Below, in pieces: positions 1 to 64,000 of a DNA stretch of 64,000 bases. Both the position numbers and the translations under genes were made by a program. The stretch is from Candidatus Eremiobacteria bacterium (lineage in GTDB: Bacteria; Vulcanimicrobiota; Vulcanimicrobiia; Vulcanimicrobiales; Vulcanimicrobiaceae). How positions within the stretch are numbered: the first letter of the stretch is position 1; the number at the start of each line of letters is the position of its first letter. Under the pieces are notes generated by a model. The model searched no databases, was not told the DNA's origin, and was given only the letters and a program-made list of their open reading frames with translations. The stretch covers positions 97,779 through 161,778 of the forward strand of contig CAVWUU010000006.1 of NCBI GenBank assembly GCA_963758295.1. The letters run 5' to 3'.

Positions 1-139
1 GCCGCCCGCCGGCGGTTCCGTTTTCCGTAGAAACCTTGGTGCACCCGGCGAGAAAAGCGCCGAGTGCAACAAGGGCGAAAATCCGTTTCACGAAGCCAAT
101 AGCCTCCGCAGCAATATGGGCAAAGTCTGCCCTACATTG

Positions 140-2188
140 TCAAACGGCGGCTTTCGGTCCTACCCGGTTCGCCGGAACGGGATCGTAACGTTCGTGGCGC
201 CGGCTGAAAGTCGCGAGGCCTTGCGTCGCCGTCCGCAATTCGGTTATGTAGCGGGAGAGTTCAACCTGTGGTACGTCGGCCTCCACCACATCGTAACCGG
301 CACGATCTGCGGGGTTCATGCCCAGGATCTGGCCGCGCTTCCCGGTGAGTTGCTGGATCACGGATGAGGTGAGCGTGGCCGGAACCGTTACGGTTACACG
401 CGAGATCGGTTCCAGCACCGTCGGACGGCACTTCGGAAGCGCATCACGTACGCCCATGCCGGCCGCGGTTTTGAAGGCCTGTTCGCTCGAGTCGACGTCG
501 TGATACTGGCCGTCATAAAGTGTCACATGGAGGTCCGTCACGGGAAAGCCGCTCGGTCCATGGAGCAGTGCTTCGCGAACGCCTTTTTCGACCGCCGGGA
601 TGAATTGCCGCGGAACGACGCCTCCCACGATCTGCTCGCCGAATGTCGCGCCGGAACCGCGCTCGCTCGGCTCAAACCGCAGCCAAACATCGCCGAATTG
701 CCCGTGGCCGCCCGTTTGGTGTTTGTATCGCGAGTGAACTTCCGTTCCGGTTCCGATGGTTTCGAGGTATGGAATCTGCGGAGGCGCAGTTTCCACTTCG
801 ACTTTGTACTTACGGCTTAGGCGTTCGACCGCGATCGCGACGTGTTGCTCGCCGCCGCCCAATAACAAAAATTCATTGGTGACGTCGGCTCGTGCCAGGC
901 GCAGCGCCGGATCTTCCTCAATGATGCGTGCAAGCATCGCGAAGATCTTTGCTTCGTCGATACGTTCTTTCGGCTTGATAGCGATTGCGAAGACCGGTTC
1001 ATCTAGCGAGACGCGCGGCAACAGCACTTTATGTCCGTTGCTCGTCAGCGTATCGCCCGTCTTCACCGGTTCCAGGCGCGCGATCGCCACGATGGAGCCG
1101 GGACCGGCTTCGGAAATCGTTTCTTGTTTTTTTCCTTGCAGACGATAAAGGCCGCCCGAACGCACCTTTTCGTTGCCTTGCGTGATATCGGTAAGGGTGG
1201 AATCTGCTTTGATCGTCCCCGAAAGCACGCGCACGACGGAAAGCTTGCCCGATTGCGGGTGGATCGTCGTCTTGATGACTTGCGCGACGACGTGGCCCTG
1301 CGCATCTGCGGCAATCGGACGCCCTTCGGCATCCACCACGTTCGCGTCGGCCGGCGAGGGGAACCAGCGTTCCATCGCATGCACGAGACCGGCTATGCCC
1401 GCCCCGGTCGATCCGGCGGCCGCTAGTACCGGAACGATCTGATCGTGCGAACACTCGTCGCACAGATCGCGTTCCACCTCGTCCGCCGGCGGCTCCACGC
1501 CTTCCAGCAGCTCTTCCATCAGGTGGTCGTCGAAATCGGCCATCGCTTCAAGAAATTCGTTGCGTGCAAGGTGCGCGCGCGCGGAAACGTGTTCGGGAAT
1601 CTCGCCGCTTCGTTCACCGCTTTCAAAGTTGTGCGTCGTCATTTGCGCGAGATCGACGTAACCGGCAAAGGCTCCGTCTTCGCTGCCGTGACGCGTGGCG
1701 AACGGCCATTCGACCGCGACGACGTGACGCCCGAATAAAGCTTGAAGTGCGGCCAGCGTCCGTTCGAAGTCGGCGCCGGGACGATCGAGCTTATTGACCA
1801 CGAAGCAATGCGGCATGCGCCGCGCTTCAAGATAGTCAACGAGGAGCTGCGTTTGTGCTGCGCGATTGGGGTCGGCTTCCACCACGATGACGGCGGCGTC
1901 GGCGCCCGCAAGCGCCAATTTCGCCTCTTCGAAAAAATCGATGAAGCCGGGGCAGTCGATAATCGTGAGCTCGACGTCGTCGCATGCGCAATGCGCAAAA
2001 CCGACGGTCGTCGATTGAAGATGAGCGGTGTCTTCGGGCTCGTGGTCGGTGACGGTGGTGCCGTCCGCAATGGAACCGCGCCTGGGGATCGCGCCGCAAT
2101 GCGCGAGAACGGCCTCGACCAGTGTGGTTTTGCCCGCATGATGCGGGCCGACGAAAGCGATATTGCGAAGGCGAGCGATGTCCGCCAT
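140..2188 (-). CDS. fusA: Elongation factor G-like protein (EF-G2/FusA2-type paralogue)
   Basis: G-domain motifs GPHHAGKTT, DCPGFIDF and NKLD; domain IV motifs KHQTGGHGQFGDV and YHDVDSSE; ~680 aa. Start taken at ATG 2188 (MADIARLRN). Confidence 0.9.
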   Translation of the reverse strand: MADIARLRNIAFVGPHHAGKTTLVEAVLAHCGAIPRRGSIADGTTVTDHEPEDTAHLQSTTVGFAHCACDDVELTIIDCPGFIDFFEEAKLALAGADAAVIVVEADPNRAAQTQLLVDYLEARRMPHCFVVNKLDRPGADFERTLAALQALFGRHVVAVEWPFATRHGSEDGAFAGYVDLAQMTTHNFESGERSGEIPEHVSARAHLARNEFLEAMADFDDHLMEELLEGVEPPADEVERDLCDECSHDQIVPVLAAAGSTGAGIAGLVHAMERWFPSPADANVVDAEGRPIAADAQGHVVAQVIKTTIHPQSGKLSVVRVLSGTIKADSTLTDITQGNEKVRSGGLYRLQGKKQETISEAGPGSIVAIARLEPVKTGDTLTSNGHKVLLPRVSLDEPVFAIAIKPKERIDEAKIFAMLARIIEEDPALRLARADVTNEFLLLGGGEQHVAIAVERLSRKYKVEVETAPPQIPYLETIGTGTEVHSRYKHQTGGHGQFGDVWLRFEPSERGSGATFGEQIVGGVVPRQFIPAVEKGVREALLHGPSGFPVTDLHVTLYDGQYHDVDSSEQAFKTAAGMGVRDALPKCRPTVLEPISRVTVTVPATLTSSVIQQLTGKRGQILGMNPADRAGYDVVEADVPQVELSRYITELRTATQGLATFSRRHERYDPVPANRVGPKAAV

Positions 2189-2249
2189 TCCACGCTCCAA
2201 AATCTGCTGAAGAAGCCCGGGCGCACACGTTCGGCTTCCCGGGCTCTCG

Positions 2250-4169
2250 TCAGCGACGTTTAGTTGTCGATTTCTTTTTCGTCGTCGTTCCTTTAGATGA
2301 CGGCTTCGAGGCTTTCTTTACCGGCCTCGATGCGACGGCTTTTTTCGCCGCCGTTGGTTTTGCAGCACTCTTTGCTGCCGGTTTCTTCGCTTTCGGCGCA
2401 GCCTTCGTTGCTGTCTTCTTGGCCGGCGCCTTCTTGCTTGTGCTCGCAGCTTTCTTCGGCGCGAGTTTCTTCGCTGCGGGTTTTGCAGCGTTCGTCTTTC
2501 CCGCCGGCTTTGCCGCTGGTTTTGCGGCGCTCTTTTTTGCGGCCGGTTTTGCGGCCGGTTTTGCGGCCGGTTTTGCGGCGACGGTCTTTTTCGCCGTCGC
2601 GGCTTTTACCGGCGCTTTAGCGACGGGTGCTTTACGGGCGGGCGCAGCTTTTGCTGCGGCAGCCTTTACCGGAGCTTTTGCCGCGGGCGCCTTAGCAGCG
2701 GCCGGCGCTTTAACAACGGCGTGGACCTTGTCTGCAGCCGGGGGTTTTACGGCCGCCGCCGCTTTTGCGGCAGCCGGTTTTTCGGCCGTTTTTTTCGCCG
2801 GTTTTTCGGCAACCGGTTCTGGTTGGGGTTCCCGCGCCGGTGCAGCCGCAGGCTTTGCAGACGCTGGGCGGCGTTTGGTTTTTTTTGCGGTGTCGGGCTG
2901 CGGCGTTTGTTCTTGCTCGGATTCGTCTTTGGCTTGAGCGGCTTGTTCTTTCGCCGCAGCGGAAGATGCCGCGGACGCGGCCGAACGTCGCGACGTGCTC
3001 TTGGCCGGCGCCTCCTCCGCTTCCGGAGTTTTCGTCGTGCGCGCCGGGCTGCTCGCACGTTTCTTCGGACTCGTGTCGCGTCGCGTCTTCGGTGCCTCGT
3101 CGGGGGAGCGTTCCGGTTCCTCAGGCAACCCCAGTTCCGCGCGGCTCAAACCGCTGATACTGCTGCCCGGCTGGACCGGCTCTTGCGTCTTCTGCTGTTT
3201 TTCGATGTGTTCTTTAGTGGCGCGGAGCGCAACGCGCGCGAGCCGGCCGCCAACCGGGAAGACGATCTCGTTGACGTCGCAGTCGTCGAGCATCTGCAGC
3301 ACGACGTCGAAGGCCGCGCCTTGGTCTTTCGGGCTGTGCGCGGCCGATCCAACGGCAATCGGAACGTTTTTTGCCTTCGCTTTGCGCATCAGACGTTTGT
3401 TGACGTCGATGAAGCGCCGGCGCTGCTCGTCGGGAAGATCGCGATAAAGCTCCCGAGTGCAGACTTCGATGGCCATGCCGCGCGCAAGCACGGCTTCCAG
3501 CATGCGGTCTTCGTACTGCTGAAGTTTTGCATCGTCCGGCCAGTGCCCGAACGTCGCCGGGCGATAGAAATTGCCGACGATGTGTCCCGGGAGTTTTTCG
3601 ACGTCGTCTACGAGACGTTCGATGTAAAGTTCCCATACGCGCTCAGCGCCGACGGCTTCGAAGAAATGGGCGAACTCGGGATTGTCAAATGCCCACGCGT
3701 ACTCGCCGCCCTTTTCCGGGTGGTCGATCGTGATGAACTTGACCGAGCGGATCATGCCGTCGGGGCGCATCGCGTCGACGATATTTTGCGCGTCTGGTCT
3801 TGCGCGAGGATCGTTGTCGACCTCGGCGCCGATCGAATACCGCATGCCGCGGCGCAGGCCTTCGCCCACGACGGCCGCATGCGCGACATCTACGCCAGCG
3901 GTTTCCGCCGCACCGTACAAGTCGCCGGCATGCGCAAGCTTCAGCGCGCGGCGAACGGTGTTCACAGCTCCCGGATCTTCGAACGTGAGGTAGTTGACGT
4001 GGTCCGAGACCATCAGAAAGCGAGGCGAATTCCGCCGGCATGCATGATAGAACCAGAGGAAGAGCATGCGCGCGGAGTACGCGATGGGCCGCTCCTCGGT
4101 GAACGGTCTGTGCTCGCCTTTGGCATGACCGTGGATGTCGGGGATGGCCGCGATACGTGGGTCGCTCAG
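2250..4169 (-). CDS. PHP-domain protein (degenerate metal site) fused to a long Lys/Ala/Pro-rich histone-H1/AlgP-like tail
   Basis: DIHGH, SDH, GAEVD and GSAAHSP PHP-like motifs in the first ~315 aa, then low-complexity KPAA/PAKK repeats. Start inferred at CTG 4169 overlapping the upstream TGA. Confidence 0.8.
   Translation of the reverse strand: MSDPRIAAIPDIHGHAKGEHRPFTEERPIAYSARMLFLWFYHACRRNSPRFLMVSDHVNYLTFEDPGAVNTVRRALKLAHAGDLYGAAETAGVDVAHAAVVGEGLRRGMRYSIGAEVDNDPRARPDAQNIVDAMRPDGMIRSVKFITIDHPEKGGEYAWAFDNPEFAHFFEAVGAERVWELYIERLVDDVEKLPGHIVGNFYRPATFGHWPDDAKLQQYEDRMLEAVLARGMAIEVCTRELYRDLPDEQRRRFIDVNKRLMRKAKAKNVPIAVGSAAHSPKDQGAAFDVVLQMLDDCDVNEIVFPVGGRLARVALRATKEHIEKQQKTQEPVQPGSSISGLSRAELGLPEEPERSPDEAPKTRRDTSPKKRASSPARTTKTPEAEEAPAKSTSRRSAASAASSAAAKEQAAQAKDESEQEQTPQPDTAKKTKRRPASAKPAAAPAREPQPEPVAEKPAKKTAEKPAAAKAAAAVKPPAADKVHAVVKAPAAAKAPAAKAPVKAAAAKAAPARKAPVAKAPVKAATAKKTVAAKPAAKPAAKPAAKKSAAKPAAKPAGKTNAAKPAAKKLAPKKAASTSKKAPAKKTATKAAPKAKKPAAKSAAKPTAAKKAVASRPVKKASKPSSKGTTTKKKSTTKRR
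2535..2579. repeat. 12-bp tandem repeat (TTTTGCGGCCGG x3 plus a partial copy) encoding PAAK/KPAA units
   Basis: Read directly in the sequence; lies inside the H1-like tail. Confidence 0.9.
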
Positions 4170-4873
4170 CGTTCTACTTCCTTTACACCGCGGGGAATCC
4201 ACATCGAACGGCCCTTTTCTTGCGCTCGTTTCGCTTCGGGCGTCCGTTGCTCGACCCACGGTACGATGGTTTCCAGTAAAATTTCGATCCCTCGTTTCAT
4301 CGTGTCAAGCGACATCGAGGGAGCAGATTGCGCGCCTGCCGTGATGGCTTGCGCGGGCAGATACGGCAAATGCACTAAGCCGGCAACGACCGGCGAATGC
4401 GATTGATCGTTTAGCGCCAGGGTTTCGTACAGCACTTGATTACCGACGAACGTGCCTGCCGCGTTGGAAACGTACCCCGGAACGGCGTTTGCGTTCCACG
4501 CTTCGACGATCCGATCGAAAGGCAGATTCGAAAGACGCGCTTCCGGCCCGCCGCGTGCGATCGCGTCGTTTTTACGCATAACGCCGACGTTATCGGGCGT
4601 GTCGAAATCCAGGAGGTTAACGGCGATGCGTTCGAGCGAAAGCGCCGGACGGCCGCCCATCTGCGACAAGCAAACCACGACGTCGGGATTTTCCTGGACC
4701 AGCGCTTGTTCCATCCGTTCCCGGATGTTGCGCGTTTCCACCGGAAAGATCCTAACAGCAACGGACCGCCCGGAGATCATAGAGTTCTCCAGACTGCGCG
4801 CGACCATCTCGCTCGGATTTATCTTCTCGCCACCGAATGGTTCGAACCCGGTGATCAGGACGTGCTTTGCCAC
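4166..4873 (-). CDS. pcp: Pyroglutamyl-peptidase I (C15) family protein, catalytic Cys replaced by Gly
   Basis: VLITGFEPFGGEKINPS N-terminus, SLERIAVN, AGTFVGN (family normally AGxxVCN), VHLPY. GTG start at 4873. Confidence 0.85.
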   Translation of the reverse strand: MAKHVLITGFEPFGGEKINPSEMVARSLENSMISGRSVAVRIFPVETRNIRERMEQALVQENPDVVVCLSQMGGRPALSLERIAVNLLDFDTPDNVGVMRKNDAIARGGPEARLSNLPFDRIVEAWNANAVPGYVSNAAGTFVGNQVLYETLALNDQSHSPVVAGLVHLPYLPAQAITAGAQSAPSMSLDTMKRGIEILLETIVPWVEQRTPEAKRAQEKGRSMWIPRGVKEVER

Positions 4874-4902
4874 CTTCTTTAAGGTTGGCTCTTGCGCACG
4901 GG

Positions 4903-5643
4903 CTACCTCTCGGGTTGGTAACCTTCCATGCGTAGGATTCGCGCCTTCATCTCGATGCCGTAGCCGTAGTTGTGCAGATCGCCCGCGGAATCTACCACGC
5001 GGTGGCATGGAAACAAGAGTGGAAGCGGATTGCGCGCCATCACTTGGCCGACCGCACGCGCGGCGCGGGGGCGGCCCATTTGCGTCGCAACCCAGGAATA
5101 GGATCGGACTTCTCCCGGCGGAATCTCGGCTGCCGCTCGCAACGCCGCCTGCTCGAACGGGGTGAGGTCGCTGATGTCGACCTTCTTGTCATCGACGCGC
5201 CAGGTTTTGAAAAATTCATCGAGGGTCGCCTTGAGCCACGCGGGCGGCTCGCCGGCTTGAACGCTTCGCCGCAGCCGGGTTTCGACGCGCTCGCGAACCC
5301 GTTCGAACGGCTCCCCGGTGTCGATGCCGATGTACGCGATGCGGTTCTCTTTGAAGCCGACGTAAAGCCGGCCGACCGGCGTCTCGACCGATGTGAGCGC
5401 AATCGGCGTCGGACGTTCTTTGTATTTGGTTTGCGCGATGTGTTGTACCACGCGTTTGGCCAAGTCGCACGACGGCTCAGGCTTCGGCAGGCACGAGAGG
5501 CAATAAGCGACTCCCTCGTACTGTTCGTAAAGCTCTTGGCACGGCGGGCACGTGCGCAGATGCGTTTCGACGGCGTCCTTTACCGACCGCTGGCACTCGC
5601 CGCGGATTTCGTCCCACAGCGATTCGACGTCACGACAACGCAT
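4903..5643 (-). CDS. ogt: Zinc-finger anti-sigma (zf-HC2/ZAS) domain fused to methylated-DNA-protein-cysteine methyltransferase
   Basis: N-terminal C3-x24-H28-x3-C32-x2-C35; C-terminal IPPGEVRSY, RAVGQVMARNP and PCHRV active-site motif. Confidence 0.9.
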   Translation of the reverse strand: MRCRDVESLWDEIRGECQRSVKDAVETHLRTCPPCQELYEQYEGVAYCLSCLPKPEPSCDLAKRVVQHIAQTKYKERPTPIALTSVETPVGRLYVGFKENRIAYIGIDTGEPFERVRERVETRLRRSVQAGEPPAWLKATLDEFFKTWRVDDKKVDISDLTPFEQAALRAAAEIPPGEVRSYSWVATQMGRPRAARAVGQVMARNPLPLLFPCHRVVDSAGDLHNYGYGIEMKARILRMEGYQPER

Positions 5644-6298
5644 GAACGGAGGCTCCTTCAGAGGGAATTCGACCAATTTGCGGCCCGAGAATTTTCCGCA
5701 GAATGCGCACGGCGCGATGCACGTGCGACTTCACCGTGCCGATTGGCTGGTGAAGGATCTCGGCGATTTCCGGATGGCTGCGACCTTCGATGAAGCGCAG
5801 TGTTGCTGCGGCGCGAAGGTGCATCGGAAGTTGTAAGAGCGCCCGTTCGACGAGCGCGACCTCGGCGTTCTGCTCGACGATGGTTTCCGGGCGAGCCGGC
5901 CCTTCTTGCGTCTCGCGAAGCAGCGCGTCGGGATCGGCGAGTGAGTCGAGGGCGACGCTCGTCGGACGTTTGCTGCGCAGGCGGTTGCGAGTAACGTTCA
6001 ACGTGATGGTGTATAGCCATGGTTGGAGCCGCAGCTCACGCCGCTGTTCCTCGGACATTTTGCCGAGCGCGCGATAGGCGCGTACGAATGAATCTTGGAC
6101 GATCTCTTCGGCGTCTTCGCGATTGCCCGTCATACGCAAAGCAAATCCGTAGAGGCGACGCTGATAGTCGTCTACGATTGTGTCGAAGTTGTCCGGTGCA
6201 GGTACCGGCTTGCCTTCTGCCCGTTCTGACGAGGGCTTCGGCTGCTGGACCGTAGGTGGCACGAATACTCCCTGGAGGAGTGGTGCGAGCGCGCTCAT
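5630..6298 (-). CDS. ECF-family RNA polymerase sigma factor
   Basis: Region 2 DAEEIVQDSFVRAY..WLYTI..N; region 4 EIAEILHQPIGTVKSHVHRA. Overlaps the next gene by 14 nt. Confidence 0.93.
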   Translation of the reverse strand: MSALAPLLQGVFVPPTVQQPKPSSERAEGKPVPAPDNFDTIVDDYQRRLYGFALRMTGNREDAEEIVQDSFVRAYRALGKMSEEQRRELRLQPWLYTITLNVTRNRLRSKRPTSVALDSLADPDALLRETQEGPARPETIVEQNAEVALVERALLQLPMHLRAAATLRFIEGRSHPEIAEILHQPIGTVKSHVHRAVRILRKILGPQIGRIPSEGASVHALS

Positions 6299-6334
6299 AC
6301 GTGGACTCAGGACCGCTCCTCGATACCGCGAGGT

Positions 6335-6358
6335 TTCACGCCCGGGCGATAATCTCCT
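6335..6358 (-). promoter_or_regulatory. Putative sigma-H-like promoter AGGA-N17-GAA upstream of the ECF gene
   Basis: Same bipartite motif as found before many other genes in this window. Confidence 0.4.
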
Positions 6359-6515
6359 CAGCCTTTTATTTACCCTCGATGTTGCGAGAAGGGTCTCCTT
6401 GCGCGCGGTCGAGAACCCTCATTCATGGTACAGGAATTGCCGCACGCACCATCTTTGAACCGCCGTTGATCGCGCTCGCGACACGGCGGTTTTCATTTGC
6501 GGCAAGGAAAGTTTT

Positions 6516-6923
6516 ATGAGGTTAAAGCTTATGCAGCAAGCGATCGAACCGACGGAGATTTCATTCGACGCGTTTACGATGTGCAGCTTTCAGCCCGATC
6601 TCGGCTCGGCTCGGGCCGTCCCGATCGTGCTCATCGGATACCGCAAGAACGAAGATCCGTGGTTCGTCTGGCTGGTTCCCAAGGAAGGGATCAGCACGTC
6701 CGGACTAACCGACGATCCCTATTACGCCAAAGTGTTGCACGACCCACATTCGTATTTCACGAAAAAGCTTTCGAAATACATCGAGGAAACGGGTTGCGTA
6801 AAGCGCGGGATCGAAATGTTGATCGATTACCATCAAAGCCATCTCGCGTTTACGCCGCTAACGATTCTCGGCGAGATGCCGTTCAGGCACCGCCTCGAGG
6901 TCGAGCTGGTCGGAGCGTGTTGA
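6516..6923 (+). CDS. Hypothetical protein (135 aa)
   Basis: ATG preceded by AAGGAAAG; fills the gap between opposite-strand genes; no recognisable motif. Confidence 0.7.
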   Translation: MRLKLMQQAIEPTEISFDAFTMCSFQPDLGSARAVPIVLIGYRKNEDPWFVWLVPKEGISTSGLTDDPYYAKVLHDPHSYFTKKLSKYIEETGCVKRGIEMLIDYHQSHLAFTPLTILGEMPFRHRLEVELVGAC

Positions 6924-6969
6924 AGCTCCTGTTATAAGCAGTTTTGAAAGTAGAATCGCCGTGAAATGC

Positions 6970-7725
6970 TCACGGCGATTTTGCTTCGTTCCAACTTGGT
7001 GCCGAATCGTCGGCGCGTATCGTGCGTTTGTACACAATGCGTACCGGGACCGCCGTCGTTTGGTTGACGAGCTTGCCGGTAATCGTCAAGGTGGCGTTCA
7101 GGGCGAGCAGGAGCGCGCCTTGCGTAGCGTAGTAGGCAGCGCCGTCCATGCGAATCCGGCCATTGATAGCCGCCTCGGGATGTTGCGGGAGACCGCCCGC
7201 CATTGGTCCTTCGGCTTCGAATCGAACGCCGACGGCGGGCTCGCCGTTGATGCGTCCGGCTCGTTCGGGCCGCAAGAATCCATGCAGCGTCGAACCGCCG
7301 AGCGGCGACTCCGCCTGGAACGGGATCGCATGACGCATCGTGCGCAAATCGCGCATGGTCGTCGCGTCGAGCTGCACCGCAAACGGCTGATTCAGGACCG
7401 TTAAGAAATCCGGATCTTCGTCGCTGCGATCTTGGAACGTCCCATCGCCGGTTAAATCCTGGACGAAACGGGCATGAACGCTTGCCTTGCCGGTTTCGTC
7501 GCGACGCGTGTAATTCGCCTCGGCCGTATAACGGCGATCTTTTCCCGTCTGCTCGACCGTCAGGCGTTGGGAACCGTTATACGCGATCGTCGTGTTCGGC
7601 AGCGTGGTGCCGACGCGATACGTATCGTTTCCGGTGACGTCGTATTTTTGCTGATTTTGTGCAGAAGTCGCCGCCATCAGTACGAGGGCGGCTACCAGCA
7701 GTGCGCTTTGAACCCGGGGCGGCAT
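6970..7725 (-). CDS. Hypothetical secreted protein
   Basis: Signal-peptide-like N-terminus and beta-rich body; GGAG upstream of ATG. Confidence 0.75.
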   Translation of the reverse strand: MPPRVQSALLVAALVLMAATSAQNQQKYDVTGNDTYRVGTTLPNTTIAYNGSQRLTVEQTGKDRRYTAEANYTRRDETGKASVHARFVQDLTGDGTFQDRSDEDPDFLTVLNQPFAVQLDATTMRDLRTMRHAIPFQAESPLGGSTLHGFLRPERAGRINGEPAVGVRFEAEGPMAGGLPQHPEAAINGRIRMDGAAYYATQGALLLALNATLTITGKLVNQTTAVPVRIVYKRTIRADDSAPSWNEAKSP

Positions 7726-7739
7726 CTACTCCTACACTA

Positions 7740-8432
7740 TCACTCGCCGCAAGTCCGTTTCGCTTTACGGCCTGCCGCATCTAGATAAACAAGTGCGGTT
7801 AGTGCCGAAAGCGGCGGCACTAATAGTATACCCAGCGGCACCTGCGCCCAAAACGACGCAAGGTGCATGTGCTGAGCTTTAAAGTGTTGCTCCAAAACGG
7901 TCGTAGGGTAAAACGGGAACATTTGTAGCGCGGTCAAGACAAAGCTTCGCGCAATGTTGTCCAAGCCGTTCCATGCCATGAACGTGCTTCGCCCGATCGA
8001 TCGAATCAACAAGAGCGGATCCATCGGGTCTTCCAACACCACGTAGACGTCGGCGTAGACAAGGCTGACGGCGACTGCAAATAAGGCGACTCCGGTGAAG
8101 ACATCGCGCAACTGGAACGCATCGAATCCAAACGACACGCCCGTCCCGGCGATAAAATCTACCAGCATGACGAGCCACCATCGCCGCAAAGCCCGCTGCA
8201 GTGGATTCGTTAGAAGGCCTTGGTCGTGCCCCACGAACGCGTAGGTCAGCGCCGTGACGAGCGGCGGGAACACAAACTGCACCAGAATCAGCATCGTCGT
8301 GGTGGGCGAAGCAAAATAGCACGCGCTTTGCAGCGCGAACGCTCCTATGCAGAATAAGGCGTACTGCCACCAGCGCTGCGCGAGGAGCCGGAGAGCCAGT
8401 CCGGCGAGAACGAAGAACGAGGTGCGCGCCAA
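7740..8432 (-). CDS. Hypothetical multi-pass membrane protein
   Basis: About six hydrophobic segments; TTG start chosen just after the upstream stop (uncertain). Confidence 0.7.
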   Translation of the reverse strand: MARTSFFVLAGLALRLLAQRWWQYALFCIGAFALQSACYFASPTTTMLILVQFVFPPLVTALTYAFVGHDQGLLTNPLQRALRRWWLVMLVDFIAGTGVSFGFDAFQLRDVFTGVALFAVAVSLVYADVYVVLEDPMDPLLLIRSIGRSTFMAWNGLDNIARSFVLTALQMFPFYPTTVLEQHFKAQHMHLASFWAQVPLGILLVPPLSALTALVYLDAAGRKAKRTCGE

Positions 8433-8443
8433 TGGTTGCGGGG

Positions 8444-8764
8444 CTACTGCTGGAACTCTAGTCCGGCGCGCCGCCGGCGGCCAACGTAGAATCGTACGTC
8501 CGCGGTTCCTTCGCACATGACCACCGCATCGGCGTCCACAAAGTGCCGGCCGTTGATGTCCACCGTAAAATCGCCGGAAGCAAGACCGGCGAGCGTGCGA
8601 TGCATACTGCGCTGAAACTTATCGTGCGGAGCTCGGGCTCCGATGGCTTCGCGTACGGCCAGCGCGACGAGCTGGCGAACGCGAAGCGGCGTCGCGAGCG
8701 CAAACGCGACCGAGCCGCCTGCGGCGACTGCGTGTAGATCGAGCGGTACGCGAACGCGAATCAC
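8444..8764 (-). CDS. Hypothetical protein (~106 aa)
   Basis: ORF from GTG 8764 (VIRVRVPLDL), preceded by the AGGC-N18-TAA motif. Confidence 0.6.
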   Translation of the reverse strand: MIRVRVPLDLHAVAAGGSVAFALATPLRVRQLVALAVREAIGARAPHDKFQRSMHRTLAGLASGDFTVDINGRHFVDADAVVMCEGTADVRFYVGRRRRAGLEFQQ

Positions 8765-8774
8765 ACCACATCTT

Positions 8775-8812
8775 TTAGCGCTATTTCGAGGAGCCGCCTG
8801 CCGGCGGGAGAA
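8775..8812. promoter_or_regulatory. Overlapping divergent sigma-H-like promoters (AGGA-N17-GAA on +, AGGC-N18-TAA on -)
   Basis: Motifs end 11 and 10 nt before the start codons at 8824 and 8764. Confidence 0.45.
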
Positions 8813-8823
8813 CCGTAGCGGCA

Positions 8824-9165
8824 ATGTCTTTGGAGAAACAAGTTGCGAAAATGGACGACGCTGAATTGACGTCGCTTTTACGCAACGGAATCGGCGAAAT
8901 GCCGGAACCCGCATTACGCGCGTTAGTGGCATCTATTTTCGATGCGTTCCGCGATCGCGGCGAGTCGTCGGAAGACGCCGCCGAAGGCGCCGAAACGCCG
9001 CTCGACGCTATAGAGCGCGGCGAACGCCGGGCGGTCGACGCGCTGGTGCGTTACGCGGGCGAAAATACGGGCCTATTAAAAGAAGCCATCGCACTTTTCG
9101 AAGAGTCGCACGCCGAGAAAGTCCCCGCCCTTCCGGAGCCGTTGCAAACAGGCTCGAGCGAATAA
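8824..9165 (+). CDS. Hypothetical acidic helical protein
   Basis: 113-aa ORF with plausible codon usage. Confidence 0.7.
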   Translation: MSLEKQVAKMDDAELTSLLRNGIGEMPEPALRALVASIFDAFRDRGESSEDAAEGAETPLDAIERGERRAVDALVRYAGENTGLLKEAIALFEESHAEKVPALPEPLQTGSSE

Positions 9166-9171
9166 GCCTCG

Positions 9172-9933
9172 GTGGACGATTACACTCGCCGGCGCCGTCG
9201 CATAGCCCCCGAAGAACCGCAGGGCGGGGGCGGACTGCCGATCTTTCCGCTGGTCCTGGCTGTCATTTTTGCCGGCTTGCTTTTGGGCGGTCTGCTCGCG
9301 CATTTCATGGGCAACCGTTCGCCCGTACCGGCCGGCGCGTCTTCGGCCCCGTCGGTCACCCCGCTTCCGGCCGAAGGATCCACGCCAACGCTCGGGCCCA
9401 CCGCAACGCCCGAGCCGAGTGAGTTGCCGTCGCCTACGGCTTCCCCACAAAAATCAGCAAGGCCGACGTCGACCTCAAAACCGAGTCCCGAACCTACGCC
9501 AAGCCCCGCTCCCACGCTGACGCCTACGGCTCGCCCATCCGTCATCTTCATTACCCCCGCTCCGCAGGCGCCGTCCGCAAAAACCGCCGCCCCAAAAACA
9601 GCCGGAACCGCTGCACCTACGGAAACGCCCGCTCCTATCGCTCCCGGCGGCGGCTCCGACCGCGCCACTGCGGTCGTCCACTCGTATCTCTCTGCGCTCG
9701 CCCGCGGTGATGAATCAAGCGCCGCCAGCTACCTCATGAGCGGATTGCCGAGCGAAAAATTCATGGGTCCCGGCGCCAAAATCACTTCGCTCAACACCAT
9801 CAAAAATGCCGACGGCACTTATAAAGTCACCGCCGACATCCAAACCCAATCCGGCGAATACTTCGAGACTTTCACCGTCGAAAACGGTCCCGCCGGCATG
9901 CAAATCTCCGACCATTACTCCATCAAACCTTAA
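9172..9933 (+). CDS. Single-TM protein with Pro/Thr/Ser-rich linker and small C-terminal domain
   Basis: TM segment IFPLVLAVIFAGLLLGGLL; PT-rich linker. Confidence 0.8.
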   Translation: MDDYTRRRRRIAPEEPQGGGGLPIFPLVLAVIFAGLLLGGLLAHFMGNRSPVPAGASSAPSVTPLPAEGSTPTLGPTATPEPSELPSPTASPQKSARPTSTSKPSPEPTPSPAPTLTPTARPSVIFITPAPQAPSAKTAAPKTAGTAAPTETPAPIAPGGGSDRATAVVHSYLSALARGDESSAASYLMSGLPSEKFMGPGAKITSLNTIKNADGTYKVTADIQTQSGEYFETFTVENGPAGMQISDHYSIKP

Positions 9934-10117
9934 CCTCGCCGCTCCCCGATCGCCTCCCAGCATTGTTTCCCGCTCTCATACAGAGCGCAACCGCGGAAGT
10001 TTGCTGGCGGCAAGTTGTGGGAAAAGGGAAGGCCCAGTGGATGCATTCGTATCAGAACGTCCGGATTTTCGGATGTACTGGTTGAACAGCGTCCGCCATT
10101 TTGCACTCTCATGGGGC

Positions 10118-10142
10118 AGGGCCGCCGGTTCCGCCCTCTTAA
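10118..10142 (+). promoter_or_regulatory. Putative sigma-H-like promoter AGGG-N18-TAA, 11 nt before the rsbR ATG
   Basis: Read directly; spacing shared with other instances. Confidence 0.45.
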
Positions 10143-10153
10143 CAGCAGGGGCC

Positions 10154-11005
10154 ATGACGACAGTACAGGACACGAGCACCCGGATGGCCGGATCGCTGCA
10201 GACCAGTCGCGATCGCATCACGAGCCAGTGGATTGCTGCAGTGAGCGCTTCGTCTAAAGGGCGGTTGAGCGCTAACGAAACCAAGGAAGAACTGTTCCCG
10301 ATTTTCGATGCGCTGGTTCGCGGAATGCGCCAAGGCTCGTTCGACGCAAATCATTCCGCGTACGACGAGTTGCGTGCGATGCTCTCGGAGTATTCAGGTA
10401 CGCGCGCGCGCAGCGGCTTTACACCTTCGGAGACCGCGATTGCCGTGTTCGCTTTGCGTGATGCCGTGCTGACGGCGCTCGAAGGAGGCAACGACGCAGA
10501 CTATGCCGAGTTTGCGCCGTTCTCGCGTCTGATCGACGAATTCGGTTTGATGACGTTCGAAGCGTTCGCGCAAACTCGTGAGACGATTATTACGAGCCAA
10601 GCCGAACAATTGCTCGAGCTCTCCACGCCGGTCGTGAAACTGTGGGATGGTGTCGTCGCCGTTCCCCTCGTGGGAACACTCGATTCGGCCCGCACGCAAG
10701 TCGTGATGGAAGAGCTGCTTCAAGCGCTGGTTTCTTCCGGGAGCGCGCATGCGATCATCGACATCACCGGCGTTGCCGCGGTCGATACACAGGTTGCGCA
10801 ACATTTGCTGAAAACCGTTATGGCGGCGCGCCTTATGGGTGCGGAATGCATGATCTCCGGCATCCGTCCGCAGATCGCCCAAACGATCGTCGCGCTCGGA
10901 ATCGAATTCGGCGACATCGTTACGAAGGCAACGCTTGCCGATGCTCTGCGCCTCACTCTGCAACGCGCCGGCTTTGAAGTGCGAAAAGGCGACCGCAAAG
11001 CGTGA
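10154..11005 (+). CDS. rsbR: Stressosome RsbR (N-terminal RsbRD_N/globin-like domain plus STAS)
   Basis: LLELSTPVV, PLVGTLDS, IIDITGV..VDTQVA, ISGIRPQIAQT. Confidence 0.92.
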   Translation: MTTVQDTSTRMAGSLQTSRDRITSQWIAAVSASSKGRLSANETKEELFPIFDALVRGMRQGSFDANHSAYDELRAMLSEYSGTRARSGFTPSETAIAVFALRDAVLTALEGGNDADYAEFAPFSRLIDEFGLMTFEAFAQTRETIITSQAEQLLELSTPVVKLWDGVVAVPLVGTLDSARTQVVMEELLQALVSSGSAHAIIDITGVAAVDTQVAQHLLKTVMAARLMGAECMISGIRPQIAQTIVALGIEFGDIVTKATLADALRLTLQRAGFEVRKGDRKA

Positions 11006-11430
11006 CCGATCGTATTCCGATCCTGAAGGTCGGAGAATTTCTCCTCGTTTCGATTCAAACGGATTTAAGCGACGATACGACGATGGCGCTTCAGGACGAT
11101 CTGTCCAACCGCATCGTCCAGACCGGAGCGCGGGGTGTCGTCATCGACATCTCGGCGCTTGAGATCGTCGATAGCTTCATCGGACGAATGCTGGCGACGA
11201 TTGCCTCCATGTCGCGGGTCCTTGATGCCGACACGGTCGTGGCAGGTATGCGGCCTGCAGTAGCAATTACGCTCACCGAACTAGGTCTCTATCTCGGCGG
11301 AGTTCGAACCGCTCTCACTTTGGAAATGGCGTTTGAACTGCTCCGCCGGCGTCTGAGTGTTGCCCACGTCGTCGAAGAAGATGACGAAGCGTCGGCTTTG
11401 CGGGCCGAGGCCGAAATTGCGACTAGCTGA
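11002..11430 (+). CDS. rsbS: Stressosome RsbS (STAS)
   Basis: IPILK, IDISALEIVDSF (phospho-Ser motif), GMRPAVAITL. Confidence 0.92.
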   Translation: MTDRIPILKVGEFLLVSIQTDLSDDTTMALQDDLSNRIVQTGARGVVIDISALEIVDSFIGRMLATIASMSRVLDADTVVAGMRPAVAITLTELGLYLGGVRTALTLEMAFELLRRRLSVAHVVEEDDEASALRAEAEIATS

Positions 11431-11851
11431 TTCCCTTGCTGCTTCCGGCGAAGCGGGCGTCGCAAAATTCGAGATTCAAAGCGATGCCGACGTCGTTCGA
11501 GTGCGGCAAGCCGTTCGCGCGCTTGCGCAACAAGCGAAGCTTTCGATCGTCGAGCAGACGAAGGTCGTCACGGCGGCGAGCGAACTAGCGCGAAATACGC
11601 TTATTCACGGCGGCGGCGGCACGGCGGAGGTACAGCTTGTCAGCGAAGGCCCGAAAACCGGCATTCGCGCGACCTTCGCCGACCACGGCCCCGGCATCGC
11701 CGATCTCGAGCGCGCGATGACCGGCGGCTTCAGCACCGGCAGCGGTCTCGGCCTGGGCCTCTCGGGGAGCCGCCGTCTTGTGGATGCCTTCGATCTGGAC
11801 ACGGAAGCTGGACGCGGCACCCGCATCACGGTAACGAAGTGGGCTCGGTGA
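11417..11851 (+). CDS. rsbT: Stressosome Ser/Thr kinase RsbT
   Basis: DVVRVRQ, SELARN, DHGPGI, GFSTGSGLGLGL, GRGTRI; start approximate. Confidence 0.92.
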   Translation: MRLADSLAASGEAGVAKFEIQSDADVVRVRQAVRALAQQAKLSIVEQTKVVTAASELARNTLIHGGGGTAEVQLVSEGPKTGIRATFADHGPGIADLERAMTGGFSTGSGLGLGLSGSRRLVDAFDLDTEAGRGTRITVTKWAR

Positions 11852-12840
11852 TCGAATGGTCGGAAGACGCCGCATGGATTCCGGTAGAGGATGAAAGTGC
11901 GCCCGGCCGCGTGCGGCGCATGGCGATTGCGCGGGCAAAGGCACTCGGGCTTCCGGAGCATCGCGTGGGCGAAGTTGCGATTGCGGCGACGGAGCTCGCA
12001 ACGAATCTTCAGCGTCATGCCGTGCGCGGCGTCATGCTGGTTCAGGTGCGTCGCGACACCGCAACGGTCGAGTTGTTGGCTTTGGATTCAGGCCCCGGCG
12101 TAGCGGATCTCAGCGCGTTGACGCGCGATGGAAATTCAACGGCTGGAACGCTTGGCATCGGGCTCGGCGCGTTGACGCGGCTTGCCACGACTTTCGACGC
12201 GCATTCCGTTCCGGGGAGGGGAACGGTCGTGCTTGTCACGTTCGGGTCATCCGCCGAACCGCCGGAACGCGTGCCGGTTGCGGGGCTGACGCGATCGATG
12301 AACGGCGAAACGGCGTGCGGTGACGCCTGGGCGCAACGCACGGGGAATCGAACGACGACGCTTTTACTTGCCGATGGTTTGGGCCATGGAGAGCTCGCCG
12401 CCATCGCATCCCGTGCGGCGGTGCGCACGTTTATCTCCGTCGAAGAAGAAGACGACCTTACGAGCATCATGCAGCGCTTCGACGGCGCACTGCGAAGCAC
12501 GCGCGGCGCCGCGGTTGCCTTGCTGCGCATCGACCGCGACGCCGCGAAGGTTCGCTTTGCCGGGGTCGGCAACGTCAGCGCGTGGATCGATGACGGCGAA
12601 AAACGCCAAGGACTTGTATCAATGCCCGGCATCGTGGGCAGCAACGTGAAAAAGATTCGAGAGATCGAAGTGGGGCTTCCCGAAGACGCCGTGATCGTCA
12701 TGCATTCCGACGGAATTAGCGCCAAATGGAATTTGAAGTCGTATCCCGGCTTGCGCGCGCACGACCGGCGCATTGTGGCCGCCACTTTACTTCGTGACGC
12801 CGGCGTCCATCACGACGACGCGTCCATCTTGGTCGCATGA
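11848..12840 (+). CDS. RsbT-like HATPase plus SpoIIE/PP2C phosphatase (RsbX-like)
   Basis: TELATN, DSGPG, TLGIGLG; CGD, ADGLGHG, HSDGI, DDAS. Confidence 0.88.
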   Translation: MIEWSEDAAWIPVEDESAPGRVRRMAIARAKALGLPEHRVGEVAIAATELATNLQRHAVRGVMLVQVRRDTATVELLALDSGPGVADLSALTRDGNSTAGTLGIGLGALTRLATTFDAHSVPGRGTVVLVTFGSSAEPPERVPVAGLTRSMNGETACGDAWAQRTGNRTTTLLLADGLGHGELAAIASRAAVRTFISVEEEDDLTSIMQRFDGALRSTRGAAVALLRIDRDAAKVRFAGVGNVSAWIDDGEKRQGLVSMPGIVGSNVKKIREIEVGLPEDAVIVMHSDGISAKWNLKSYPGLRAHDRRIVAATLLRDAGVHHDDASILVA

Positions 12841-14612
12841 GCGCCAAGCCCGCAACGCTCTCCGTGCGCCGTCCGGAAGACGTCTTCGTGCTCCGGCAAA
12901 GCGGGCGCGCGGCGGCGGCCGTTCTTGGCTGCGAGGAGGCAGACCAGGTACGATTCGCGACCGCTTTGAGCGAGCTCGGCCGCGAGGCGCTGTTGCATCG
13001 CGGCAAACCGTCGGTGACGTTTACGGTGAGCTCCGCCGGAACGCTGGATGTTTCCATGGAGCGTTTTCCGCGCGCGGGCCTAACAAAAAGCGGAACGTTC
13101 AGCGGATTCGAGGCCGCGCGCAAACTGTTGGATACCGTAACCGTAAGCGATCTAGGCGAAACTGCCGACGTCGTTACCGTGGTGTTGAAGCGAACGCCGC
13201 CGCGCCGGCATCCCGCTTACACGGCACAAGAAGTGTACGAAGCGATCCGCCGCACGGCGGTTCCGCAGCCGCTCGAAGAATTGCGCCTTGAGAATCGCGA
13301 TTTGATTGCGACTCTCGAAGAAGTCCGCGCCAAACAGGACGAGCTGATTCGACTGAACGCCGAACTCGAAGAAACGAATCGCGGCGTGATGGCTATGTAC
13401 TCGCAACTCGCCGGAGAACTGGAAGAGACGAACCGCGGCGTTGTTGCGCTCTATGCCGAACTTGACGACAAGAGCGCGCGGCTCAACGAAGCAAACGAAG
13501 CCAAAAGCCGCTTCTTGGCCAATGCGAGCCACGAATTGCGCAGCCCGGTCAACTCCATTCTGGGCCTCGTGCGCCTAATGCTCGATCCCGAAAGCGACGC
13601 GCTCACAGAAGAACAGCGCAAGCAATTGGCGCTGATCATGACGTCTTCCAGCGAGTTGCTAAAGCTTGTCAACGATCTGCTCGATCTTGCGAAAGCCGAG
13701 GCCGGCAAGTTACAGCCCGAAGTTTCGCCAGTGCATCTTGACGAGCTCTTCGGCGAACTGCGCGGGTCGCTTCGTCCGCTCGCCCGTGTTGGGGTGACGC
13801 TCGTCGTCGACCCGCCGCAAACGCCCGTGCTGGAGACGGACCGTACGCTGCTCATGCAGATTCTTCGAAATCTAGCAAGCAATGCTTTGAAGTTCACGCT
13901 GCAAGGCGAAGTTCGAATTTCTGCTCGGCCCAGCTCGCCGTACGAGATTGAAGTTACGGTAACCGATACCGGCGTTGGAATCGCGCCCGATGACCAGGCC
14001 AAGATCTTCGAGGAGTTTTTCCAAGTTCGCGGACCGCTGCAGGTCGATCAAAAAGGCAGCGGATTAGGCCTTCCTTACGCGCGCCGTGTATCGCGCGCTC
14101 TGGGCGGAGACATCACGCTCGTGAGCGCCGCCGGGAAAGGCAGCACGTTCGTCGTACGCCTTCCGGTGCTGTGGCCGGTCTTGGCGCGCCCGTCACAGTT
14201 GCCCACGGTCGAAGAACTCAAACCCCTTGGGATCGGCACCGTGCTGGTGGTCGACGACGATGACGGCTTTCGCACGGTCTTGCGTGGAATGCTACAGGGC
14301 TTGGCTACGCACGTGCTGGAAGCGCGCGGCGGCGCCGAAGGCCTGGAGCTCATGCGCTCCGCGCGTCCCGACATGGCGTTCATCGATTTACAAATGCCGG
14401 ATATCGACGGTGGAGATGTCCTTGCCGAAATGAACGCCGATCCAAATTTGCGCAACATTCCCGTCGTCATCGTTACGTCGACGCAACTGAACGTGCGTCA
14501 TCGCGCGCGGCTCGGCATGGCATCGTCACTGCTCGGAAAGTCGGAGCTCACGCGTGCGACCGTGCATCGCGTCTTGTCTCAAGTCTTGGAAACCGTGGGC
14601 GCGCCTAAATGA
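12837..14612 (+). CDS. Hybrid sensor histidine kinase (HisKA-HATPase-REC)
   Basis: SHELRSP, NLASNALKFT, DTGVGI, GSGLGL; C-terminal receiver VVDDD..DLQMP..K. Confidence 0.92.
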   Translation: MSAKPATLSVRRPEDVFVLRQSGRAAAAVLGCEEADQVRFATALSELGREALLHRGKPSVTFTVSSAGTLDVSMERFPRAGLTKSGTFSGFEAARKLLDTVTVSDLGETADVVTVVLKRTPPRRHPAYTAQEVYEAIRRTAVPQPLEELRLENRDLIATLEEVRAKQDELIRLNAELEETNRGVMAMYSQLAGELEETNRGVVALYAELDDKSARLNEANEAKSRFLANASHELRSPVNSILGLVRLMLDPESDALTEEQRKQLALIMTSSSELLKLVNDLLDLAKAEAGKLQPEVSPVHLDELFGELRGSLRPLARVGVTLVVDPPQTPVLETDRTLLMQILRNLASNALKFTLQGEVRISARPSSPYEIEVTVTDTGVGIAPDDQAKIFEEFFQVRGPLQVDQKGSGLGLPYARRVSRALGGDITLVSAAGKGSTFVVRLPVLWPVLARPSQLPTVEELKPLGIGTVLVVDDDDGFRTVLRGMLQGLATHVLEARGGAEGLELMRSARPDMAFIDLQMPDIDGGDVLAEMNADPNLRNIPVVIVTSTQLNVRHRARLGMASSLLGKSELTRATVHRVLSQVLETVGAPK

Positions 14613-16246
14613 TTGAAGAGAATCCCGCTCTAGCTCATCCCCGCGTCTTGGTCGTGGACGACACGGAAAGCAACCGGTACGTTCTCGCAGCGTGGCTTCG
14701 CCGTGCGGGATACGACGTGACGGAAGCACGCACCGGACAAGAAGCAATCGCCGCCGTCGATTCGCGCCGTTTCGATCTCGTCGTGCTGGACGTCTATCTG
14801 CCGGACCTGAGCGGTTACGCGGTGTGCGAGTACATCAAAGACCGGAAGTGCGCTCCCAACCTGCCCGTGTTGCACGTTTCCTCGGTAGCAACTCAAGCCG
14901 CCGATCGTTCCGAAGGCCTGCGGCGCGGCGCCGAAGGCTATTTGGCCGAACCAATCGAGCGCGAAGAATTGCTTGCGACGGTGGAAGCGCTTCTTCGCGC
15001 CGCGTCCGCGCAGCGTGTCGCAGAACGCTTGTCGCGCCGGCTACGTCAGCTCAACGAAGCCACGCTTGCCGTGAATGAAGCCGAGGGTGTGGAAGATCTG
15101 GTATTGCACATTGCGAGCCAGGCAGCGAAACTCTTCGAGGCGCCGGCCATAGCCGCCATTATCGCCGACGACGTCGCGCTTGCCGCCATAAGCGCGCAGG
15201 ACGGGTCCGCGCTGCTGGAGCCATGTGCGGCGCGCGACGTGGACGCGCTGTATCGCGCCGTGGGCACGAATTTCAGCGTTTCCGGGAAAGTCGTAGCGGC
15301 GATTATGCCCGGTGCAACGGGCGAAGCGTATTTGTGCACCATTTTGGCGCAGAATAGCGAGCAGCGCGCAGTGCTTTTAATCGACGGTACCGGCGCAACC
15401 GGCGGCGCCGACGAGAGCATTGCGGTGTTGAGTCAGTTCGGCCGTGCCGCCAGCACCGCTTTGCGAAACATGCGTTCGTACGATATCGAGCGCGGCATCG
15501 CGCTGACGTTGCAGAAGAGTTTACTTCCGGAAGCGCCTCCGAACATTCCGGGCCTCGAGATTGCGACGCGTTATGCTGCGAGCGCGAAACATTCCGAAGT
15601 CGGCGGCGACTTCTACGAAATTTTCATGTTCGACGAACGGCGGATGGCCATCGCGATCGGCGACGTGGTCGGCCACTCGCTCGAAGCAGCCACGATCATG
15701 GCGCAATTGCGTACCGGTATACGGTGCTACGCTTTGGAAGGCCACGGGCCGACGGCAATCATCGATCGATTGAACCGCCTGCTCTACGAGTTCCATCGAG
15801 ACGTGACGGCAACCGTCTGCTTTGCGCTATACGACATCGAAACCGGAGAGTGCCGGATTGCCAACGCCGGCCATTTGCCGCCGATGCTCGCGTCCGCGGA
15901 CGGCGTGGAGCTGCTTCCGCTTGGAGGACCGATGCTCGGGATCGATGCACCGGCAAGGCCGCCGCACACGGTTCAGCTTGCGCCGGGCGACGTGTTGTTT
16001 TTTTATACCGACGGACTGATCGAACGCCGGGACGAAGGTATCGACGAGGGACTCGAGCGCCTGGCACGCGCAGTGGAAGCGCGTCCGGAACGATTGGACG
16101 AGTTGTGTGACGGGTTACTGCGCGAAAACGAGTCGCGCTTCATCGACGACGTGGCGATCGTCGCTATTTCCCGCACCAGCATCTCCGCCGGCGCAACACT
16201 TCCGCTAGACCTCGGCGCCGATGCCGGTGTTGGCGCGAACCTGTAG
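14609..16246 (+). CDS. Response regulator receiver plus GAF-like region plus PP2C (SpoIIE) phosphatase
   Basis: LVVDD..DVYLP receiver; VGGDFY, GDVVGH, NAGH, YTDGL, DDVA. Confidence 0.9.
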   Translation: MIEENPALAHPRVLVVDDTESNRYVLAAWLRRAGYDVTEARTGQEAIAAVDSRRFDLVVLDVYLPDLSGYAVCEYIKDRKCAPNLPVLHVSSVATQAADRSEGLRRGAEGYLAEPIEREELLATVEALLRAASAQRVAERLSRRLRQLNEATLAVNEAEGVEDLVLHIASQAAKLFEAPAIAAIIADDVALAAISAQDGSALLEPCAARDVDALYRAVGTNFSVSGKVVAAIMPGATGEAYLCTILAQNSEQRAVLLIDGTGATGGADESIAVLSQFGRAASTALRNMRSYDIERGIALTLQKSLLPEAPPNIPGLEIATRYAASAKHSEVGGDFYEIFMFDERRMAIAIGDVVGHSLEAATIMAQLRTGIRCYALEGHGPTAIIDRLNRLLYEFHRDVTATVCFALYDIETGECRIANAGHLPPMLASADGVELLPLGGPMLGIDAPARPPHTVQLAPGDVLFFYTDGLIERRDEGIDEGLERLARAVEARPERLDELCDGLLRENESRFIDDVAIVAISRTSISAGATLPLDLGADAGVGANL

Positions 16247-17833
16247 TTGCGTAAATAGTTCTTCCGACGTTCTATCGGGGACCCCCAGCGACCCGAGAAT
16301 TGCTCCCAAAAATCCCAGCGGAATTGAAATGATGCCGGGATTTCGCAATGGGAAAAGCGCGTGCGCGCCCATGAATTGCGGACTCACCGCAATCAACGCG
16401 ACCGACGAAATCAGGCCGGTAAGCATGCCGCACAGCGCACCGGTACCGGAGAACCGGCGCCACGTGAGCGCGAGCAGCAGAGCCGGCACGTTGGCGCTCG
16501 CCGCGACGGCAAACGCAAGTCCGACCAGATACGCGACGTTTTCACTGCGCAGTTGAACCGACAAGACGATTGAGAGCACACCGACGACGAATGCCGTCGT
16601 GCGGGCGACGAAAAGATACTCGCGCTCTTCGCCCCTCTGTCTTCGCACGAGCGTCCACCAAATGTCGTGCGCGAATGCCGACGACGCGGTGATCGTCAGG
16701 CCTGCGACGACCGCAAGAATGGTAGCGAAGGCTACAGCCGCGACGAAGGCCGTCAAGAGTGGACCACCGAGTGAATTTGCGAGCAGCGGCGTAGCCAGAT
16801 TGCTGTTTTGCGCCGGCACGATGAAGCCGTTGGTAGCGAGATCCGCATTGAGCGACGGGGCTTGTTCGGGATGCGTAGCGATATAACGAATCGCTTGGGT
16901 GTCGCGCACGTGCTTGCCGATGTTGTGCTGGCCGACAATCGTTGCCGCGCCAAGACCCAAGAACGTCGTCATCAAGTAGAAGACGCCGATGAGGACGATC
17001 GCCCAGCCGACCGACACGCGCGCGGCGCGTGCGTTTGGGACGGTGAAGAAACGCATGAGAATGTGGGGCAATCCGGCGGTGCCAAGCACAAGCGCTAAAC
17101 CGAGCGAAAGCAGATCGAGCGCGCCGGCTCTCCCGTGAAAGAGCAGCCCGGGCTGTAACAAGTTGACCGTCGCGTTTCCCGATCTAACGTGCGTTGAAGC
17201 ATCGAGCAATGCACCGAGGGAGAAGTGGAAGTGCACCAGCACGAGCGCGCTCAATGCCAGTGACGCGGCCACCATCAGGCCGGCTTTGATGATTTGCACC
17301 CACGTCGTCGCAAGCATGCCACCGAACAAAACATAGATCAGCATGATGCTGCCGATAAGGACGATGGCAAACGACTGATCGATGCGTTGCAGCATCAGGT
17401 TGATCAACGAGCCGGCGCCGACCATCTGCGCGATCATATACAGCAACGTGATGACCAACGTCGAAACCGCCGCCACGGCGCGAACCGCAGGGTTCTTCAA
17501 GCGATATGCAATCACGTCGGCCAGCGTGAATTTTCCGGTATTCCTCAGCGGCTCCGCGATGAGGAAGAGCACGGCGAGATATGCGACGAGCCAGCCGACC
17601 GCGTACATGAAGCCGTCGATCCCATAGAACGCAATGAGGCCCGTAATTCCCAAGAAAGAAGCGGCCGACATATAGTCGCCGGCGATCGCCCAGCCGTTCT
17701 GCGCGCCGGATATCTCGCGGTGTGCCGCATAGTAACCGCGGCTCGACATGCTTCGGCCGGCAGCCCAATACGTAACGATCAGCGTGATCGCCAGAAAGAC
17801 GGCAAACATGACGAGCGTCGCTTGCTCGATCAT
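16205..17833 (-). CDS. actP: Cation/acetate symporter (SSS family)
   Basis: NGWAIAGDYMSAASFLG, GGMLATTWVQIIKA, GTAGLPHILMRFFTVP. Confidence 0.92.
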   Translation of the reverse strand: MIEQATLVMFAVFLAITLIVTYWAAGRSMSSRGYYAAHREISGAQNGWAIAGDYMSAASFLGITGLIAFYGIDGFMYAVGWLVAYLAVLFLIAEPLRNTGKFTLADVIAYRLKNPAVRAVAAVSTLVITLLYMIAQMVGAGSLINLMLQRIDQSFAIVLIGSIMLIYVLFGGMLATTWVQIIKAGLMVAASLALSALVLVHFHFSLGALLDASTHVRSGNATVNLLQPGLLFHGRAGALDLLSLGLALVLGTAGLPHILMRFFTVPNARAARVSVGWAIVLIGVFYLMTTFLGLGAATIVGQHNIGKHVRDTQAIRYIATHPEQAPSLNADLATNGFIVPAQNSNLATPLLANSLGGPLLTAFVAAVAFATILAVVAGLTITASSAFAHDIWWTLVRRQRGEEREYLFVARTTAFVVGVLSIVLSVQLRSENVAYLVGLAFAVAASANVPALLLALTWRRFSGTGALCGMLTGLISSVALIAVSPQFMGAHALFPLRNPGIISIPLGFLGAILGSLGVPDRTSEELFTQLQVRANTGIGAEV

Positions 17834-18159
17834 TCTGCCGGCTCCGAGAAAGCGCGCGCGAGAATTTGTGCGGCCATCGTATCGAAAGACTTGGCAACGC
17901 GCATATAGGTTGCCAGCAAGACCCACGCAACCACGAATTGGACGAGCGCGAAGACGTACGCGTACGTGAGCGGGCCGATAGCGGGCCTGCTCATCGCTTC
18001 GGGAAAGAGTCCCACGCTCGCGGGAAGCGCCAAGTAAAAGAGAATCGAAAAGATTGCCGCTGGGATTATGAAGCGGCGTCGCGCGTGCACGAGAGCTTGA
18101 AACTCCGGATCGGCCGCCAGCGCATCCCACTCGCCGGGGCTCAAAGGACGATGCTGCAC
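17830..18159 (-). CDS. DUF485/YjcH-like small membrane protein
   Basis: PEFQALVHARRRF followed by two TM segments; canonical position upstream of actP. Confidence 0.85.
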   Translation of the reverse strand: MQHRPLSPGEWDALAADPEFQALVHARRRFIIPAAIFSILFYLALPASVGLFPEAMSRPAIGPLTYAYVFALVQFVVAWVLLATYMRVAKSFDTMAAQILARAFSEPAE

Positions 18160-18185
18160 CGCGGCTACTTCTCGCCCGGGCTGCG

Positions 18186-18512
18186 TTACCTCTTGATTCC
18201 GATGGCTTGCCGAACGGCCTCGCCCAGAAGCGCGTCTACGCAGAGTCCCGCGAGAAACGTTCCGATGGCAAAAACCGAGAAGAGCGTCGAGGTGCCGTAC
18301 GCTAAAGTGCGAGCCACAAGCACCACCGATGCGAACGCGAAGAGCGCGCCCAAGAGCAGGCGCAAAAGACCGGCGATGGCGCCACGTGCAGACGACATGC
18401 CGTGCGCGATATCGCGGACGATCGTTTCAGGCGCGCGGTTTCCGATGTTCCAGAGAACGAGCGCAAAAGCCGCGCAGCAGATGGCCGCTACGAATCGAGA
18501 GAAAGCGTCCAG
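18186..18512 (-). CDS. Small hypothetical membrane protein
   Basis: Open hydrophobic frame from just after the sufU stop to TAA 18186; start uncertain (CTG 18512 or ATG 18398). Confidence 0.5.
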   Translation of the reverse strand: MDAFSRFVAAICCAAFALVLWNIGNRAPETIVRDIAHGMSSARGAIAGLLRLLLGALFAFASVVLVARTLAYGTSTLFSVFAIGTFLAGLCVDALLGEAVRQAIGIKR

Positions 18513-18530
18513 CGTGACGACGAGCAGGGG

Positions 18531-18920
18531 TTACTCTTCGTCGGGCCAGCCCGCGATTTCGCCGATGGCTGCACTCTTTGCGACGCGCAATCCGAGCATC
18601 GCGCACTTCATGCGAGTGGGGCTGATGCCGATACCGACGTTTTCTAGAATGATGTCCTTCGAGAGTTTGGCGACGTCCTCGAGCTTCATGCCCTTGATCG
18701 CTTCGGTGAGCATCGACGCGGATGCTTGACTGATCGCGCAGCCTTTGCCCGAAAACCGGACGTCTTGAACGGTCCCCCCATTCACGTTGAACTCCATGCG
18801 AATTTCATCGCCGCAAAGCGGATTCAGATCCTCGGCGCTGGCATCGGGAGTTTCTAGGTGACCGAAATTTCGTGGGCTCCGATAGTGGTCGAGAATGTAA
18901 TCGCGGTAAAAATCGTCCAT
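18531..18920 (-). CDS. sufU: SufU/NifU-N Fe-S scaffold or sulfur-transfer protein
   Basis: ILDHYRSPRNFG, NPLCGD, GCAISQASAS, RMKCA. Confidence 0.93.
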   Translation of the reverse strand: MDDFYRDYILDHYRSPRNFGHLETPDASAEDLNPLCGDEIRMEFNVNGGTVQDVRFSGKGCAISQASASMLTEAIKGMKLEDVAKLSKDIILENVGIGISPTRMKCAMLGLRVAKSAAIGEIAGWPDEE

Positions 18921-18922
18921 TG

Positions 18923-20167
18923 TTACAGCTTGAATACGCGAGCGGCTTTTTCCAGTCCCTCGGCGAGTGCGTCGACATCAGCTTGCGTATTGTAGACGTA
19001 GAACGACGCTCGCGCGGTTGCGGGCCAACCCATCTTATCCATGAGCGGCATCGTGCAATGATGCCCGGCGCGGATGCAGATCCCTTCGGTGTCCAGGATC
19101 GAGGCAAGATCGTGCGCGTGAATGTCCGCGAAATTGAAACTCAGTACGCCCGAAATCGCGGCCGGGTCCTTCGGGCCGTAAATGGCAAGCCCGCGTGCTT
19201 CGAACGGACGCAGCCGATCGAGGGCGTAACCCGTCAATTCTCGCTCGTGAGCCCGCACCCAATCCATCCCGAGCGCGGCGAGATACTCGACGGCGACGCC
19301 TAACGCGATCGCGTCGGCAATATTGCTGGTTCCCGCTTCGAACTTCCACGGCAGATCGTTGAACGACGTATGCTCGTATTGGACTTTGCGAATCATGTCG
19401 CCGCCGGCAAGAAACGGCGGCATCGCTTCGAGCAGCGCCCGCTTACCGTAGAGCACGCCGATGCCGGTTGGGCCGAGCATCTTGTGGCCGCTAAAAGCGT
19501 AAAAATCCACGTCGAGCGCTCGAACGTCAACGGCGAGATGCGGTGCGCCCTGCGCGCCGTCTACCAAAACCGTGGCGCCGGCAGCATGAGCGCGCGGAAC
19601 GATGCGCTCCAGAGGAACGATCGTGCCGAGCGTATTGCTCACATGCGAAATCGCCAGGAGCTTCACCCCATCGAGCAACCGGTCGAGATCGTCCAGGATC
19701 AACGTTCCGTCTTCATGCACAGGAATGAAACGCAGCTTCGCGCCCGTTTTCTCGGCTAAAAGCTGCCAGGGCACGAGGTTCGAGTGATGCTCGATCTCGG
19801 ACGTCAAAATAACGTCGCCGGCCTTGATATTCTTTAGGCCCCAACTGTAGCCGACGAGGTTGATTGCCTCGGTCGCATTGCGCGTCCAGATGATTTCGGC
19901 CGAATCTGCGTTGATGAAACGGGCGACGTTCACGCGAGCCGCTTCGAACGCATCGGTCGCCCGAGCAGCGATTTCGTACACGCCTCGGTGAATGTTTGCG
20001 TTGTACTCGCTGTAATAGCTCGTGAGCGCGTCGATCACGACCTGCGGCTTTTGCGAGGTCGCCGCCGAATCCAGATACACGAGCCGTTTGCCGCGGGACG
20101 TTTCCCGCTGCAGGATCGGAAAATCGGAAACGACCTTGGCAAGTTTGCCGTCGGAGAGCGTGATCAT
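18923..20167 (-). CDS. sufS: Cysteine desulfurase SufS
   Basis: YLDSAATSQKP, EHHSN, SGHKMLGPTG, RAGHHC. Confidence 0.96.
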   Translation of the reverse strand: MITLSDGKLAKVVSDFPILQRETSRGKRLVYLDSAATSQKPQVVIDALTSYYSEYNANIHRGVYEIAARATDAFEAARVNVARFINADSAEIIWTRNATEAINLVGYSWGLKNIKAGDVILTSEIEHHSNLVPWQLLAEKTGAKLRFIPVHEDGTLILDDLDRLLDGVKLLAISHVSNTLGTIVPLERIVPRAHAAGATVLVDGAQGAPHLAVDVRALDVDFYAFSGHKMLGPTGIGVLYGKRALLEAMPPFLAGGDMIRKVQYEHTSFNDLPWKFEAGTSNIADAIALGVAVEYLAALGMDWVRAHERELTGYALDRLRPFEARGLAIYGPKDPAAISGVLSFNFADIHAHDLASILDTEGICIRAGHHCTMPLMDKMGWPATARASFYVYNTQADVDALAEGLEKAARVFKL

Positions 20168-20177
20168 TGAGGGTCCT

Positions 20178-21351
20178 TTATTCGACCTTGCGTTGAAGCG
20201 CGTTACGCAGCTCTTCGCGCAGCGACTCCGTCGGAAACCGGTCGATCACCGGCTCGAAAAAGCCGAGCGCGATCATCCGCTCCGCTGCGCTGCGTTCGAT
20301 GCCGCGGCTGGTCATGTAGAAAATTTGTTCGTCGTCGAGCGCGCCGATCGTGGCGCCGTGGTATGCTTTGACGTCGTTCGCCGCAATTTCGAGCGCCGGA
20401 ACGGAGTCGATGTGCGCCCGCTTGGAGAGAAGAAACGCGTCGTCGCGAAGATTCGCTTCCGTACGTTGCGCGTTTTTGGCAATGCGGATGTTGCCGAGAT
20501 AGCGGCCTTGTCCCGCTCCGTTCGCAGCGGACTTCACGAGCGTTTGCGAGGTCGAATCGCCAACGCGATGATCGACCGTGGTAATGAGGTCCACGTGCTG
20601 TGAAGCAGTTGGGAAGAAGAGCGAGGCGATTTGCGCATCGACTCCGGGATGGTCGACGGTGACGACGAGGTCGGACACCGAAAGCGCTGCGCCGAGTTCG
20701 GCAGTCGTCCATGAAGCGGTTGCGTCGCGGCCGGGCTGCGCTACGCGCGTGAAAAGCACCCGTGCATCGGCCGGCGCGTCTTGCACCGCCGCGTATGAAA
20801 GCTGGGCGCTTTCACCAAGGACCGCCTCCGCGATCCCAGCGACGAACGAACCTTCGCCGGCCTCGAGGCGCTCGACGATCGTCGCGCGCGCGCCGTGCTC
20901 CAGGAGCACGATCGTGTACGGAAAGATGGCTTCGCCCGAAGCGGTGCGATACGTTATTGCGATGGGGACGTCAACGCTGCATTCGGCCGGAACGTAAACG
21001 AAGGCGCCCAGTTGCGCGAACGCGCGCGTCAAATGCGCAAATTTGTGCTCGTCGCCGAGGGCTTTCCCGATGCGCCCGGAGCAGCAAATCGCTGTGATCG
21101 CGGGCTGCGGTGAGCAGATCGCATGCGATAACGCGATCCGGTGCTCCCGAAATCGAAACGGAACCCGACTGCGCATCGATTTTTAGATCTTCGATGCCGA
21201 GGTTCTCGAGATCGAGTTTCCAATACCGGCTGGGCTTGTCTCGTCCGCTGCGCGTAGCGCGAAGCGCTCGAACGATTGCGACGCGTTCGGCTTGCGAGAA
21301 GAGTGCCTGGTCGAAGCCGCCGAAGGCCGGGGCTGCGAGAACGCTAGGCAA
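20178..21351 (-). CDS. sufD: SufD (SufBD family), frameshifted in this sequence
   Basis: PALEIAANDVKAYHGATIG..FYMTSRGI..A; N-terminal part spread over frames at ~21030-21300. Confidence 0.85.
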
Positions 21352-22121
21352 TTGCGCCGATCTCCTCGCGAATGCGAGTCGTAGCCTTCGCGTTCGATGC
21401 GGTGCGCAAGATCGGCGCCGCCCGTCTTGACGATGCGGCCGTCGATCATGATGTGAACGACGTCCGCGTCGATGTGCTGCAGGATGCGCGGATAGTGCGT
21501 GATGATCAGAAAGCCGGTGTTGCGGCCTTCGTCGCTTGCGCGAAGCGCATTCACCGATTCGCCAACGTCTTTGAGCGCGTCGACATCCAGTCCGGAATCT
21601 GTTTCGTCGAGAATCGCATACTTCGGTGCGAGCACCGCCATCTGCAACATCTCGAGGCGCTTTTTTTCGCCGCCCGAGAAACCGTCGTTGAGATAGCGTC
21701 CCAAGAACGACGGATCCATCCCGAGGACGTCCATCTTTTCGAGAAGCAGCTGGCGGAATTTGCCCGGCGTGATTTCGCCCGGCCGCACTGCTTGACGCGC
21801 CGCGAACAAGAAAGTTCGGCAACCTTCACGCCCGGAATCGCGGCCGGATACTGAAAGGACAAGAAAGAGCCCCGCGCGAGCTCGCTTGTCCGGCAGGTAG
21901 ATCGAGCAGATTCGTGCCGTCGAGGGTCGCGGCGCCGCGCGTGACGTCGTATTTCGGATGACCGGTCAAGCGAGAAGGCGAGCGTCGATTTGCCGCTGCC
22001 GTTGGGCCCCATAAGGGCGTGAACTTTTCCGGGTTCGACGTTTAGGTCGATCCCCTTGAGAATTTCTTTGCCTTCCACGCTGCATCGAAGGTCCTGAATG
22101 CGAAGGCCCTTGGTCGCTCAT
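21344..22121 (-). CDS. sufC: Fe-S assembly ATPase SufC, frameshifted in this sequence
   Basis: MGPNGSGKSTL, FQYP, FSGGEKKR, LDETDSGLD, ITHY, split across frames. Confidence 0.92.
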
Positions 22122-22249
22122 ATCTCTCCAGACTCGCCGAGTGAAATTCGGGTCGGAAACCCGCCCCGGTATAGTACGGCTGCCTCTCATAGAAAGTCAA
22201 GGATAAACTTTACTATCTCCGCGCTCCGTGCTAGGATAGCGGCGAAGTC

Positions 22250-22883
22250 ATGCAGGTTGACCGCTTTTTTCAGACGACACGAGGCAAAATCGTCGCCGAG
22301 CTTCGGCGGCGCCGTTCGGCGTCTGCCGCCGACTTGGCTGCCGCTCTTCGGACTGTCTCCGAACGCCGTGCGCCAGCAGCTGGTAGTGCTGGAACGCGAC
22401 GGGTTGGTGGAAGAAAAATCCGTCCGGCGCGGGCCGACCAAGCCGACGCTCGAATTCTCGCTGACGTCCGAAGCCGACAAGCTCTTCCCGCAGCAGTACG
22501 ACAAGATGCTTGCCGCCGTGTTGCGTGAAGTCAAGGAGAAGTACGGCCGCCCGGCCGTCGACAAGATCTTCGATGGCATAGCGCGAACGCGCCGTGGACA
22601 AGACGACGCCGGAAAGTGACCGCGACGGATCCCGAGGGCAAGATCTCCCAGCTTACGGAAGTTTTGCGCGAACAGGGCGTTGTCGGCCGAATACAGTTTG
22701 ATCGACGGCGGGTTCATGCTGACGGAGCATACGTGTCCGTATTCGGGCGTCGTCAAAGAACATCCGGAAGTTTGTTCGGTGATCCATCACGTGCTCGACG
22801 AAACCATCGGCGGCGAACACGAACAGATCGAATCGCTGGCTGCCGGCGGAAAGAGTTGCAAGTTTGAACTAAAGGGAGTCTAG
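22250..22883 (+). CDS. SufR-like HTH transcriptional regulator, frameshifted
   Basis: TRGKIV..FGLSPNAVRQQL..LERDGLV HTH; C-terminal CPY..C..C; divergent from sufC. Confidence 0.78.
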
Positions 22884-22890
22884 GTTAGCA

Positions 22891-23386
22891 GTGGATTTTG
22901 CGAAGTTCCAGCGGTTGGATCGAAGATCGCCCCGGATTCGACGATGATGAAGAATCCGACTGCAAGCGGTGAATACTTCAGCGACTCTTGCGGCGACATG
23001 TACAACTTCTTCTTGAAGATCGGCCCCGGTGCGGTCATCGAAGACATCTCGTATTTCACGACCGGCTGCGGATTCGGAACTGCGACTTGCGCTCTCGTGT
23101 ACGGAACTCGCGCGCGGCAAAACCGTGAGCGAAGCTTCCGCGATTTCGACGAATGACATCGAAGCTGCAGCTCGACGGCTATCCGGAGAAGAAGAAAGAT
23201 TATCCCGAACGCGCGCTGGACGCGCTGAAAATTGCGATCGACGATTATCACGCGAAAGTGGCGAAGGGTGAAGTTCCCGACTATGCAGCGATGCCGGCAC
23301 CGGAACGTGCCGTCGTCGTTGAGGCGGCCGCACCGGCGCCTCCGCCGCGTGACGAAGACGGCAAAGTCCTCATCCGCTTGCATTGA
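22891..23386 (+). CDS. Second NifU/IscU-N-like protein, frameshifted
   Basis: SCGD, TGCGFGTATC, ELARGKTV, ALKIAIDDY. Confidence 0.78.
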
Positions 23387-23396
23387 GCACAGTTCC

Positions 23397-23939
23397 TTAC
23401 CCAGTCAACAACGCGGTACGCCGGACGACGTACCGCGTTGTTTCTTTTTCCGGAATCGATTCGAAAAGTGCAAGTTCGCAAACACGTATCGTCATCGGCT
23501 CCACGTCGAGCATCGGCAGCGCACGTGCGCTGCCGCCTTTGACGCGCGCAAGCGTCACGTGCGCGATTGCATCATCGTTAAATGAAAAGCCGAGCGCGAA
23601 GCATGCGTCGCGCACCGCCGTAGCAAGCGTTCTAAACGATACGCCCTGATTGCGAGATCCCACGAAGACCACGCGTGGGCGACGCTCGTTTGGAAACGCC
23701 GAAAGCCGGTCGAGGGTGAGATCGAACGGCGAAACACGGGACGCCACATCATCGCAGATCGCTTCAACCCGTTCCAACGCCTCTGCGGCGACGTTGCCTA
23801 AGAATGCCAGCGTCAGGTGCAATTTCTCCGGCGGTTCATATCGTGCCGGGAACGCCGCCGCTTGCAAGCGCTCCTGGACGGCGGCGCAACTTTGAGAAGT
23901 TGGTCCATCAAGCGTGATGCCAAAAAAGAGCCGAGTCAT
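23397..23939 (-). CDS. thpR: RNA 2',3'-cyclic phosphodiesterase (2H family)
   Basis: MTRLFFGI; two HxT motifs (HLTLAFLG, HVTLAR). Confidence 0.9.
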   Translation of the reverse strand: MTRLFFGITLDGPTSQSCAAVQERLQAAAFPARYEPPEKLHLTLAFLGNVAAEALERVEAICDDVASRVSPFDLTLDRLSAFPNERRPRVVFVGSRNQGVSFRTLATAVRDACFALGFSFNDDAIAHVTLARVKGGSARALPMLDVEPMTIRVCELALFESIPEKETTRYVVRRTALLTG

Positions 23940-24057
23940 AGTATTATTTGAGGTGTAGTTAAGCTCACTGTTGCTTAACGAAAACGGCCGGACTCTTGCT
24001 AACCCGCTCGTTGCAAAAGCTCGAAGTTCGGCTTTCAAAAATCGACTGGAGGCTCCT

Positions 24058-27000
24058 ATGAACCGGACAACGTTCCGGCGCGCCGTACTTGCGGTGGTCC
24101 TCCTTGTATCGATGCTATGCCAGGGAACTTGGGCACTGGCAGGCACCACAGGTGGACTTTCCGGTACAGTAACCGATGCGCAGTCCAACGCGCCGATAGC
24201 AGGCGCAAACGTAACGGTCAGCAGTCCTTCGCAAACTGCAACCGGTACGACAGACTCAACCGGACACTTTGCGTTTCTCTCTCTCGCACCCGACACATAT
24301 ACCATCGCAGTCGAGCACGCCGGATACGAGCCGATAACCGTACCCGGTAATCCCGTGTTCGCCGATACGGTTCAACGAGTCGGTGTGCGCATGGCAACGC
24401 AACTAAAAACGATTGCCACCGTTCGTTCGCAAGGCGCCGGATCGCTCGTGCGATCGGGCACGACGGCGGACGTGTATGCCGTTAATGCAGCGCAACAGCA
24501 AGCCGTTGCAGCCGTCGGTGGCGGCGGCGGTTTGAATAGCGCTTACTCCGCCATTGCGACCGTTCCCGGCGCCTATGTCGCCGGAAATCAAGGCGGGTAC
24601 TATCAAACCGTTCACATTCGCGGCGGCGACTTCGATCAAGTCGGCTACGAATTCGACGGTGTTCCGATCAACCGTTCGTTCGACAATTACCCGTCGGGGG
24701 CGGCTTCGTCGCTCGGTCAACAAGAAGTGCAGGTCTATACGGGTGCTGCACCTTCGAACTCGGAGAGCCAAGGGCTTGCCGGATTCATCAACCAGGTGAT
24801 CAAGACCGGAACGTCTCCCGGATTTGCCGACGGCCAACTGGGGGTAGGCGCTCCCTATTTCTACCATCACGCGTTGGGTGAAGCGGGTGGTGCAACGCCG
24901 AACCGGCTCTTCTCGTATTACGTTGGTCTCGGCGGTTTGAATCAGACCAACACGTACGTGGATTCGACGAATGCTTCGGTATACAACAACTGGCTCGGCA
25001 TCCCGATCGCGGCGAATCCCGACGGTACGTGGCAGCTTGCCGGTTCCGAGTACGGTTTACCGGCGTCGCTTTCCACGCGCGACGTCGTCGCGAATTTCCA
25101 TATCGGCATTCCGCACCATAAGGATGGCGGCCGTGACGACATCCAGTTGTTGTACGACGGGGAGTCAATCAACAACGGGTTCTATCAAAGCCCGTTCCAA
25201 GCAGTGGGCACCGATACGACGTCGTCCTTCGGTCAAGCGTTCTATCTCGACGGGTACAATTGGAACTGTCCCGACGGGCAAGTCTTTACGGCCGGAAATC
25301 TCCCGGCTTCGTCTTGCTTGTCGGCGTATCTGTATCCGAATCACACGCAGAACCGCCTAGCGAACGTTCCGGGCACGCCTACGTCGTGTCCAACGATTCC
25401 CTGTTCGTTCATTCCGCTCAATACGCGCGACACGTCGTGGAACGACCAGCAGATCGTCAAGGTCCAGTATCAGAAGAACTTCGGTTCTGCTGCATATCTT
25501 CGTTTGTACGGTTATACGTACTACAGCGACTGGCTTTTGGACGGTCCTACTTCCACTTACGACAACCTGCCCGGAACGGGATACGGCCCGGCTGCTCCCG
25601 ATTACGAACTGACGTCCCACACTCGAGGCGTTTCGCTGAACTTCTCGGACCAGCTGAACCAGCAGAACCTCATTTCGGTGCAAGGTTCGTACACGAGCGC
25701 GAAGAGCACCCGCGATAACAACACGCAAATGTTCAATGGTCTACTCGGAAGCTACGTCATGCTGATGGCGGTCAATGCGGCCGATCCCTATAGCGGCTAC
25801 TGCTACAGCTCGGCCGGCGGCACGCCGGTCTCGTGCGCTCCCGGTGGTCCAAGCGCCAACGTAAGCCTGCGGAGTTTCGGCAAATTCGCAGCCGACCCCG
25901 GCGCAAATCCGTTGCCGGCCTTACCGGCGACCTGCGTCGATCCGAACGTCGCAAGCACTACCTGCGCGTATATGACCACGGAAAATGGTTTGCGCGCGAC
26001 GTACAATACCGTTACACCGGAATTTACCGCCTATTCGTTCACAGACCAATTCCGTCCGAGCGAAAGATGGTTGTTCAACTTCGGCGTGCGGTGGGACAAC
26101 TACAAGTTCGTCGGCTCCGACGTCACGCATGGAGCGGCGCGGCAGTTCTGGTACAACGGCTACAATAAATCGACGTGCGTTCAAACGTCTACGGGCGTTC
26201 CGTTCGACGTTAACGATCCGGTCGTGGTAGCTGCCGGCGGCACCGGCGCGGTAGGAACGTGCCCCGCGGGCTTCACGCAAGCCAACCTTTCGAACGATAT
26301 CGGCCGGCCGGTGGAACAGTTCATGATCTTCCAGCCACGCTTGGCTTTTACGTATACGTTGAGCCCCGACACCGTTTTGCGCGGGTCGGTCGGCAAGTAT
26401 GCGCAGCCGCCAAACTCCGCATTCGAACAATACGACATGCTGCAAGACAACATTCCCTACGGACTCTTGGGACCAAACTTCTTGCAGTACGGGCGTACGT
26501 CGCCGAGTTTCGCAATCAATCCGCCGACTTCTACGAACGCGGATCTCTCGCTAGAACACCACTTCCATAACTCCGACGTGTCGGTGAAGCTCACTCCGTT
26601 CTATCGTCACACGCAAAATCAGATTCAGAACTTTTACCTGAATCAAGCGACGGGGTTCATCTCCGGGTTGAACGTCGGCGCGCAGAGCAGCCGCGGGTTC
26701 GAATTGCAAATCCAAAAGGGCGACTTCTCGCGCAACGGCTTTGCGGTGTTGACGGCCTTTGCTTACACGTATTCGACGATCAAGTACGGCGCGTTATCCA
26801 ACGGTACCACAATCATTACGCCGTTGAATTCCACGATCGCAAACTACAACGCCTACACGAGCGCATGCGCACCGGGCGGAGCGCTCGCGGGCAAATCGCA
26901 GTTCGGCCAGTCGCTCTGCGGATCGACGGCTTCCGGTGTGGCTGCCGCGCCGTGCTACACGGCAGCGGGAGCGCCCGACGCGGCATGTGGACCCGGTGAC

Positions 27001-27726
27001 TACGGGAATCCGTATTGGAAGGCGCCGGGTCAGGGATTGATCGATCCCGGCCAGGCGTTTCCGACGTACGACATCTTCCCCGCCGGCATCGGCTCGTCGG
27101 CGTCGGCCTTCGGCGCGCCTTACACCAGCACGCTGGTGCTCAACTATAAGCACGACCGCTGGTCGATCACGCCTTCGTTCCAGTTCCAAGGCGGAACGCG
27201 CTACGGCGCACCCCTCACGGAACCCGGCATCAACCCGGATAGCGCCTGCGGTATCCTTGCTCCCGGAACGAACTCGAACTATCCGTACGGCAACCCGGGA
27301 CCGAATGCGTATGATGCAAGCGGATGCACGGCCGGACTAGTGATACCGGATCCGTTTACCAAGACGTTCGACAACCTCGGCTCTTTCGTGCAGCCCAATC
27401 AGTTCATGATGAACGCGCAGGTCTCGTACGACGTTTCGCCACGCGTGACCATTACGGCCGCCTTCGCAAATATCGTCAACCGGTGCTGGGGCGGTACGAA
27501 AGCTGCGTGGACGGTGTCGGATCCGAACATCTGCAGCTACGGCATCGTGGCAAACGGTCTGATTCCGCCCGCCGGCAACGTCTTCAATCCGGGATCCCCG
27601 GCAGCGCTCCAGCCGTTCCGTCAGTTCCCGTACCAGGGCGCCTTCGGGCCGTTCGACATCAACGGCTTGAACACGACTTCGAAACAACCGTTCAATATGT
27701 ACTTCGAGGCACGGGTCAAGATCTGA
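24058..27726 (+). CDS. TonB-dependent-receptor-like outer membrane protein with N-terminal carboxypeptidase-regulatory-like domain (copy 1)
   Basis: Signal peptide, GTVTD..PIAGA.V domain, plug IRGG..GYEFDGVP, barrel motifs NFGVRWD and FQPRLAF; GGAGG SD. Confidence 0.85.
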   Translation: MNRTTFRRAVLAVVLLVSMLCQGTWALAGTTGGLSGTVTDAQSNAPIAGANVTVSSPSQTATGTTDSTGHFAFLSLAPDTYTIAVEHAGYEPITVPGNPVFADTVQRVGVRMATQLKTIATVRSQGAGSLVRSGTTADVYAVNAAQQQAVAAVGGGGGLNSAYSAIATVPGAYVAGNQGGYYQTVHIRGGDFDQVGYEFDGVPINRSFDNYPSGAASSLGQQEVQVYTGAAPSNSESQGLAGFINQVIKTGTSPGFADGQLGVGAPYFYHHALGEAGGATPNRLFSYYVGLGGLNQTNTYVDSTNASVYNNWLGIPIAANPDGTWQLAGSEYGLPASLSTRDVVANFHIGIPHHKDGGRDDIQLLYDGESINNGFYQSPFQAVGTDTTSSFGQAFYLDGYNWNCPDGQVFTAGNLPASSCLSAYLYPNHTQNRLANVPGTPTSCPTIPCSFIPLNTRDTSWNDQQIVKVQYQKNFGSAAYLRLYGYTYYSDWLLDGPTSTYDNLPGTGYGPAAPDYELTSHTRGVSLNFSDQLNQQNLISVQGSYTSAKSTRDNNTQMFNGLLGSYVMLMAVNAADPYSGYCYSSAGGTPVSCAPGGPSANVSLRSFGKFAADPGANPLPALPATCVDPNVASTTCAYMTTENGLRATYNTVTPEFTAYSFTDQFRPSERWLFNFGVRWDNYKFVGSDVTHGAARQFWYNGYNKSTCVQTSTGVPFDVNDPVVVAAGGTGAVGTCPAGFTQANLSNDIGRPVEQFMIFQPRLAFTYTLSPDTVLRGSVGKYAQPPNSAFEQYDMLQDNIPYGLLGPNFLQYGRTSPSFAINPPTSTNADLSLEHHFHNSDVSVKLTPFYRHTQNQIQNFYLNQATGFISGLNVGAQSSRGFELQIQKGDFSRNGFAVLTAFAYTYSTIKYGALSNGTTIITPLNSTIANYNAYTSACAPGGALAGKSQFGQSLCGSTASGVAAAPCYTAAGAPDAACGPGDYGNPYWKAPGQGLIDPGQAFPTYDIFPAGIGSSASAFGAPYTSTLVLNYKHDRWSITPSFQFQGGTRYGAPLTEPGINPDSACGILAPGTNSNYPYGNPGPNAYDASGCTAGLVIPDPFTKTFDNLGSFVQPNQFMMNAQVSYDVSPRVTITAAFANIVNRCWGGTKAAWTVSDPNICSYGIVANGLIPPAGNVFNPGSPAALQPFRQFPYQGAFGPFDINGLNTTSKQPFNMYFEARVKI

Positions 27727-27747
27727 CATTCGCTCCTCTACGAACGC

Positions 27748-27782
27748 AAAAGGCTCCCGCTCCGGCGGGGGCCTTTGGTTTT
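27748..27782 (+). terminator. Intrinsic terminator
   Basis: AAAGGCTCCCGC-TCCG-GCGGGGGCCTTT followed by a T-rich tract. Confidence 0.8.
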
Positions 27783-27969
27783 GCGCGCCTGTGACGCTGC
27801 TAATCCTATTCTAATTTTTCATGTTGTTTATCAAAAATAGTACTGGGGGCGACCAAAGTGCTAGGGCAAGGGTGCCCTTATGCACAAGTTAACAATCCGT
27901 CAGAGCGCCTGCTCGGGTTTCTATGCCCACAGGCATGCTGACGTATGTCATTCTCTTTCGGAGGTTTGC

Positions 27970-30900
27970 ATGATCCGGACAACGTTCCGGCGTGCCGCTC
28001 TCGCGACAATCGTTCTCGTCTCAATGCTTTGCCAGGGAACATGGGCACTGGCAGGCACGACGGGCGGTCTTGCGGGCGTGGTCGTCGACGCTCAGTCTAA
28101 TGCGCCGATCGCCGGCGCTACAGTGACGGCAAATAGCCCGTCACAAACGGCTAGTACCAGAACGGATGCATCCGGCCGTTTCACTTTCGTATCTCTTGCT
28201 CCCGACGCGTATACCGTGGCCGTGGAGCATGCAGGATACGAACCGGTGAGTTCGCCGGGTAATGCCGTCTTCGCGGATACGACCCAAACGGTCACGATCC
28301 GCATGGCGACACAACTCAAGACCATTGCCACCGTGCGTACGCAGGGCACAGGTTCGCTCGTGCGTTCCGGTACGACGGCCGACGTTTACGCCATCAACGC
28401 TGCAACGCAGCAGGCGGTCTCGGCGGTCGGCGGCGGCGGCGGCTTGAACAGCGCCTACTCCGCAATCGCCACCGTTCCCGGCGCATATGTTGCCGGTAAC
28501 CAAGGCGGTTACTATCAAACCGTCCACATTCGCGGCGGCGACTTCGACCAAGTCGGCTACGAATTTGACGGCGTTCCGATCAACCGTTCGTTCGACAATT
28601 ATCCGTCGGGCGCGGCTTCGTCGCTCGGACAGCAAGAAGTCCAAGTCTACACGGGCGCGGCTCCCTCGAATTCCGAGAGCCAAGGCCTCGCGGGCTTCAT
28701 CAACCAGGTCATTAAGACCGGTACGTCGCCGGGCTACGGCGACGGACAAGTCGGCGTCGGTGCGCCGGTGTTCTACCATCACCTGATGGCCGAAGCGGGC
28801 GGCGCAACGCCGAACCGTTTGTTCTCATACTACGTCGGCCTGGGCGGTTATAACCAAGACTCGCGTTACGTAGATTCGACCAACGGATCGACGTATCGCG
28901 ATTGGCTCGGCGTTCCGATCGCGCTCAACGGCGACGGAAGCTGGCAGCTCGCAGGCGCGGAGTACGGCTTGCCCGCGACCATCTCGGTTCGCGACACGGT
29001 CGTCAACCTGCACTTCGGCATCCCCCATCATAAAGATGGCGGACGCGACGACATCCAGCTCCTCTACGATGGAGAGTCCATCAACAACGGCTTCTTCGAA
29101 AGCCAGCAGGATGCGACCGGTACCGATTACACCACCGGCTTCGGCCAGGCGTACTGGCTCGACGGTTACAACTGGAACTGCGGAAGCGGTCAACTCTACA
29201 CGACTGATGCGGCAGCTCAAGCTCGGCATCGTGTTTGAGCGCGTACCTCTATCCGAATGGTCCGCAAAACCGTCTCGCAAACGTTCCCGGAACCGCAACG
29301 TCTTGCCCCGGCGGCGATCAGTCAACCTGTGCGCCGTTTCTTCCGCAGAACCAGCGCGATACGTCGTGGAACGATCAGCAGATCGTCAAGCTGCAGTACC
29401 AGAAGAACTTCGGCTCTTCGGCATACCTGCGTCTGTACGGCTATACGTACTACAGCGACTGGCTCATGAACGGACCGGTCTCGACGTACGATAACGTTAC
29501 CACCCCGGGAACCGGCTACGGTTTGACCGCGCCGGACTACGAACTCACCGGCCATACGCGCGGTGTTTCGGCGAACTTCTCGGATCAGATCAATCAGCAG
29601 AACCTGATCTCGCTCCAAGGCTCGTACACCACGTCGACGTCGACGCGCGACAACAACACGCAGATGTTCAACGGCCTCTTGTCCAGCTACGTGCAGTTGA
29701 TCGCCGTGAACGCAGCGGATCCGTATAGCGGCTACTGTTACGGTGCCGCCGGCGGCGCAGCCCGTTTCGTGCGCGCCCGGACACGGCCACCCGGCCGATC
29801 AGGTGTCGCTCGCGGCACTCGGCGGCGGCGCCGTGCCGACGCTTCCCACGGGGATGCGTCGATCCCAACGTCGCGAGCACGCAGTGCGCGTTTCTCTCGG
29901 CTGAAAACGGCCTGCGCGCGACGTACAACGTCGTGAAGCCGGAATTCACGGCGTACTCGTTGACGGATCAATTCCGCCCGAACGACAAATTGCTGTTGAA
30001 CTTCGGCGTGCGCTGGGACAACTACAAGTTCACGGGTACCAACCTGGATGGCGGACCGGCTCGCCAGTTCTGGTACAACGCGTACAACTTGTCAACGTGC
30101 ATAGGGCCCGACCGGAGCACCGGTCGATATCACGTCGGTCGGCTCGACCGGCATTGCGCCGGGCACGTGCGCTGCAAACGGCCTCACGCAAGCCCATCTG
30201 ACGAACGACGTCGGAAACCCCATCGAACAGTTCATGGTGTTCCAACCGCGTTTGGCAGCAACGTACACGCTGAATCCCGACACGGTCCTCCGTGGCTCGA
30301 TCGGGAAGTACGCGCAGCCGCCGAACTCGGCGTTCGAACAGTACGGCATGTTGCAATTGAACGAGCCGTACGGACTCCTCGGCCCGAACTTCTTGCAGTA
30401 CGGCCGCACCTCGCCGAGCTCGTCGGTCAATCCGCCGACCTCGACGAACGTCGACCTCTCGCTCGAGAAGCACATCCACGGCACGGACATGTCATTCAAG
30501 CTCACGCCGTTCTTGCGTCACACGCAAGATCAGATTCAGAACTTCTATTTGAATCAGGCGACCGGATTCATCTCCGGTTTAAACGTCGGTTCGCAAAGCA
30601 GCCGCGGCCTCGAGTTCCAATTCCAAAAGGGCGATTTCTCGCGTAACGGCCTTTCGGCGCTCCTGTCGTTTGCGTACACGTACTCGACGATCAAGTACGG
30701 CACGCTTTCGAACGGCACGACGATCATCTCGCCGCTTAACGCTTCGATCGCCAACTACAACGCGTACACGTCGGCTTGCGCACCGGGCGGTGCTCTTGCC
30801 GGGAAGTCGCAATACGGTCAGTCCCTTTGCGGTGCCACCGCAACGGGCGCTGCCGCTGCGCCGTGTTACACGACGGCCGGCGCTGCGGATGCCGCTTGCG

Positions 30901-31640
30901 GCCCGGGCAGCATCGGCAACCCGTACTGGAATGACTCCGCGGGTCACGCACTGATCGATCCGAACCAGCAGTTCCCGACCTACGACATCTTCCCGGCGGG
31001 AATCGGCTCCTCGGCATCGGCCTTTGGTGCTCCGTACACCTCGACGCTCGTGTTGAACTATAAGCACGACAAATGGGCGGTCACGCCGTCGCTGCAGTTC
31101 CAAGGCGGCACACGCTATGGTGCTCCGGAAACGACGCCGGGTATTAACCCCGACACGTGTACGGCGATCCTTGGCGCGGGTACCAACTCGAACTACTTCT
31201 ACGGCAACCCGGGACCGAACACGTACGATGCTACGACGTGCTCGGCCGGACTCGTCATCCCGAACCAATACACGAAGAACTTCGATAACCTCGGAGCCTT
31301 CGTGCAGCCGAACCAAATTATGCTCAACATGCAGGTCAGCTACGAAGCTTCACCGCGCGTTTCGCTCACCGCATCGTTCGCAAATTTGGCTAACCGTTGC
31401 TGGGGCGGAACGAAAGCTCCGTGGACGGTTACGGATCCGAACATTTGCAGCTACGGCGTAGTTGCGAACGGTCTGATTCCGCCGGCGGGCAACACGTTCA
31501 ACCCGGGATCGCCGACTGCCGCAGCGGCATTCGAGCGCTACCCGTATCAGGGGTCGCTCGGGCCGTTCGACATCAGCGGTCTGAACACGACCACGAAACA
31601 GCCCTTCAACATGTACTTCGAGGCGCGCATCAAGCTCTAA
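27970..31640 (+). CDS. TonB-dependent-receptor-like protein (copy 2), frameshifted at ~29.2, 29.8 and 30.1 kb
   Basis: Colinear with copy 1 over the full length when the frames are joined; GGAGG SD. Confidence 0.85.
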
Positions 31641-31673
31641 ATCGCAAAAGCGCTTTAGAACCTCGAATGCATA

Positions 31674-31712
31674 AGAAGAGCCTCCGCTCAAGCGCGGAGG
31701 CTCTTCTCTTTT
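31674..31712. terminator. Intrinsic, probably bidirectional, terminator
   Basis: AGAAGAGCCTCCGC-TCAAGC-GCGGAGGCTCTTCT then CTTTT, between convergent genes. Confidence 0.85.
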
Positions 31713-32360
31713 CTAGTGGGGCAGGCTCAGATACGGGTTCGAGCTGCGCTCGATGCCGATCGTGGTCGGCGGTCCGTGTCCCGGAATCACTCGCGTTGCG
31801 TCACCGTAATCCATGAGCTTGCGATGAATCGACGCGACGATGTCTTCCATCGACGTTCCACCGAGATCCCAGCGCCCGATGGAGCCCGCAAAAAGTGTGT
31901 CACCCGTCAATAACACCGGCGCCGCGTCGCGCTCGGCGATCGCAAAGCAAACGCTTCCCGGGGTGTGACCCGGCGTATGCAGCACGTCCACGTAGACGTC
32001 GCCGATACTGAAACGATCGCCGTCAGCCAGATCCCCGTCAAGCTCTACAATTTCCGGAATTTCGGTGAGCCCGATCCACTGTGCTTGAATTGCCAGCGCT
32101 TGATAGAGCGGAACGTCGTTTGGATGAAGCAGTCCCAATCCCCCCGCTTCATCGCGCAATCGTCCCAAATCGGCAATGTGATCGATGTGCGCGTGGGTGT
32201 GCACGAGATACTTGGCCGTGAGATTGTGCGCGCGGAGCCGTTCGGTCACGTCGTCCACGCCGTCGCCGCCGTCGACCACGATCGCCTCTCCCGTTCGTTC
32301 ATCGCCGAGAATGGTGCAATTGCATCCGAGCTGTCCGACGGGGAAGATTTCAAAAATCAT
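31713..32360 (-). CDS. MBL-fold metallo-hydrolase (glyoxalase II-like)
   Basis: THAHIDH, TPGHTPG, TGDTLF, PGHG. Confidence 0.93.
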   Translation of the reverse strand: MIFEIFPVGQLGCNCTILGDERTGEAIVVDGGDGVDDVTERLRAHNLTAKYLVHTHAHIDHIADLGRLRDEAGGLGLLHPNDVPLYQALAIQAQWIGLTEIPEIVELDGDLADGDRFSIGDVYVDVLHTPGHTPGSVCFAIAERDAAPVLLTGDTLFAGSIGRWDLGGTSMEDIVASIHRKLMDYGDATRVIPGHGPPTTIGIERSSNPYLSLPH

Positions 32361-32851
32361 TCGACGCGTATGCCAAAATCGTGAAAACTGCCGTTGAAGT
32401 ATCCGAGCGGTGAGCCCGTGCGCGCGGCGCAGTCTACCACGCGCCCGATGAAAATCGAATGGGAGCCCGCATGGTGTTCCTCGAGCACTTCGCAGTCGAA
32501 GTAAGCGATTGCGCCGTGAATCACGGGAGCTCCGGTTGCCCCGCGCTCGTGGCCGATGTCGTCGAATTGCCGCTCGTGGCGTTTTCCCGAAAAACGCTCG
32601 GCTAATTCGCGCTGATCGCCCGCGAGCACGTTCACGCAGAAAATTTTCGAGGTTGCTATGTACAAGTAGCTGCGCGCTTCGCGGTTCACGCAGACGAGCA
32701 ACGTCGGCGGGTCCGCCGAAACACTAGAAAAGGCGTTGATCGTGATTCCGCGCGGCTCGCCTTCTTTGACGCTCGTCACGACCGTTACCCCGGTCGGGAA
32801 GTGACGCATGACGCCTTTGTACGCGGTAGAATCCGCGGGCGGCCGGCTCAC
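32357..32851 (-). CDS. Flavin reductase family protein
   Basis: FPTGVTVVT, SVSADPP, F..NVL, AGSHSIFIG. Confidence 0.92.
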   Translation of the reverse strand: MSRPPADSTAYKGVMRHFPTGVTVVTSVKEGEPRGITINAFSSVSADPPTLLVCVNREARSYLYIATSKIFCVNVLAGDQRELAERFSGKRHERQFDDIGHERGATGAPVIHGAIAYFDCEVLEEHHAGSHSIFIGRVVDCAARTGSPLGYFNGSFHDFGIRVE

Positions 32852-33471
32852 TGAATTCTTACGCCGATTCCCGTGCCGTCACCGAGCGGAAGAATGGTGG
32901 CATCGAGATCGGGGTGAGTCAAAAAGTACTGGTTGAAGTCGCGCATGATCTCGACGTCTTTGTCGTTGGAGTGGCCGTCGGTGATGCGGCCATTCAAGAG
33001 ACAGTCGTCGACCACGACGATCCCGGAACGCTTTAACATGGGAATCGACAGATCGAGATATTGGCGGTAGTTCTCACGATCGGCGTCGATGAAAACGATG
33101 TCAAGGTTGCGCTGCGGGAAGTTCGGGAGCAGCTCGATTGCATCTTGGTTGAACACGGTAATGGACTCTTCTTCGCCGGCCCGGTTGAAGTAGGAGATCG
33201 CTACTTCGGTGCGTTCCTGATCCGGATCGATCGTCCATGTCTTACCGATCGGCGACTGTGCGCGCGCCATCCAAAGCGTTGAATACCCGTAAGCCGTACC
33301 AATTTCCAGAATGCGATTTGCCTGCATCATGTGCACGAGCACCGAGAGGAATCGCCCCGTTTCGCGGGAGACGATCGGTATGCCGTCGGCGCGTCCGTGC
33401 TGCTCTAACTCAAGCAACAGCGGATCGGGCGCCGGATGCGTCGATTCAAGGTAGCGTAAAAGGTCGGACAT
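32848..33471 (-). CDS. SAM-dependent O-methyltransferase
   Basis: LEIGTAYGYS, FIDAD, GDG. Confidence 0.92.
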   Translation of the reverse strand: MSDLLRYLESTHPAPDPLLLELEQHGRADGIPIVSRETGRFLSVLVHMMQANRILEIGTAYGYSTLWMARAQSPIGKTWTIDPDQERTEVAISYFNRAGEEESITVFNQDAIELLPNFPQRNLDIVFIDADRENYRQYLDLSIPMLKRSGIVVVDDCLLNGRITDGHSNDKDVEIMRDFNQYFLTHPDLDATILPLGDGTGIGVRIQ

Positions 33472-33530
33472 TCCAAGGCTCTTCGTTAGCGGGGAACCCT
33501 CGGCGACCTCCTCGAAGCCAAGCCGTCCCT

Positions 33531-34244
33531 ATGAGCCGCCGTCTGCGCCTCTTCCCATTGAACGCCGTTCTTTTCCCGGGCGCGGTCTTGAATCTCCATG
33601 TGTTCGAACCGCGCTACAAGCAGATGATCAACGAGTGTTTGGAGAGCGGCGAAGGCTTTGGTGTGGCGCTCATTGCCGACGGTGCCGAAGCGGGCGATCC
33701 GGATGTTATGCCACACGATATCGGCTCCATCGCGGAAATCGTCGACGTTCAGCCGTTGCCTTTCGGCCGGTACTTCATTTCGACCATCGGCCGCGAACGT
33801 TTTCGCATTCAAGAGATCGTCAGCCGAGATCCGTACCTCACAGTCGAAGCGGAGCTCATCGAAGAAGATTTCATCGAAGATCCGGAGATCGATCGACTCG
33901 TCGTAAATTTGCGCGTGCTTTTTGATGAGTATTTAGCGATGCTCGTCGAGTTTTCGGGTCAGGAAACCAGTGTGGAGCTACCCGGCGATGCGCAAGGGAC
34001 GTCGTATTTGATTGGAGACACGCTGCAAGTCGCGGAACCGGTGAAGCAGCAACTGCTCGAGCTGAACGACACGAAACAGCGATTACTTGCCGAGTATGAT
34101 TTTCTCGACAACTTGCTACCGCAATTGAGGCGGTTACTCGAGCGACGAAAAGAAGAACTGGAGAACCGGCAAGACGATGGTGAGGACAATACCTACCGCG
34201 TCGAACAACAGCGCTATTTTGGAAAGTTCTTCTCGTCAAATTAG
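33531..34244 (+). CDS. Lon protease N-terminal (substrate-binding) domain protein
   Basis: LFPLNAVLFPG..LHVFEPRY; G.ERFRI; no AAA or protease domain. Confidence 0.9.
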   Translation: MSRRLRLFPLNAVLFPGAVLNLHVFEPRYKQMINECLESGEGFGVALIADGAEAGDPDVMPHDIGSIAEIVDVQPLPFGRYFISTIGRERFRIQEIVSRDPYLTVEAELIEEDFIEDPEIDRLVVNLRVLFDEYLAMLVEFSGQETSVELPGDAQGTSYLIGDTLQVAEPVKQQLLELNDTKQRLLAEYDFLDNLLPQLRRLLERRKEELENRQDDGEDNTYRVEQQRYFGKFFSSN

Positions 34245-35645
34245 CGTGCCGTGCGTCGTCGAGACCGGCGATGCGTACATACATACACTCTCGTCATCCT
34301 GAGCTTGTCGAAGGACCGGCGCATATAAACCATTGCTTACATATTTTCATCACGGTAAGCACCATCGCGCTGGCGTATTTCAGTTGCCGACTCGGGTAGT
34401 GGAATGATTTATATGTAAGCGATACAAATATGCGCCCGTCCTTCGACAAGCTCAGGATGACGGAGAGTGCGTATACGCATTGATGACATGCGCCCGTCCT
34501 TCGACAAATTAGCGTGCCGTGCGTCGTCGAGGGCCGGCGATGCGTACACACGTACACCCTCGGTCATCCTGAGCTTGTCGAAGGACAGGCGCATATAAAC
34601 CATTGCTTACATATTTTCATCACGGTAAGCACCATCGCGCTGGCGTATTTAGTTGCCGACTCGGGTAGTGGAATGATTTAGATGTAAGCGATACAAATAT
34701 GCGCCCGTCCTTCGACAAGCTCAGGATGACGGAGAGTGCATATACGCATTGATGACATGCGCCCGTCCTTCGACAAATTAGCGTGCCGTGCGTCGGCCAG
34801 GACCGGCGATGCGTACATACGTACACCCTCGGTCATCCTGAGCTTGTCGAAGGACAGGCGCATATAAACCAACGCTTACATATCTTCATCACGGTAAGCG
34901 CCATCGCGCTGGCGTATTTCAGTTGCCGGCTCCGGTAGTAGAATGATTTAGATGTAAGCGATACAAATATGCGCCCGTCCTTCGACAAGCTCAGGATGAC
35001 CGAGGGTGCAGATACGCATTGATGACATGCGCCCGTCCTTCGACAAATTAGCGTGCCGTGCGCCGTCGAGGGCCGACGATGCGTACATAGGTACACCCCC
35101 GGTCATCCTGAGCTTGTCGAAGGACAGGCGCATATAAACCATTGCTTACATATTTTCATCACGGTAAGCACCATCGCGCTGGCGTATTTAGTTGCCGACT
35201 CGGGTAGTGGAATGATTTAGATGTAAGCGATACAAATATGCGCCCGTCCTTCGACAAGCTCAGGATGACCGAGGGGGGCAGATGCGCATTGATTCCATGC
35301 GGCCGTCCTTCGACAAATTAGCGTGCCGTGCGTCGGCCAGGACCGGCGATGCGTACATAGGTACACCCCCGGTCATCCTGAGCTTGTCGAAGGACAGGCG
35401 CATATAAACCATTGCTTACATATTTTCATCACGGTAAGCACCATCGCGCTGGCGTATTTCAGTTGCCGACTCGGGTAGTGGAATGATTTAGATGTAAGCG
35501 ATACAAATATGCGCCCGTCCTTCGACAAGCTCAGGATGACCGAGGGGGCAGATGCGCATTGATTCCATGCGGCCGCCCTTCGACAAGCTCAGGATGACCG
35601 AGGATGCAGATTCCATGCGGCCGTCCTTCGACAAGGTCAGGAGGC
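34237..35645. repeat. Tandem array of five 268-270-bp units, each a long imperfect hairpin bounded by inverted 24-bp REP-like elements
   Basis: Unit starts (CAAATTAGCGTGCC) at 34237, 34505, 34774, 35044 and 35314. GTCATCCTGAGCTTGTCGAAGGAC at 34293, 34563, 34832, 35102 and 35372; its reverse complement at 34438, 34707, 34977, 35246 and 35517; extra copies at ~35575 and ~35623. Confidence 0.97.
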
Positions 35646-35646
35646 G

Positions 35647-36510
35647 TCAGGAAGGTACGCCGGAGAGCCGCTCCGCGGACTTCACGACATTGCGTAACAA
35701 CGCGACATTCGTAACCGGCCCAACGCCTCCAGGCACCGGCGTAATCGCCGCTGCAACGTCGACCGCCGTCTCATAGTCAACGTCGCCTCGCAACACTCCA
35801 TCCACCACGGTTGTCCCGACGTCGATAACCGTCGCCCCAGGCGCAATATCCGCGCCGCCGATGAGTCCCGGCACGCCCGTAGCGACGACGACGATTTCGG
35901 CCATCCGCGTATACGGCTGCAAAGAATGCGACTCTTTATGGAGCACCGTTACCGTGGCATCTTGCGCCAACATCAGCATCGCAACCGGCGCGCCCACAAC
36001 GATGGAACGTCCAATCATGACCGCGTTACGCCCTCGCAAGGGCCAGTGCGGGCTTCGTTCCAGCAGCAACATCACGGCAGCGGGAGTGGCCGGCACGAAC
36101 TGGGTCCCGCTGCCGAATGCGAGATTGCCTTGATTGATAGGATGGGTGCCGTCGACGTCTTTGAAAACAGGAATTGCATCGGCAATTTCGCGGATGGAAA
36201 GATGCGCCGGAAGCGGTTGCTGCAACATCACCCCGTGAACCGTGGGATCATCCCGCAGCATTTCCAGCGCCTCGCGCACCTCTATGGCGGGCGCGGTATC
36301 GGGAAGGCGGTCGACGCGAACCTCTACGCCGACGCGCTCGCCAGTTTTGACGAGGTTTCGAACGTAGGCGATGCTCGATTCGTTCTCGCCTACGAAAACG
36401 ATGACGAGTTTGGGATGAATCCCGCGCTCGCGTAGCGCACTCGTTCTGGCGAGGAGTTCCGTTCGCAGATCGCCGGCAAGAGCTTTACCGTCGAGGATGT
36501 GGGCGGGCAC
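35647..36510 (-). CDS. folD: Methylenetetrahydrofolate dehydrogenase/cyclohydrolase
   Basis: ILDGK, KDVDG, PATP, GRSIVVG, ITPVPGGVGP. Confidence 0.95.
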   Translation of the reverse strand: MPAHILDGKALAGDLRTELLARTSALRERGIHPKLVIVFVGENESSIAYVRNLVKTGERVGVEVRVDRLPDTAPAIEVREALEMLRDDPTVHGVMLQQPLPAHLSIREIADAIPVFKDVDGTHPINQGNLAFGSGTQFVPATPAAVMLLLERSPHWPLRGRNAVMIGRSIVVGAPVAMLMLAQDATVTVLHKESHSLQPYTRMAEIVVVATGVPGLIGGADIAPGATVIDVGTTVVDGVLRGDVDYETAVDVAAAITPVPGGVGPVTNVALLRNVVKSAERLSGVPS

Positions 36511-36526
36511 GCGGTCGCGGTTTCGT

Positions 36527-36829
36527 TTGCCGGAGGAGCTGTACCTGGAACACGTGCGGCGCGAAGTGCGTCTTGGATCGAAGTTTGCGGCGGAAGCGTT
36601 CGAACGCGCTTTCGACCGTTTCGTTCAAACTTACAACGTCCCGCCCACCGTCGCCCGGTGCAGTCCGGACGTGCTGGAACGGTATTGCCGGCTCTTCGAA
36701 CACGCCGGCGATGCGGCCCGGTTACGCGAGGTGCGCTACCGCGGCATCCCGCTCTATGCGGCCGTGCTGCCGACCGGCACCATTGCGTTCGAGGGCGAGG
36801 TCGATGAAGATCGCATGGGTGATTGGTAG
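36527..36829 (+). CDS. Small hypothetical protein
   Basis: ORF ending GTIAFEGEVDEDRMGDW; start uncertain. Confidence 0.55.
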   Translation: MPEELYLEHVRREVRLGSKFAAEAFERAFDRFVQTYNVPPTVARCSPDVLERYCRLFEHAGDAARLREVRYRGIPLYAAVLPTGTIAFEGEVDEDRMGDW

Positions 36830-36852
36830 TTCCCCCGTATGATCGTTCCTGA

Positions 36853-37384
36853 ATGAATCGACGTATCGCCTGGCTCGTGGCCTTGGGCGCGCTCGCCGTG
36901 GTGGCGATCGCGTTAGCGCCCTTTTTCACTCGGCGTCGGGTGCGGGCGGCCCGGCCGGCCTGGCCGGACAGACGGCTGCGGTTTTTGCGCTGAAGGACGA
37001 CCGCGGCGCCGATGTCTCGCTGGAGCGCTACCGCGGAAAGATCGTCGTCATGAACCTCTGGGCTTCTTGGTGTCCGCCATGCCGCGCCGAGATGCCGGAT
37101 CTGCAGCGGCTTACGAAACTTCCTCGGCAGCCGCGGGGTCGTCGTCGTCGGCGTGAATCAAGGAGAGTCGGCCGAGCGCGCGCGTTCGTTCGCCGGTTCC
37201 CTTGGCATCTCGTTTCCGATTTGGATCGACGACAGACAGCGGTACGGACGCGTCTACGCGGCGCTCGGGTTGCCCACTACCGTTATTATCGCGCGTGACG
37301 GGCGTTGTGGTGCGCGGATTCGACGGCCCTCTGACGATCGATCAAATTCGCGCCGTCCTCGACCCGCTCGTTCGCGCCTCGTGA
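36853..37384 (+). CDS. TlpA/ResA-like membrane-anchored thiol-disulfide oxidoreductase, frameshifted
   Basis: N-terminal [22 protein letters not shown]. Confidence 0.88.
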
Positions 37385-38259
37385 CGGTTTTCGTTCAACT
37401 TTCCGCCGTGATCGTGGTCGCGGTGCTGGTTCAGATTGCTTTTCCCGGCCGTGATTTCTACCATTACGGTTGGTTCAACGTCGCGCTTTTGGCGCTGGTT
37501 GTCATCGCGATCGTGCAGGTGCGCGGCGCGCTTGCGAAGGCGCAAACGATTCGCCGCGCCGGCGTGCTGCTCGCAGCACTAGGCGTCGCCGTTGTGGGCA
37601 TTGCCGGCATTGCAAACGGATTGCTGGCTCCGGACACGCGCACCGTGGTCGGCGCACCCGGTGCGTCGGTTCGGGTTGACGAGCTCTCGCAGCCGCTGGA
37701 CTTCCCTCTCGTCGAGAGCGCCCAGCCCCGCACGCTGCACGCACGCTTCACGACCGGATTCTTGTTGCGTCCGGTACCGCGTAAGGTCGTCGAAATTGCG
37801 GCGTTTGACGCGCGCGGCGCGCACCTGACGATAACGCAACCCTCGGGCACGGCGTTTTTATCGCCGGTGCTTTTAATGCAGGCGCAACAAACGATTGCCG
37901 GTATGGCTTTGCCGTACGATTCTTTTGCCGTGCCCGCTGCGCGCCGGCTTGTTAAAACGGTGCTCTTCAGTCCGCAACAAGCGGCGCAACTCCACGGCGT
38001 GAGTGAAACGCCGGGTTCGGCGGTGCTCTTCGATGTGGAAGACGAGGCCGAAAAACCGATCCCGCACGGCATCGCGTTTGCGCGAGACGGAGAGACCGTC
38101 GCCGTTGCCGGATTGCGCCTGCAAGCGGTGGTTTTGAACTACCCTGCGATCGAAATCGTCGCAATCCCCAACGCGATCGTCGTAGGCCTTGGACTGTTGC
38201 TGATTGCGGCAGGTGCGCTGCTCGCGACGCGAGCGGCTAAAACTCCGTCGAACTCGTAA
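37381..38259 (+). CDS. Membrane protein (3 N-terminal TMs, soluble domain, C-terminal TM); ResB-like topology
   Basis: Hydropathy pattern and GTGA coupling to the TlpA gene; family assignment weak. Confidence 0.6.
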   Translation: MTVFVQLSAVIVVAVLVQIAFPGRDFYHYGWFNVALLALVVIAIVQVRGALAKAQTIRRAGVLLAALGVAVVGIAGIANGLLAPDTRTVVGAPGASVRVDELSQPLDFPLVESAQPRTLHARFTTGFLLRPVPRKVVEIAAFDARGAHLTITQPSGTAFLSPVLLMQAQQTIAGMALPYDSFAVPAARRLVKTVLFSPQQAAQLHGVSETPGSAVLFDVEDEAEKPIPHGIAFARDGETVAVAGLRLQAVVLNYPAIEIVAIPNAIVVGLGLLLIAAGALLATRAAKTPSNS

Positions 38260-39577
38260 AGCGAAAGCCTTCGATCTTCGCAGCCGGCACGACAATCGAA
38301 TACGAGTAACCGCCGGTGCGCCGGCGCTCTTTCGAGAACGTCGGTGCGCCCGAGCGCCTCGACGATACTTTGATTGAAGCGCAAATTCTTTACGCCGCCG
38401 GTGATACGTCCGTTTTCGATAAGGAACGTTCCGTCTCGCGTCATTCCGGTAACGATTGCGCGCTTTTGATCGACCGTACGGATGTACCAAAACCGCGTGA
38501 CGAGCAAGCCGCGCGTCGTCTGCGCGATCAGATCGTCCGTCGAAATCGCGCCCGGCTCTACGACGACATTTAACGCATGAGGGCCAAAGGCATTCGGCGC
38601 AGGTAGCGCATGGCCCGTATTTTCACGCCCGAGCTTCTTCGCGTAGTAGCTGTCCGTAACGATGTTCCGCACGACGCCGCGGTCGACCAGCAGAACGCGT
38701 TCTTTCGGTTGAGCTTCATAATCGAACGGCATGCCGGGCGCCAGTTCGTTAGAATAATCGTCGACGATCGTTACGCTTCTCGAAAAGAACTTCTCGTCCA
38801 GCTTTCCACTAAAGAACGACGAGCCTTCATCGAAATTCTGTGCGGAGAAGTGTCCCATAACGTAGGTAAGCAATTCGCCGAACGCGGCCGGTTCCAAAAT
38901 GACCGTCCACTCGCCGGGATCGACGCTTCGAGGCTTGGCGCTCGCGCGCGCCTTCTCGCCGGCACGCGCGCCAATGCGAGTGCCGTTTAGCTCGGAGCTG
39001 TCATTCACGTACCGCTCGGCGAAACCGCTCGAGTCGTCGCCAATCACTTTGACGTTCGCGCCCGGAGTCCGTGCCGTCGAAAGATGCGAACGCTCCCGAC
39101 GTGTTCCCGATCGTAACGCCGGTCGTTTCCGTTGCGACGTAGCCGGAACACCAATAGCCCAGGCGTTCAACCTCGGAGAGGATGGCGCCGGCGGTATCTG
39201 CGCGAGCGAATGGGTCTGCGTGCGCGGTGGTTGCAACGTAGGCGCCTTCGGGCGCTTTAGCAATGCGTTCGCCGTCCGGCAGCTTCGGTTGCAGCGGGTC
39301 GGCCGGCGCGAACGCCGCCATGTCGACGGCACGTTGAACGACCGCGTCGAGCGACTCTTCATCGAAGCGATTGGTCGATGCCACACCCGTGCGATTGCCG
39401 ACGATGGCGCGAACCGACAACGTACGATTCGGTCTCGGCGACGTTTTGATTGGAGACGCCTTTGCGCAAAGCGCGTGAGGCGCGCTGTCGCTCGTGCTTA
39501 TGACGCACTTCGGTTTGATCGGCGCTCGAGCGCGCCAGCGTATCGCGCGCGAGAGCTTCGCGTTCCGCTTTAACCAC
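38237..39577 (-). CDS. TldE/PmbA family protein, frameshifted
   Basis: PFDYEAQPK, NTGHA, GLLVTRFWY, TGMTRDGTFLIENG; lacks HE..GH. Confidence 0.88.
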
Positions 39578-41023
39578 CGTAGCCTACTCCGACCGTCACA
39601 TTACGAAAACGTGCAGGCGACGCTGCCTGGGTGGTACGTCCGGTCTGCATCGGCTCGCCTTTCCCGCAATTCGGCGTTCCCCAAGGAACCCACGAGCGTC
39701 TCGTCTGCAATCGCGTCGCAGGCGTTCCAAAATTTCGGCGTCATGCCGGCATACGTCGGGTTCTTTAGCATGCGGCCGCGCTTGCCGTTTTTGATTTCCC
39801 ATCCGATTTGGCAACCGAACTGAAAGTTCAAGCGCCGATCGTCGATGGACCACGAGCGATTGCTCTCCATGTACACGCCGTCCTTGACGCCGTCAAAGAG
39901 CCCTTCGAACGGCACGTTTCCCGGCAACAGATTCAAGTTGCACATCCGGATCATCGGAACGAACTCCCAGCTCTGCGCGCGCACGCAGCCATTGCTCGCG
40001 CGGCCGATGGTGCGCGCCGTGTCGTTGCTCATTTCGTAACCGACCAGCACGCCGTCGCGAACGATATCGCGAACCGTGCGACTTGGTCCCCTCGTCATCG
40101 TATCCGCACGTGGCCATACCGTACGGCAGCGTATTATCAATTTGGATCGTTACGATATCGGATCCGTACTTCAACTCGTTCAACTGCCCGATTTCGAGGA
40201 AGCTCGTGCCGGAGAAGTTTGCTTCCCATCCCATCACGCGGTCGAGTTCTGCCGGGTGTCCACACGATTCGTGAATTTGCAGCGAAACTTGCGAACCGCC
40301 GAGCACGATGTCGAACGTTCCGCTCGGACATTGCGGCGCGGTTAGAAGTGCGGCGGCTTCTTCGCCGATTCGTGCTGCGCTCTCGAGAAGCGCCGCTTCT
40401 TCGACGATTTCCCAACCGCCCGATTTGTAGAGGCCTATGTCGCCGGGATACGTACGCGTTTGAACGTCGCCGTCGCCGACCGCCATGGCTTGCACGCCGC
40501 TGCCGGTTTGCACGATTTCCTGTTCGATGCGCGAGCCGATCGTGCTATAGAAGATTTTTTTCGTGCGCCAGAGGTCGATCCACGCGCGGGCGACCGCTAT
40601 CGAGGGGGCCGCATGCGCGCGTTTTTCGGCGTCCAACAACAGCGCCACGCGTTCGCCGAGCGGCACCGTCGCCGGGTCGCGGAGCACCGTCGTCGCAAAT
40701 CGATCTTTGTACGCGTGTTCCGGCGGCTCGCCGACCCGACGCCGCGCGATGGCGGCGCTGGCGCGCGCAATCGTTACCGCGTTTCCAGCCGCGCGGTCGA
40801 CGCCGGCCTGTGAAATGTCGCTGCTGGCGGCAAAACCCCAAGCACCGTCGACAAGCGCGCGAATGCCGTAGCCGTCGCTGACGGCATCCGAGAGCGACGT
40901 TACGACGCCGTTGCGAACTTCGATACGTTCGGTTCGGACGTTCTCGTAGCGAACGTCGGCATACGCTGCGCCCCGCGCAGTCGCCGTATCAAGCGCACGC
41001 GCGGCAAGCGAGTCGAACTCCAT
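39570..41023 (-). CDS. tldD: TldD family metalloprotease, frameshifted
   Basis: GIRALVDGAWGFA, IHESCGH, YDDEG, RMCN, CGKG.P. Confidence 0.92.
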
Positions 41024-41032
41024 GCCGCGCTG

Positions 41033-41057
41033 TACTCCCAAGCGCTAGGGCGATCCC
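41033..41057 (-). promoter_or_regulatory. Putative sigma-H-like promoter GGGA-N18-GTA, 9 nt before the tldD ATG
   Basis: Read directly; spacing shared with other instances. Confidence 0.4.
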
Positions 41058-43153
41058 GCTACGACCGCGCGAACGTTCTTGATGACGATCGATCCCGTCG
41101 CCGGCGTTACGCCGTTTGCGCCGATGACGTAGATCGCCGATAGGCGCGCCGGCTCCGCGAGATTTTGCGGCAACTTTGCAACGGCATGGCGCCAGCCCGG
41201 ACGGTTCAGCGTCAACGCCGTCGCCAAAATCTGCTCGTTGATCGCGTTGCGCACAGCCACTCGAACCCGCGCGCCCGACCCGTCGTCCTGAATGTCGAAA
41301 GCGATGGCCAGCGTCCCGCGCGGCAAGCTGAGCTCGGACGCGGCATACGCGGCGCGCTCCCCGGGCCCAAGCTGATATTGCAACGTTGCCGCGCCGGCGG
41401 TCTTCGTCACGCTTCCCGGACCGCCGGCGGGCACGCTCATGAAGCGCGCTCCGTCGACGAAGGGCAGCGCGACCTCGTGGCTGCCGACCGTTACGACGGT
41501 TTTCGCGGAGGTATCGCCAACGGCAACGGCCACTTGCGCGTTGCGAGCCGTTGCGGCAAACTCACCGCTCTCCGAAATGCGCCCGCCGTCCGTGCTCCAG
41601 CGCAACGACGCGGGCAATGCAATCGGAAAGCCGCTGCGGTCGAAAGCACGCGCCGAGAGCTTCAAACGGCCGCCAATGGGAACGTTCGGCCTTTCCGGAA
41701 CGATCGCGATGCGGGCCGGCGTCTCGTAGACGTTTAGCGGAACGCGCCCCCGAACGGGGCCGCTGCGCAGCAGCAGCGCTCCGGTGCCGGCGCGGCGAGC
41801 TGTGAAAATGCCGTTTTCGAAATCACCCAGCGACGCTGGTTCAACCGATGCGGCGAGCGTGCCCGGCATGGCTACGGCGTGGTCGTTGGCGTCGATCGCC
41901 GAAATCTCCAAAGGGACGGACGTCCCCGCGAGCGCGCGGACCGTTCCGGGTCGCGCCACGACGGCGTCCGGCGGCCCGGAAGCTGCATCGGAGTAGACGA
42001 AGATGCCGTCCCCTACCGGACGCTCGCGGCCATCCGACGGCAGGTTTTGTAATGACGCGCCCGGCGCTCCCAAATCGCGCGCTACGAGTTCGGACGAACC
42101 GCCGCCGTCGAACGCCAGTCCCTGATCCGCCCCCAGGGCTCGCATCAAGGCGGCGAATTCCGGACGCGTGACCCCGACGCTGTATGCCGGTTGGCGTCCG
42201 TCTACTTCGATCAAGAACAGCGTTCCATCGGGCCCGATGGCCGCGCCGCTCGAGGGAATTCGCATCGCGTATTCACCGCCGCTCGGGCCGTCGGCATCGT
42301 CGAACCATTGGCCGTGCTCCAAGATCATCGGGCCGCCGCCGACCGCCGCGGTAATGCGCCCGGCTTCAAAGGGCGCGAGGTCGCCCGAAACGGCGAGAAC
42401 ATCGCCCGGATCCGGGACGCCGGCGTTTCCGTACGCGTTGATTCCGATAGCGAGGTAATATCCCGGCGGCTGGCGGTTCAAATTGTCGGCTACGGCGTTC
42501 ACGCGATACGTTGCAAACGGCGGTGTCCCACTCGTGGGCGCGATCGCGACCAGCGTTAGATCGTCGGACGGCGGCACCCAGCCGAATTCCGGCGTCAAAA
42601 GCGAGATGCCGCCATTTGGAGGCGGCATCTCGTTTACGCCGTCGAGTGAAAGGGTTCGATCGCCGAGTTTAACCTGGCCTTCGAAGCGGCTCTCGACGAT
42701 ATGAGGAAGTCCGTTCTTGTCGATGGCGAGCGAGTATCGTTTGCGCGGCGTTTGCAATAACCGTCCCGCATGGACCACGACGTTCGTCGGCCGATTCGTG
42801 TTTCCGATGTCGAAGTAATCGGCGTTGATTCCCGCAACGGCGCCCGTGCGGTGAGCCATGGAAGAAACCGTTTCGCCGGACGACGTCAACGCGTCGTTGG
42901 CAAGGACGCTATCGATGCGGACGTCGTCTCGATTGGGTGAAACGGCAATCGCGTGCACGACGATGGGACCGCCTTGTGTGACGAGATCGTACTCGCCTTG
43001 AACCACGCCGGGAGCCACCGTTTCTATAGTTGGTGCTTGGATCGTAATGCGTGGAAAGGGCGGCGCGGGATCTAATCTCGCCGGGAGTCCCGCCGCAAGA
43101 GCGCATTGGGCGCATAAACAAAGCAGCAGCGAGCAGAAGAAGACGAGTCTCAT
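41045..43153 (-). CDS. Secreted phosphodiester glycosidase (NAGPA-like) family protein with C-terminal Ig-like domains
   Basis: Signal peptide, AGINADYF, VGGGP, VDGRQ, FDGGGSS. Confidence 0.85.
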   Translation of the reverse strand: MRLVFFCSLLLCLCAQCALAAGLPARLDPAPPFPRITIQAPTIETVAPGVVQGEYDLVTQGGPIVVHAIAVSPNRDDVRIDSVLANDALTSSGETVSSMAHRTGAVAGINADYFDIGNTNRPTNVVVHAGRLLQTPRKRYSLAIDKNGLPHIVESRFEGQVKLGDRTLSLDGVNEMPPPNGGISLLTPEFGWVPPSDDLTLVAIAPTSGTPPFATYRVNAVADNLNRQPPGYYLAIGINAYGNAGVPDPGDVLAVSGDLAPFEAGRITAAVGGGPMILEHGQWFDDADGPSGGEYAMRIPSSGAAIGPDGTLFLIEVDGRQPAYSVGVTRPEFAALMRALGADQGLAFDGGGSSELVARDLGAPGASLQNLPSDGRERPVGDGIFVYSDAASGPPDAVVARPGTVRALAGTSVPLEISAIDANDHAVAMPGTLAASVEPASLGDFENGIFTARRAGTGALLLRSGPVRGRVPLNVYETPARIAIVPERPNVPIGGRLKLSARAFDRSGFPIALPASLRWSTDGGRISESGEFAATARNAQVAVAVGDTSAKTVVTVGSHEVALPFVDGARFMSVPAGGPGSVTKTAGAATLQYQLGPGERAAYAASELSLPRGTLAIAFDIQDDGSGARVRVAVRNAINEQILATALTLNRPGWRHAVAKLPQNLAEPARLSAIYVIGANGVTPATGSIVIKNVRAVVAGSP

Positions 43154-43160
43154 CGAGGCC

Positions 43161-44429
43161 TTAACGTACGACGGATGCTGCCGGGTGCCATACCGCGACG
43201 GCAAGCGGATACCCGCCCGTCGCAAACGGCGCACCGGGTATTCGCCGCAAGGTTCGCGTATCGAACGCGTCAATGCGATCGGCTTGCGCACAGGGCACGT
43301 AGAGCGTGGAGGTCCGTGCATCGATCGCCGGTTTCCACGGCGTGCGGCAAGTCTGCAGCGGCGCGTGCAGCGGTTTCAGCGTTGCGGTATCAAGCACGTC
43401 GATCGCGTTGTCGTGCTCGTCCGTAACGAAAAGCCTATGGTGAGGTTCGTCGAGTGCAACCCCAATCGGAAATGCCAAGTGGGCGCTTCGCCGGATGACG
43501 CGTGGCCGGTTCGCGCCGACGTCGAGCGTGACGACGCCGCCCGCCGCTGCGAAGGGCGAAGAAAAACTTTGGTTCGAAACGGCGTAAAGGCGGGTTCCGT
43601 CAGCAGAGAGCGCGAGCGAAAAAACGCGGTCAACGGCGTGAAAGCGTTGCTCTTCGTTCATGGTGCGCTCGTCGACCACGGAAACCGTACCGTCATTCGT
43701 GTTGGCGACGTACACGCGGCTGCGCTGTTGGTCGATGGCAATACCTTCACTGGTTTCCCCGAGCAGCTTGCGCGATACGGTTCCATCCGGTGATACCCGC
43801 GTTATCGCGCCGCTGCCGTTGATGTCACGATTCGTCGCGAACAGTTGGTGCGTGCGCCGGTCAAATTCGAGTTCGTCGGTGAGCGGCACGCCGGCAATCG
43901 ATGCAACGTTCCACGGCTGCATTCCGGCGAGTGTTAGGGAGTCTCCAGCGGTGTCTGCGGCCGCGAGTCTTGCATTGCCGTCGATCGCTACGTCGGCGGG
44001 CGCTCCGCCGATGCCGAGCACGGCTTCCGCGCGAAACGGCGCTTGCGCTTCGTGCAGAATCACGCCTGTGTCGTAAGAGGCGACGGCGATGAACGATTGG
44101 TCAGGTCGCGGCGGTTCGGCGATCTCGAACCGGTGAACGCCGAGCGCTGCTTGGGTGGACGCGATGACGGTGGCACTTCTGCCCGTAGGATTTTTGGCGA
44201 TTCGCAACATCGCGTCGTGCACGCTTGCGTCGCCGAGCACGTCGAAAGAGAACGGCAATTGCGCTCCGTCGATTTGCAACGGAATTGCGCTGCCCGGTAG
44301 ATAGGGCAAGGAACTCGCGATAATGCGCGCGCCCGCGAGCACTTCCAGATTTGAGTGCGGCGATGCGCCGAGCAGCGCGCACGCTAGTGCGCCCGCACAC
44401 GCGGCGGTGCGAAGAACGCGAAAAGTCAA
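43161..44429 (-). CDS. YncE/YVTN-type beta-propeller secreted protein
   Basis: RVYVANTNDGTVSVVD and RLFVTD..NAIDVLD repeats; TTG start overlapping the upstream TGA. Confidence 0.82.
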   Translation of the reverse strand: MTFRVLRTAACAGALACALLGASPHSNLEVLAGARIIASSLPYLPGSAIPLQIDGAQLPFSFDVLGDASVHDAMLRIAKNPTGRSATVIASTQAALGVHRFEIAEPPRPDQSFIAVASYDTGVILHEAQAPFRAEAVLGIGGAPADVAIDGNARLAAADTAGDSLTLAGMQPWNVASIAGVPLTDELEFDRRTHQLFATNRDINGSGAITRVSPDGTVSRKLLGETSEGIAIDQQRSRVYVANTNDGTVSVVDERTMNEEQRFHAVDRVFSLALSADGTRLYAVSNQSFSSPFAAAGGVVTLDVGANRPRVIRRSAHLAFPIGVALDEPHHRLFVTDEHDNAIDVLDTATLKPLHAPLQTCRTPWKPAIDARTSTLYVPCAQADRIDAFDTRTLRRIPGAPFATGGYPLAVAVWHPAASVVR

Positions 44430-44998
44430 TGCGCTTGCAAAAGGCCTATCGCCATAAAGACGATGCCGACGGTTGAAAGCCCGCACCCTAGGTAAAGCAT
44501 TACCCGCGTTGCCGAAAGCGCCGAAATCGAAACCAAAACGATGGCGACTTCGAAAAGCGTCGTCGCGATCTCGAGTGTCTCGAAGGATTTGAGGATGGTT
44601 TCCGATCGGTTTTGCTCCTGGGCCGCGTCGTGTTCGAGTCCCTGCGCCCTCGCGAGAATATCGAGCGACGTCGTCTGTTCGTGATTGGCAGTGCTCTGCA
44701 TCTTTTCTACAACCGCTTTATCACGAACGATGCTTGACGATGCTAGCGCGGAGTAAACAGTGAATTTGATGCGTTTGGCTTGGTAGTAATTATATTGATC
44801 CGCCGCTTTGGATTGCAGCAAGATCGCTTCGTTCTTTATCGATAGCGCCGAAATCGACCGGTGATGGGAGAAGAGCGTGCCAAGCGCCGCCAAAACAGCG
44901 ATGATGGCGGCTGCGAGCGGAACGAGCCGGTCGCTCCTCGATCGAAGCTGTTCGTCGCGCTCCTCTGCCTCTCGGAAGGCCCTATGTGCGGTGCTCAC
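44426..44998 (-). CDS. DUF4337-like membrane protein
   Basis: AADQYNYYQAK motif with one N-terminal and two C-terminal TMs. Confidence 0.75.
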   Translation of the reverse strand: MSTAHRAFREAEERDEQLRSRSDRLVPLAAAIIAVLAALGTLFSHHRSISALSIKNEAILLQSKAADQYNYYQAKRIKFTVYSALASSSIVRDKAVVEKMQSTANHEQTTSLDILARAQGLEHDAAQEQNRSETILKSFETLEIATTLFEVAIVLVSISALSATRVMLYLGCGLSTVGIVFMAIGLLQAH

Positions 44999-46293
44999 CG
45001 AGCCGGCACTGCGCCGACGAGGGTGCCGATCCGCTCGATGCCGGCGGCAATATCCGTTCCCGGAGCAACAAGCGTTTCCAGCGTCTTTCGCGCATCGAGC
45101 GCGAAACTCGCGAGCCGATAGTCACCGAACGTTCCGGCGACTAGCACGCCGTCGGGATCGACCGCATACGCGCGCCGCGCGCCTTCATCGAAAACGATGA
45201 CGTACATTCGCAGTTCGAGCGCGCGCGCACGCACGATGGAAGGCAGCCAGCCGTGCGTTTCGCGCGTTCGAAGGATCGCAATGCGTGCTCCCGCAGCGCG
45301 CGCCGCTAGCAAAGTTCCCGGATCGAACGCATCCAATGCCTCAAGCGTAATGACCGGTGCGATAGCGCTTAAAGCCGTGTCTCCCTGCGAGAATTGCGGT
45401 CCGATCGCGAGCTCCGCATCCAACAGGCTCAACCGTTCGTCAATGTCGGCCGGAAGCGGCTCGACGGATATTGCGACGCGCACCGGCCGTATTTTTGCGC
45501 GTTGCGTTACTGCCGGTAGCGGTCGCATCGTGCTGCGGAATGCCGTTCCGGCTCGCAGCTCCACGCTCGCCGAAATCGAGGTTTGGTCTTTCTCGCCGGC
45601 CATTGCAACGACGGTGCCGCTCGCATCTACGATTTGCGATTTGCCGCAATAGGCCACCATGCCCAGTTCGACGCCGCATTTATTAGCTGCAACGAAAGGT
45701 ACGCCGTTCTCGAACGCACGCACGCGCGCAAGCAAGTCGGCTTGGACGTTTTCCAAATTTGCCGGATCGCGCCCGCTCGTGACCCACGCCGTCGGCATGA
45801 CGAGCAACTCGGCGCCCCGATCGACTAGCGCAGCCGCAATTGCCGGCATCCGGCCGTCGGCGCATACGAGGGCGCCGATCGAGCCGATGGAGGTTTCTAC
45901 GGGAGCGATCCGCTCCGCGGGCGAGAACCATTTACGATCGAAGTGCCAGAGAAAGGCTTTGTCTGCCCGGCCTGCAACCGAGCCATCGGAATCGATGACC
46001 ACCGCGCTATTGAACAGATCGCGGCCGTGGCGCACGGCGGCGCCGGCCACGATCGCGCACCGCCGTTGCTGCGCGATTGCGCGCAAAAGCTCGATAGCGG
46101 CGGCAATTTCGGAATCGTCGATTGCCGCATCGCCAAGCACATAGGCCGGAAACGTCGCTTCGGGCAGCACGAGCAGATCGCTGCCGCAAGCGCTCTGGTC
46201 GACGAGGCGGAGTAACGCCTCACGGCGTGCCGCATAGCCTTCGCGGTCGTGCGCCGCCAGCTGCAGCGCGGAAATCCGCAGGGTTTTCGCCAT
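44995..46293 (-). CDS. Carbon-nitrogen hydrolase (nitrilase superfamily) with C-terminal extension
   Basis: Catalytic E (VLPE), K (ADKAFL) and C (VCAD); RAFENG. Confidence 0.88.
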   Translation of the reverse strand: MAKTLRISALQLAAHDREGYAARREALLRLVDQSACGSDLLVLPEATFPAYVLGDAAIDDSEIAAAIELLRAIAQQRRCAIVAGAAVRHGRDLFNSAVVIDSDGSVAGRADKAFLWHFDRKWFSPAERIAPVETSIGSIGALVCADGRMPAIAAALVDRGAELLVMPTAWVTSGRDPANLENVQADLLARVRAFENGVPFVAANKCGVELGMVAYCGKSQIVDASGTVVAMAGEKDQTSISASVELRAGTAFRSTMRPLPAVTQRAKIRPVRVAISVEPLPADIDERLSLLDAELAIGPQFSQGDTALSAIAPVITLEALDAFDPGTLLAARAAGARIAILRTRETHGWLPSIVRARALELRMYVIVFDEGARRAYAVDPDGVLVAGTFGDYRLASFALDARKTLETLVAPGTDIAAGIERIGTLVGAVPAR

Positions 46294-46433
46294 GTTTGCG
46301 CACTTCCGTCGCGACACAATGACACCCCTGCCGCGACGAAATAACACGGGACTAACGCTCACAACGCGAATAGTAACGCCAAAGAGCCGCCGCCGCGGCT
46401 CGTGAGAATGCCAATACGGGAGAAACACCGCAC

Positions 46434-47240
46434 GTGAAACGTACGCTTACGATGCTTTATGCTGCGCTGGCCATCGGCGCAGCCGGCGTCACGGCGCATG
46501 CCGCTACCCCCGCACCGAAAGACGCGACGCCCAAAGACGCCTGCGCATCTAAGCCGAGTGCATGGCAGCGTCTGCAATGCGAAGGATACACGCATTCCGC
46601 CCCGGGAGACGAATATTTCGGGCGGATGAAGCTGAGCTACCTCGGAATCAATAACACGTTTCGGGATGAAGCGATTCGAGCCGGCGCATATACGACCGAC
46701 TCCGGCATTATTTCGAAAGTGAACTTCGCCGACGAAGCGCTGAACCAATGGATGGGAAGATATCCGGGCGATCCGCAACTCGCGCGCAGCTACTATCTTG
46801 CGATTGAAGTGTACAAGCGAATCTACACGCAGGACGCGCAAAATAAAGCTTGGCGTTACATGCAGCTCGAGCTAAAGCAATTCCCGAATTCGTACTTCGG
46901 GAAGATCGTGAAGAAGAACGTTGCCATCGGCTTCACGGAACATTATTTTGCCGATCCGACGATGTGCCCGACGCCGCTGCCTTCCGGCGCACCGCTGCCT
47001 GAAAACACACCGGTCGCGACTGCATCGCCGGTGCCGAAAGCCGGCCAGCCGAAGGTCAATCTAATCACGCCGCCGTGCATCAAGCCTTCACCGGTTCCGA
47101 CCCTTGCGCCGACCGGTTCGCCGTCGCCGGGAGCGATCGTATCGCCCGCACCGACCACGGTGCCGTCGTCCGCAACGCCGTCACCGTCGGCGTCACCGGC
47201 TCCGGCACCGTCTCCATCGCCGTCGTCCACTCCGCACTAA
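46434..47240 (+). CDS. Secreted helical protein with Pro/Ser/Thr tail
   Basis: Signal peptide, APGDEYFGRMKLSYLGINN, GGGAG SD. Confidence 0.8.
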   Translation: MKRTLTMLYAALAIGAAGVTAHAATPAPKDATPKDACASKPSAWQRLQCEGYTHSAPGDEYFGRMKLSYLGINNTFRDEAIRAGAYTTDSGIISKVNFADEALNQWMGRYPGDPQLARSYYLAIEVYKRIYTQDAQNKAWRYMQLELKQFPNSYFGKIVKKNVAIGFTEHYFADPTMCPTPLPSGAPLPENTPVATASPVPKAGQPKVNLITPPCIKPSPVPTLAPTGSPSPGAIVSPAPTTVPSSATPSPSASPAPAPSPSPSSTPH

Positions 47241-47254
47241 GGGACACGACGAGG

Positions 47255-47300
47255 CAAAAGAAAAAGGGCCCCGGCCGAAGCCGGAGCCCTTTTCTTTTTG
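47255..47300. terminator. Bidirectional intrinsic terminator
   Basis: A-tract, GGGCCCCGGC-CGAA-GCCGGAGCCC, T-tract, between convergent genes. Confidence 0.85.
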
Positions 47301-47312
47301 CGCTAGCGCGAA

Positions 47313-48634
47313 CTAGAACTTGATGCCGAGGCCGACGTACGGTCCGAAATTCGAACCATCTGCCGGAGCATTCGTCTTGTTCTTGTAGCTCTCGCCCAGG
47401 ACGCCGGCATCGATGAAGAGCGGGCTGTTCTGGAACGAGTAGGTGAGACCGAACTGGGCCTTCAGGATGTTGTAGGCCAGCTGGTAGCCGATGCCCGTAC
47501 CCGGATCCGTGAAGTTACCCTTCGCGTTTCCGTAGTAGTAGACACTGCCGTACACCGAGAACGGGATGTCGAGATCCGGGAGCTTCTCGAGGCCGAAACC
47601 GACTGCCGAGATCTTCGGATATCCCGCGTTGTTTTGCTTCCAGATGTAACCGACGCCGATGTAGATGCGCGGGTTCAGAACCTTGAGGCCCAAGCGTGCA
47701 TCGAAGTCGTAGCTACGAACCTGGAATTCCGGAACGAAGGTTTGTCCCGTCTGACCGATCGTCGTGACGAGACACGACGCATCGCCGGCACCCGTGCAGT
47801 TGTGCGGGTAGTTGATCTGGCGATAGTCGCCCTCGAGCATCCACGGCAGATTCAAGAGGTTGAACTCGGCGCCACCACGGATGCCGAACGAGAACCCATT
47901 CTGCGTGTTGCTGGAGGTCGTTCCGGGGTTGAACTCGTCGTACACCTTCGGCGAAATGATGTAGTCGCCGACGATGAACTTGTCCTTATATTCCGGCGAT
48001 GCGGTCGGCGCCGGGGTCGGCGTCGGAGCAACGGTCGGAGTTTCCGTCGGCGCCGGGGTCGGCGACGGCGGCGGGGTCGGCGGCAAGTAACGCACGACAA
48101 CGACTTGTTTGTCGGGTACCCACTGCACGTAGGCTCCCATGCCTTCCGAAATCACGCGGACCGGAACGAGCACGTGGCCTTGATACATCATTGGCGGAAC
48201 GTCCAGCGGACGCGATTCGCCGTTGATGACTACTTCCGGCTTTCCAACCGTCACTTTGACGTCGGCGCCGGGTTTGCTAACGTCCACCGTCTTGCCGGCC
48301 GCGTCGTACGAAACGGTCGCGCCCATTTGCTCGAACATCGAACGAAGCGGAATCAAAACCGTACCGCCGCGCACGAGCGCTGCGAGCACGCGACCCTGCT
48401 TCAGGACGTCGGGCTTGGCATAGACATGGTGGTCGTTGAAGAGAATCGGGATCTGCCCCGACGGCGGGGAACCGAAGTTCGCCGGCGGAGCCGCAGCCGC
48501 GCCACCTGCCGCTTGCGCAATCGCGTTGGTTCCGATGTTTCCATGCGAAGCGGTAGCGGACGGGCTAGCAACGGCATTGAGTCCGAGACCGCTGCAAATG
48601 CTGCGGCCAGGACTCCGGTGCTCAGTCGCTTCAA
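47313..48634 (-). CDS. Copper-amine-oxidase-N ('stalk') domain plus Pro/Thr linker plus probable outer-membrane beta-barrel; 5' end frameshifted
   Basis: LIPLRSMFEQMGATVSYD and VPVRVISEGMGA..W motifs; alternating beta pattern ending YVGLGIKF; AGGAGG SD before TTG 48634. Confidence 0.78.
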
Positions 48635-48829
48635 TGTTTCCTCCTAGTTAGTATGAGATCTCAGCTTGTCCTGAAGAGCAGTACTACTGCGTTTTTGGCC
48701 GCAACTCAGCCACTCGGGCGTAAGAGCATAAGGCCCCCCAAGACATTCCTTCTTAATCTTCTTCGGGGGCACGATTGCCCCCCCTGCAGTGAGACCCGGT
48801 TACGATCGAAGGTTTCTTTTACCGTAGCC

Positions 48830-49225
48830 TTACGTTAGCTTTTCTTCAAGCTTCGCGAGGAATTTTGACTTATCGATCAGATACCGCTCGTGCGTTCCTT
48901 CGGCGACGGCTTCTTGTTCGTCGAAGACCTGGACCGCAAAACTGACACGAGGACCGTCGACCATCACGATCTCAACCTCGGTGCGGACGATAAACCCCAC
49001 GGGCACGGGCTTGTGATGTTCCAGATCGACATGGGTTCCCAGCGACACCGTCCCCTGCGCCAGCATCGGTTCAATGCAGTGAATCGCTGCGTTTTCGACG
49101 AGTTGGACCAGCATGGACGTAGAGAGGACGTCTACTCCCTTATTGCCCGCTTTTTCGGCGGTCATCCACTCTTCGACGCGCGTCTGAAGGCTGTAAGAGC
49201 GGCCAATATCCAGTTTCGCGCTCAT
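48830..49225 (-). CDS. FlK-like (fluoroacetyl-CoA thioesterase family) hot-dog thioesterase
   Basis: VLST..L..E.AA, SLGTHVDLEH..P.PVG, EGTHER. Confidence 0.85.
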   Translation of the reverse strand: MSAKLDIGRSYSLQTRVEEWMTAEKAGNKGVDVLSTSMLVQLVENAAIHCIEPMLAQGTVSLGTHVDLEHHKPVPVGFIVRTEVEIVMVDGPRVSFAVQVFDEQEAVAEGTHERYLIDKSKFLAKLEEKLT

Positions 49226-49391
49226 GCGGGGGGAGAATACGACGGAAAGGCCCGTCGGTCCGCTCAAGAGGGGTGAACCAAAAGTCGGATCAGCCGGTTA
49301 TCAGCATTAGCAGGTAGCTAAGTGAATCAAAATGATCCCGACCGCAGTATATGAGAACGACAGCGACGGTCGAAAGCTAAGTAGGAGAATC

Positions 49392-50671
49392 ATGCAGTAT
49401 CACCGCGTGGCGCTCGTTGCAATGGTTGCGACGCTAGCCCTTACCGCGTGCGGCAAAGGCGGCCAGCAGCAGCGTGGCCCCATGCCGCTTAACGTCGACG
49501 TTGCGAGCGCGCAGCGCCACGACATCGGCACGTATATCACCCTCGACGGACAGATCGCGCCCCTCGAACAATCGACGCTCGCATTCCAGCAGAGCGGAAC
49601 GGTGACGGCGGTCTAACGTTAATGTCGGCGATCGCGTAAGCGCCGGCCAGTTGCTCGCGCAAGATCGACGATTCGACGCTGCGCAGCTCAGCTCGCGCAA
49701 GCGCAGGCCCAAGCCGCGCAGCAGAGCGCCACCGCGCAGGGCGCGCAGGTCGGTCTTCCTGTGCAGCAGCAGCAGAACGCTGCCGCGCTGGATACCGCGA
49801 AGGCCGCGCTCGCCAACGCGAAACTCGTTTACAATCAAGATCAGCAGCTCTTCAAACAGGGCTACGTTTCGCAAGCGCAACTCAGAAAGTGCGCGCGCTG
49901 CGTACGTTCAAGCGCAGAGCCAGTACAGCAATGCCCAGATCGGTTTGCGCAACAACGTCGTGAGCCAGCAAAACGTGCGCGCGCAACAAGCGAGCGCGCA
50001 AGCTGCAAGCGCGGCGGCGCACACGTTAAGCACGCAGATTTCGCAGACGTCGTTTTACGCGCCGTTCGACGGCGTGGTGACGCAGCGCTTGATGGATCCC
50101 GGCGCGTTCGCCGGTCCCGCAAGCGCCGGTGCTCGCCGTGTCGCGGGTGGCGAAGGTTTGGGTCAATATCAACGTTCCCGACGAAGATCTCGCGTACGTG
50201 CATCCCGGCTCGTCCGTCACTTTCACGTCGAGTTCGCTTCCCGGCAGAAACTTCTCCGCGCGCATCAGCGCGGTAAACGCTGTGCCGACGCAAGGAACGC
50301 TTTCGTATCTCGCGCGCATTCAGATGGCCGAATCCGGGCGATCTGTTGCGCGGCGGAATGCTCGTCAGCGCGACGATTCCTAAGGAAGCAGCGTAAAGAC
50401 GCGCATCGTCGTGCCGCGTACGGCAATCGCGCAAACGGAAAACGGCAACGCCGTCTACGTCGTCGGCTCCGACAACAAGGCCAAAGAAGTTCCAGTGCGC
50501 GTCGGCATTCAAACCGACACGCTGGCGGAAGTCAGTCGGTCCGGGACTCAGCCGGGAACGAAGGTCATCACGACCCGTCCCGACGCTCTCAAAGACGGCA
50601 GCCTCGTCGCCGTAAATGGCCAAGCTCCGCAGGGAAGCCGGCCCGGCGCTAACGCGGACGTTCGTCAATGA
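49392..50671 (+). CDS. RND efflux periplasmic adaptor (MFP) lipoprotein, frameshifted
   Basis: Lipobox LTAC, GDRVSAGQLLA, APFDGVV, VPRTAI, V.VGI. Confidence 0.85.
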
Positions 50672-52163
50672 AGCGCGCCCGCAATCGTTTAGCGCCGCCC
50701 TTCGCGGCGGCGCTCGCTGCCGCGTGTCTTCTTCCCAGCGCGGTTTTCGCGCAGCAGACGCACCCGGTCGTCGGCCCCGACGCCTGCGCCGATGCCGAGC
50801 GCGTCCGGAACGCCCGCTGCCGTATCCGGCATACGGTACGCCGCGCGCCCGACGTCGCCGCTCAGGTGCAGAAACCGGGCGTTCCGACAAGCGATCTCGC
50901 TGCAGCAGGCCATCGACATCGCGGTCGCGCAATCGCCGGCCTTTGCTTCGCAACGCGCGCAATATCGAGCGGTTCAAGCGAGGTACGAAGCCGAGAAGAG
51001 CGCGCTGTATCCCAACGTTAGCGGCAACGCGAGCGTTCAACGAGCAGTACGGCGGCGTCGGCGCGAACCTCGACGAACGGCGCTGTAGCCGACCGCTTCA
51101 CCGGTCCGCGAACTTCAACGGTACCGTTTACCACCATCGAACGCGATCGATTTCGTTACAGCAGTTCATCTTCGACGGCGGCCGCGTAATCGCGGGCATC
51201 CGCACGCGCGAAGGAAAGCGATCTCGCTGGGCGCGAGACGCTGATCCGGCAGTTGCAGACGCTCGCGTTCGACGTAGCGCAAGCGTACTACGCGCGTGCT
51301 TCAAGCCGACGCGACGGTGACGGCCGAGCGCATCGCTCGTCAAGCAATTCGAAACCCAGCAGAACAACGTTGCGGCACAGATCCGAGCCGGAGCCGCGGC
51401 TCGTTCCGACCTTGCGGCGGCGCAATTCCAAATAGCGCAAGCGCGCGGCGCGCTCGTAACGGCTCAAGGCCAGGTCATTGCCGCGCAGTCGACCTTCGCA
51501 ACGACGTCGGGCCTGGACGCCGATACGCTCGTCGAACCGCAAACGCTTACGAACCCGGCCGTCAAAGTGATGGATCACGCGACGTCGCTGCGGCAGGCGC
51601 TGCAAGTGCGTCCGGACTATGTCGCTGCGCAGCATACGGTTGAGTCGGCAAAGGAAAACGTGCGCTTCGCCAAGCTCGCGCGCTTTCCGGTCGCTCACCG
51701 CAAACGCCAGCACGGGCGCGAGCGAATCGCTCCCGGCAACTGCACCGCGGCTTATCGGCGAAGTCAGTCGCTCGGCGCAACCTTGACCGTTCCGATTTAC
51801 GATCAGGGCCTGACGAACTACAACGTTGCGTTGGCAGCGTCGCAACTCGATCAAGCTAATGCCGCCCTACGTTGTCACGCCTTACGGTGCAATCCGACGT
51901 GCGCGGTGCACTCGCGAATCTCATTTCTGCGCGCGCGGCTTTCGACCCAGGCGCAAGCTGAACTTCAAAGCGGTCAAGTCAATCTGCAGGCAGTGCAGGC
52001 GCGTTATCGCGTCGGCGCAGCGACGATCACCGATTTCGTCACGGCGGAAGCAACGCTCGCAACCGCGCAACGCGACGACGTATCGGCGATCTACAACGAA
52101 CGCGTTGCCGAGGAGCGTTACACGTTCGCTTTGGGCACGCCGACTGTCGCTCTAATCGACTAA
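50668..52163 (+). CDS. TolC family outer membrane protein, frameshifted
   Basis: ISLQQAIDIA, FDGGR, VAQAYY, RPDY, PIYDQG, RYRVG. Confidence 0.85.
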
Positions 52164-52272
52164 AGTCGTTCGACGCTGCGAATTCGAGCGCAGCGAGACG
52201 CGATGATTGGCGCTCCGGCGCTAATCCTCAAGGAGAGGCTCCGGCGGACGTAAGTCCAAAGGAGCCTTTATC

Positions 52273-53442
52273 ATGTCCGTCCAGCATCCCACCGTTCCCG
52301 CCAGCGTTTCCGATCCCGTCAATGCCGCCATTCTCGCGGTTTCCGAGGATCGCCTAAGCGGGTTTCAAGAAGATCCTTTCGGCGCGATCGCCGAACGAAG
52401 CGGCGTTCCGGTTGAGACCGTGATCGAGCGAATCGTTGCGATGCTTGCGGGCCGGCACGATCCGCCGCGTGCGGCAAACGCTGATGTCGACGAATCTTGC
52501 CACGCGGTGCGCTTGTGCGCGTGGCAGGTCCCGAGCGATCGGCTCGATGCCGCGTTCGATTACATGTTCAAAGACGATCCGTTTTCGGGTCACGTCGTGA
52601 TTCGTACGACGGAGAGCGTAACGCCTGGGAGCAGCTATCGCTTATGGACGACGCTCAAAGTTCCGCAGGGGTATTCGCTGCGAAAAGCATGCGGAGTTCT
52701 TGGCGCGCAAAGTCGGCGCGGAGAGCTTTCGATTGATGCCGGCCAAAATGGTTTTTGCGCTGGGCGTCGGCCACGTACGCCGCCGAGGGCTCGAGCCCGG
52801 CGCACGTGCCGAAGAAATGGCTGACCCGAAAAACACCGCCATCGTCGAGCTGAGCGACCTCGAGTGGCGCGTCCTGACGGCGCTGAAGCGGGAATTCGCC
52901 TCCGAGAGAACTGGTCCGCGATCTCTGGCGCGCGCGCGCGCGCCGAAGCCGGGGTTCCGCTGGACGAATTCACGCGCGTGGCGCGCGATCTGAATGCGCG
53001 GCGCGTCATCGGACGTTTCTCAACGTTTCTCGAGCACGTCAAGCCGACGTGAACAACGAACGCGTAACCCGCTACAACGCGCTCTTTCACTGGGCCGTTC
53101 CCGCCGGGCCGCGAAATGGAAGCCGGCCGCGAGATCGGCCGCCATTACGTGATCACGCACGCGTATTGGCGCGAAGGCGGCCCGGAGTTCAAGAACGTGA
53201 ACGTAATGGCCGTTGCGCACGGCATGGAAAAGGAACGGGTGCTCGCGCATAAGGCTGCGATCGACGAACACTTGCGCGAAGCCGGAATCGATTTCGGCTA
53301 CACCAACGTGTTTTGGGGCGGTCGCAGCGAAATCAAGCCGTCGGAAATCGCGCCCGCAGCGTATCGCGAATTTTGCGAGCGCCACGGCATCGATCCCGAA
53401 ACGATGCTCGCCGAAGCCGGCGAGGAAGGAGAGTCCAGCTGA
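52273..53442 (+). CDS. Tandem Lrp/AsnC-like protein; probable fused siroheme decarboxylase (AhbAB/NirDL-like), frameshifted
   Basis: Two HTH+AsnC-like halves (PFGAIAERSG; AEAGVPLDEF..LNARRVIGRF), NALFHWAVP, THAYWR, VMAVAHG. Confidence 0.6.
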
Positions 53443-55122
53443 AAAGACTGACGCGCGCTGCGATCGCGAGCCTTTGCGCGACGATCGCCGTTACCGGGTG
53501 CACGAAAGTCAGCAACGGTCCGAGCGGGACGCGAACGCACTCCTGGACCCAACCCGGCGTCTTCCGTTTTGCGGAAAACGCGGAGCCGCGGAACTTAGTG
53601 GCGGAACTCGCCGTCGTCCGCGGTCGGCGGCGACCTTTCGATGTTCATCTACTCGTACGCGGTCCGGTACGACGACAAGGCGGAATCCCGTTCCCGACGC
53701 CGTCAGCGAAGTCCCGACCGTCGAAAACGGCGACGTCAGTAAAGACGGCTTGACGCTGAAATACAAGCTTCGCCACAACATCAAGTGGCAAGACGGCCGG
53801 CCGCTGACGTGCAACGATTTGAAGTTCACGTGGCAAGTCATCGTCAATCCGCAGAATAACGTCAATACGACCGACGGATTCAAGAGCATCAAAGACATAG
53901 ACTGCTCGGACCCCTACGTAGCCGTCGTGCACATGAAAGGGCTTTATGCGCCGTATCTCCAGCAATTGTGGGGCGTTAACGGCAACGCGCCGATTCTTCC
54001 CGAGCACATTCTCGCGAAGTACAACGACGATAAAGGCTCGCTAAATACAGCTCCTTACCTCTCGATGCCCGATCGGCAGCGGTCCATTCAAAGTGGTGCA
54101 GTGGCAGCGCGGGTCGGAGATTCGCATGGAAGCCAATCCGGATTTCTACCTCGGCAAACCGAAACTCAACGAAGTCGTCTTCAAGTATCGATGCCCGACG
54201 AGAACACGATGGAGACGCAGTTGCAAACGCACGAGATCGACATGATCGCGCGCGGGACGGCGATCAATTGGCCAACGCTATCAGGCGCTGGCGGCCGATT
54301 CGAAAAATGGGCTAAAACGCGATGCGTCGACCGTCGTTCATCTACTCGCACATCGACTTCAACCTGAAGCGGCCCATAACGGGCGACACAACAGGTTCGT
54401 CTGGCGCTTGCCTACGCGACTAATCGCGACGAGATCATCGAACAAGATCGGCCACGGTTTCGGAACGCTCGCGGAAACGGACCAAAGTCCCGTGCTCTCG
54501 TGGGCGTACACGAACGATTTCGAACACCATCCGTACGACCCGGACAAAGCGCGGCAGATCCTCGACGCCGATGGGTGGAAGGTCGGGCCGGACGGCGTTC
54601 GCGTGAAGAACGGACAGCGCTTGGAGTTCAATCTCAGCACGCAAACGGAGAGCACGTACGGCAAAGCCGTGCAAACGCTGCTGCAGCGTGAGTGGCGTGA
54701 CGTCGGCGTCCAGGTCGACGTCAAGAACGCTCCAACGCAATCTCTTTTTCGACAACAATCCGGCGACGGGCATTTTGCAGGGCGGCCACTACGACGCAGC
54801 GATTTTTTCGTGGGTAGCCGCATCGGATCCCGACGACAGCCCGCTTTACACGACGAAAAACTTCGCTCCCGGCGGCCAGAACAATCTGTTTTGGAGCAAC
54901 CCGCAAGTCGATAAGGCGGCATGCGCGACGCGCTGGCGACGCTCGATCAGAACCGGCGAAAAGCCGACTACAAGATCGTGCAGCAACAGATGGCGCTCGA
55001 CGTTCCGACCATCGTGCTGTACTTCTGGAAAGACATCTACATCTACAACACCGATCTTCAAGGGCTTCTCTCCGTCGCCCGTGATCTCCGCATTCTGGAA
55101 TCCGTGGGAGTATTCGATTTGA
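53439..55122 (+). CDS. Peptide/nickel ABC substrate-binding lipoprotein (SBP family 5), copy 1, frameshifted
   Basis: Lipobox VTGC, SKDGLT..YKLRHNIKWQDG, GSGPF, YDPDKARQILD..GW. Confidence 0.85.
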
Positions 55123-56745
55123 AGAAACAATTGGCAGCCGCGCTAGCGCTCGGCTTGCTCGCAGCTGGATGCTCGAAGGTCTCGACGGCAGGGAACGGAC
55201 GCGTGAATGCCTTCACGCAGCCGCACGTGCTTCGCTTCGCCGACGCCGGCGACGTCAATACGCTCAACCCGCACCTGGGGCAGTTCAGTGCGGTAGGGCA
55301 CATCGCATCAGTTGACGATGGCGTGGCTGATCAAATGGGATCAGAATAACAATCCCTATCCCGAGCTCGCCACCGAAGTACCCACGAAGGCCAACGGCGG
55401 CGTGAGCCAAGACGGGCTCACCGTAACGTACCACTTACGCAAGGGTGTGAAGTGGGCAGACGGTGCGCCGTTCGACGCCGATGACGTCGTGTTCTCGACG
55501 AGCGTCGTTAATAATCCGGCGAACAACGAAGTCGGACGGCAAGGCTGGGATCATATTACCAAAGTAGACGAGCCCGACAAATATACGGTTGTCTACCACT
55601 TGCGCAAGCCGTACTCGCCGATTATCGAAACCTTCTTTTCGACTGCCGGCGCGAATCCGTGCATCCTCCCGAAGCATCTGCTTGCGCAGTATCCGAACAT
55701 CAACAACGTTCCGTACAACTCAAAGCCCGTTGGAATCGGCCCGTTTAAAGTGGATCGCTGGGACCGTTCGTCCCAAGTCGTGCTCGTAGCAAATCCGCTC
55801 TACTTTCGTGGTCGTCCGAAACTCGACAAAATCGTTTATAAGATCATTCCGGACCGCAATACGGTGCTCGCGCAGCTGCAGTCGAAAGAAATCGACATGT
55901 GGGATCTTGCGACAGCTAACTATTATCCGCGTTTGCAAGAGCTTCAGGGCTATGACGTGCAAAAGCACGCGAGCTATTACTGGGACCATCTCGACATGAA
56001 TATCACGCATCCCGGTCTGAACGATCCGGTGGTGCGGCACGCACTTCGGTTGGGCTGGAACAGAAAGTCCGGGAACGATCGCATTGCGCACGGGCTTTTC
56101 GTGTTGTCCGATTCACCAACGCCAATCGGCGCCCCGTACGAAGTGAAGGTTCCCGTGATTCCCTACGATCCCGATCAGGCCAATAAGATGCTGGATCAGG
56201 CCGGCTGGAAAGTTGGTGCCGACGGCGTCCGCGCCAAGAACGGCGTTCGTCTTTCGTTCAATTATGCGACGACGAGCGGCTCTCAGGACTCCGACGACCG
56301 CATCGAATTGCTTCGTGCCGACTGGAAGAAGATCGGCGTGGCGATCAGCGTTCAGCACTATCCGCCGGCGTTGATGTTCGCGCCGCTGCAACAAGGCGGC
56401 ATCGTCTACGGGAACAAGTGGGATATCATCGGCTTCGCGTGGCAGAACGAAGCAATAGGCGACTTCTCACAGATCTACGGTTGCGACGCGTTTCCGCCGA
56501 ACGGTCAAAACGACCCGCGCTGGTGCAATAAGAAAGCCCAGGCCGCGATGAACGCGCTTTACACGCACTACGAGCAGCCGCAACGGAACGAAGACGTGAA
56601 GCAGTTCGTCAACGAGTTCTACAACGACACGCCGGCGATCGTCATCGACCAACGCGTCGATCTCTACGCCGTCAATAAAGACTTGAAAAACTTCAATCCG
56701 AACTCCATCACCCCGTTCGACAACTTCATGGACGTCGACATCTAA
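55119..56745 (+). CDS. Peptide/nickel ABC substrate-binding lipoprotein (SBP family 5), copy 2, one frameshift at ~55310
   Basis: Lipobox AAGC, YHLRKGVKWADG, GIGPFK, YDPDQANKMLDQAGW. Confidence 0.88.
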
Positions 56746-56934
56746 CATCGCGCCGGCACGCTGGCCATGACGGCATCAACCCCGTCATTTTGCCCGTTCG
56801 TCCAAAGGACAGCGCATATCAGCAGCCGCTGGTATGCGCTTTTTCATGTCCTGCTGTTGTCCGGCCGTCGCTTGCACGAGCTTCTCCGTTGATAGCGACC
56901 GTTGCCGTCGACGTTCCAACCGGTTCGCCCCTAA

Positions 56935-58350
56935 CTATAAATCGGGATGATTTGCAACGCGGTTTACAACGTATGAGGCCCGAGAAACCGCGATGAGAAG
57001 CATGACGGTGCCGGCGAGCGAGAAGGTTCGCAGCATTGCCCAGGCGGGTGCGGCTGTTTCCAGGCCGGTGGCGCGCTGTTCTGCTTGCCAAATCTGCGAT
57101 GCGTTCGCGCCGGGAGCGACGGAAAAAGCCGCCATGTCGTTCGGCCAGATCGGCGCGGGATGGTGCACGCCGATCCATGCGCCCGCTAGAACACAAGTGA
57201 ACGCCGCCGCAGCGCCGGTATAGAGCGCCGCATCGCGGTATTGCGACCATGCAAGCGCGGCGCAACAGAACCCGGCGGCCAGCGTCACATCCTGTGATGC
57301 GGCTTGCGGCTGCTGTGCGAAATCCATCCAATTCACCGAGCACAGCGCGAAAGCGAAGATTGTGGCGGCGCGGAGGCGGCGCTCAACACGGCGTAACGCC
57401 CACAGCGCCGGGATGAGCAGCAGCACAAGATCGTGTTCGTGCATGAACCCGGCGACAAGCGGCAACGCCGTGCACGCGACCGCAAACTTCGATGCAAGCT
57501 CGCCGGTGCGTACAATCGCAAAGGCGGCGGTAACCGCGGCAGCAACGGCGACGAAAGCGCCGGCGAACGTAGCGAAGCGAGGTGCTGCGCCAAACCCGAA
57601 AGCGATGGATGCGGGCGTGTATTGAATGGCATCAAATCGTTCCGCCGCACCGTGTGCCAAGAGCAGCGCCGCATACTGCGCCGGCCAGTTCAGGCCCTGG
57701 TAAACCGCGCCTGTGGCATAGAGAACGACGATCGCGATGGCTGCCGCGGCCATACCACGCCGGTGCGCGACCAAAACGCCCGCACCAAGGGCGACGTTTG
57801 GTTGCAGCGCGCCGAGAAGTAGCGCAACCATGCTCGCCGTAATCGAACGCGGAACGCTCGCTATGGCGACTGCTGCAGCGGCGTACGCCACGAGCGCAGC
57901 TTGGCCTAAGGCGAAGTCGCTCGTCACTGGAACGAATGCTAACGCGCAGGCAGCGAGCGCGAAAAAACTCCAGCCGTCACCTTGCGCACCAATGCAGAGC
58001 CGCATCGCGGCCAACAAGAGCGCTACAAGCGCGATCGCGAGCGCGACCAACCAGTAGCGTGCCGCCGTCGAATACTGCATTCGCGCCAACGCGCTCCACA
58101 GGGCCAGCGACGGAGGCGTCCCGGCAAACGGAAGAAGCTCGTTGACCTTTGAGTCGACGCCCGGAACCGCGCGCTCGAATTGCAGGAGCTGCCCAGCATA
58201 AGGATTCGCTCCCGTATTCACCGCGCGGCCCGCCGACCAGTAGGCTTCGAAGTCGCGCGTGAAAACGCCGGGTTCCCCCGGGGCGCGCAAGAAGAACAAC
58301 GCCGAAGCGATGAAGGCCGCCGCGGCAATGGCAAAGAGTTTCTGACTCAC
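56935..58350 (-). CDS. GT-C / glycosyltransferase family 87-like membrane protein
   Basis: RDFEAYW..G..PY, PF..TPP, LGQ, HEHD; many TM segments. Confidence 0.75.
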   Translation of the reverse strand: MSQKLFAIAAAAFIASALFFLRAPGEPGVFTRDFEAYWSAGRAVNTGANPYAGQLLQFERAVPGVDSKVNELLPFAGTPPSLALWSALARMQYSTAARYWLVALAIALVALLLAAMRLCIGAQGDGWSFFALAACALAFVPVTSDFALGQAALVAYAAAAVAIASVPRSITASMVALLLGALQPNVALGAGVLVAHRRGMAAAAIAIVVLYATGAVYQGLNWPAQYAALLLAHGAAERFDAIQYTPASIAFGFGAAPRFATFAGAFVAVAAAVTAAFAIVRTGELASKFAVACTALPLVAGFMHEHDLVLLLIPALWALRRVERRLRAATIFAFALCSVNWMDFAQQPQAASQDVTLAAGFCCAALAWSQYRDAALYTGAAAAFTCVLAGAWIGVHHPAPIWPNDMAAFSVAPGANASQIWQAEQRATGLETAAPAWAMLRTFSLAGTVMLLIAVSRASYVVNRVANHPDL

Positions 58351-58916
58351 GCGTCCTTGCGGTCGGAACGCAAGGCGTAGAGCGCGAGGCGCTCGATGCG
58401 CCCGTCGTTCCCCATCGCGTGCGCAACCCCGCCCGGAAACTCGGCACTCAACATTTCGCCGTACGTGCCGACCGCTTCCGCGAGCGCCGATAATTGGCCA
58501 AAGTGTTCCGGCAAGCCGCTCATTGTTTGACCGAGTGAGAGTTCTCCCGGTACCAAACGGAATCGCAAATCGACCGGCTCGAGTTTTGGGGCGCGATCGC
58601 TCTTCGGATAGTAAAGCTCCGCCGAAACGAGCTGCTTTTCGCTATAGAACAAGCTTAGAAATTGCCGTTTTGCATCGTCGCCTCGCACGCAATACGTGTG
58701 CCATCCGCGGGCCGGGTACGAAAATGCGATGCCGAGCTTTTTTTCGACGTCTTCGCGCGTTGTGGTATTGACGTCAAGAGCAATCGTTTCATTGAAAAGC
58801 ACGATCGGCTTATCGCACGGTGGCGGCGCGGCCGGATGCCGGTTTCGTTCGTAAATGCCGGCTAGGATTTCGACCGCCCGACGCATCGCGAAATCCGGGA
58901 CGGACGGATCGCTCAC
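58347..58916 (-). CDS. Hypothetical protein
   Basis: GTGA overlaps at both ends; alternative ATG at 58886. Confidence 0.7.
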   Translation of the reverse strand: MSDPSVPDFAMRRAVEILAGIYERNRHPAAPPPCDKPIVLFNETIALDVNTTTREDVEKKLGIAFSYPARGWHTYCVRGDDAKRQFLSLFYSEKQLVSAELYYPKSDRAPKLEPVDLRFRLVPGELSLGQTMSGLPEHFGQLSALAEAVGTYGEMLSAEFPGGVAHAMGNDGRIERLALYALRSDRKDA

Positions 58917-59764
58917 AGCGGACCGCCGGGCGGAAGCGCGCTGTGCGCTTGTCCGAGCAGCGCGATCAGCGCAACGATCGTCGCGATATACCAGGCGCCA
59001 ACGCGCACTCGCGCGCCGGCCGTCATCGTGGCCGCGCGCGGATCGCCGCCGCCGCGAAACGTGGCGATTATCGTTGGCACGCCGAAGAGCGCGATGAGGA
59101 TGACAATGAACACCGGAACGTGCAGAAACGCCGCCGCCACGATGAACAACGCGACGCCTGCGATCCAGAGGGGGGGCCACACCGCGCCGATCACTCGCCC
59201 GCCGTCGAACGGCGGAACCGGGAGCATGTTGAAGAGATTGATGAACGCACCGATATCCGCGCAGGCGTACCAGAATGGATCCGCGGTTGCGAGCCCGGCG
59301 CCATAGCAGGCCCCCGCCAGTGCGAGACCCGTGAGCGGACCGGCAAGCGCAATGTAGGCATCTTGCTCCAGATCCGTCGCGAGCGCGCCTTGCGTGTATG
59401 CCCCAAGTAATGGAATGAAGACGGGAAGCCGGGCGGACAACCCGTACGCGCGATAAGCGAAGTAATGGCCGAGCTCATGGGCGGCCAGCACGAGCAGGAC
59501 GACGATGCCTAGCTTCCAGCCGAAGAAGAGCGCATAGACCCACAACGAGAGCAAGAACGTCCAGCTCACGGAAAGCGCCTTCAACGCGAAGAGCGCGTAC
59601 TTGAACTGCAAGATGAACGCTAGAATCACTTTGAACTTGGCGGCGAGAACGGCGAGCGTTGCCGCGATCGTCCCTAGTCCTTTAGCCTTCTTCCGAGGCG
59701 GTGGTTCGGGCGCGGGCTGCGCCGGTTCGAGATACTCGCCTTCGATGGGATCGGGTTCGTTCAC
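58913..59764 (-). CDS. Site-2 protease (peptidase M50)
   Basis: HELGH, ALAGP, NMLPVPPFDG. Confidence 0.92.
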   Translation of the reverse strand: MNEPDPIEGEYLEPAQPAPEPPPRKKAKGLGTIAATLAVLAAKFKVILAFILQFKYALFALKALSVSWTFLLSLWVYALFFGWKLGIVVLLVLAAHELGHYFAYRAYGLSARLPVFIPLLGAYTQGALATDLEQDAYIALAGPLTGLALAGACYGAGLATADPFWYACADIGAFINLFNMLPVPPFDGGRVIGAVWPPLWIAGVALFIVAAAFLHVPVFIVILIALFGVPTIIATFRGGGDPRAATMTAGARVRVGAWYIATIVALIALLGQAHSALPPGGPL

Positions 59765-59800
59765 AAGAGAAGCCTTCTGGAGATGGAAGCGCGACAACCT
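59747..59800. promoter_or_regulatory. Overlapping divergent sigma-H-like promoters (GGGA-N18-GAA on +, AGGT-N19-GAA on -)
   Basis: End 11 and 10 nt before the starts at 59783 and 59764; the two genes are only 18 bp apart. Confidence 0.45.
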
Positions 59801-61123
59801 CCCCGCATCGTCATCCTCGGCGGCGGGTTCGCCGGGATCGCTGTGGCGCAAGGCCTGGAGCGCCGGCTGCGCAAGGGCGAAGCCGAGATCGTGATGATCA
59901 GCCGCGAAAACTTTTCGCTGTTCACGCCGATGCTTCCCGAGGTCAGTTCGGGCGCGCTTGACGTACGCCACGTTGCCACGCCGATTCGATCGCAGTTGCG
60001 CCACTCTCGCTTTATTCTTGCCGACGTCACGTCGATCGACACGGTGGAGAATCGGGTCACCTTCACTCATACTCTGAGCGGCGAAGAAGGTTCCCTGACT
60101 TACGACCAGCTCGCGATCACGTTCGGCTCCGCGACCTCGACGTTCGATCTGCCGGGCGTCGCCGAACACGTCTTTGCGTTGAAGACGCTGGAAGACGCCG
60201 GTATCTTGCGCAATCGCATCGTGTGGCTGCTTGAATTGGCCGACACGCTAACCGATCCGGTCGAACGCGCGCGGCTGCTAACGCTGGTGGTTGTCGGCGG
60301 CGGATTTACCGGCGTCGAAGCCGCCGGCGAGTTCGTCGATCTCTTTCACAGCGTGGTTCGGTATTATCCGACGATCAAGCTTTCCGAGATTCGCCTCGTT
60401 CTTGTCGAGGGCGGTCCGGTGCTGCTGCCCGGCCTGCCCGCGAAAATGGGCACCTATTCCCGCAATGCGCTGCTGAAACGGAAAGTCGAAATCATCACGG
60501 GCGACGGCGTCGCTAGCGCCGACGACGGCGGGCTCGTCTTGCAGAGCGGCGAGCGCATTGAAACGGCGACGATCGTGTGGAGCGCCGGCGTGAAACCGAA
60601 TCAAACGATCGCCAACGCCGGATTGCCGCTGACGAGACGCGGCGCGCTCGTCGTTGGTGAAGATTTCAAAGTGCAAGGCAGCAAGAACGTCTGGGCCGCC
60701 GGCGACTGCGCGGCGATTCCGGACGGTGAAGGCGGGACGTATCCGCTCACGGCTCAGCATGCGATACGCGAAGGTCCCGTGCTCGCCGAGAATATCGTTG
60801 CGACGCTGAAAGGAAAGCCCACGAAGCCTTTCCGTTTTCATTCGCTCGGCATGATGGCGTCGCTGGGCGCGCGCAAGGCGGTGGCGCAACTCCCCGGCGA
60901 CTTCGTGCTAACGGGATTTCTCGCGTGGATTCTTTGGCGTTCGTATTACTTGGCGCGTCTTCCGGGACTCGACCGGCGGCTTCGTGTGGCGTTCGATTGG
61001 GCGCTCGAATCGCTCTTCCCGAGAGACATCGCCGAATTGCGCGTCTACTCGCGCCAGGCGCAGTCCAGCGCCGCGATCGAAGCGGGCCTTACGCCACGCG
61101 ATGAACCCGCCGTCCGAATGTAG
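59783..61123 (+). CDS. ndh: Type II NADH dehydrogenase family FAD oxidoreductase
   Basis: GGGFAG, FTPMLPEV, VVGGGFTGVE.AGE, WSAGV, AGDCA, AQHA. Confidence 0.9.
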   Translation: MEARQPPRIVILGGGFAGIAVAQGLERRLRKGEAEIVMISRENFSLFTPMLPEVSSGALDVRHVATPIRSQLRHSRFILADVTSIDTVENRVTFTHTLSGEEGSLTYDQLAITFGSATSTFDLPGVAEHVFALKTLEDAGILRNRIVWLLELADTLTDPVERARLLTLVVVGGGFTGVEAAGEFVDLFHSVVRYYPTIKLSEIRLVLVEGGPVLLPGLPAKMGTYSRNALLKRKVEIITGDGVASADDGGLVLQSGERIETATIVWSAGVKPNQTIANAGLPLTRRGALVVGEDFKVQGSKNVWAAGDCAAIPDGEGGTYPLTAQHAIREGPVLAENIVATLKGKPTKPFRFHSLGMMASLGARKAVAQLPGDFVLTGFLAWILWRSYYLARLPGLDRRLRVAFDWALESLFPRDIAELRVYSRQAQSSAAIEAGLTPRDEPAVRM

Positions 61124-61134
61124 AAGGGCCGACC

Positions 61135-61863
61135 ATGGAACTGCGTGAGCCCATCGAGCGTCTAATCCGGAATCCGCAAGATTTTACGCGAGCCGTTCCT
61201 TTCCCCGATCCGTCGGAGATCCGCCTTTACGACGAAACGCTCCGCGACGGAGAGCAGATGCCGGGCGTTTGTTATACGCCGCCGCAGAAACTCGAAATCG
61301 CGAAGGCGCTCGCGGGAATTGGCGTTCACATCATGAGCGTCGGCTTTCCCGCCGCCTCCGAAGGCGACCGGCGCACCCTTCAACTGGTCATGGAAGCAAA
61401 ACGCCGCGGTGAACTGGGCGACGTGGAAATCGTCGTAATGTGCCGCAGCAATCGTAAAGACATCGACATCACCGTAAAAACTTTGCGCGACGTGGGGATC
61501 GAACCGTCGCAAGTGACATTCTTTATCTTCACGAGCGGCAGCGATCTTCACTTGAAGTACAAAATCGGCAAAACGCTGCTTCGTTTTGAAGGCCGAGACG
61601 AAAGCGAGTGGCTGGACCTTCCAGTGGAGTTCTACCGCAACGCGAACGTGCGCTTACAATGCGACGCGATCCGCTACGCGCGCGAATCCGGAGTCGAACG
61701 CATAGAATTCGGCGCCGAAGACGGCAGCCGCGGTGACGTAGAGTATTTCATTTCATACTTCAAAGCGGGAATGGAAGCGGGCGGAACGCGTCCGGCGTGG
61801 CCCGACACCGTCGGCTGTCTCACGCCCGAAGCGATGCGCTGGTACGGCTCGCGCATCGTCGCG
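61135..61863 (+). pseudogene. LeuA/homocitrate-synthase-like (DRE-TIM) enzyme, truncated at a junction
   Basis: DETLRDGEQMPG, GFPA, GAEDGSR, PDTVG; breaks before the expected HxH motif. May be an assembly artefact. Confidence 0.7.
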
Positions 61864-63662
61864 GGTGGCGCGACTTGCCTCCAGTGGGACGCCGCCGTCA
61901 CGCGTCACCTGCACCAGACCGTCGTCAGTGGTCGCCCAGATGACCCCGGCATCCAGTGTGGTCGTGGCGAGATAGAGAATCGTGTCGTAGATCTCTGCCC
62001 CCGACTCGTCGTGCGAAACCGGTCCGCCTGAATCGAGCTGTTTGGTCTTGTCGTTGCGCGTTAGATCGGGGCTGATGGCGTTCCAGGTTTTATCCACAAT
62101 AGGCGCTCTCAAAGACGACGTTGCCTCCGACGAGCGCTTTTCCGTCGTTCGTAAACGCAATGGGCGTGTCCCAATCGAACCGATATCTCAGCCGGCTCGC
62201 TGCATGCACGCCACTCAATACTGCGTAGGGAGCCCGTCAGGGCCTGCTTTGTCCAAGCGTTCCACAGATAGATTTGCCCTGTATCAGAGTTCGTCGAGCT
62301 TGACCAAACCAGACCGAGGTCTTTTGGATCGATCACCGCCCACATGCCGTCACCGGGGACCACCTGATACCAATCCCGGTTCATGACGCCGATCCCATTG
62401 GGTGGTGCCGACGGACCGCACCACGAGTTGTCGTCCTGCAAGCCGATGCAGACGCGATAGTTCTTGTCCAGCGGCCCAAGCCCCACGTGGTACGGCTGGG
62501 CGAAGGGCAGATCGTACGGCTGCCAAAAGTGCGCACCGCCATCGGACGAGGCGATGACGCCTTCATCGCATCCGACGACAATGCGCTTGCCGTCGGCTGA
62601 CCACCAGATCGCATGATAATCCCAACCGGCGTTAGTCGCGATCGCGTGAAAAGAGCGGCCGCCGTCGGTACTCATCAAGAATTAGTGCGACGTTGATGAG
62701 TCGGCTTGAAATTTGCCGGGTCGACGAAAATGCTGCTGAAGTAGAATGGCCGCGCACCGAGAAACGAGCTGTGCGGCATCTTGTTCCACGTCGCTCCGCC
62801 GTCGTCGGAACGCCACAGTTCGCCCTTGCGGGATTGTATGACCGCGTAGATTCGGCCACGCATTCCCGCAGCCAAGCCGATGCGGCCGCTGAAGCCGCTC
62901 GGCAAGCCGCTGCCGATCAGCTTGCGCCACGTTGCGCCGTTGTCGTCGGAGCGATAGATGCCGCCGAGCGGGCCACCGCTGTCGAGTCGCCAGGGCATTA
63001 GTCGAAACTGCCAGACGCCCGCAAAAAGCGTCGCGGGCCGATCCGGAACGCGCACGAGGGACGAAACGCCGCTCGCGAGAAAAATTCAGCGTCGAGCGCG
63101 CGCATCCAATGCGCGCCGCCGTCGTGCGTGACGTAGACACCGCGATCCGGATCGTCTGCCGAAACGCGCCCAAGCACCCCGGTAACAGACGATTCGACGA
63201 TTGCGAGGATCGATGGCGATGCTCAAGATGTGGGCGGAGCGCTCGAGGCCGAGGTGCTGCCAGCTCCTGCCGCCGTCAAGGGAATGATAGACGCCGTCGC
63301 CCGACTCCACGTCGTTGCGTGGATTCGATTCGCCGGTTTCCAACCCAGACATCGTGATCGTCTTCGAGACGAAGATCCAGATACTCCCAATCGGTGCGAC
63401 CGGCTCGCGGTCGAAAACCGCAGACCAGGACGCTCCGCCGTCGGTCGTCTTGAAAACACCGCCGCCGGCGCCGCCGGCAAAGTATAAGCGTGAATCGCGA
63501 TTGCTCCCGGCAACGGCGGTGCTGCGTCCTCCGCTAATCGCACAGCCGGAATTTCGCGATACTTCAAAGTGAGAAAGCGCTCGAACCGGCCTCCGCTTTC
63601 ACCGGCAACGGCAAAGCGGCCAGCACGAGCATGCTGGAAAAAAGCAATATTCGTGCGAGCAT
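61861..63662 (-). pseudogene. BNR/VPS10-type beta-propeller (glycosyl-hydrolase-like) secreted protein, frameshifted and 3'-truncated
   Basis: GGVFKTTDGG.SW, GDGVY.S.DGG.SW, SDDNGATW and GLQDDNSW Asp-box repeats; no stop codon of its own at the junction. Confidence 0.75.
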
Positions 63663-63736
63663 CAGCACTCTTTTACCTGGTAAAGCCACACCGCCTCTCT
63701 AAAGGAGGGCGCCGGTTAGGGCCCTAAGGCGCGGCG

Positions 63737-64000
63737 ATGCTCGAAATCGCGGGCGGCGCCGTGCGAGCCTACTACCTGTTTGACGTCGCCGACACGATTG
63801 ATCTGGCAAAGGTGAGCATGCTGGGTGGCGAGACGCGCGCCCCCGCGGCGCTTCCGCTGAGCCGCCAAGCGCCTCCGTATTTGCAGTTTCCCGTTCCGCC
63901 TGTGGGTCGCGAATCTGCCGGAAGCCGACTTCGACGGGCTGCACTCCCGCGGTACGGGTAAAGTTCTACGACTACGGAGTCATCTCGCTTCGATTGACCT
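63737..64000 (+). CDS. Hypothetical protein, partial (runs off the window; frameshifted)
   Basis: YLFDVADTIDL..KFYDYGVISLRL; AGGA-N18-TAA motif 9 nt upstream. Confidence 0.6.

Follow-up and report, generated by a model that had tools for sequence, protein, structure and literature searches.

A putative zinc anti-sigma domain fused to an O6-alkylguanine-DNA alkyltransferase, encoded next to an ECF sigma factor in Eremiobacterota

Why should the gene of an ECF sigma factor overlap that of a DNA-repair alkyltransferase, and could the repair enzyme control the sigma factor? The question is raised by a locus on the minus strand of a 64,000-nucleotide stretch of a Candidatus Eremiobacteria genome, referred to here as the window. 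The pairing of ECF and ogt genes as such is already catalogued, in the groups ECF122 and ECF203 (Casas-Pastor et al. 2021, PMC7826278). The available sections of that classification describe both groups as actinobacterial, with a methylguanine methyltransferase at position +1 and no anti-sigma factor. No description of an anti-sigma–alkyltransferase fusion was found in the freely accessible literature searched. A review of alkyltransferases contains no mention of sigma in its available sections (PMC10779285), and none of six repair terms occur in PMC7776599.

The sigma factor gene and its fused partner

The features of the operon are as follows.
5630..6298, minus strand: ECF sigma factor gene (222 aa, P0002), identified by Pfam and TIGR02937 and placed in an ECF203-like clade by the tree.
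5643-4903, minus strand: partner gene (246 aa, P0001), start ATG at 5643, stop at 4903.
5630..5643, minus strand: 14-bp overlap of the sigma stop and the partner start, consistent with translational coupling.
5425..5643, minus strand: putative class I zinc anti-sigma domain, partner residues 1-73, with ligands C3, H28, C32 and C35 and helix 4 at residues 61-73.
4903..5409, minus strand: O6-alkylguanine-DNA alkyltransferase domain, partner residues 79-243, complete with RNase H-like N-domain, HTH and active site.
4999..5010, minus strand: PCHR active-site motif in the sequence, partner residues 212-215, with acceptor Cys213, present in 120 of 120 homologs.
6311..6338, minus strand: predicted autoregulatory ECF promoter, with -35 TGAAACC at 6338-6332, a 17-nt spacer and -10 GGTC at 6314-6311.

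The product of the first gene matches Pfam Sigma70_r2 (E 2.6e-15) and r4_2 (E 2.2e-13) and scores above the cut-off of TIGR02937. The initial annotation had proposed that the stop of this gene overlaps a second gene, encoding a ZAS motif without a transmembrane helix, followed by a full Ogt domain with an intact PCHR, and each of these elements was found. The ECF gene runs 14 bp into the partner gene, and the overlap has the same size in 56 of the 58 loci in which it could be measured; it is 11 bp in one of the others, and the second reads through. The ORF caller had put the partner start at TTG 5676, upstream of the adopted ATG 5643. In an alignment of 120 partner homologs, out of 947 found, this Met is residue 1 of the 246-residue form in every sequence, and most loci carry an AGGAG-type motif 5' of the ATG. 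The partner protein is soluble, without a transmembrane helix, its highest 19-residue Kyte-Doolittle mean being 0.69.

The N-terminal zinc motif of the partner, C3-x24-H28-x3-C32-x2-C35, has all four ligands invariant in the 120 homologs. The Pfam model zf-HC2 gives 22.1 bits on the protein, against a cut-off of 22.2, and 27 bits in a genome scan. A profile of the first 78 partner residues, built from 26 sequences, matched RsiW (5wuq_C) over residues 1-75 with E 1.9e-5 and RslA (3hug_B) with E 6.5e-4, and these were its sole matches below E 0.3. The AlphaFold2 model of the partner monomer (pLDDT 92, pTM 0.69, linker pLDDT about 70) has helices at residues 3-14, 19-31, 33-50 and 61-73, which form a three-helix bundle, a linker and a fourth helix. 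In a fold search, RsiW (5wuq_C) was the top row that was not an Ogt (Z 6.6, rmsd 4.2, 69 aligned), and the best non-alkyltransferase rows were the anti-sigmas RsiW, PupR and MucA, with Z values of 6.0-6.6 that are modest for helical bundles. Three features of zinc anti-sigma (ZAS/ASDI) domains are present: Hx3Cx2C with an upstream Cys/His ligand, the four-helix layout, and a position directly 3' of an ECF gene. Helix 4 is the main predicted sigma-2 contact in class I zinc anti-sigmas, according to the available text of PMC7406223. The RsiW profile match and the presence of all four helices strengthen the anti-sigma assignment made initially, and by these homologies the 246-residue partner very probably acts as anti-sigma factor to the ECF sigma factor encoded upstream.

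The window protein shares the C-H-C-C zinc site and the four-helix domain, at residues 1-75, with RsiW of the SigW-RsiW pair of B. subtilis (5wuq), RslA, RsrA and ChrR. RsiW sits in the membrane and is cleaved by proteases, RsrA responds to thiol oxidation, and ChrR carries a cupin sensor, whereas the domain appended in the window protein is a suicide DNA-repair enzyme.

The first 60 residues of the partner contain seven cysteines. In addition to the zinc ligands, C48 is conserved in 114, C51 in 101 and C59 in all 120 of the homologs, and these residues (48-59, window positions 5467-5502, minus strand) may form a second metal or thiol site together with the conserved H68. The partner could be a real anti-sigma factor that is switched, like RsrA and RshA, when its zinc-thiolate or Cys-rich domain is oxidised, attacked by electrophiles or alkylated directly; the Ogt half would then be useful cargo, produced each time the operon is expressed. 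Soluble zinc anti-sigmas are often redox sensors (PMC7406223, available text), and such a switch would fit the abundance of cysteines, the family-wide conservation of C48 and C51 and the conserved C59, as well as a weak match of the RsrA NCBIfam model (E 0.0014, far under its cut-off). We nevertheless consider a thiol switch unlikely, in part because RsrA-type flanks are missing. In redox-sensitive ZAS proteins the first Cys is preceded by acidic residues, and the second is followed by Leu and a charged residue (PMC3177212, available text). Flanks of this RsrA/RshA type were not found in the partner motif, HLRTCPPCQE: of 55 sequences, 38 have RA or RT ahead of the first Cys and 54 have Q behind the second.

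The C-terminal half of the partner matches the Pfam family DNA_binding_1 with E 3.5e-28 and TIGR00589 with 88.9 bits against a cut-off of 46.4. The fold of residues 79-243 superimposes on E. coli Ada-C (1sfe) with Z 19.8 and an rmsd of 2.4 Å over 161 aligned residues, and the half thus has the two-domain Ogt/MGMT fold. All 69 aligned rows, down to 24% identity, share Y182, R196, N205, P212-C213-H214-R215, Y226, K233 and E240. Besides the PCHR motif, we take this set to comprise the Tyr and Arg finger, the Asn hinge, and the catalytic Lys and Glu. These roles are partly confirmed in the available text of PMC10779285. Since the catalytic residues are invariant, the alkyltransferase half is probably active. 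The Ada-C fold match and the conservation of the arrangement across the family argue that the combination of domains is not a product of chance.

An active alkyltransferase may signal by transferring the alkyl group or by binding the lesion; docking on damaged DNA might displace the sigma factor or relocate the complex. Alkyltransferase-like proteins mark lesions, and the DNA-binding residues Y182 and R196 and the HTH of the partner are invariant. Signalling by lesion binding is rather improbable, however, as the acceptor Cys is kept in all 120 homologs and in 51 of 51 distant ECF-linked partners (from the metagenome loci described below, the best 80 out of 594), whereas an alkyltransferase-like gene of the window genome has lost it, with PAHR in place of PCHR.

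Distribution, gene neighbourhood and promoter

The named relatives of the partner belong to Eremiobacterota/Vulcanimicrobiota. The gene is present in 131 of 131 family genomes and 3 of 3 genomes of the same order; the 66 remaining genomes of the phylum that were searched, at E 1e-25, gave no match. An ECF gene adjoins the partner in 60 of 61 named loci, and a contig end truncates the remaining one; it is likewise there in all 15 of the more distant family loci. Because the whole neighbourhood is syntenic, adjacency within the family is weak evidence by itself.

Several neighbouring genes lie on the same strand after the operon: one for pyroglutamyl peptidase I (4166-4882, minus), which is missing at the corresponding place in some relatives, and one for an EF-G-like GTPase (140-2200, minus). 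Between them, a gene that is conserved 3' of the operon (2250-4259, minus) overlaps the peptidase gene and encodes a HisJ/PHP-like domain, scoring below the cut-off, followed by a long Lys/Ala/Pro-rich tail reminiscent of histone H1. On the other side, a conserved 135-residue gene without a Pfam match (6516-6923, plus) is divergent from the ECF gene in nearly all family loci. Further away, RsbR/RsbS-like STAS genes, a kinase/phosphatase and a hybrid histidine kinase (9806-14612, plus) form a stressosome-type operon.

In the window, 40 nt separate the -35 element from the sigma ATG, and this distance predicts a near-leaderless mRNA. The sequence TG[A/C]AAC occurs 37-41 nt 5' of the sigma ATG in all 56 upstream regions, and another conserved block (G/T-G-T) follows at +24 to +27, about 17 nt past it. 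Of 15 distant family loci, 13 do not fit the pattern in its strict form; judged by eye, and with C allowed at the first position, 11 of these 15 share the motif. Ten metagenome loci have this promoter type too, as do records from Rubrobacter, Nonomuraea and Streptomyces. A conserved site 5' of the sigma gene typically marks an ECF sigma factor that regulates its own gene, and autoregulation is predicted here.

A promoter that is recognised by its own sigma factor normally needs a brake. This speaks against a relic or constitutive buffer at the N-terminus of the partner that no longer regulates the sigma factor, with ECF and ogt genes just co-transcribed under other control, for example by TetR. 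We regard such a loss of function as quite improbable: within the family the domain is strongly conserved, helix 4 included, and no conserved regulator gene occurs among the neighbours examined. It would be in keeping with the borderline zf-HC2 score, with the erosion of the zinc domain in many lineages, and with the classification of ECF122 and ECF203 without an anti-sigma factor and the TetR control suggested for ECF203 (PMC7826278, available sections).

A promoter matrix was built from 28 sigma-gene sites, all from other genomes, and applied to the 5328 ORF starts of the window genome. An unlinked ogt gene ranked first (19.9 bits) and the ECF gene of the window second (17.8 bits), followed by the next site at 14.2 bits. 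The top site lies 44 nt before the ATG of this standalone ogt (G000 C1:261593-262114, loci L143 and L152, region C1:261549-262117). We estimate the chance of such a first rank at about 3 in 5328, in a genome with three other Ogt-family genes. That the top match precedes an ogt rather than a thiol gene also counts against the thiol switch.

Close relatives of the unlinked ogt occur in 6 of 121 class genomes. The promoter site is not a general feature of standalone ogt genes: 1 of 16 others had a site that reached 11 bits (Fisher p 0.09, not significant), and a later set had the site in 0 of 5; a looser pattern, chosen after seeing the matches, was present at 4 of 17 standalone ogt genes. No site was found before the alkB, HhH-GPD or AraC-ogt genes of the window genome, nor before 23 ada/araC-ogt genes. 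The motif is not enriched genome-wide (29 occurrences versus 28 and 36 in the Markov control). A strict pattern occurred at 19 places in 61 family genomes, and the expected gene clearly followed at only four of them, those in front of the ECF gene. As the alkB, HhH-GPD, AraC-ogt and ada/araC-ogt genes are without the site, the regulon is predicted to be tiny, its narrow output consisting mostly of the sigma operon itself.

Distant relatives and known ECF groups

Fusions of a zinc domain to an Ogt exist outside the family at 28-37% identity, often with a C-terminal Ada zinc module, in clusters named Chloroflexota and Acidobacteriota. From 594 metagenome loci, the best 80 were chosen by their likeness to zinc-domain–Ogt fusions. 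The gene immediately 5' of the Ogt encodes an ECF sigma factor in 51 of these 80; 14 lack such a neighbour and 15 end too early, which gives 51 of the 65 loci with enough sequence. Start and stop overlap in 33 of 39 measured ECF-Ogt pairs. A full zinc domain is present in 6 of the 51 ECF-linked partners, and most others are extended at this end by only some 20-45 residues. The architecture envisaged initially, a zinc domain plus an alkyltransferase next to an ECF gene, recurs in this sample: all six metagenome loci that have a full zinc domain and room for a neighbour carry the ECF gene.

Most of these relatives have lost the zinc ligands but retain the Ogt, its catalytic Cys (in 51 of 51) and a helix-Pro-helix remnant. 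This pattern suggests that the shared sensor is the Ogt and not the zinc site, which speaks against a thiol switch. In the ECF clade of the window (support 97/95), 12 of 16 extensions score 7.6-19.3 bits on a profile of helices 3-4. The 14 Ogts without an ECF gene score at most 2.3 bits, several of them having almost no N-terminal sequence to score, and the scores of ECF122-type short extensions are not above background. An Ada-type C-terminal Cys motif is present in 31 of the 51 ECF-linked partners versus 0 of the 14 unlinked Ogts, and Pfam Ada_Zn_binding was confirmed on representatives. The strongest comparative argument for a self-consuming anti-sigma factor is the repeated loss of the zinc site while the catalytic Cys is kept and a second methyl-accepting module is often added. 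The Ada zinc modules, together with the top promoter rank of the second ogt, support a role of the sigma factor in the response to alkylation.

In the tree, the window sigma factor groups (97/95) with ECFs whose partners consist of Ogt plus Ada zinc, a layout that named actinobacterial loci combine with the promoter type of the window. The available sections of the classification describe ECF203 as 100% actinobacterial, with Ada_Zn_binding nearby, no conserved promoter, TetR and no characterised member (PMC7826278). Like ECF203, the window system has an O6-methylguanine methyltransferase at +1; unlike it, the system belongs to Eremiobacterota and has a full zinc anti-sigma domain and a conserved promoter, and TetR was not seen. 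Of the ECF203 combination of Ogt and Ada_Zn_binding, the window has the Ogt and lacks the Ada zinc module, which the other members of its clade possess. For ECF122, a DNA-repair role has been proposed, with Ogt at +1 as in the window (PMC7826278, PMC8999054, available text). It is described as confined to Actinobacteria, with 'no putative AS factors' and the promoter CTCAC/CGTCTAC (PMC7826278, available sections), whereas the conserved motif of the window is TGAAAC/GGT. The window sigma factor may therefore be called ECF203-like by tree and partner, and not ECF122 by promoter. A sister clade in the tree carries an ECF122-type TCTCAC/CGT promoter, and in one of its members, L129, the Ogt bears a full zinc domain.

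Several of the relatives show peculiarities of their own. Seven related genomes (L232, L244, L245, L246, L248, L249 and L250) contain a second operon of an ECF, a short-extension Ogt and Ada zinc, preceded in five of them by a TGCAAC..GTGTT promoter; cross-talk between this operon and the main system is possible. On Streptomyces plasmids (L188:3944-5946 and L189:3944-5960), the ECF gene, an Ogt-Ada zinc gene and a second ogt lie beside metK/metF/metH and a SARP regulator, which suggests a self-protective role in the vicinity of methyl-group metabolism or of a natural product that methylates. Two further ECF-Ogt clades have, by eye, their own near-leaderless promoters: TTCCAC..CGTATA in L079-L099 and L139, and TTTCAC..GTGT in L102-L118, L125 and L131. 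A scan of 27 ORFs 3' of the distant operons identified no repair family. Apparent natural ECF-ZAS-Ogt fusions (P0297, P0298 and P0299) were rejected as evidence, as they are singleton clusters and, together with L047, resemble frameshifted reads. The model of the apparently frameshifted P0297 has a pTM of 0.47 and zinc-domain pLDDT values of 53-80, and its sigma-2/sigma-4 arrangement is unlike that of a bound sigma factor (rmsd 14-17 Å to the SigW and AlgU complexes); this model was given no weight in either direction.

Proposed mechanism and relation to Ada

Based on the domains of the partner, the promoter and the distant relatives, a mechanism of control can be proposed. At rest, the zinc domain would hold the co-translated sigma factor, as judged from its homology to RsiW-type domains. 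The enzyme half would move an alkyl group from O6-alkylguanine onto Cys213 and would be destabilised by this alkylation, as is known for other alkyltransferases. The alkylated fusion would then be degraded or let go of its target, which would put the anti-sigma half out of action. The freed sigma factor is predicted from the motif to transcribe its own near-leaderless operon and the second, unlinked ogt of the window genome. Newly made, unmethylated fusion would recapture the sigma factor and resume repair, so that the circuit would count lesions and shut itself off. The available text of PMC10779285 reports that alkylation destabilises alkyltransferases and does not establish degradation of the alkylated proteins in bacteria. 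The halves of the window protein look loosely linked in the model (pTM 0.69, linker pLDDT about 70), and their coupling therefore probably requires proteolysis. We give the complete chain, in which the partner is both an anti-sigma factor and a working suicide alkyltransferase whose self-alkylation releases the sigma factor, a chance only slightly better than even.

We speculate more broadly, and with somewhat less than even confidence, that several phyla use alkyltransferases as anti-sigma factors that are consumed by their own action, on a second route from DNA alkylation to transcription that is unrelated to Ada. In ECF122 and ECF203, control would come from the adjacent Ogt, by way of an anti-sigma domain that is either full or shrunken, the Eremiobacterota protein being the intact form. 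If this is true, a sigma factor is under the direct control of a DNA-repair enzyme, in a feedback loop that counts lesions and differs from both Ada and SOS, and the missing regulator is supplied for two ECF groups listed without one. The short form is present in cultured hosts (Streptomyces plasmids, Rubrobacter and Nonomuraea), which makes the idea testable, and the system could provide a small portable biosensor for alkylating agents.

The partner resembles E. coli Ada as a self-methylating repair protein tied to transcription, and its Ogt fold matches Ada-C. Ada turns into an activator upon methylation of its zinc ligand Cys38 (PMC10779285, available text). The partner, in contrast, has neither the AraC domain nor the Ada zinc site, Pfam having detected neither Ada zinc domain nor AraC HTH on P0001, and its proposed output is sigma release. 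The initial description of an 'Ada-independent' response holds in part: the window genome, 82% complete, contains no Ada zinc domain, but it does encode an AraC-Ogt fusion, and canonical Ada is found in 14 of 40 family genomes, counted in regions of higher-scoring unlinked matches. The sigma-Ogt system, as far as gene content indicates, sits beside Ada rather than replacing it. The AraC-Ogt fusion of the window genome (G000 C3:216930-217766, L142) is without the Ada zinc domain and has similar proteins in several family genomes. The two-domain alkyltransferase-like gene with PAHR instead of PCHR (G000 C4:1134502-1135176, L145) is conserved in relatives.
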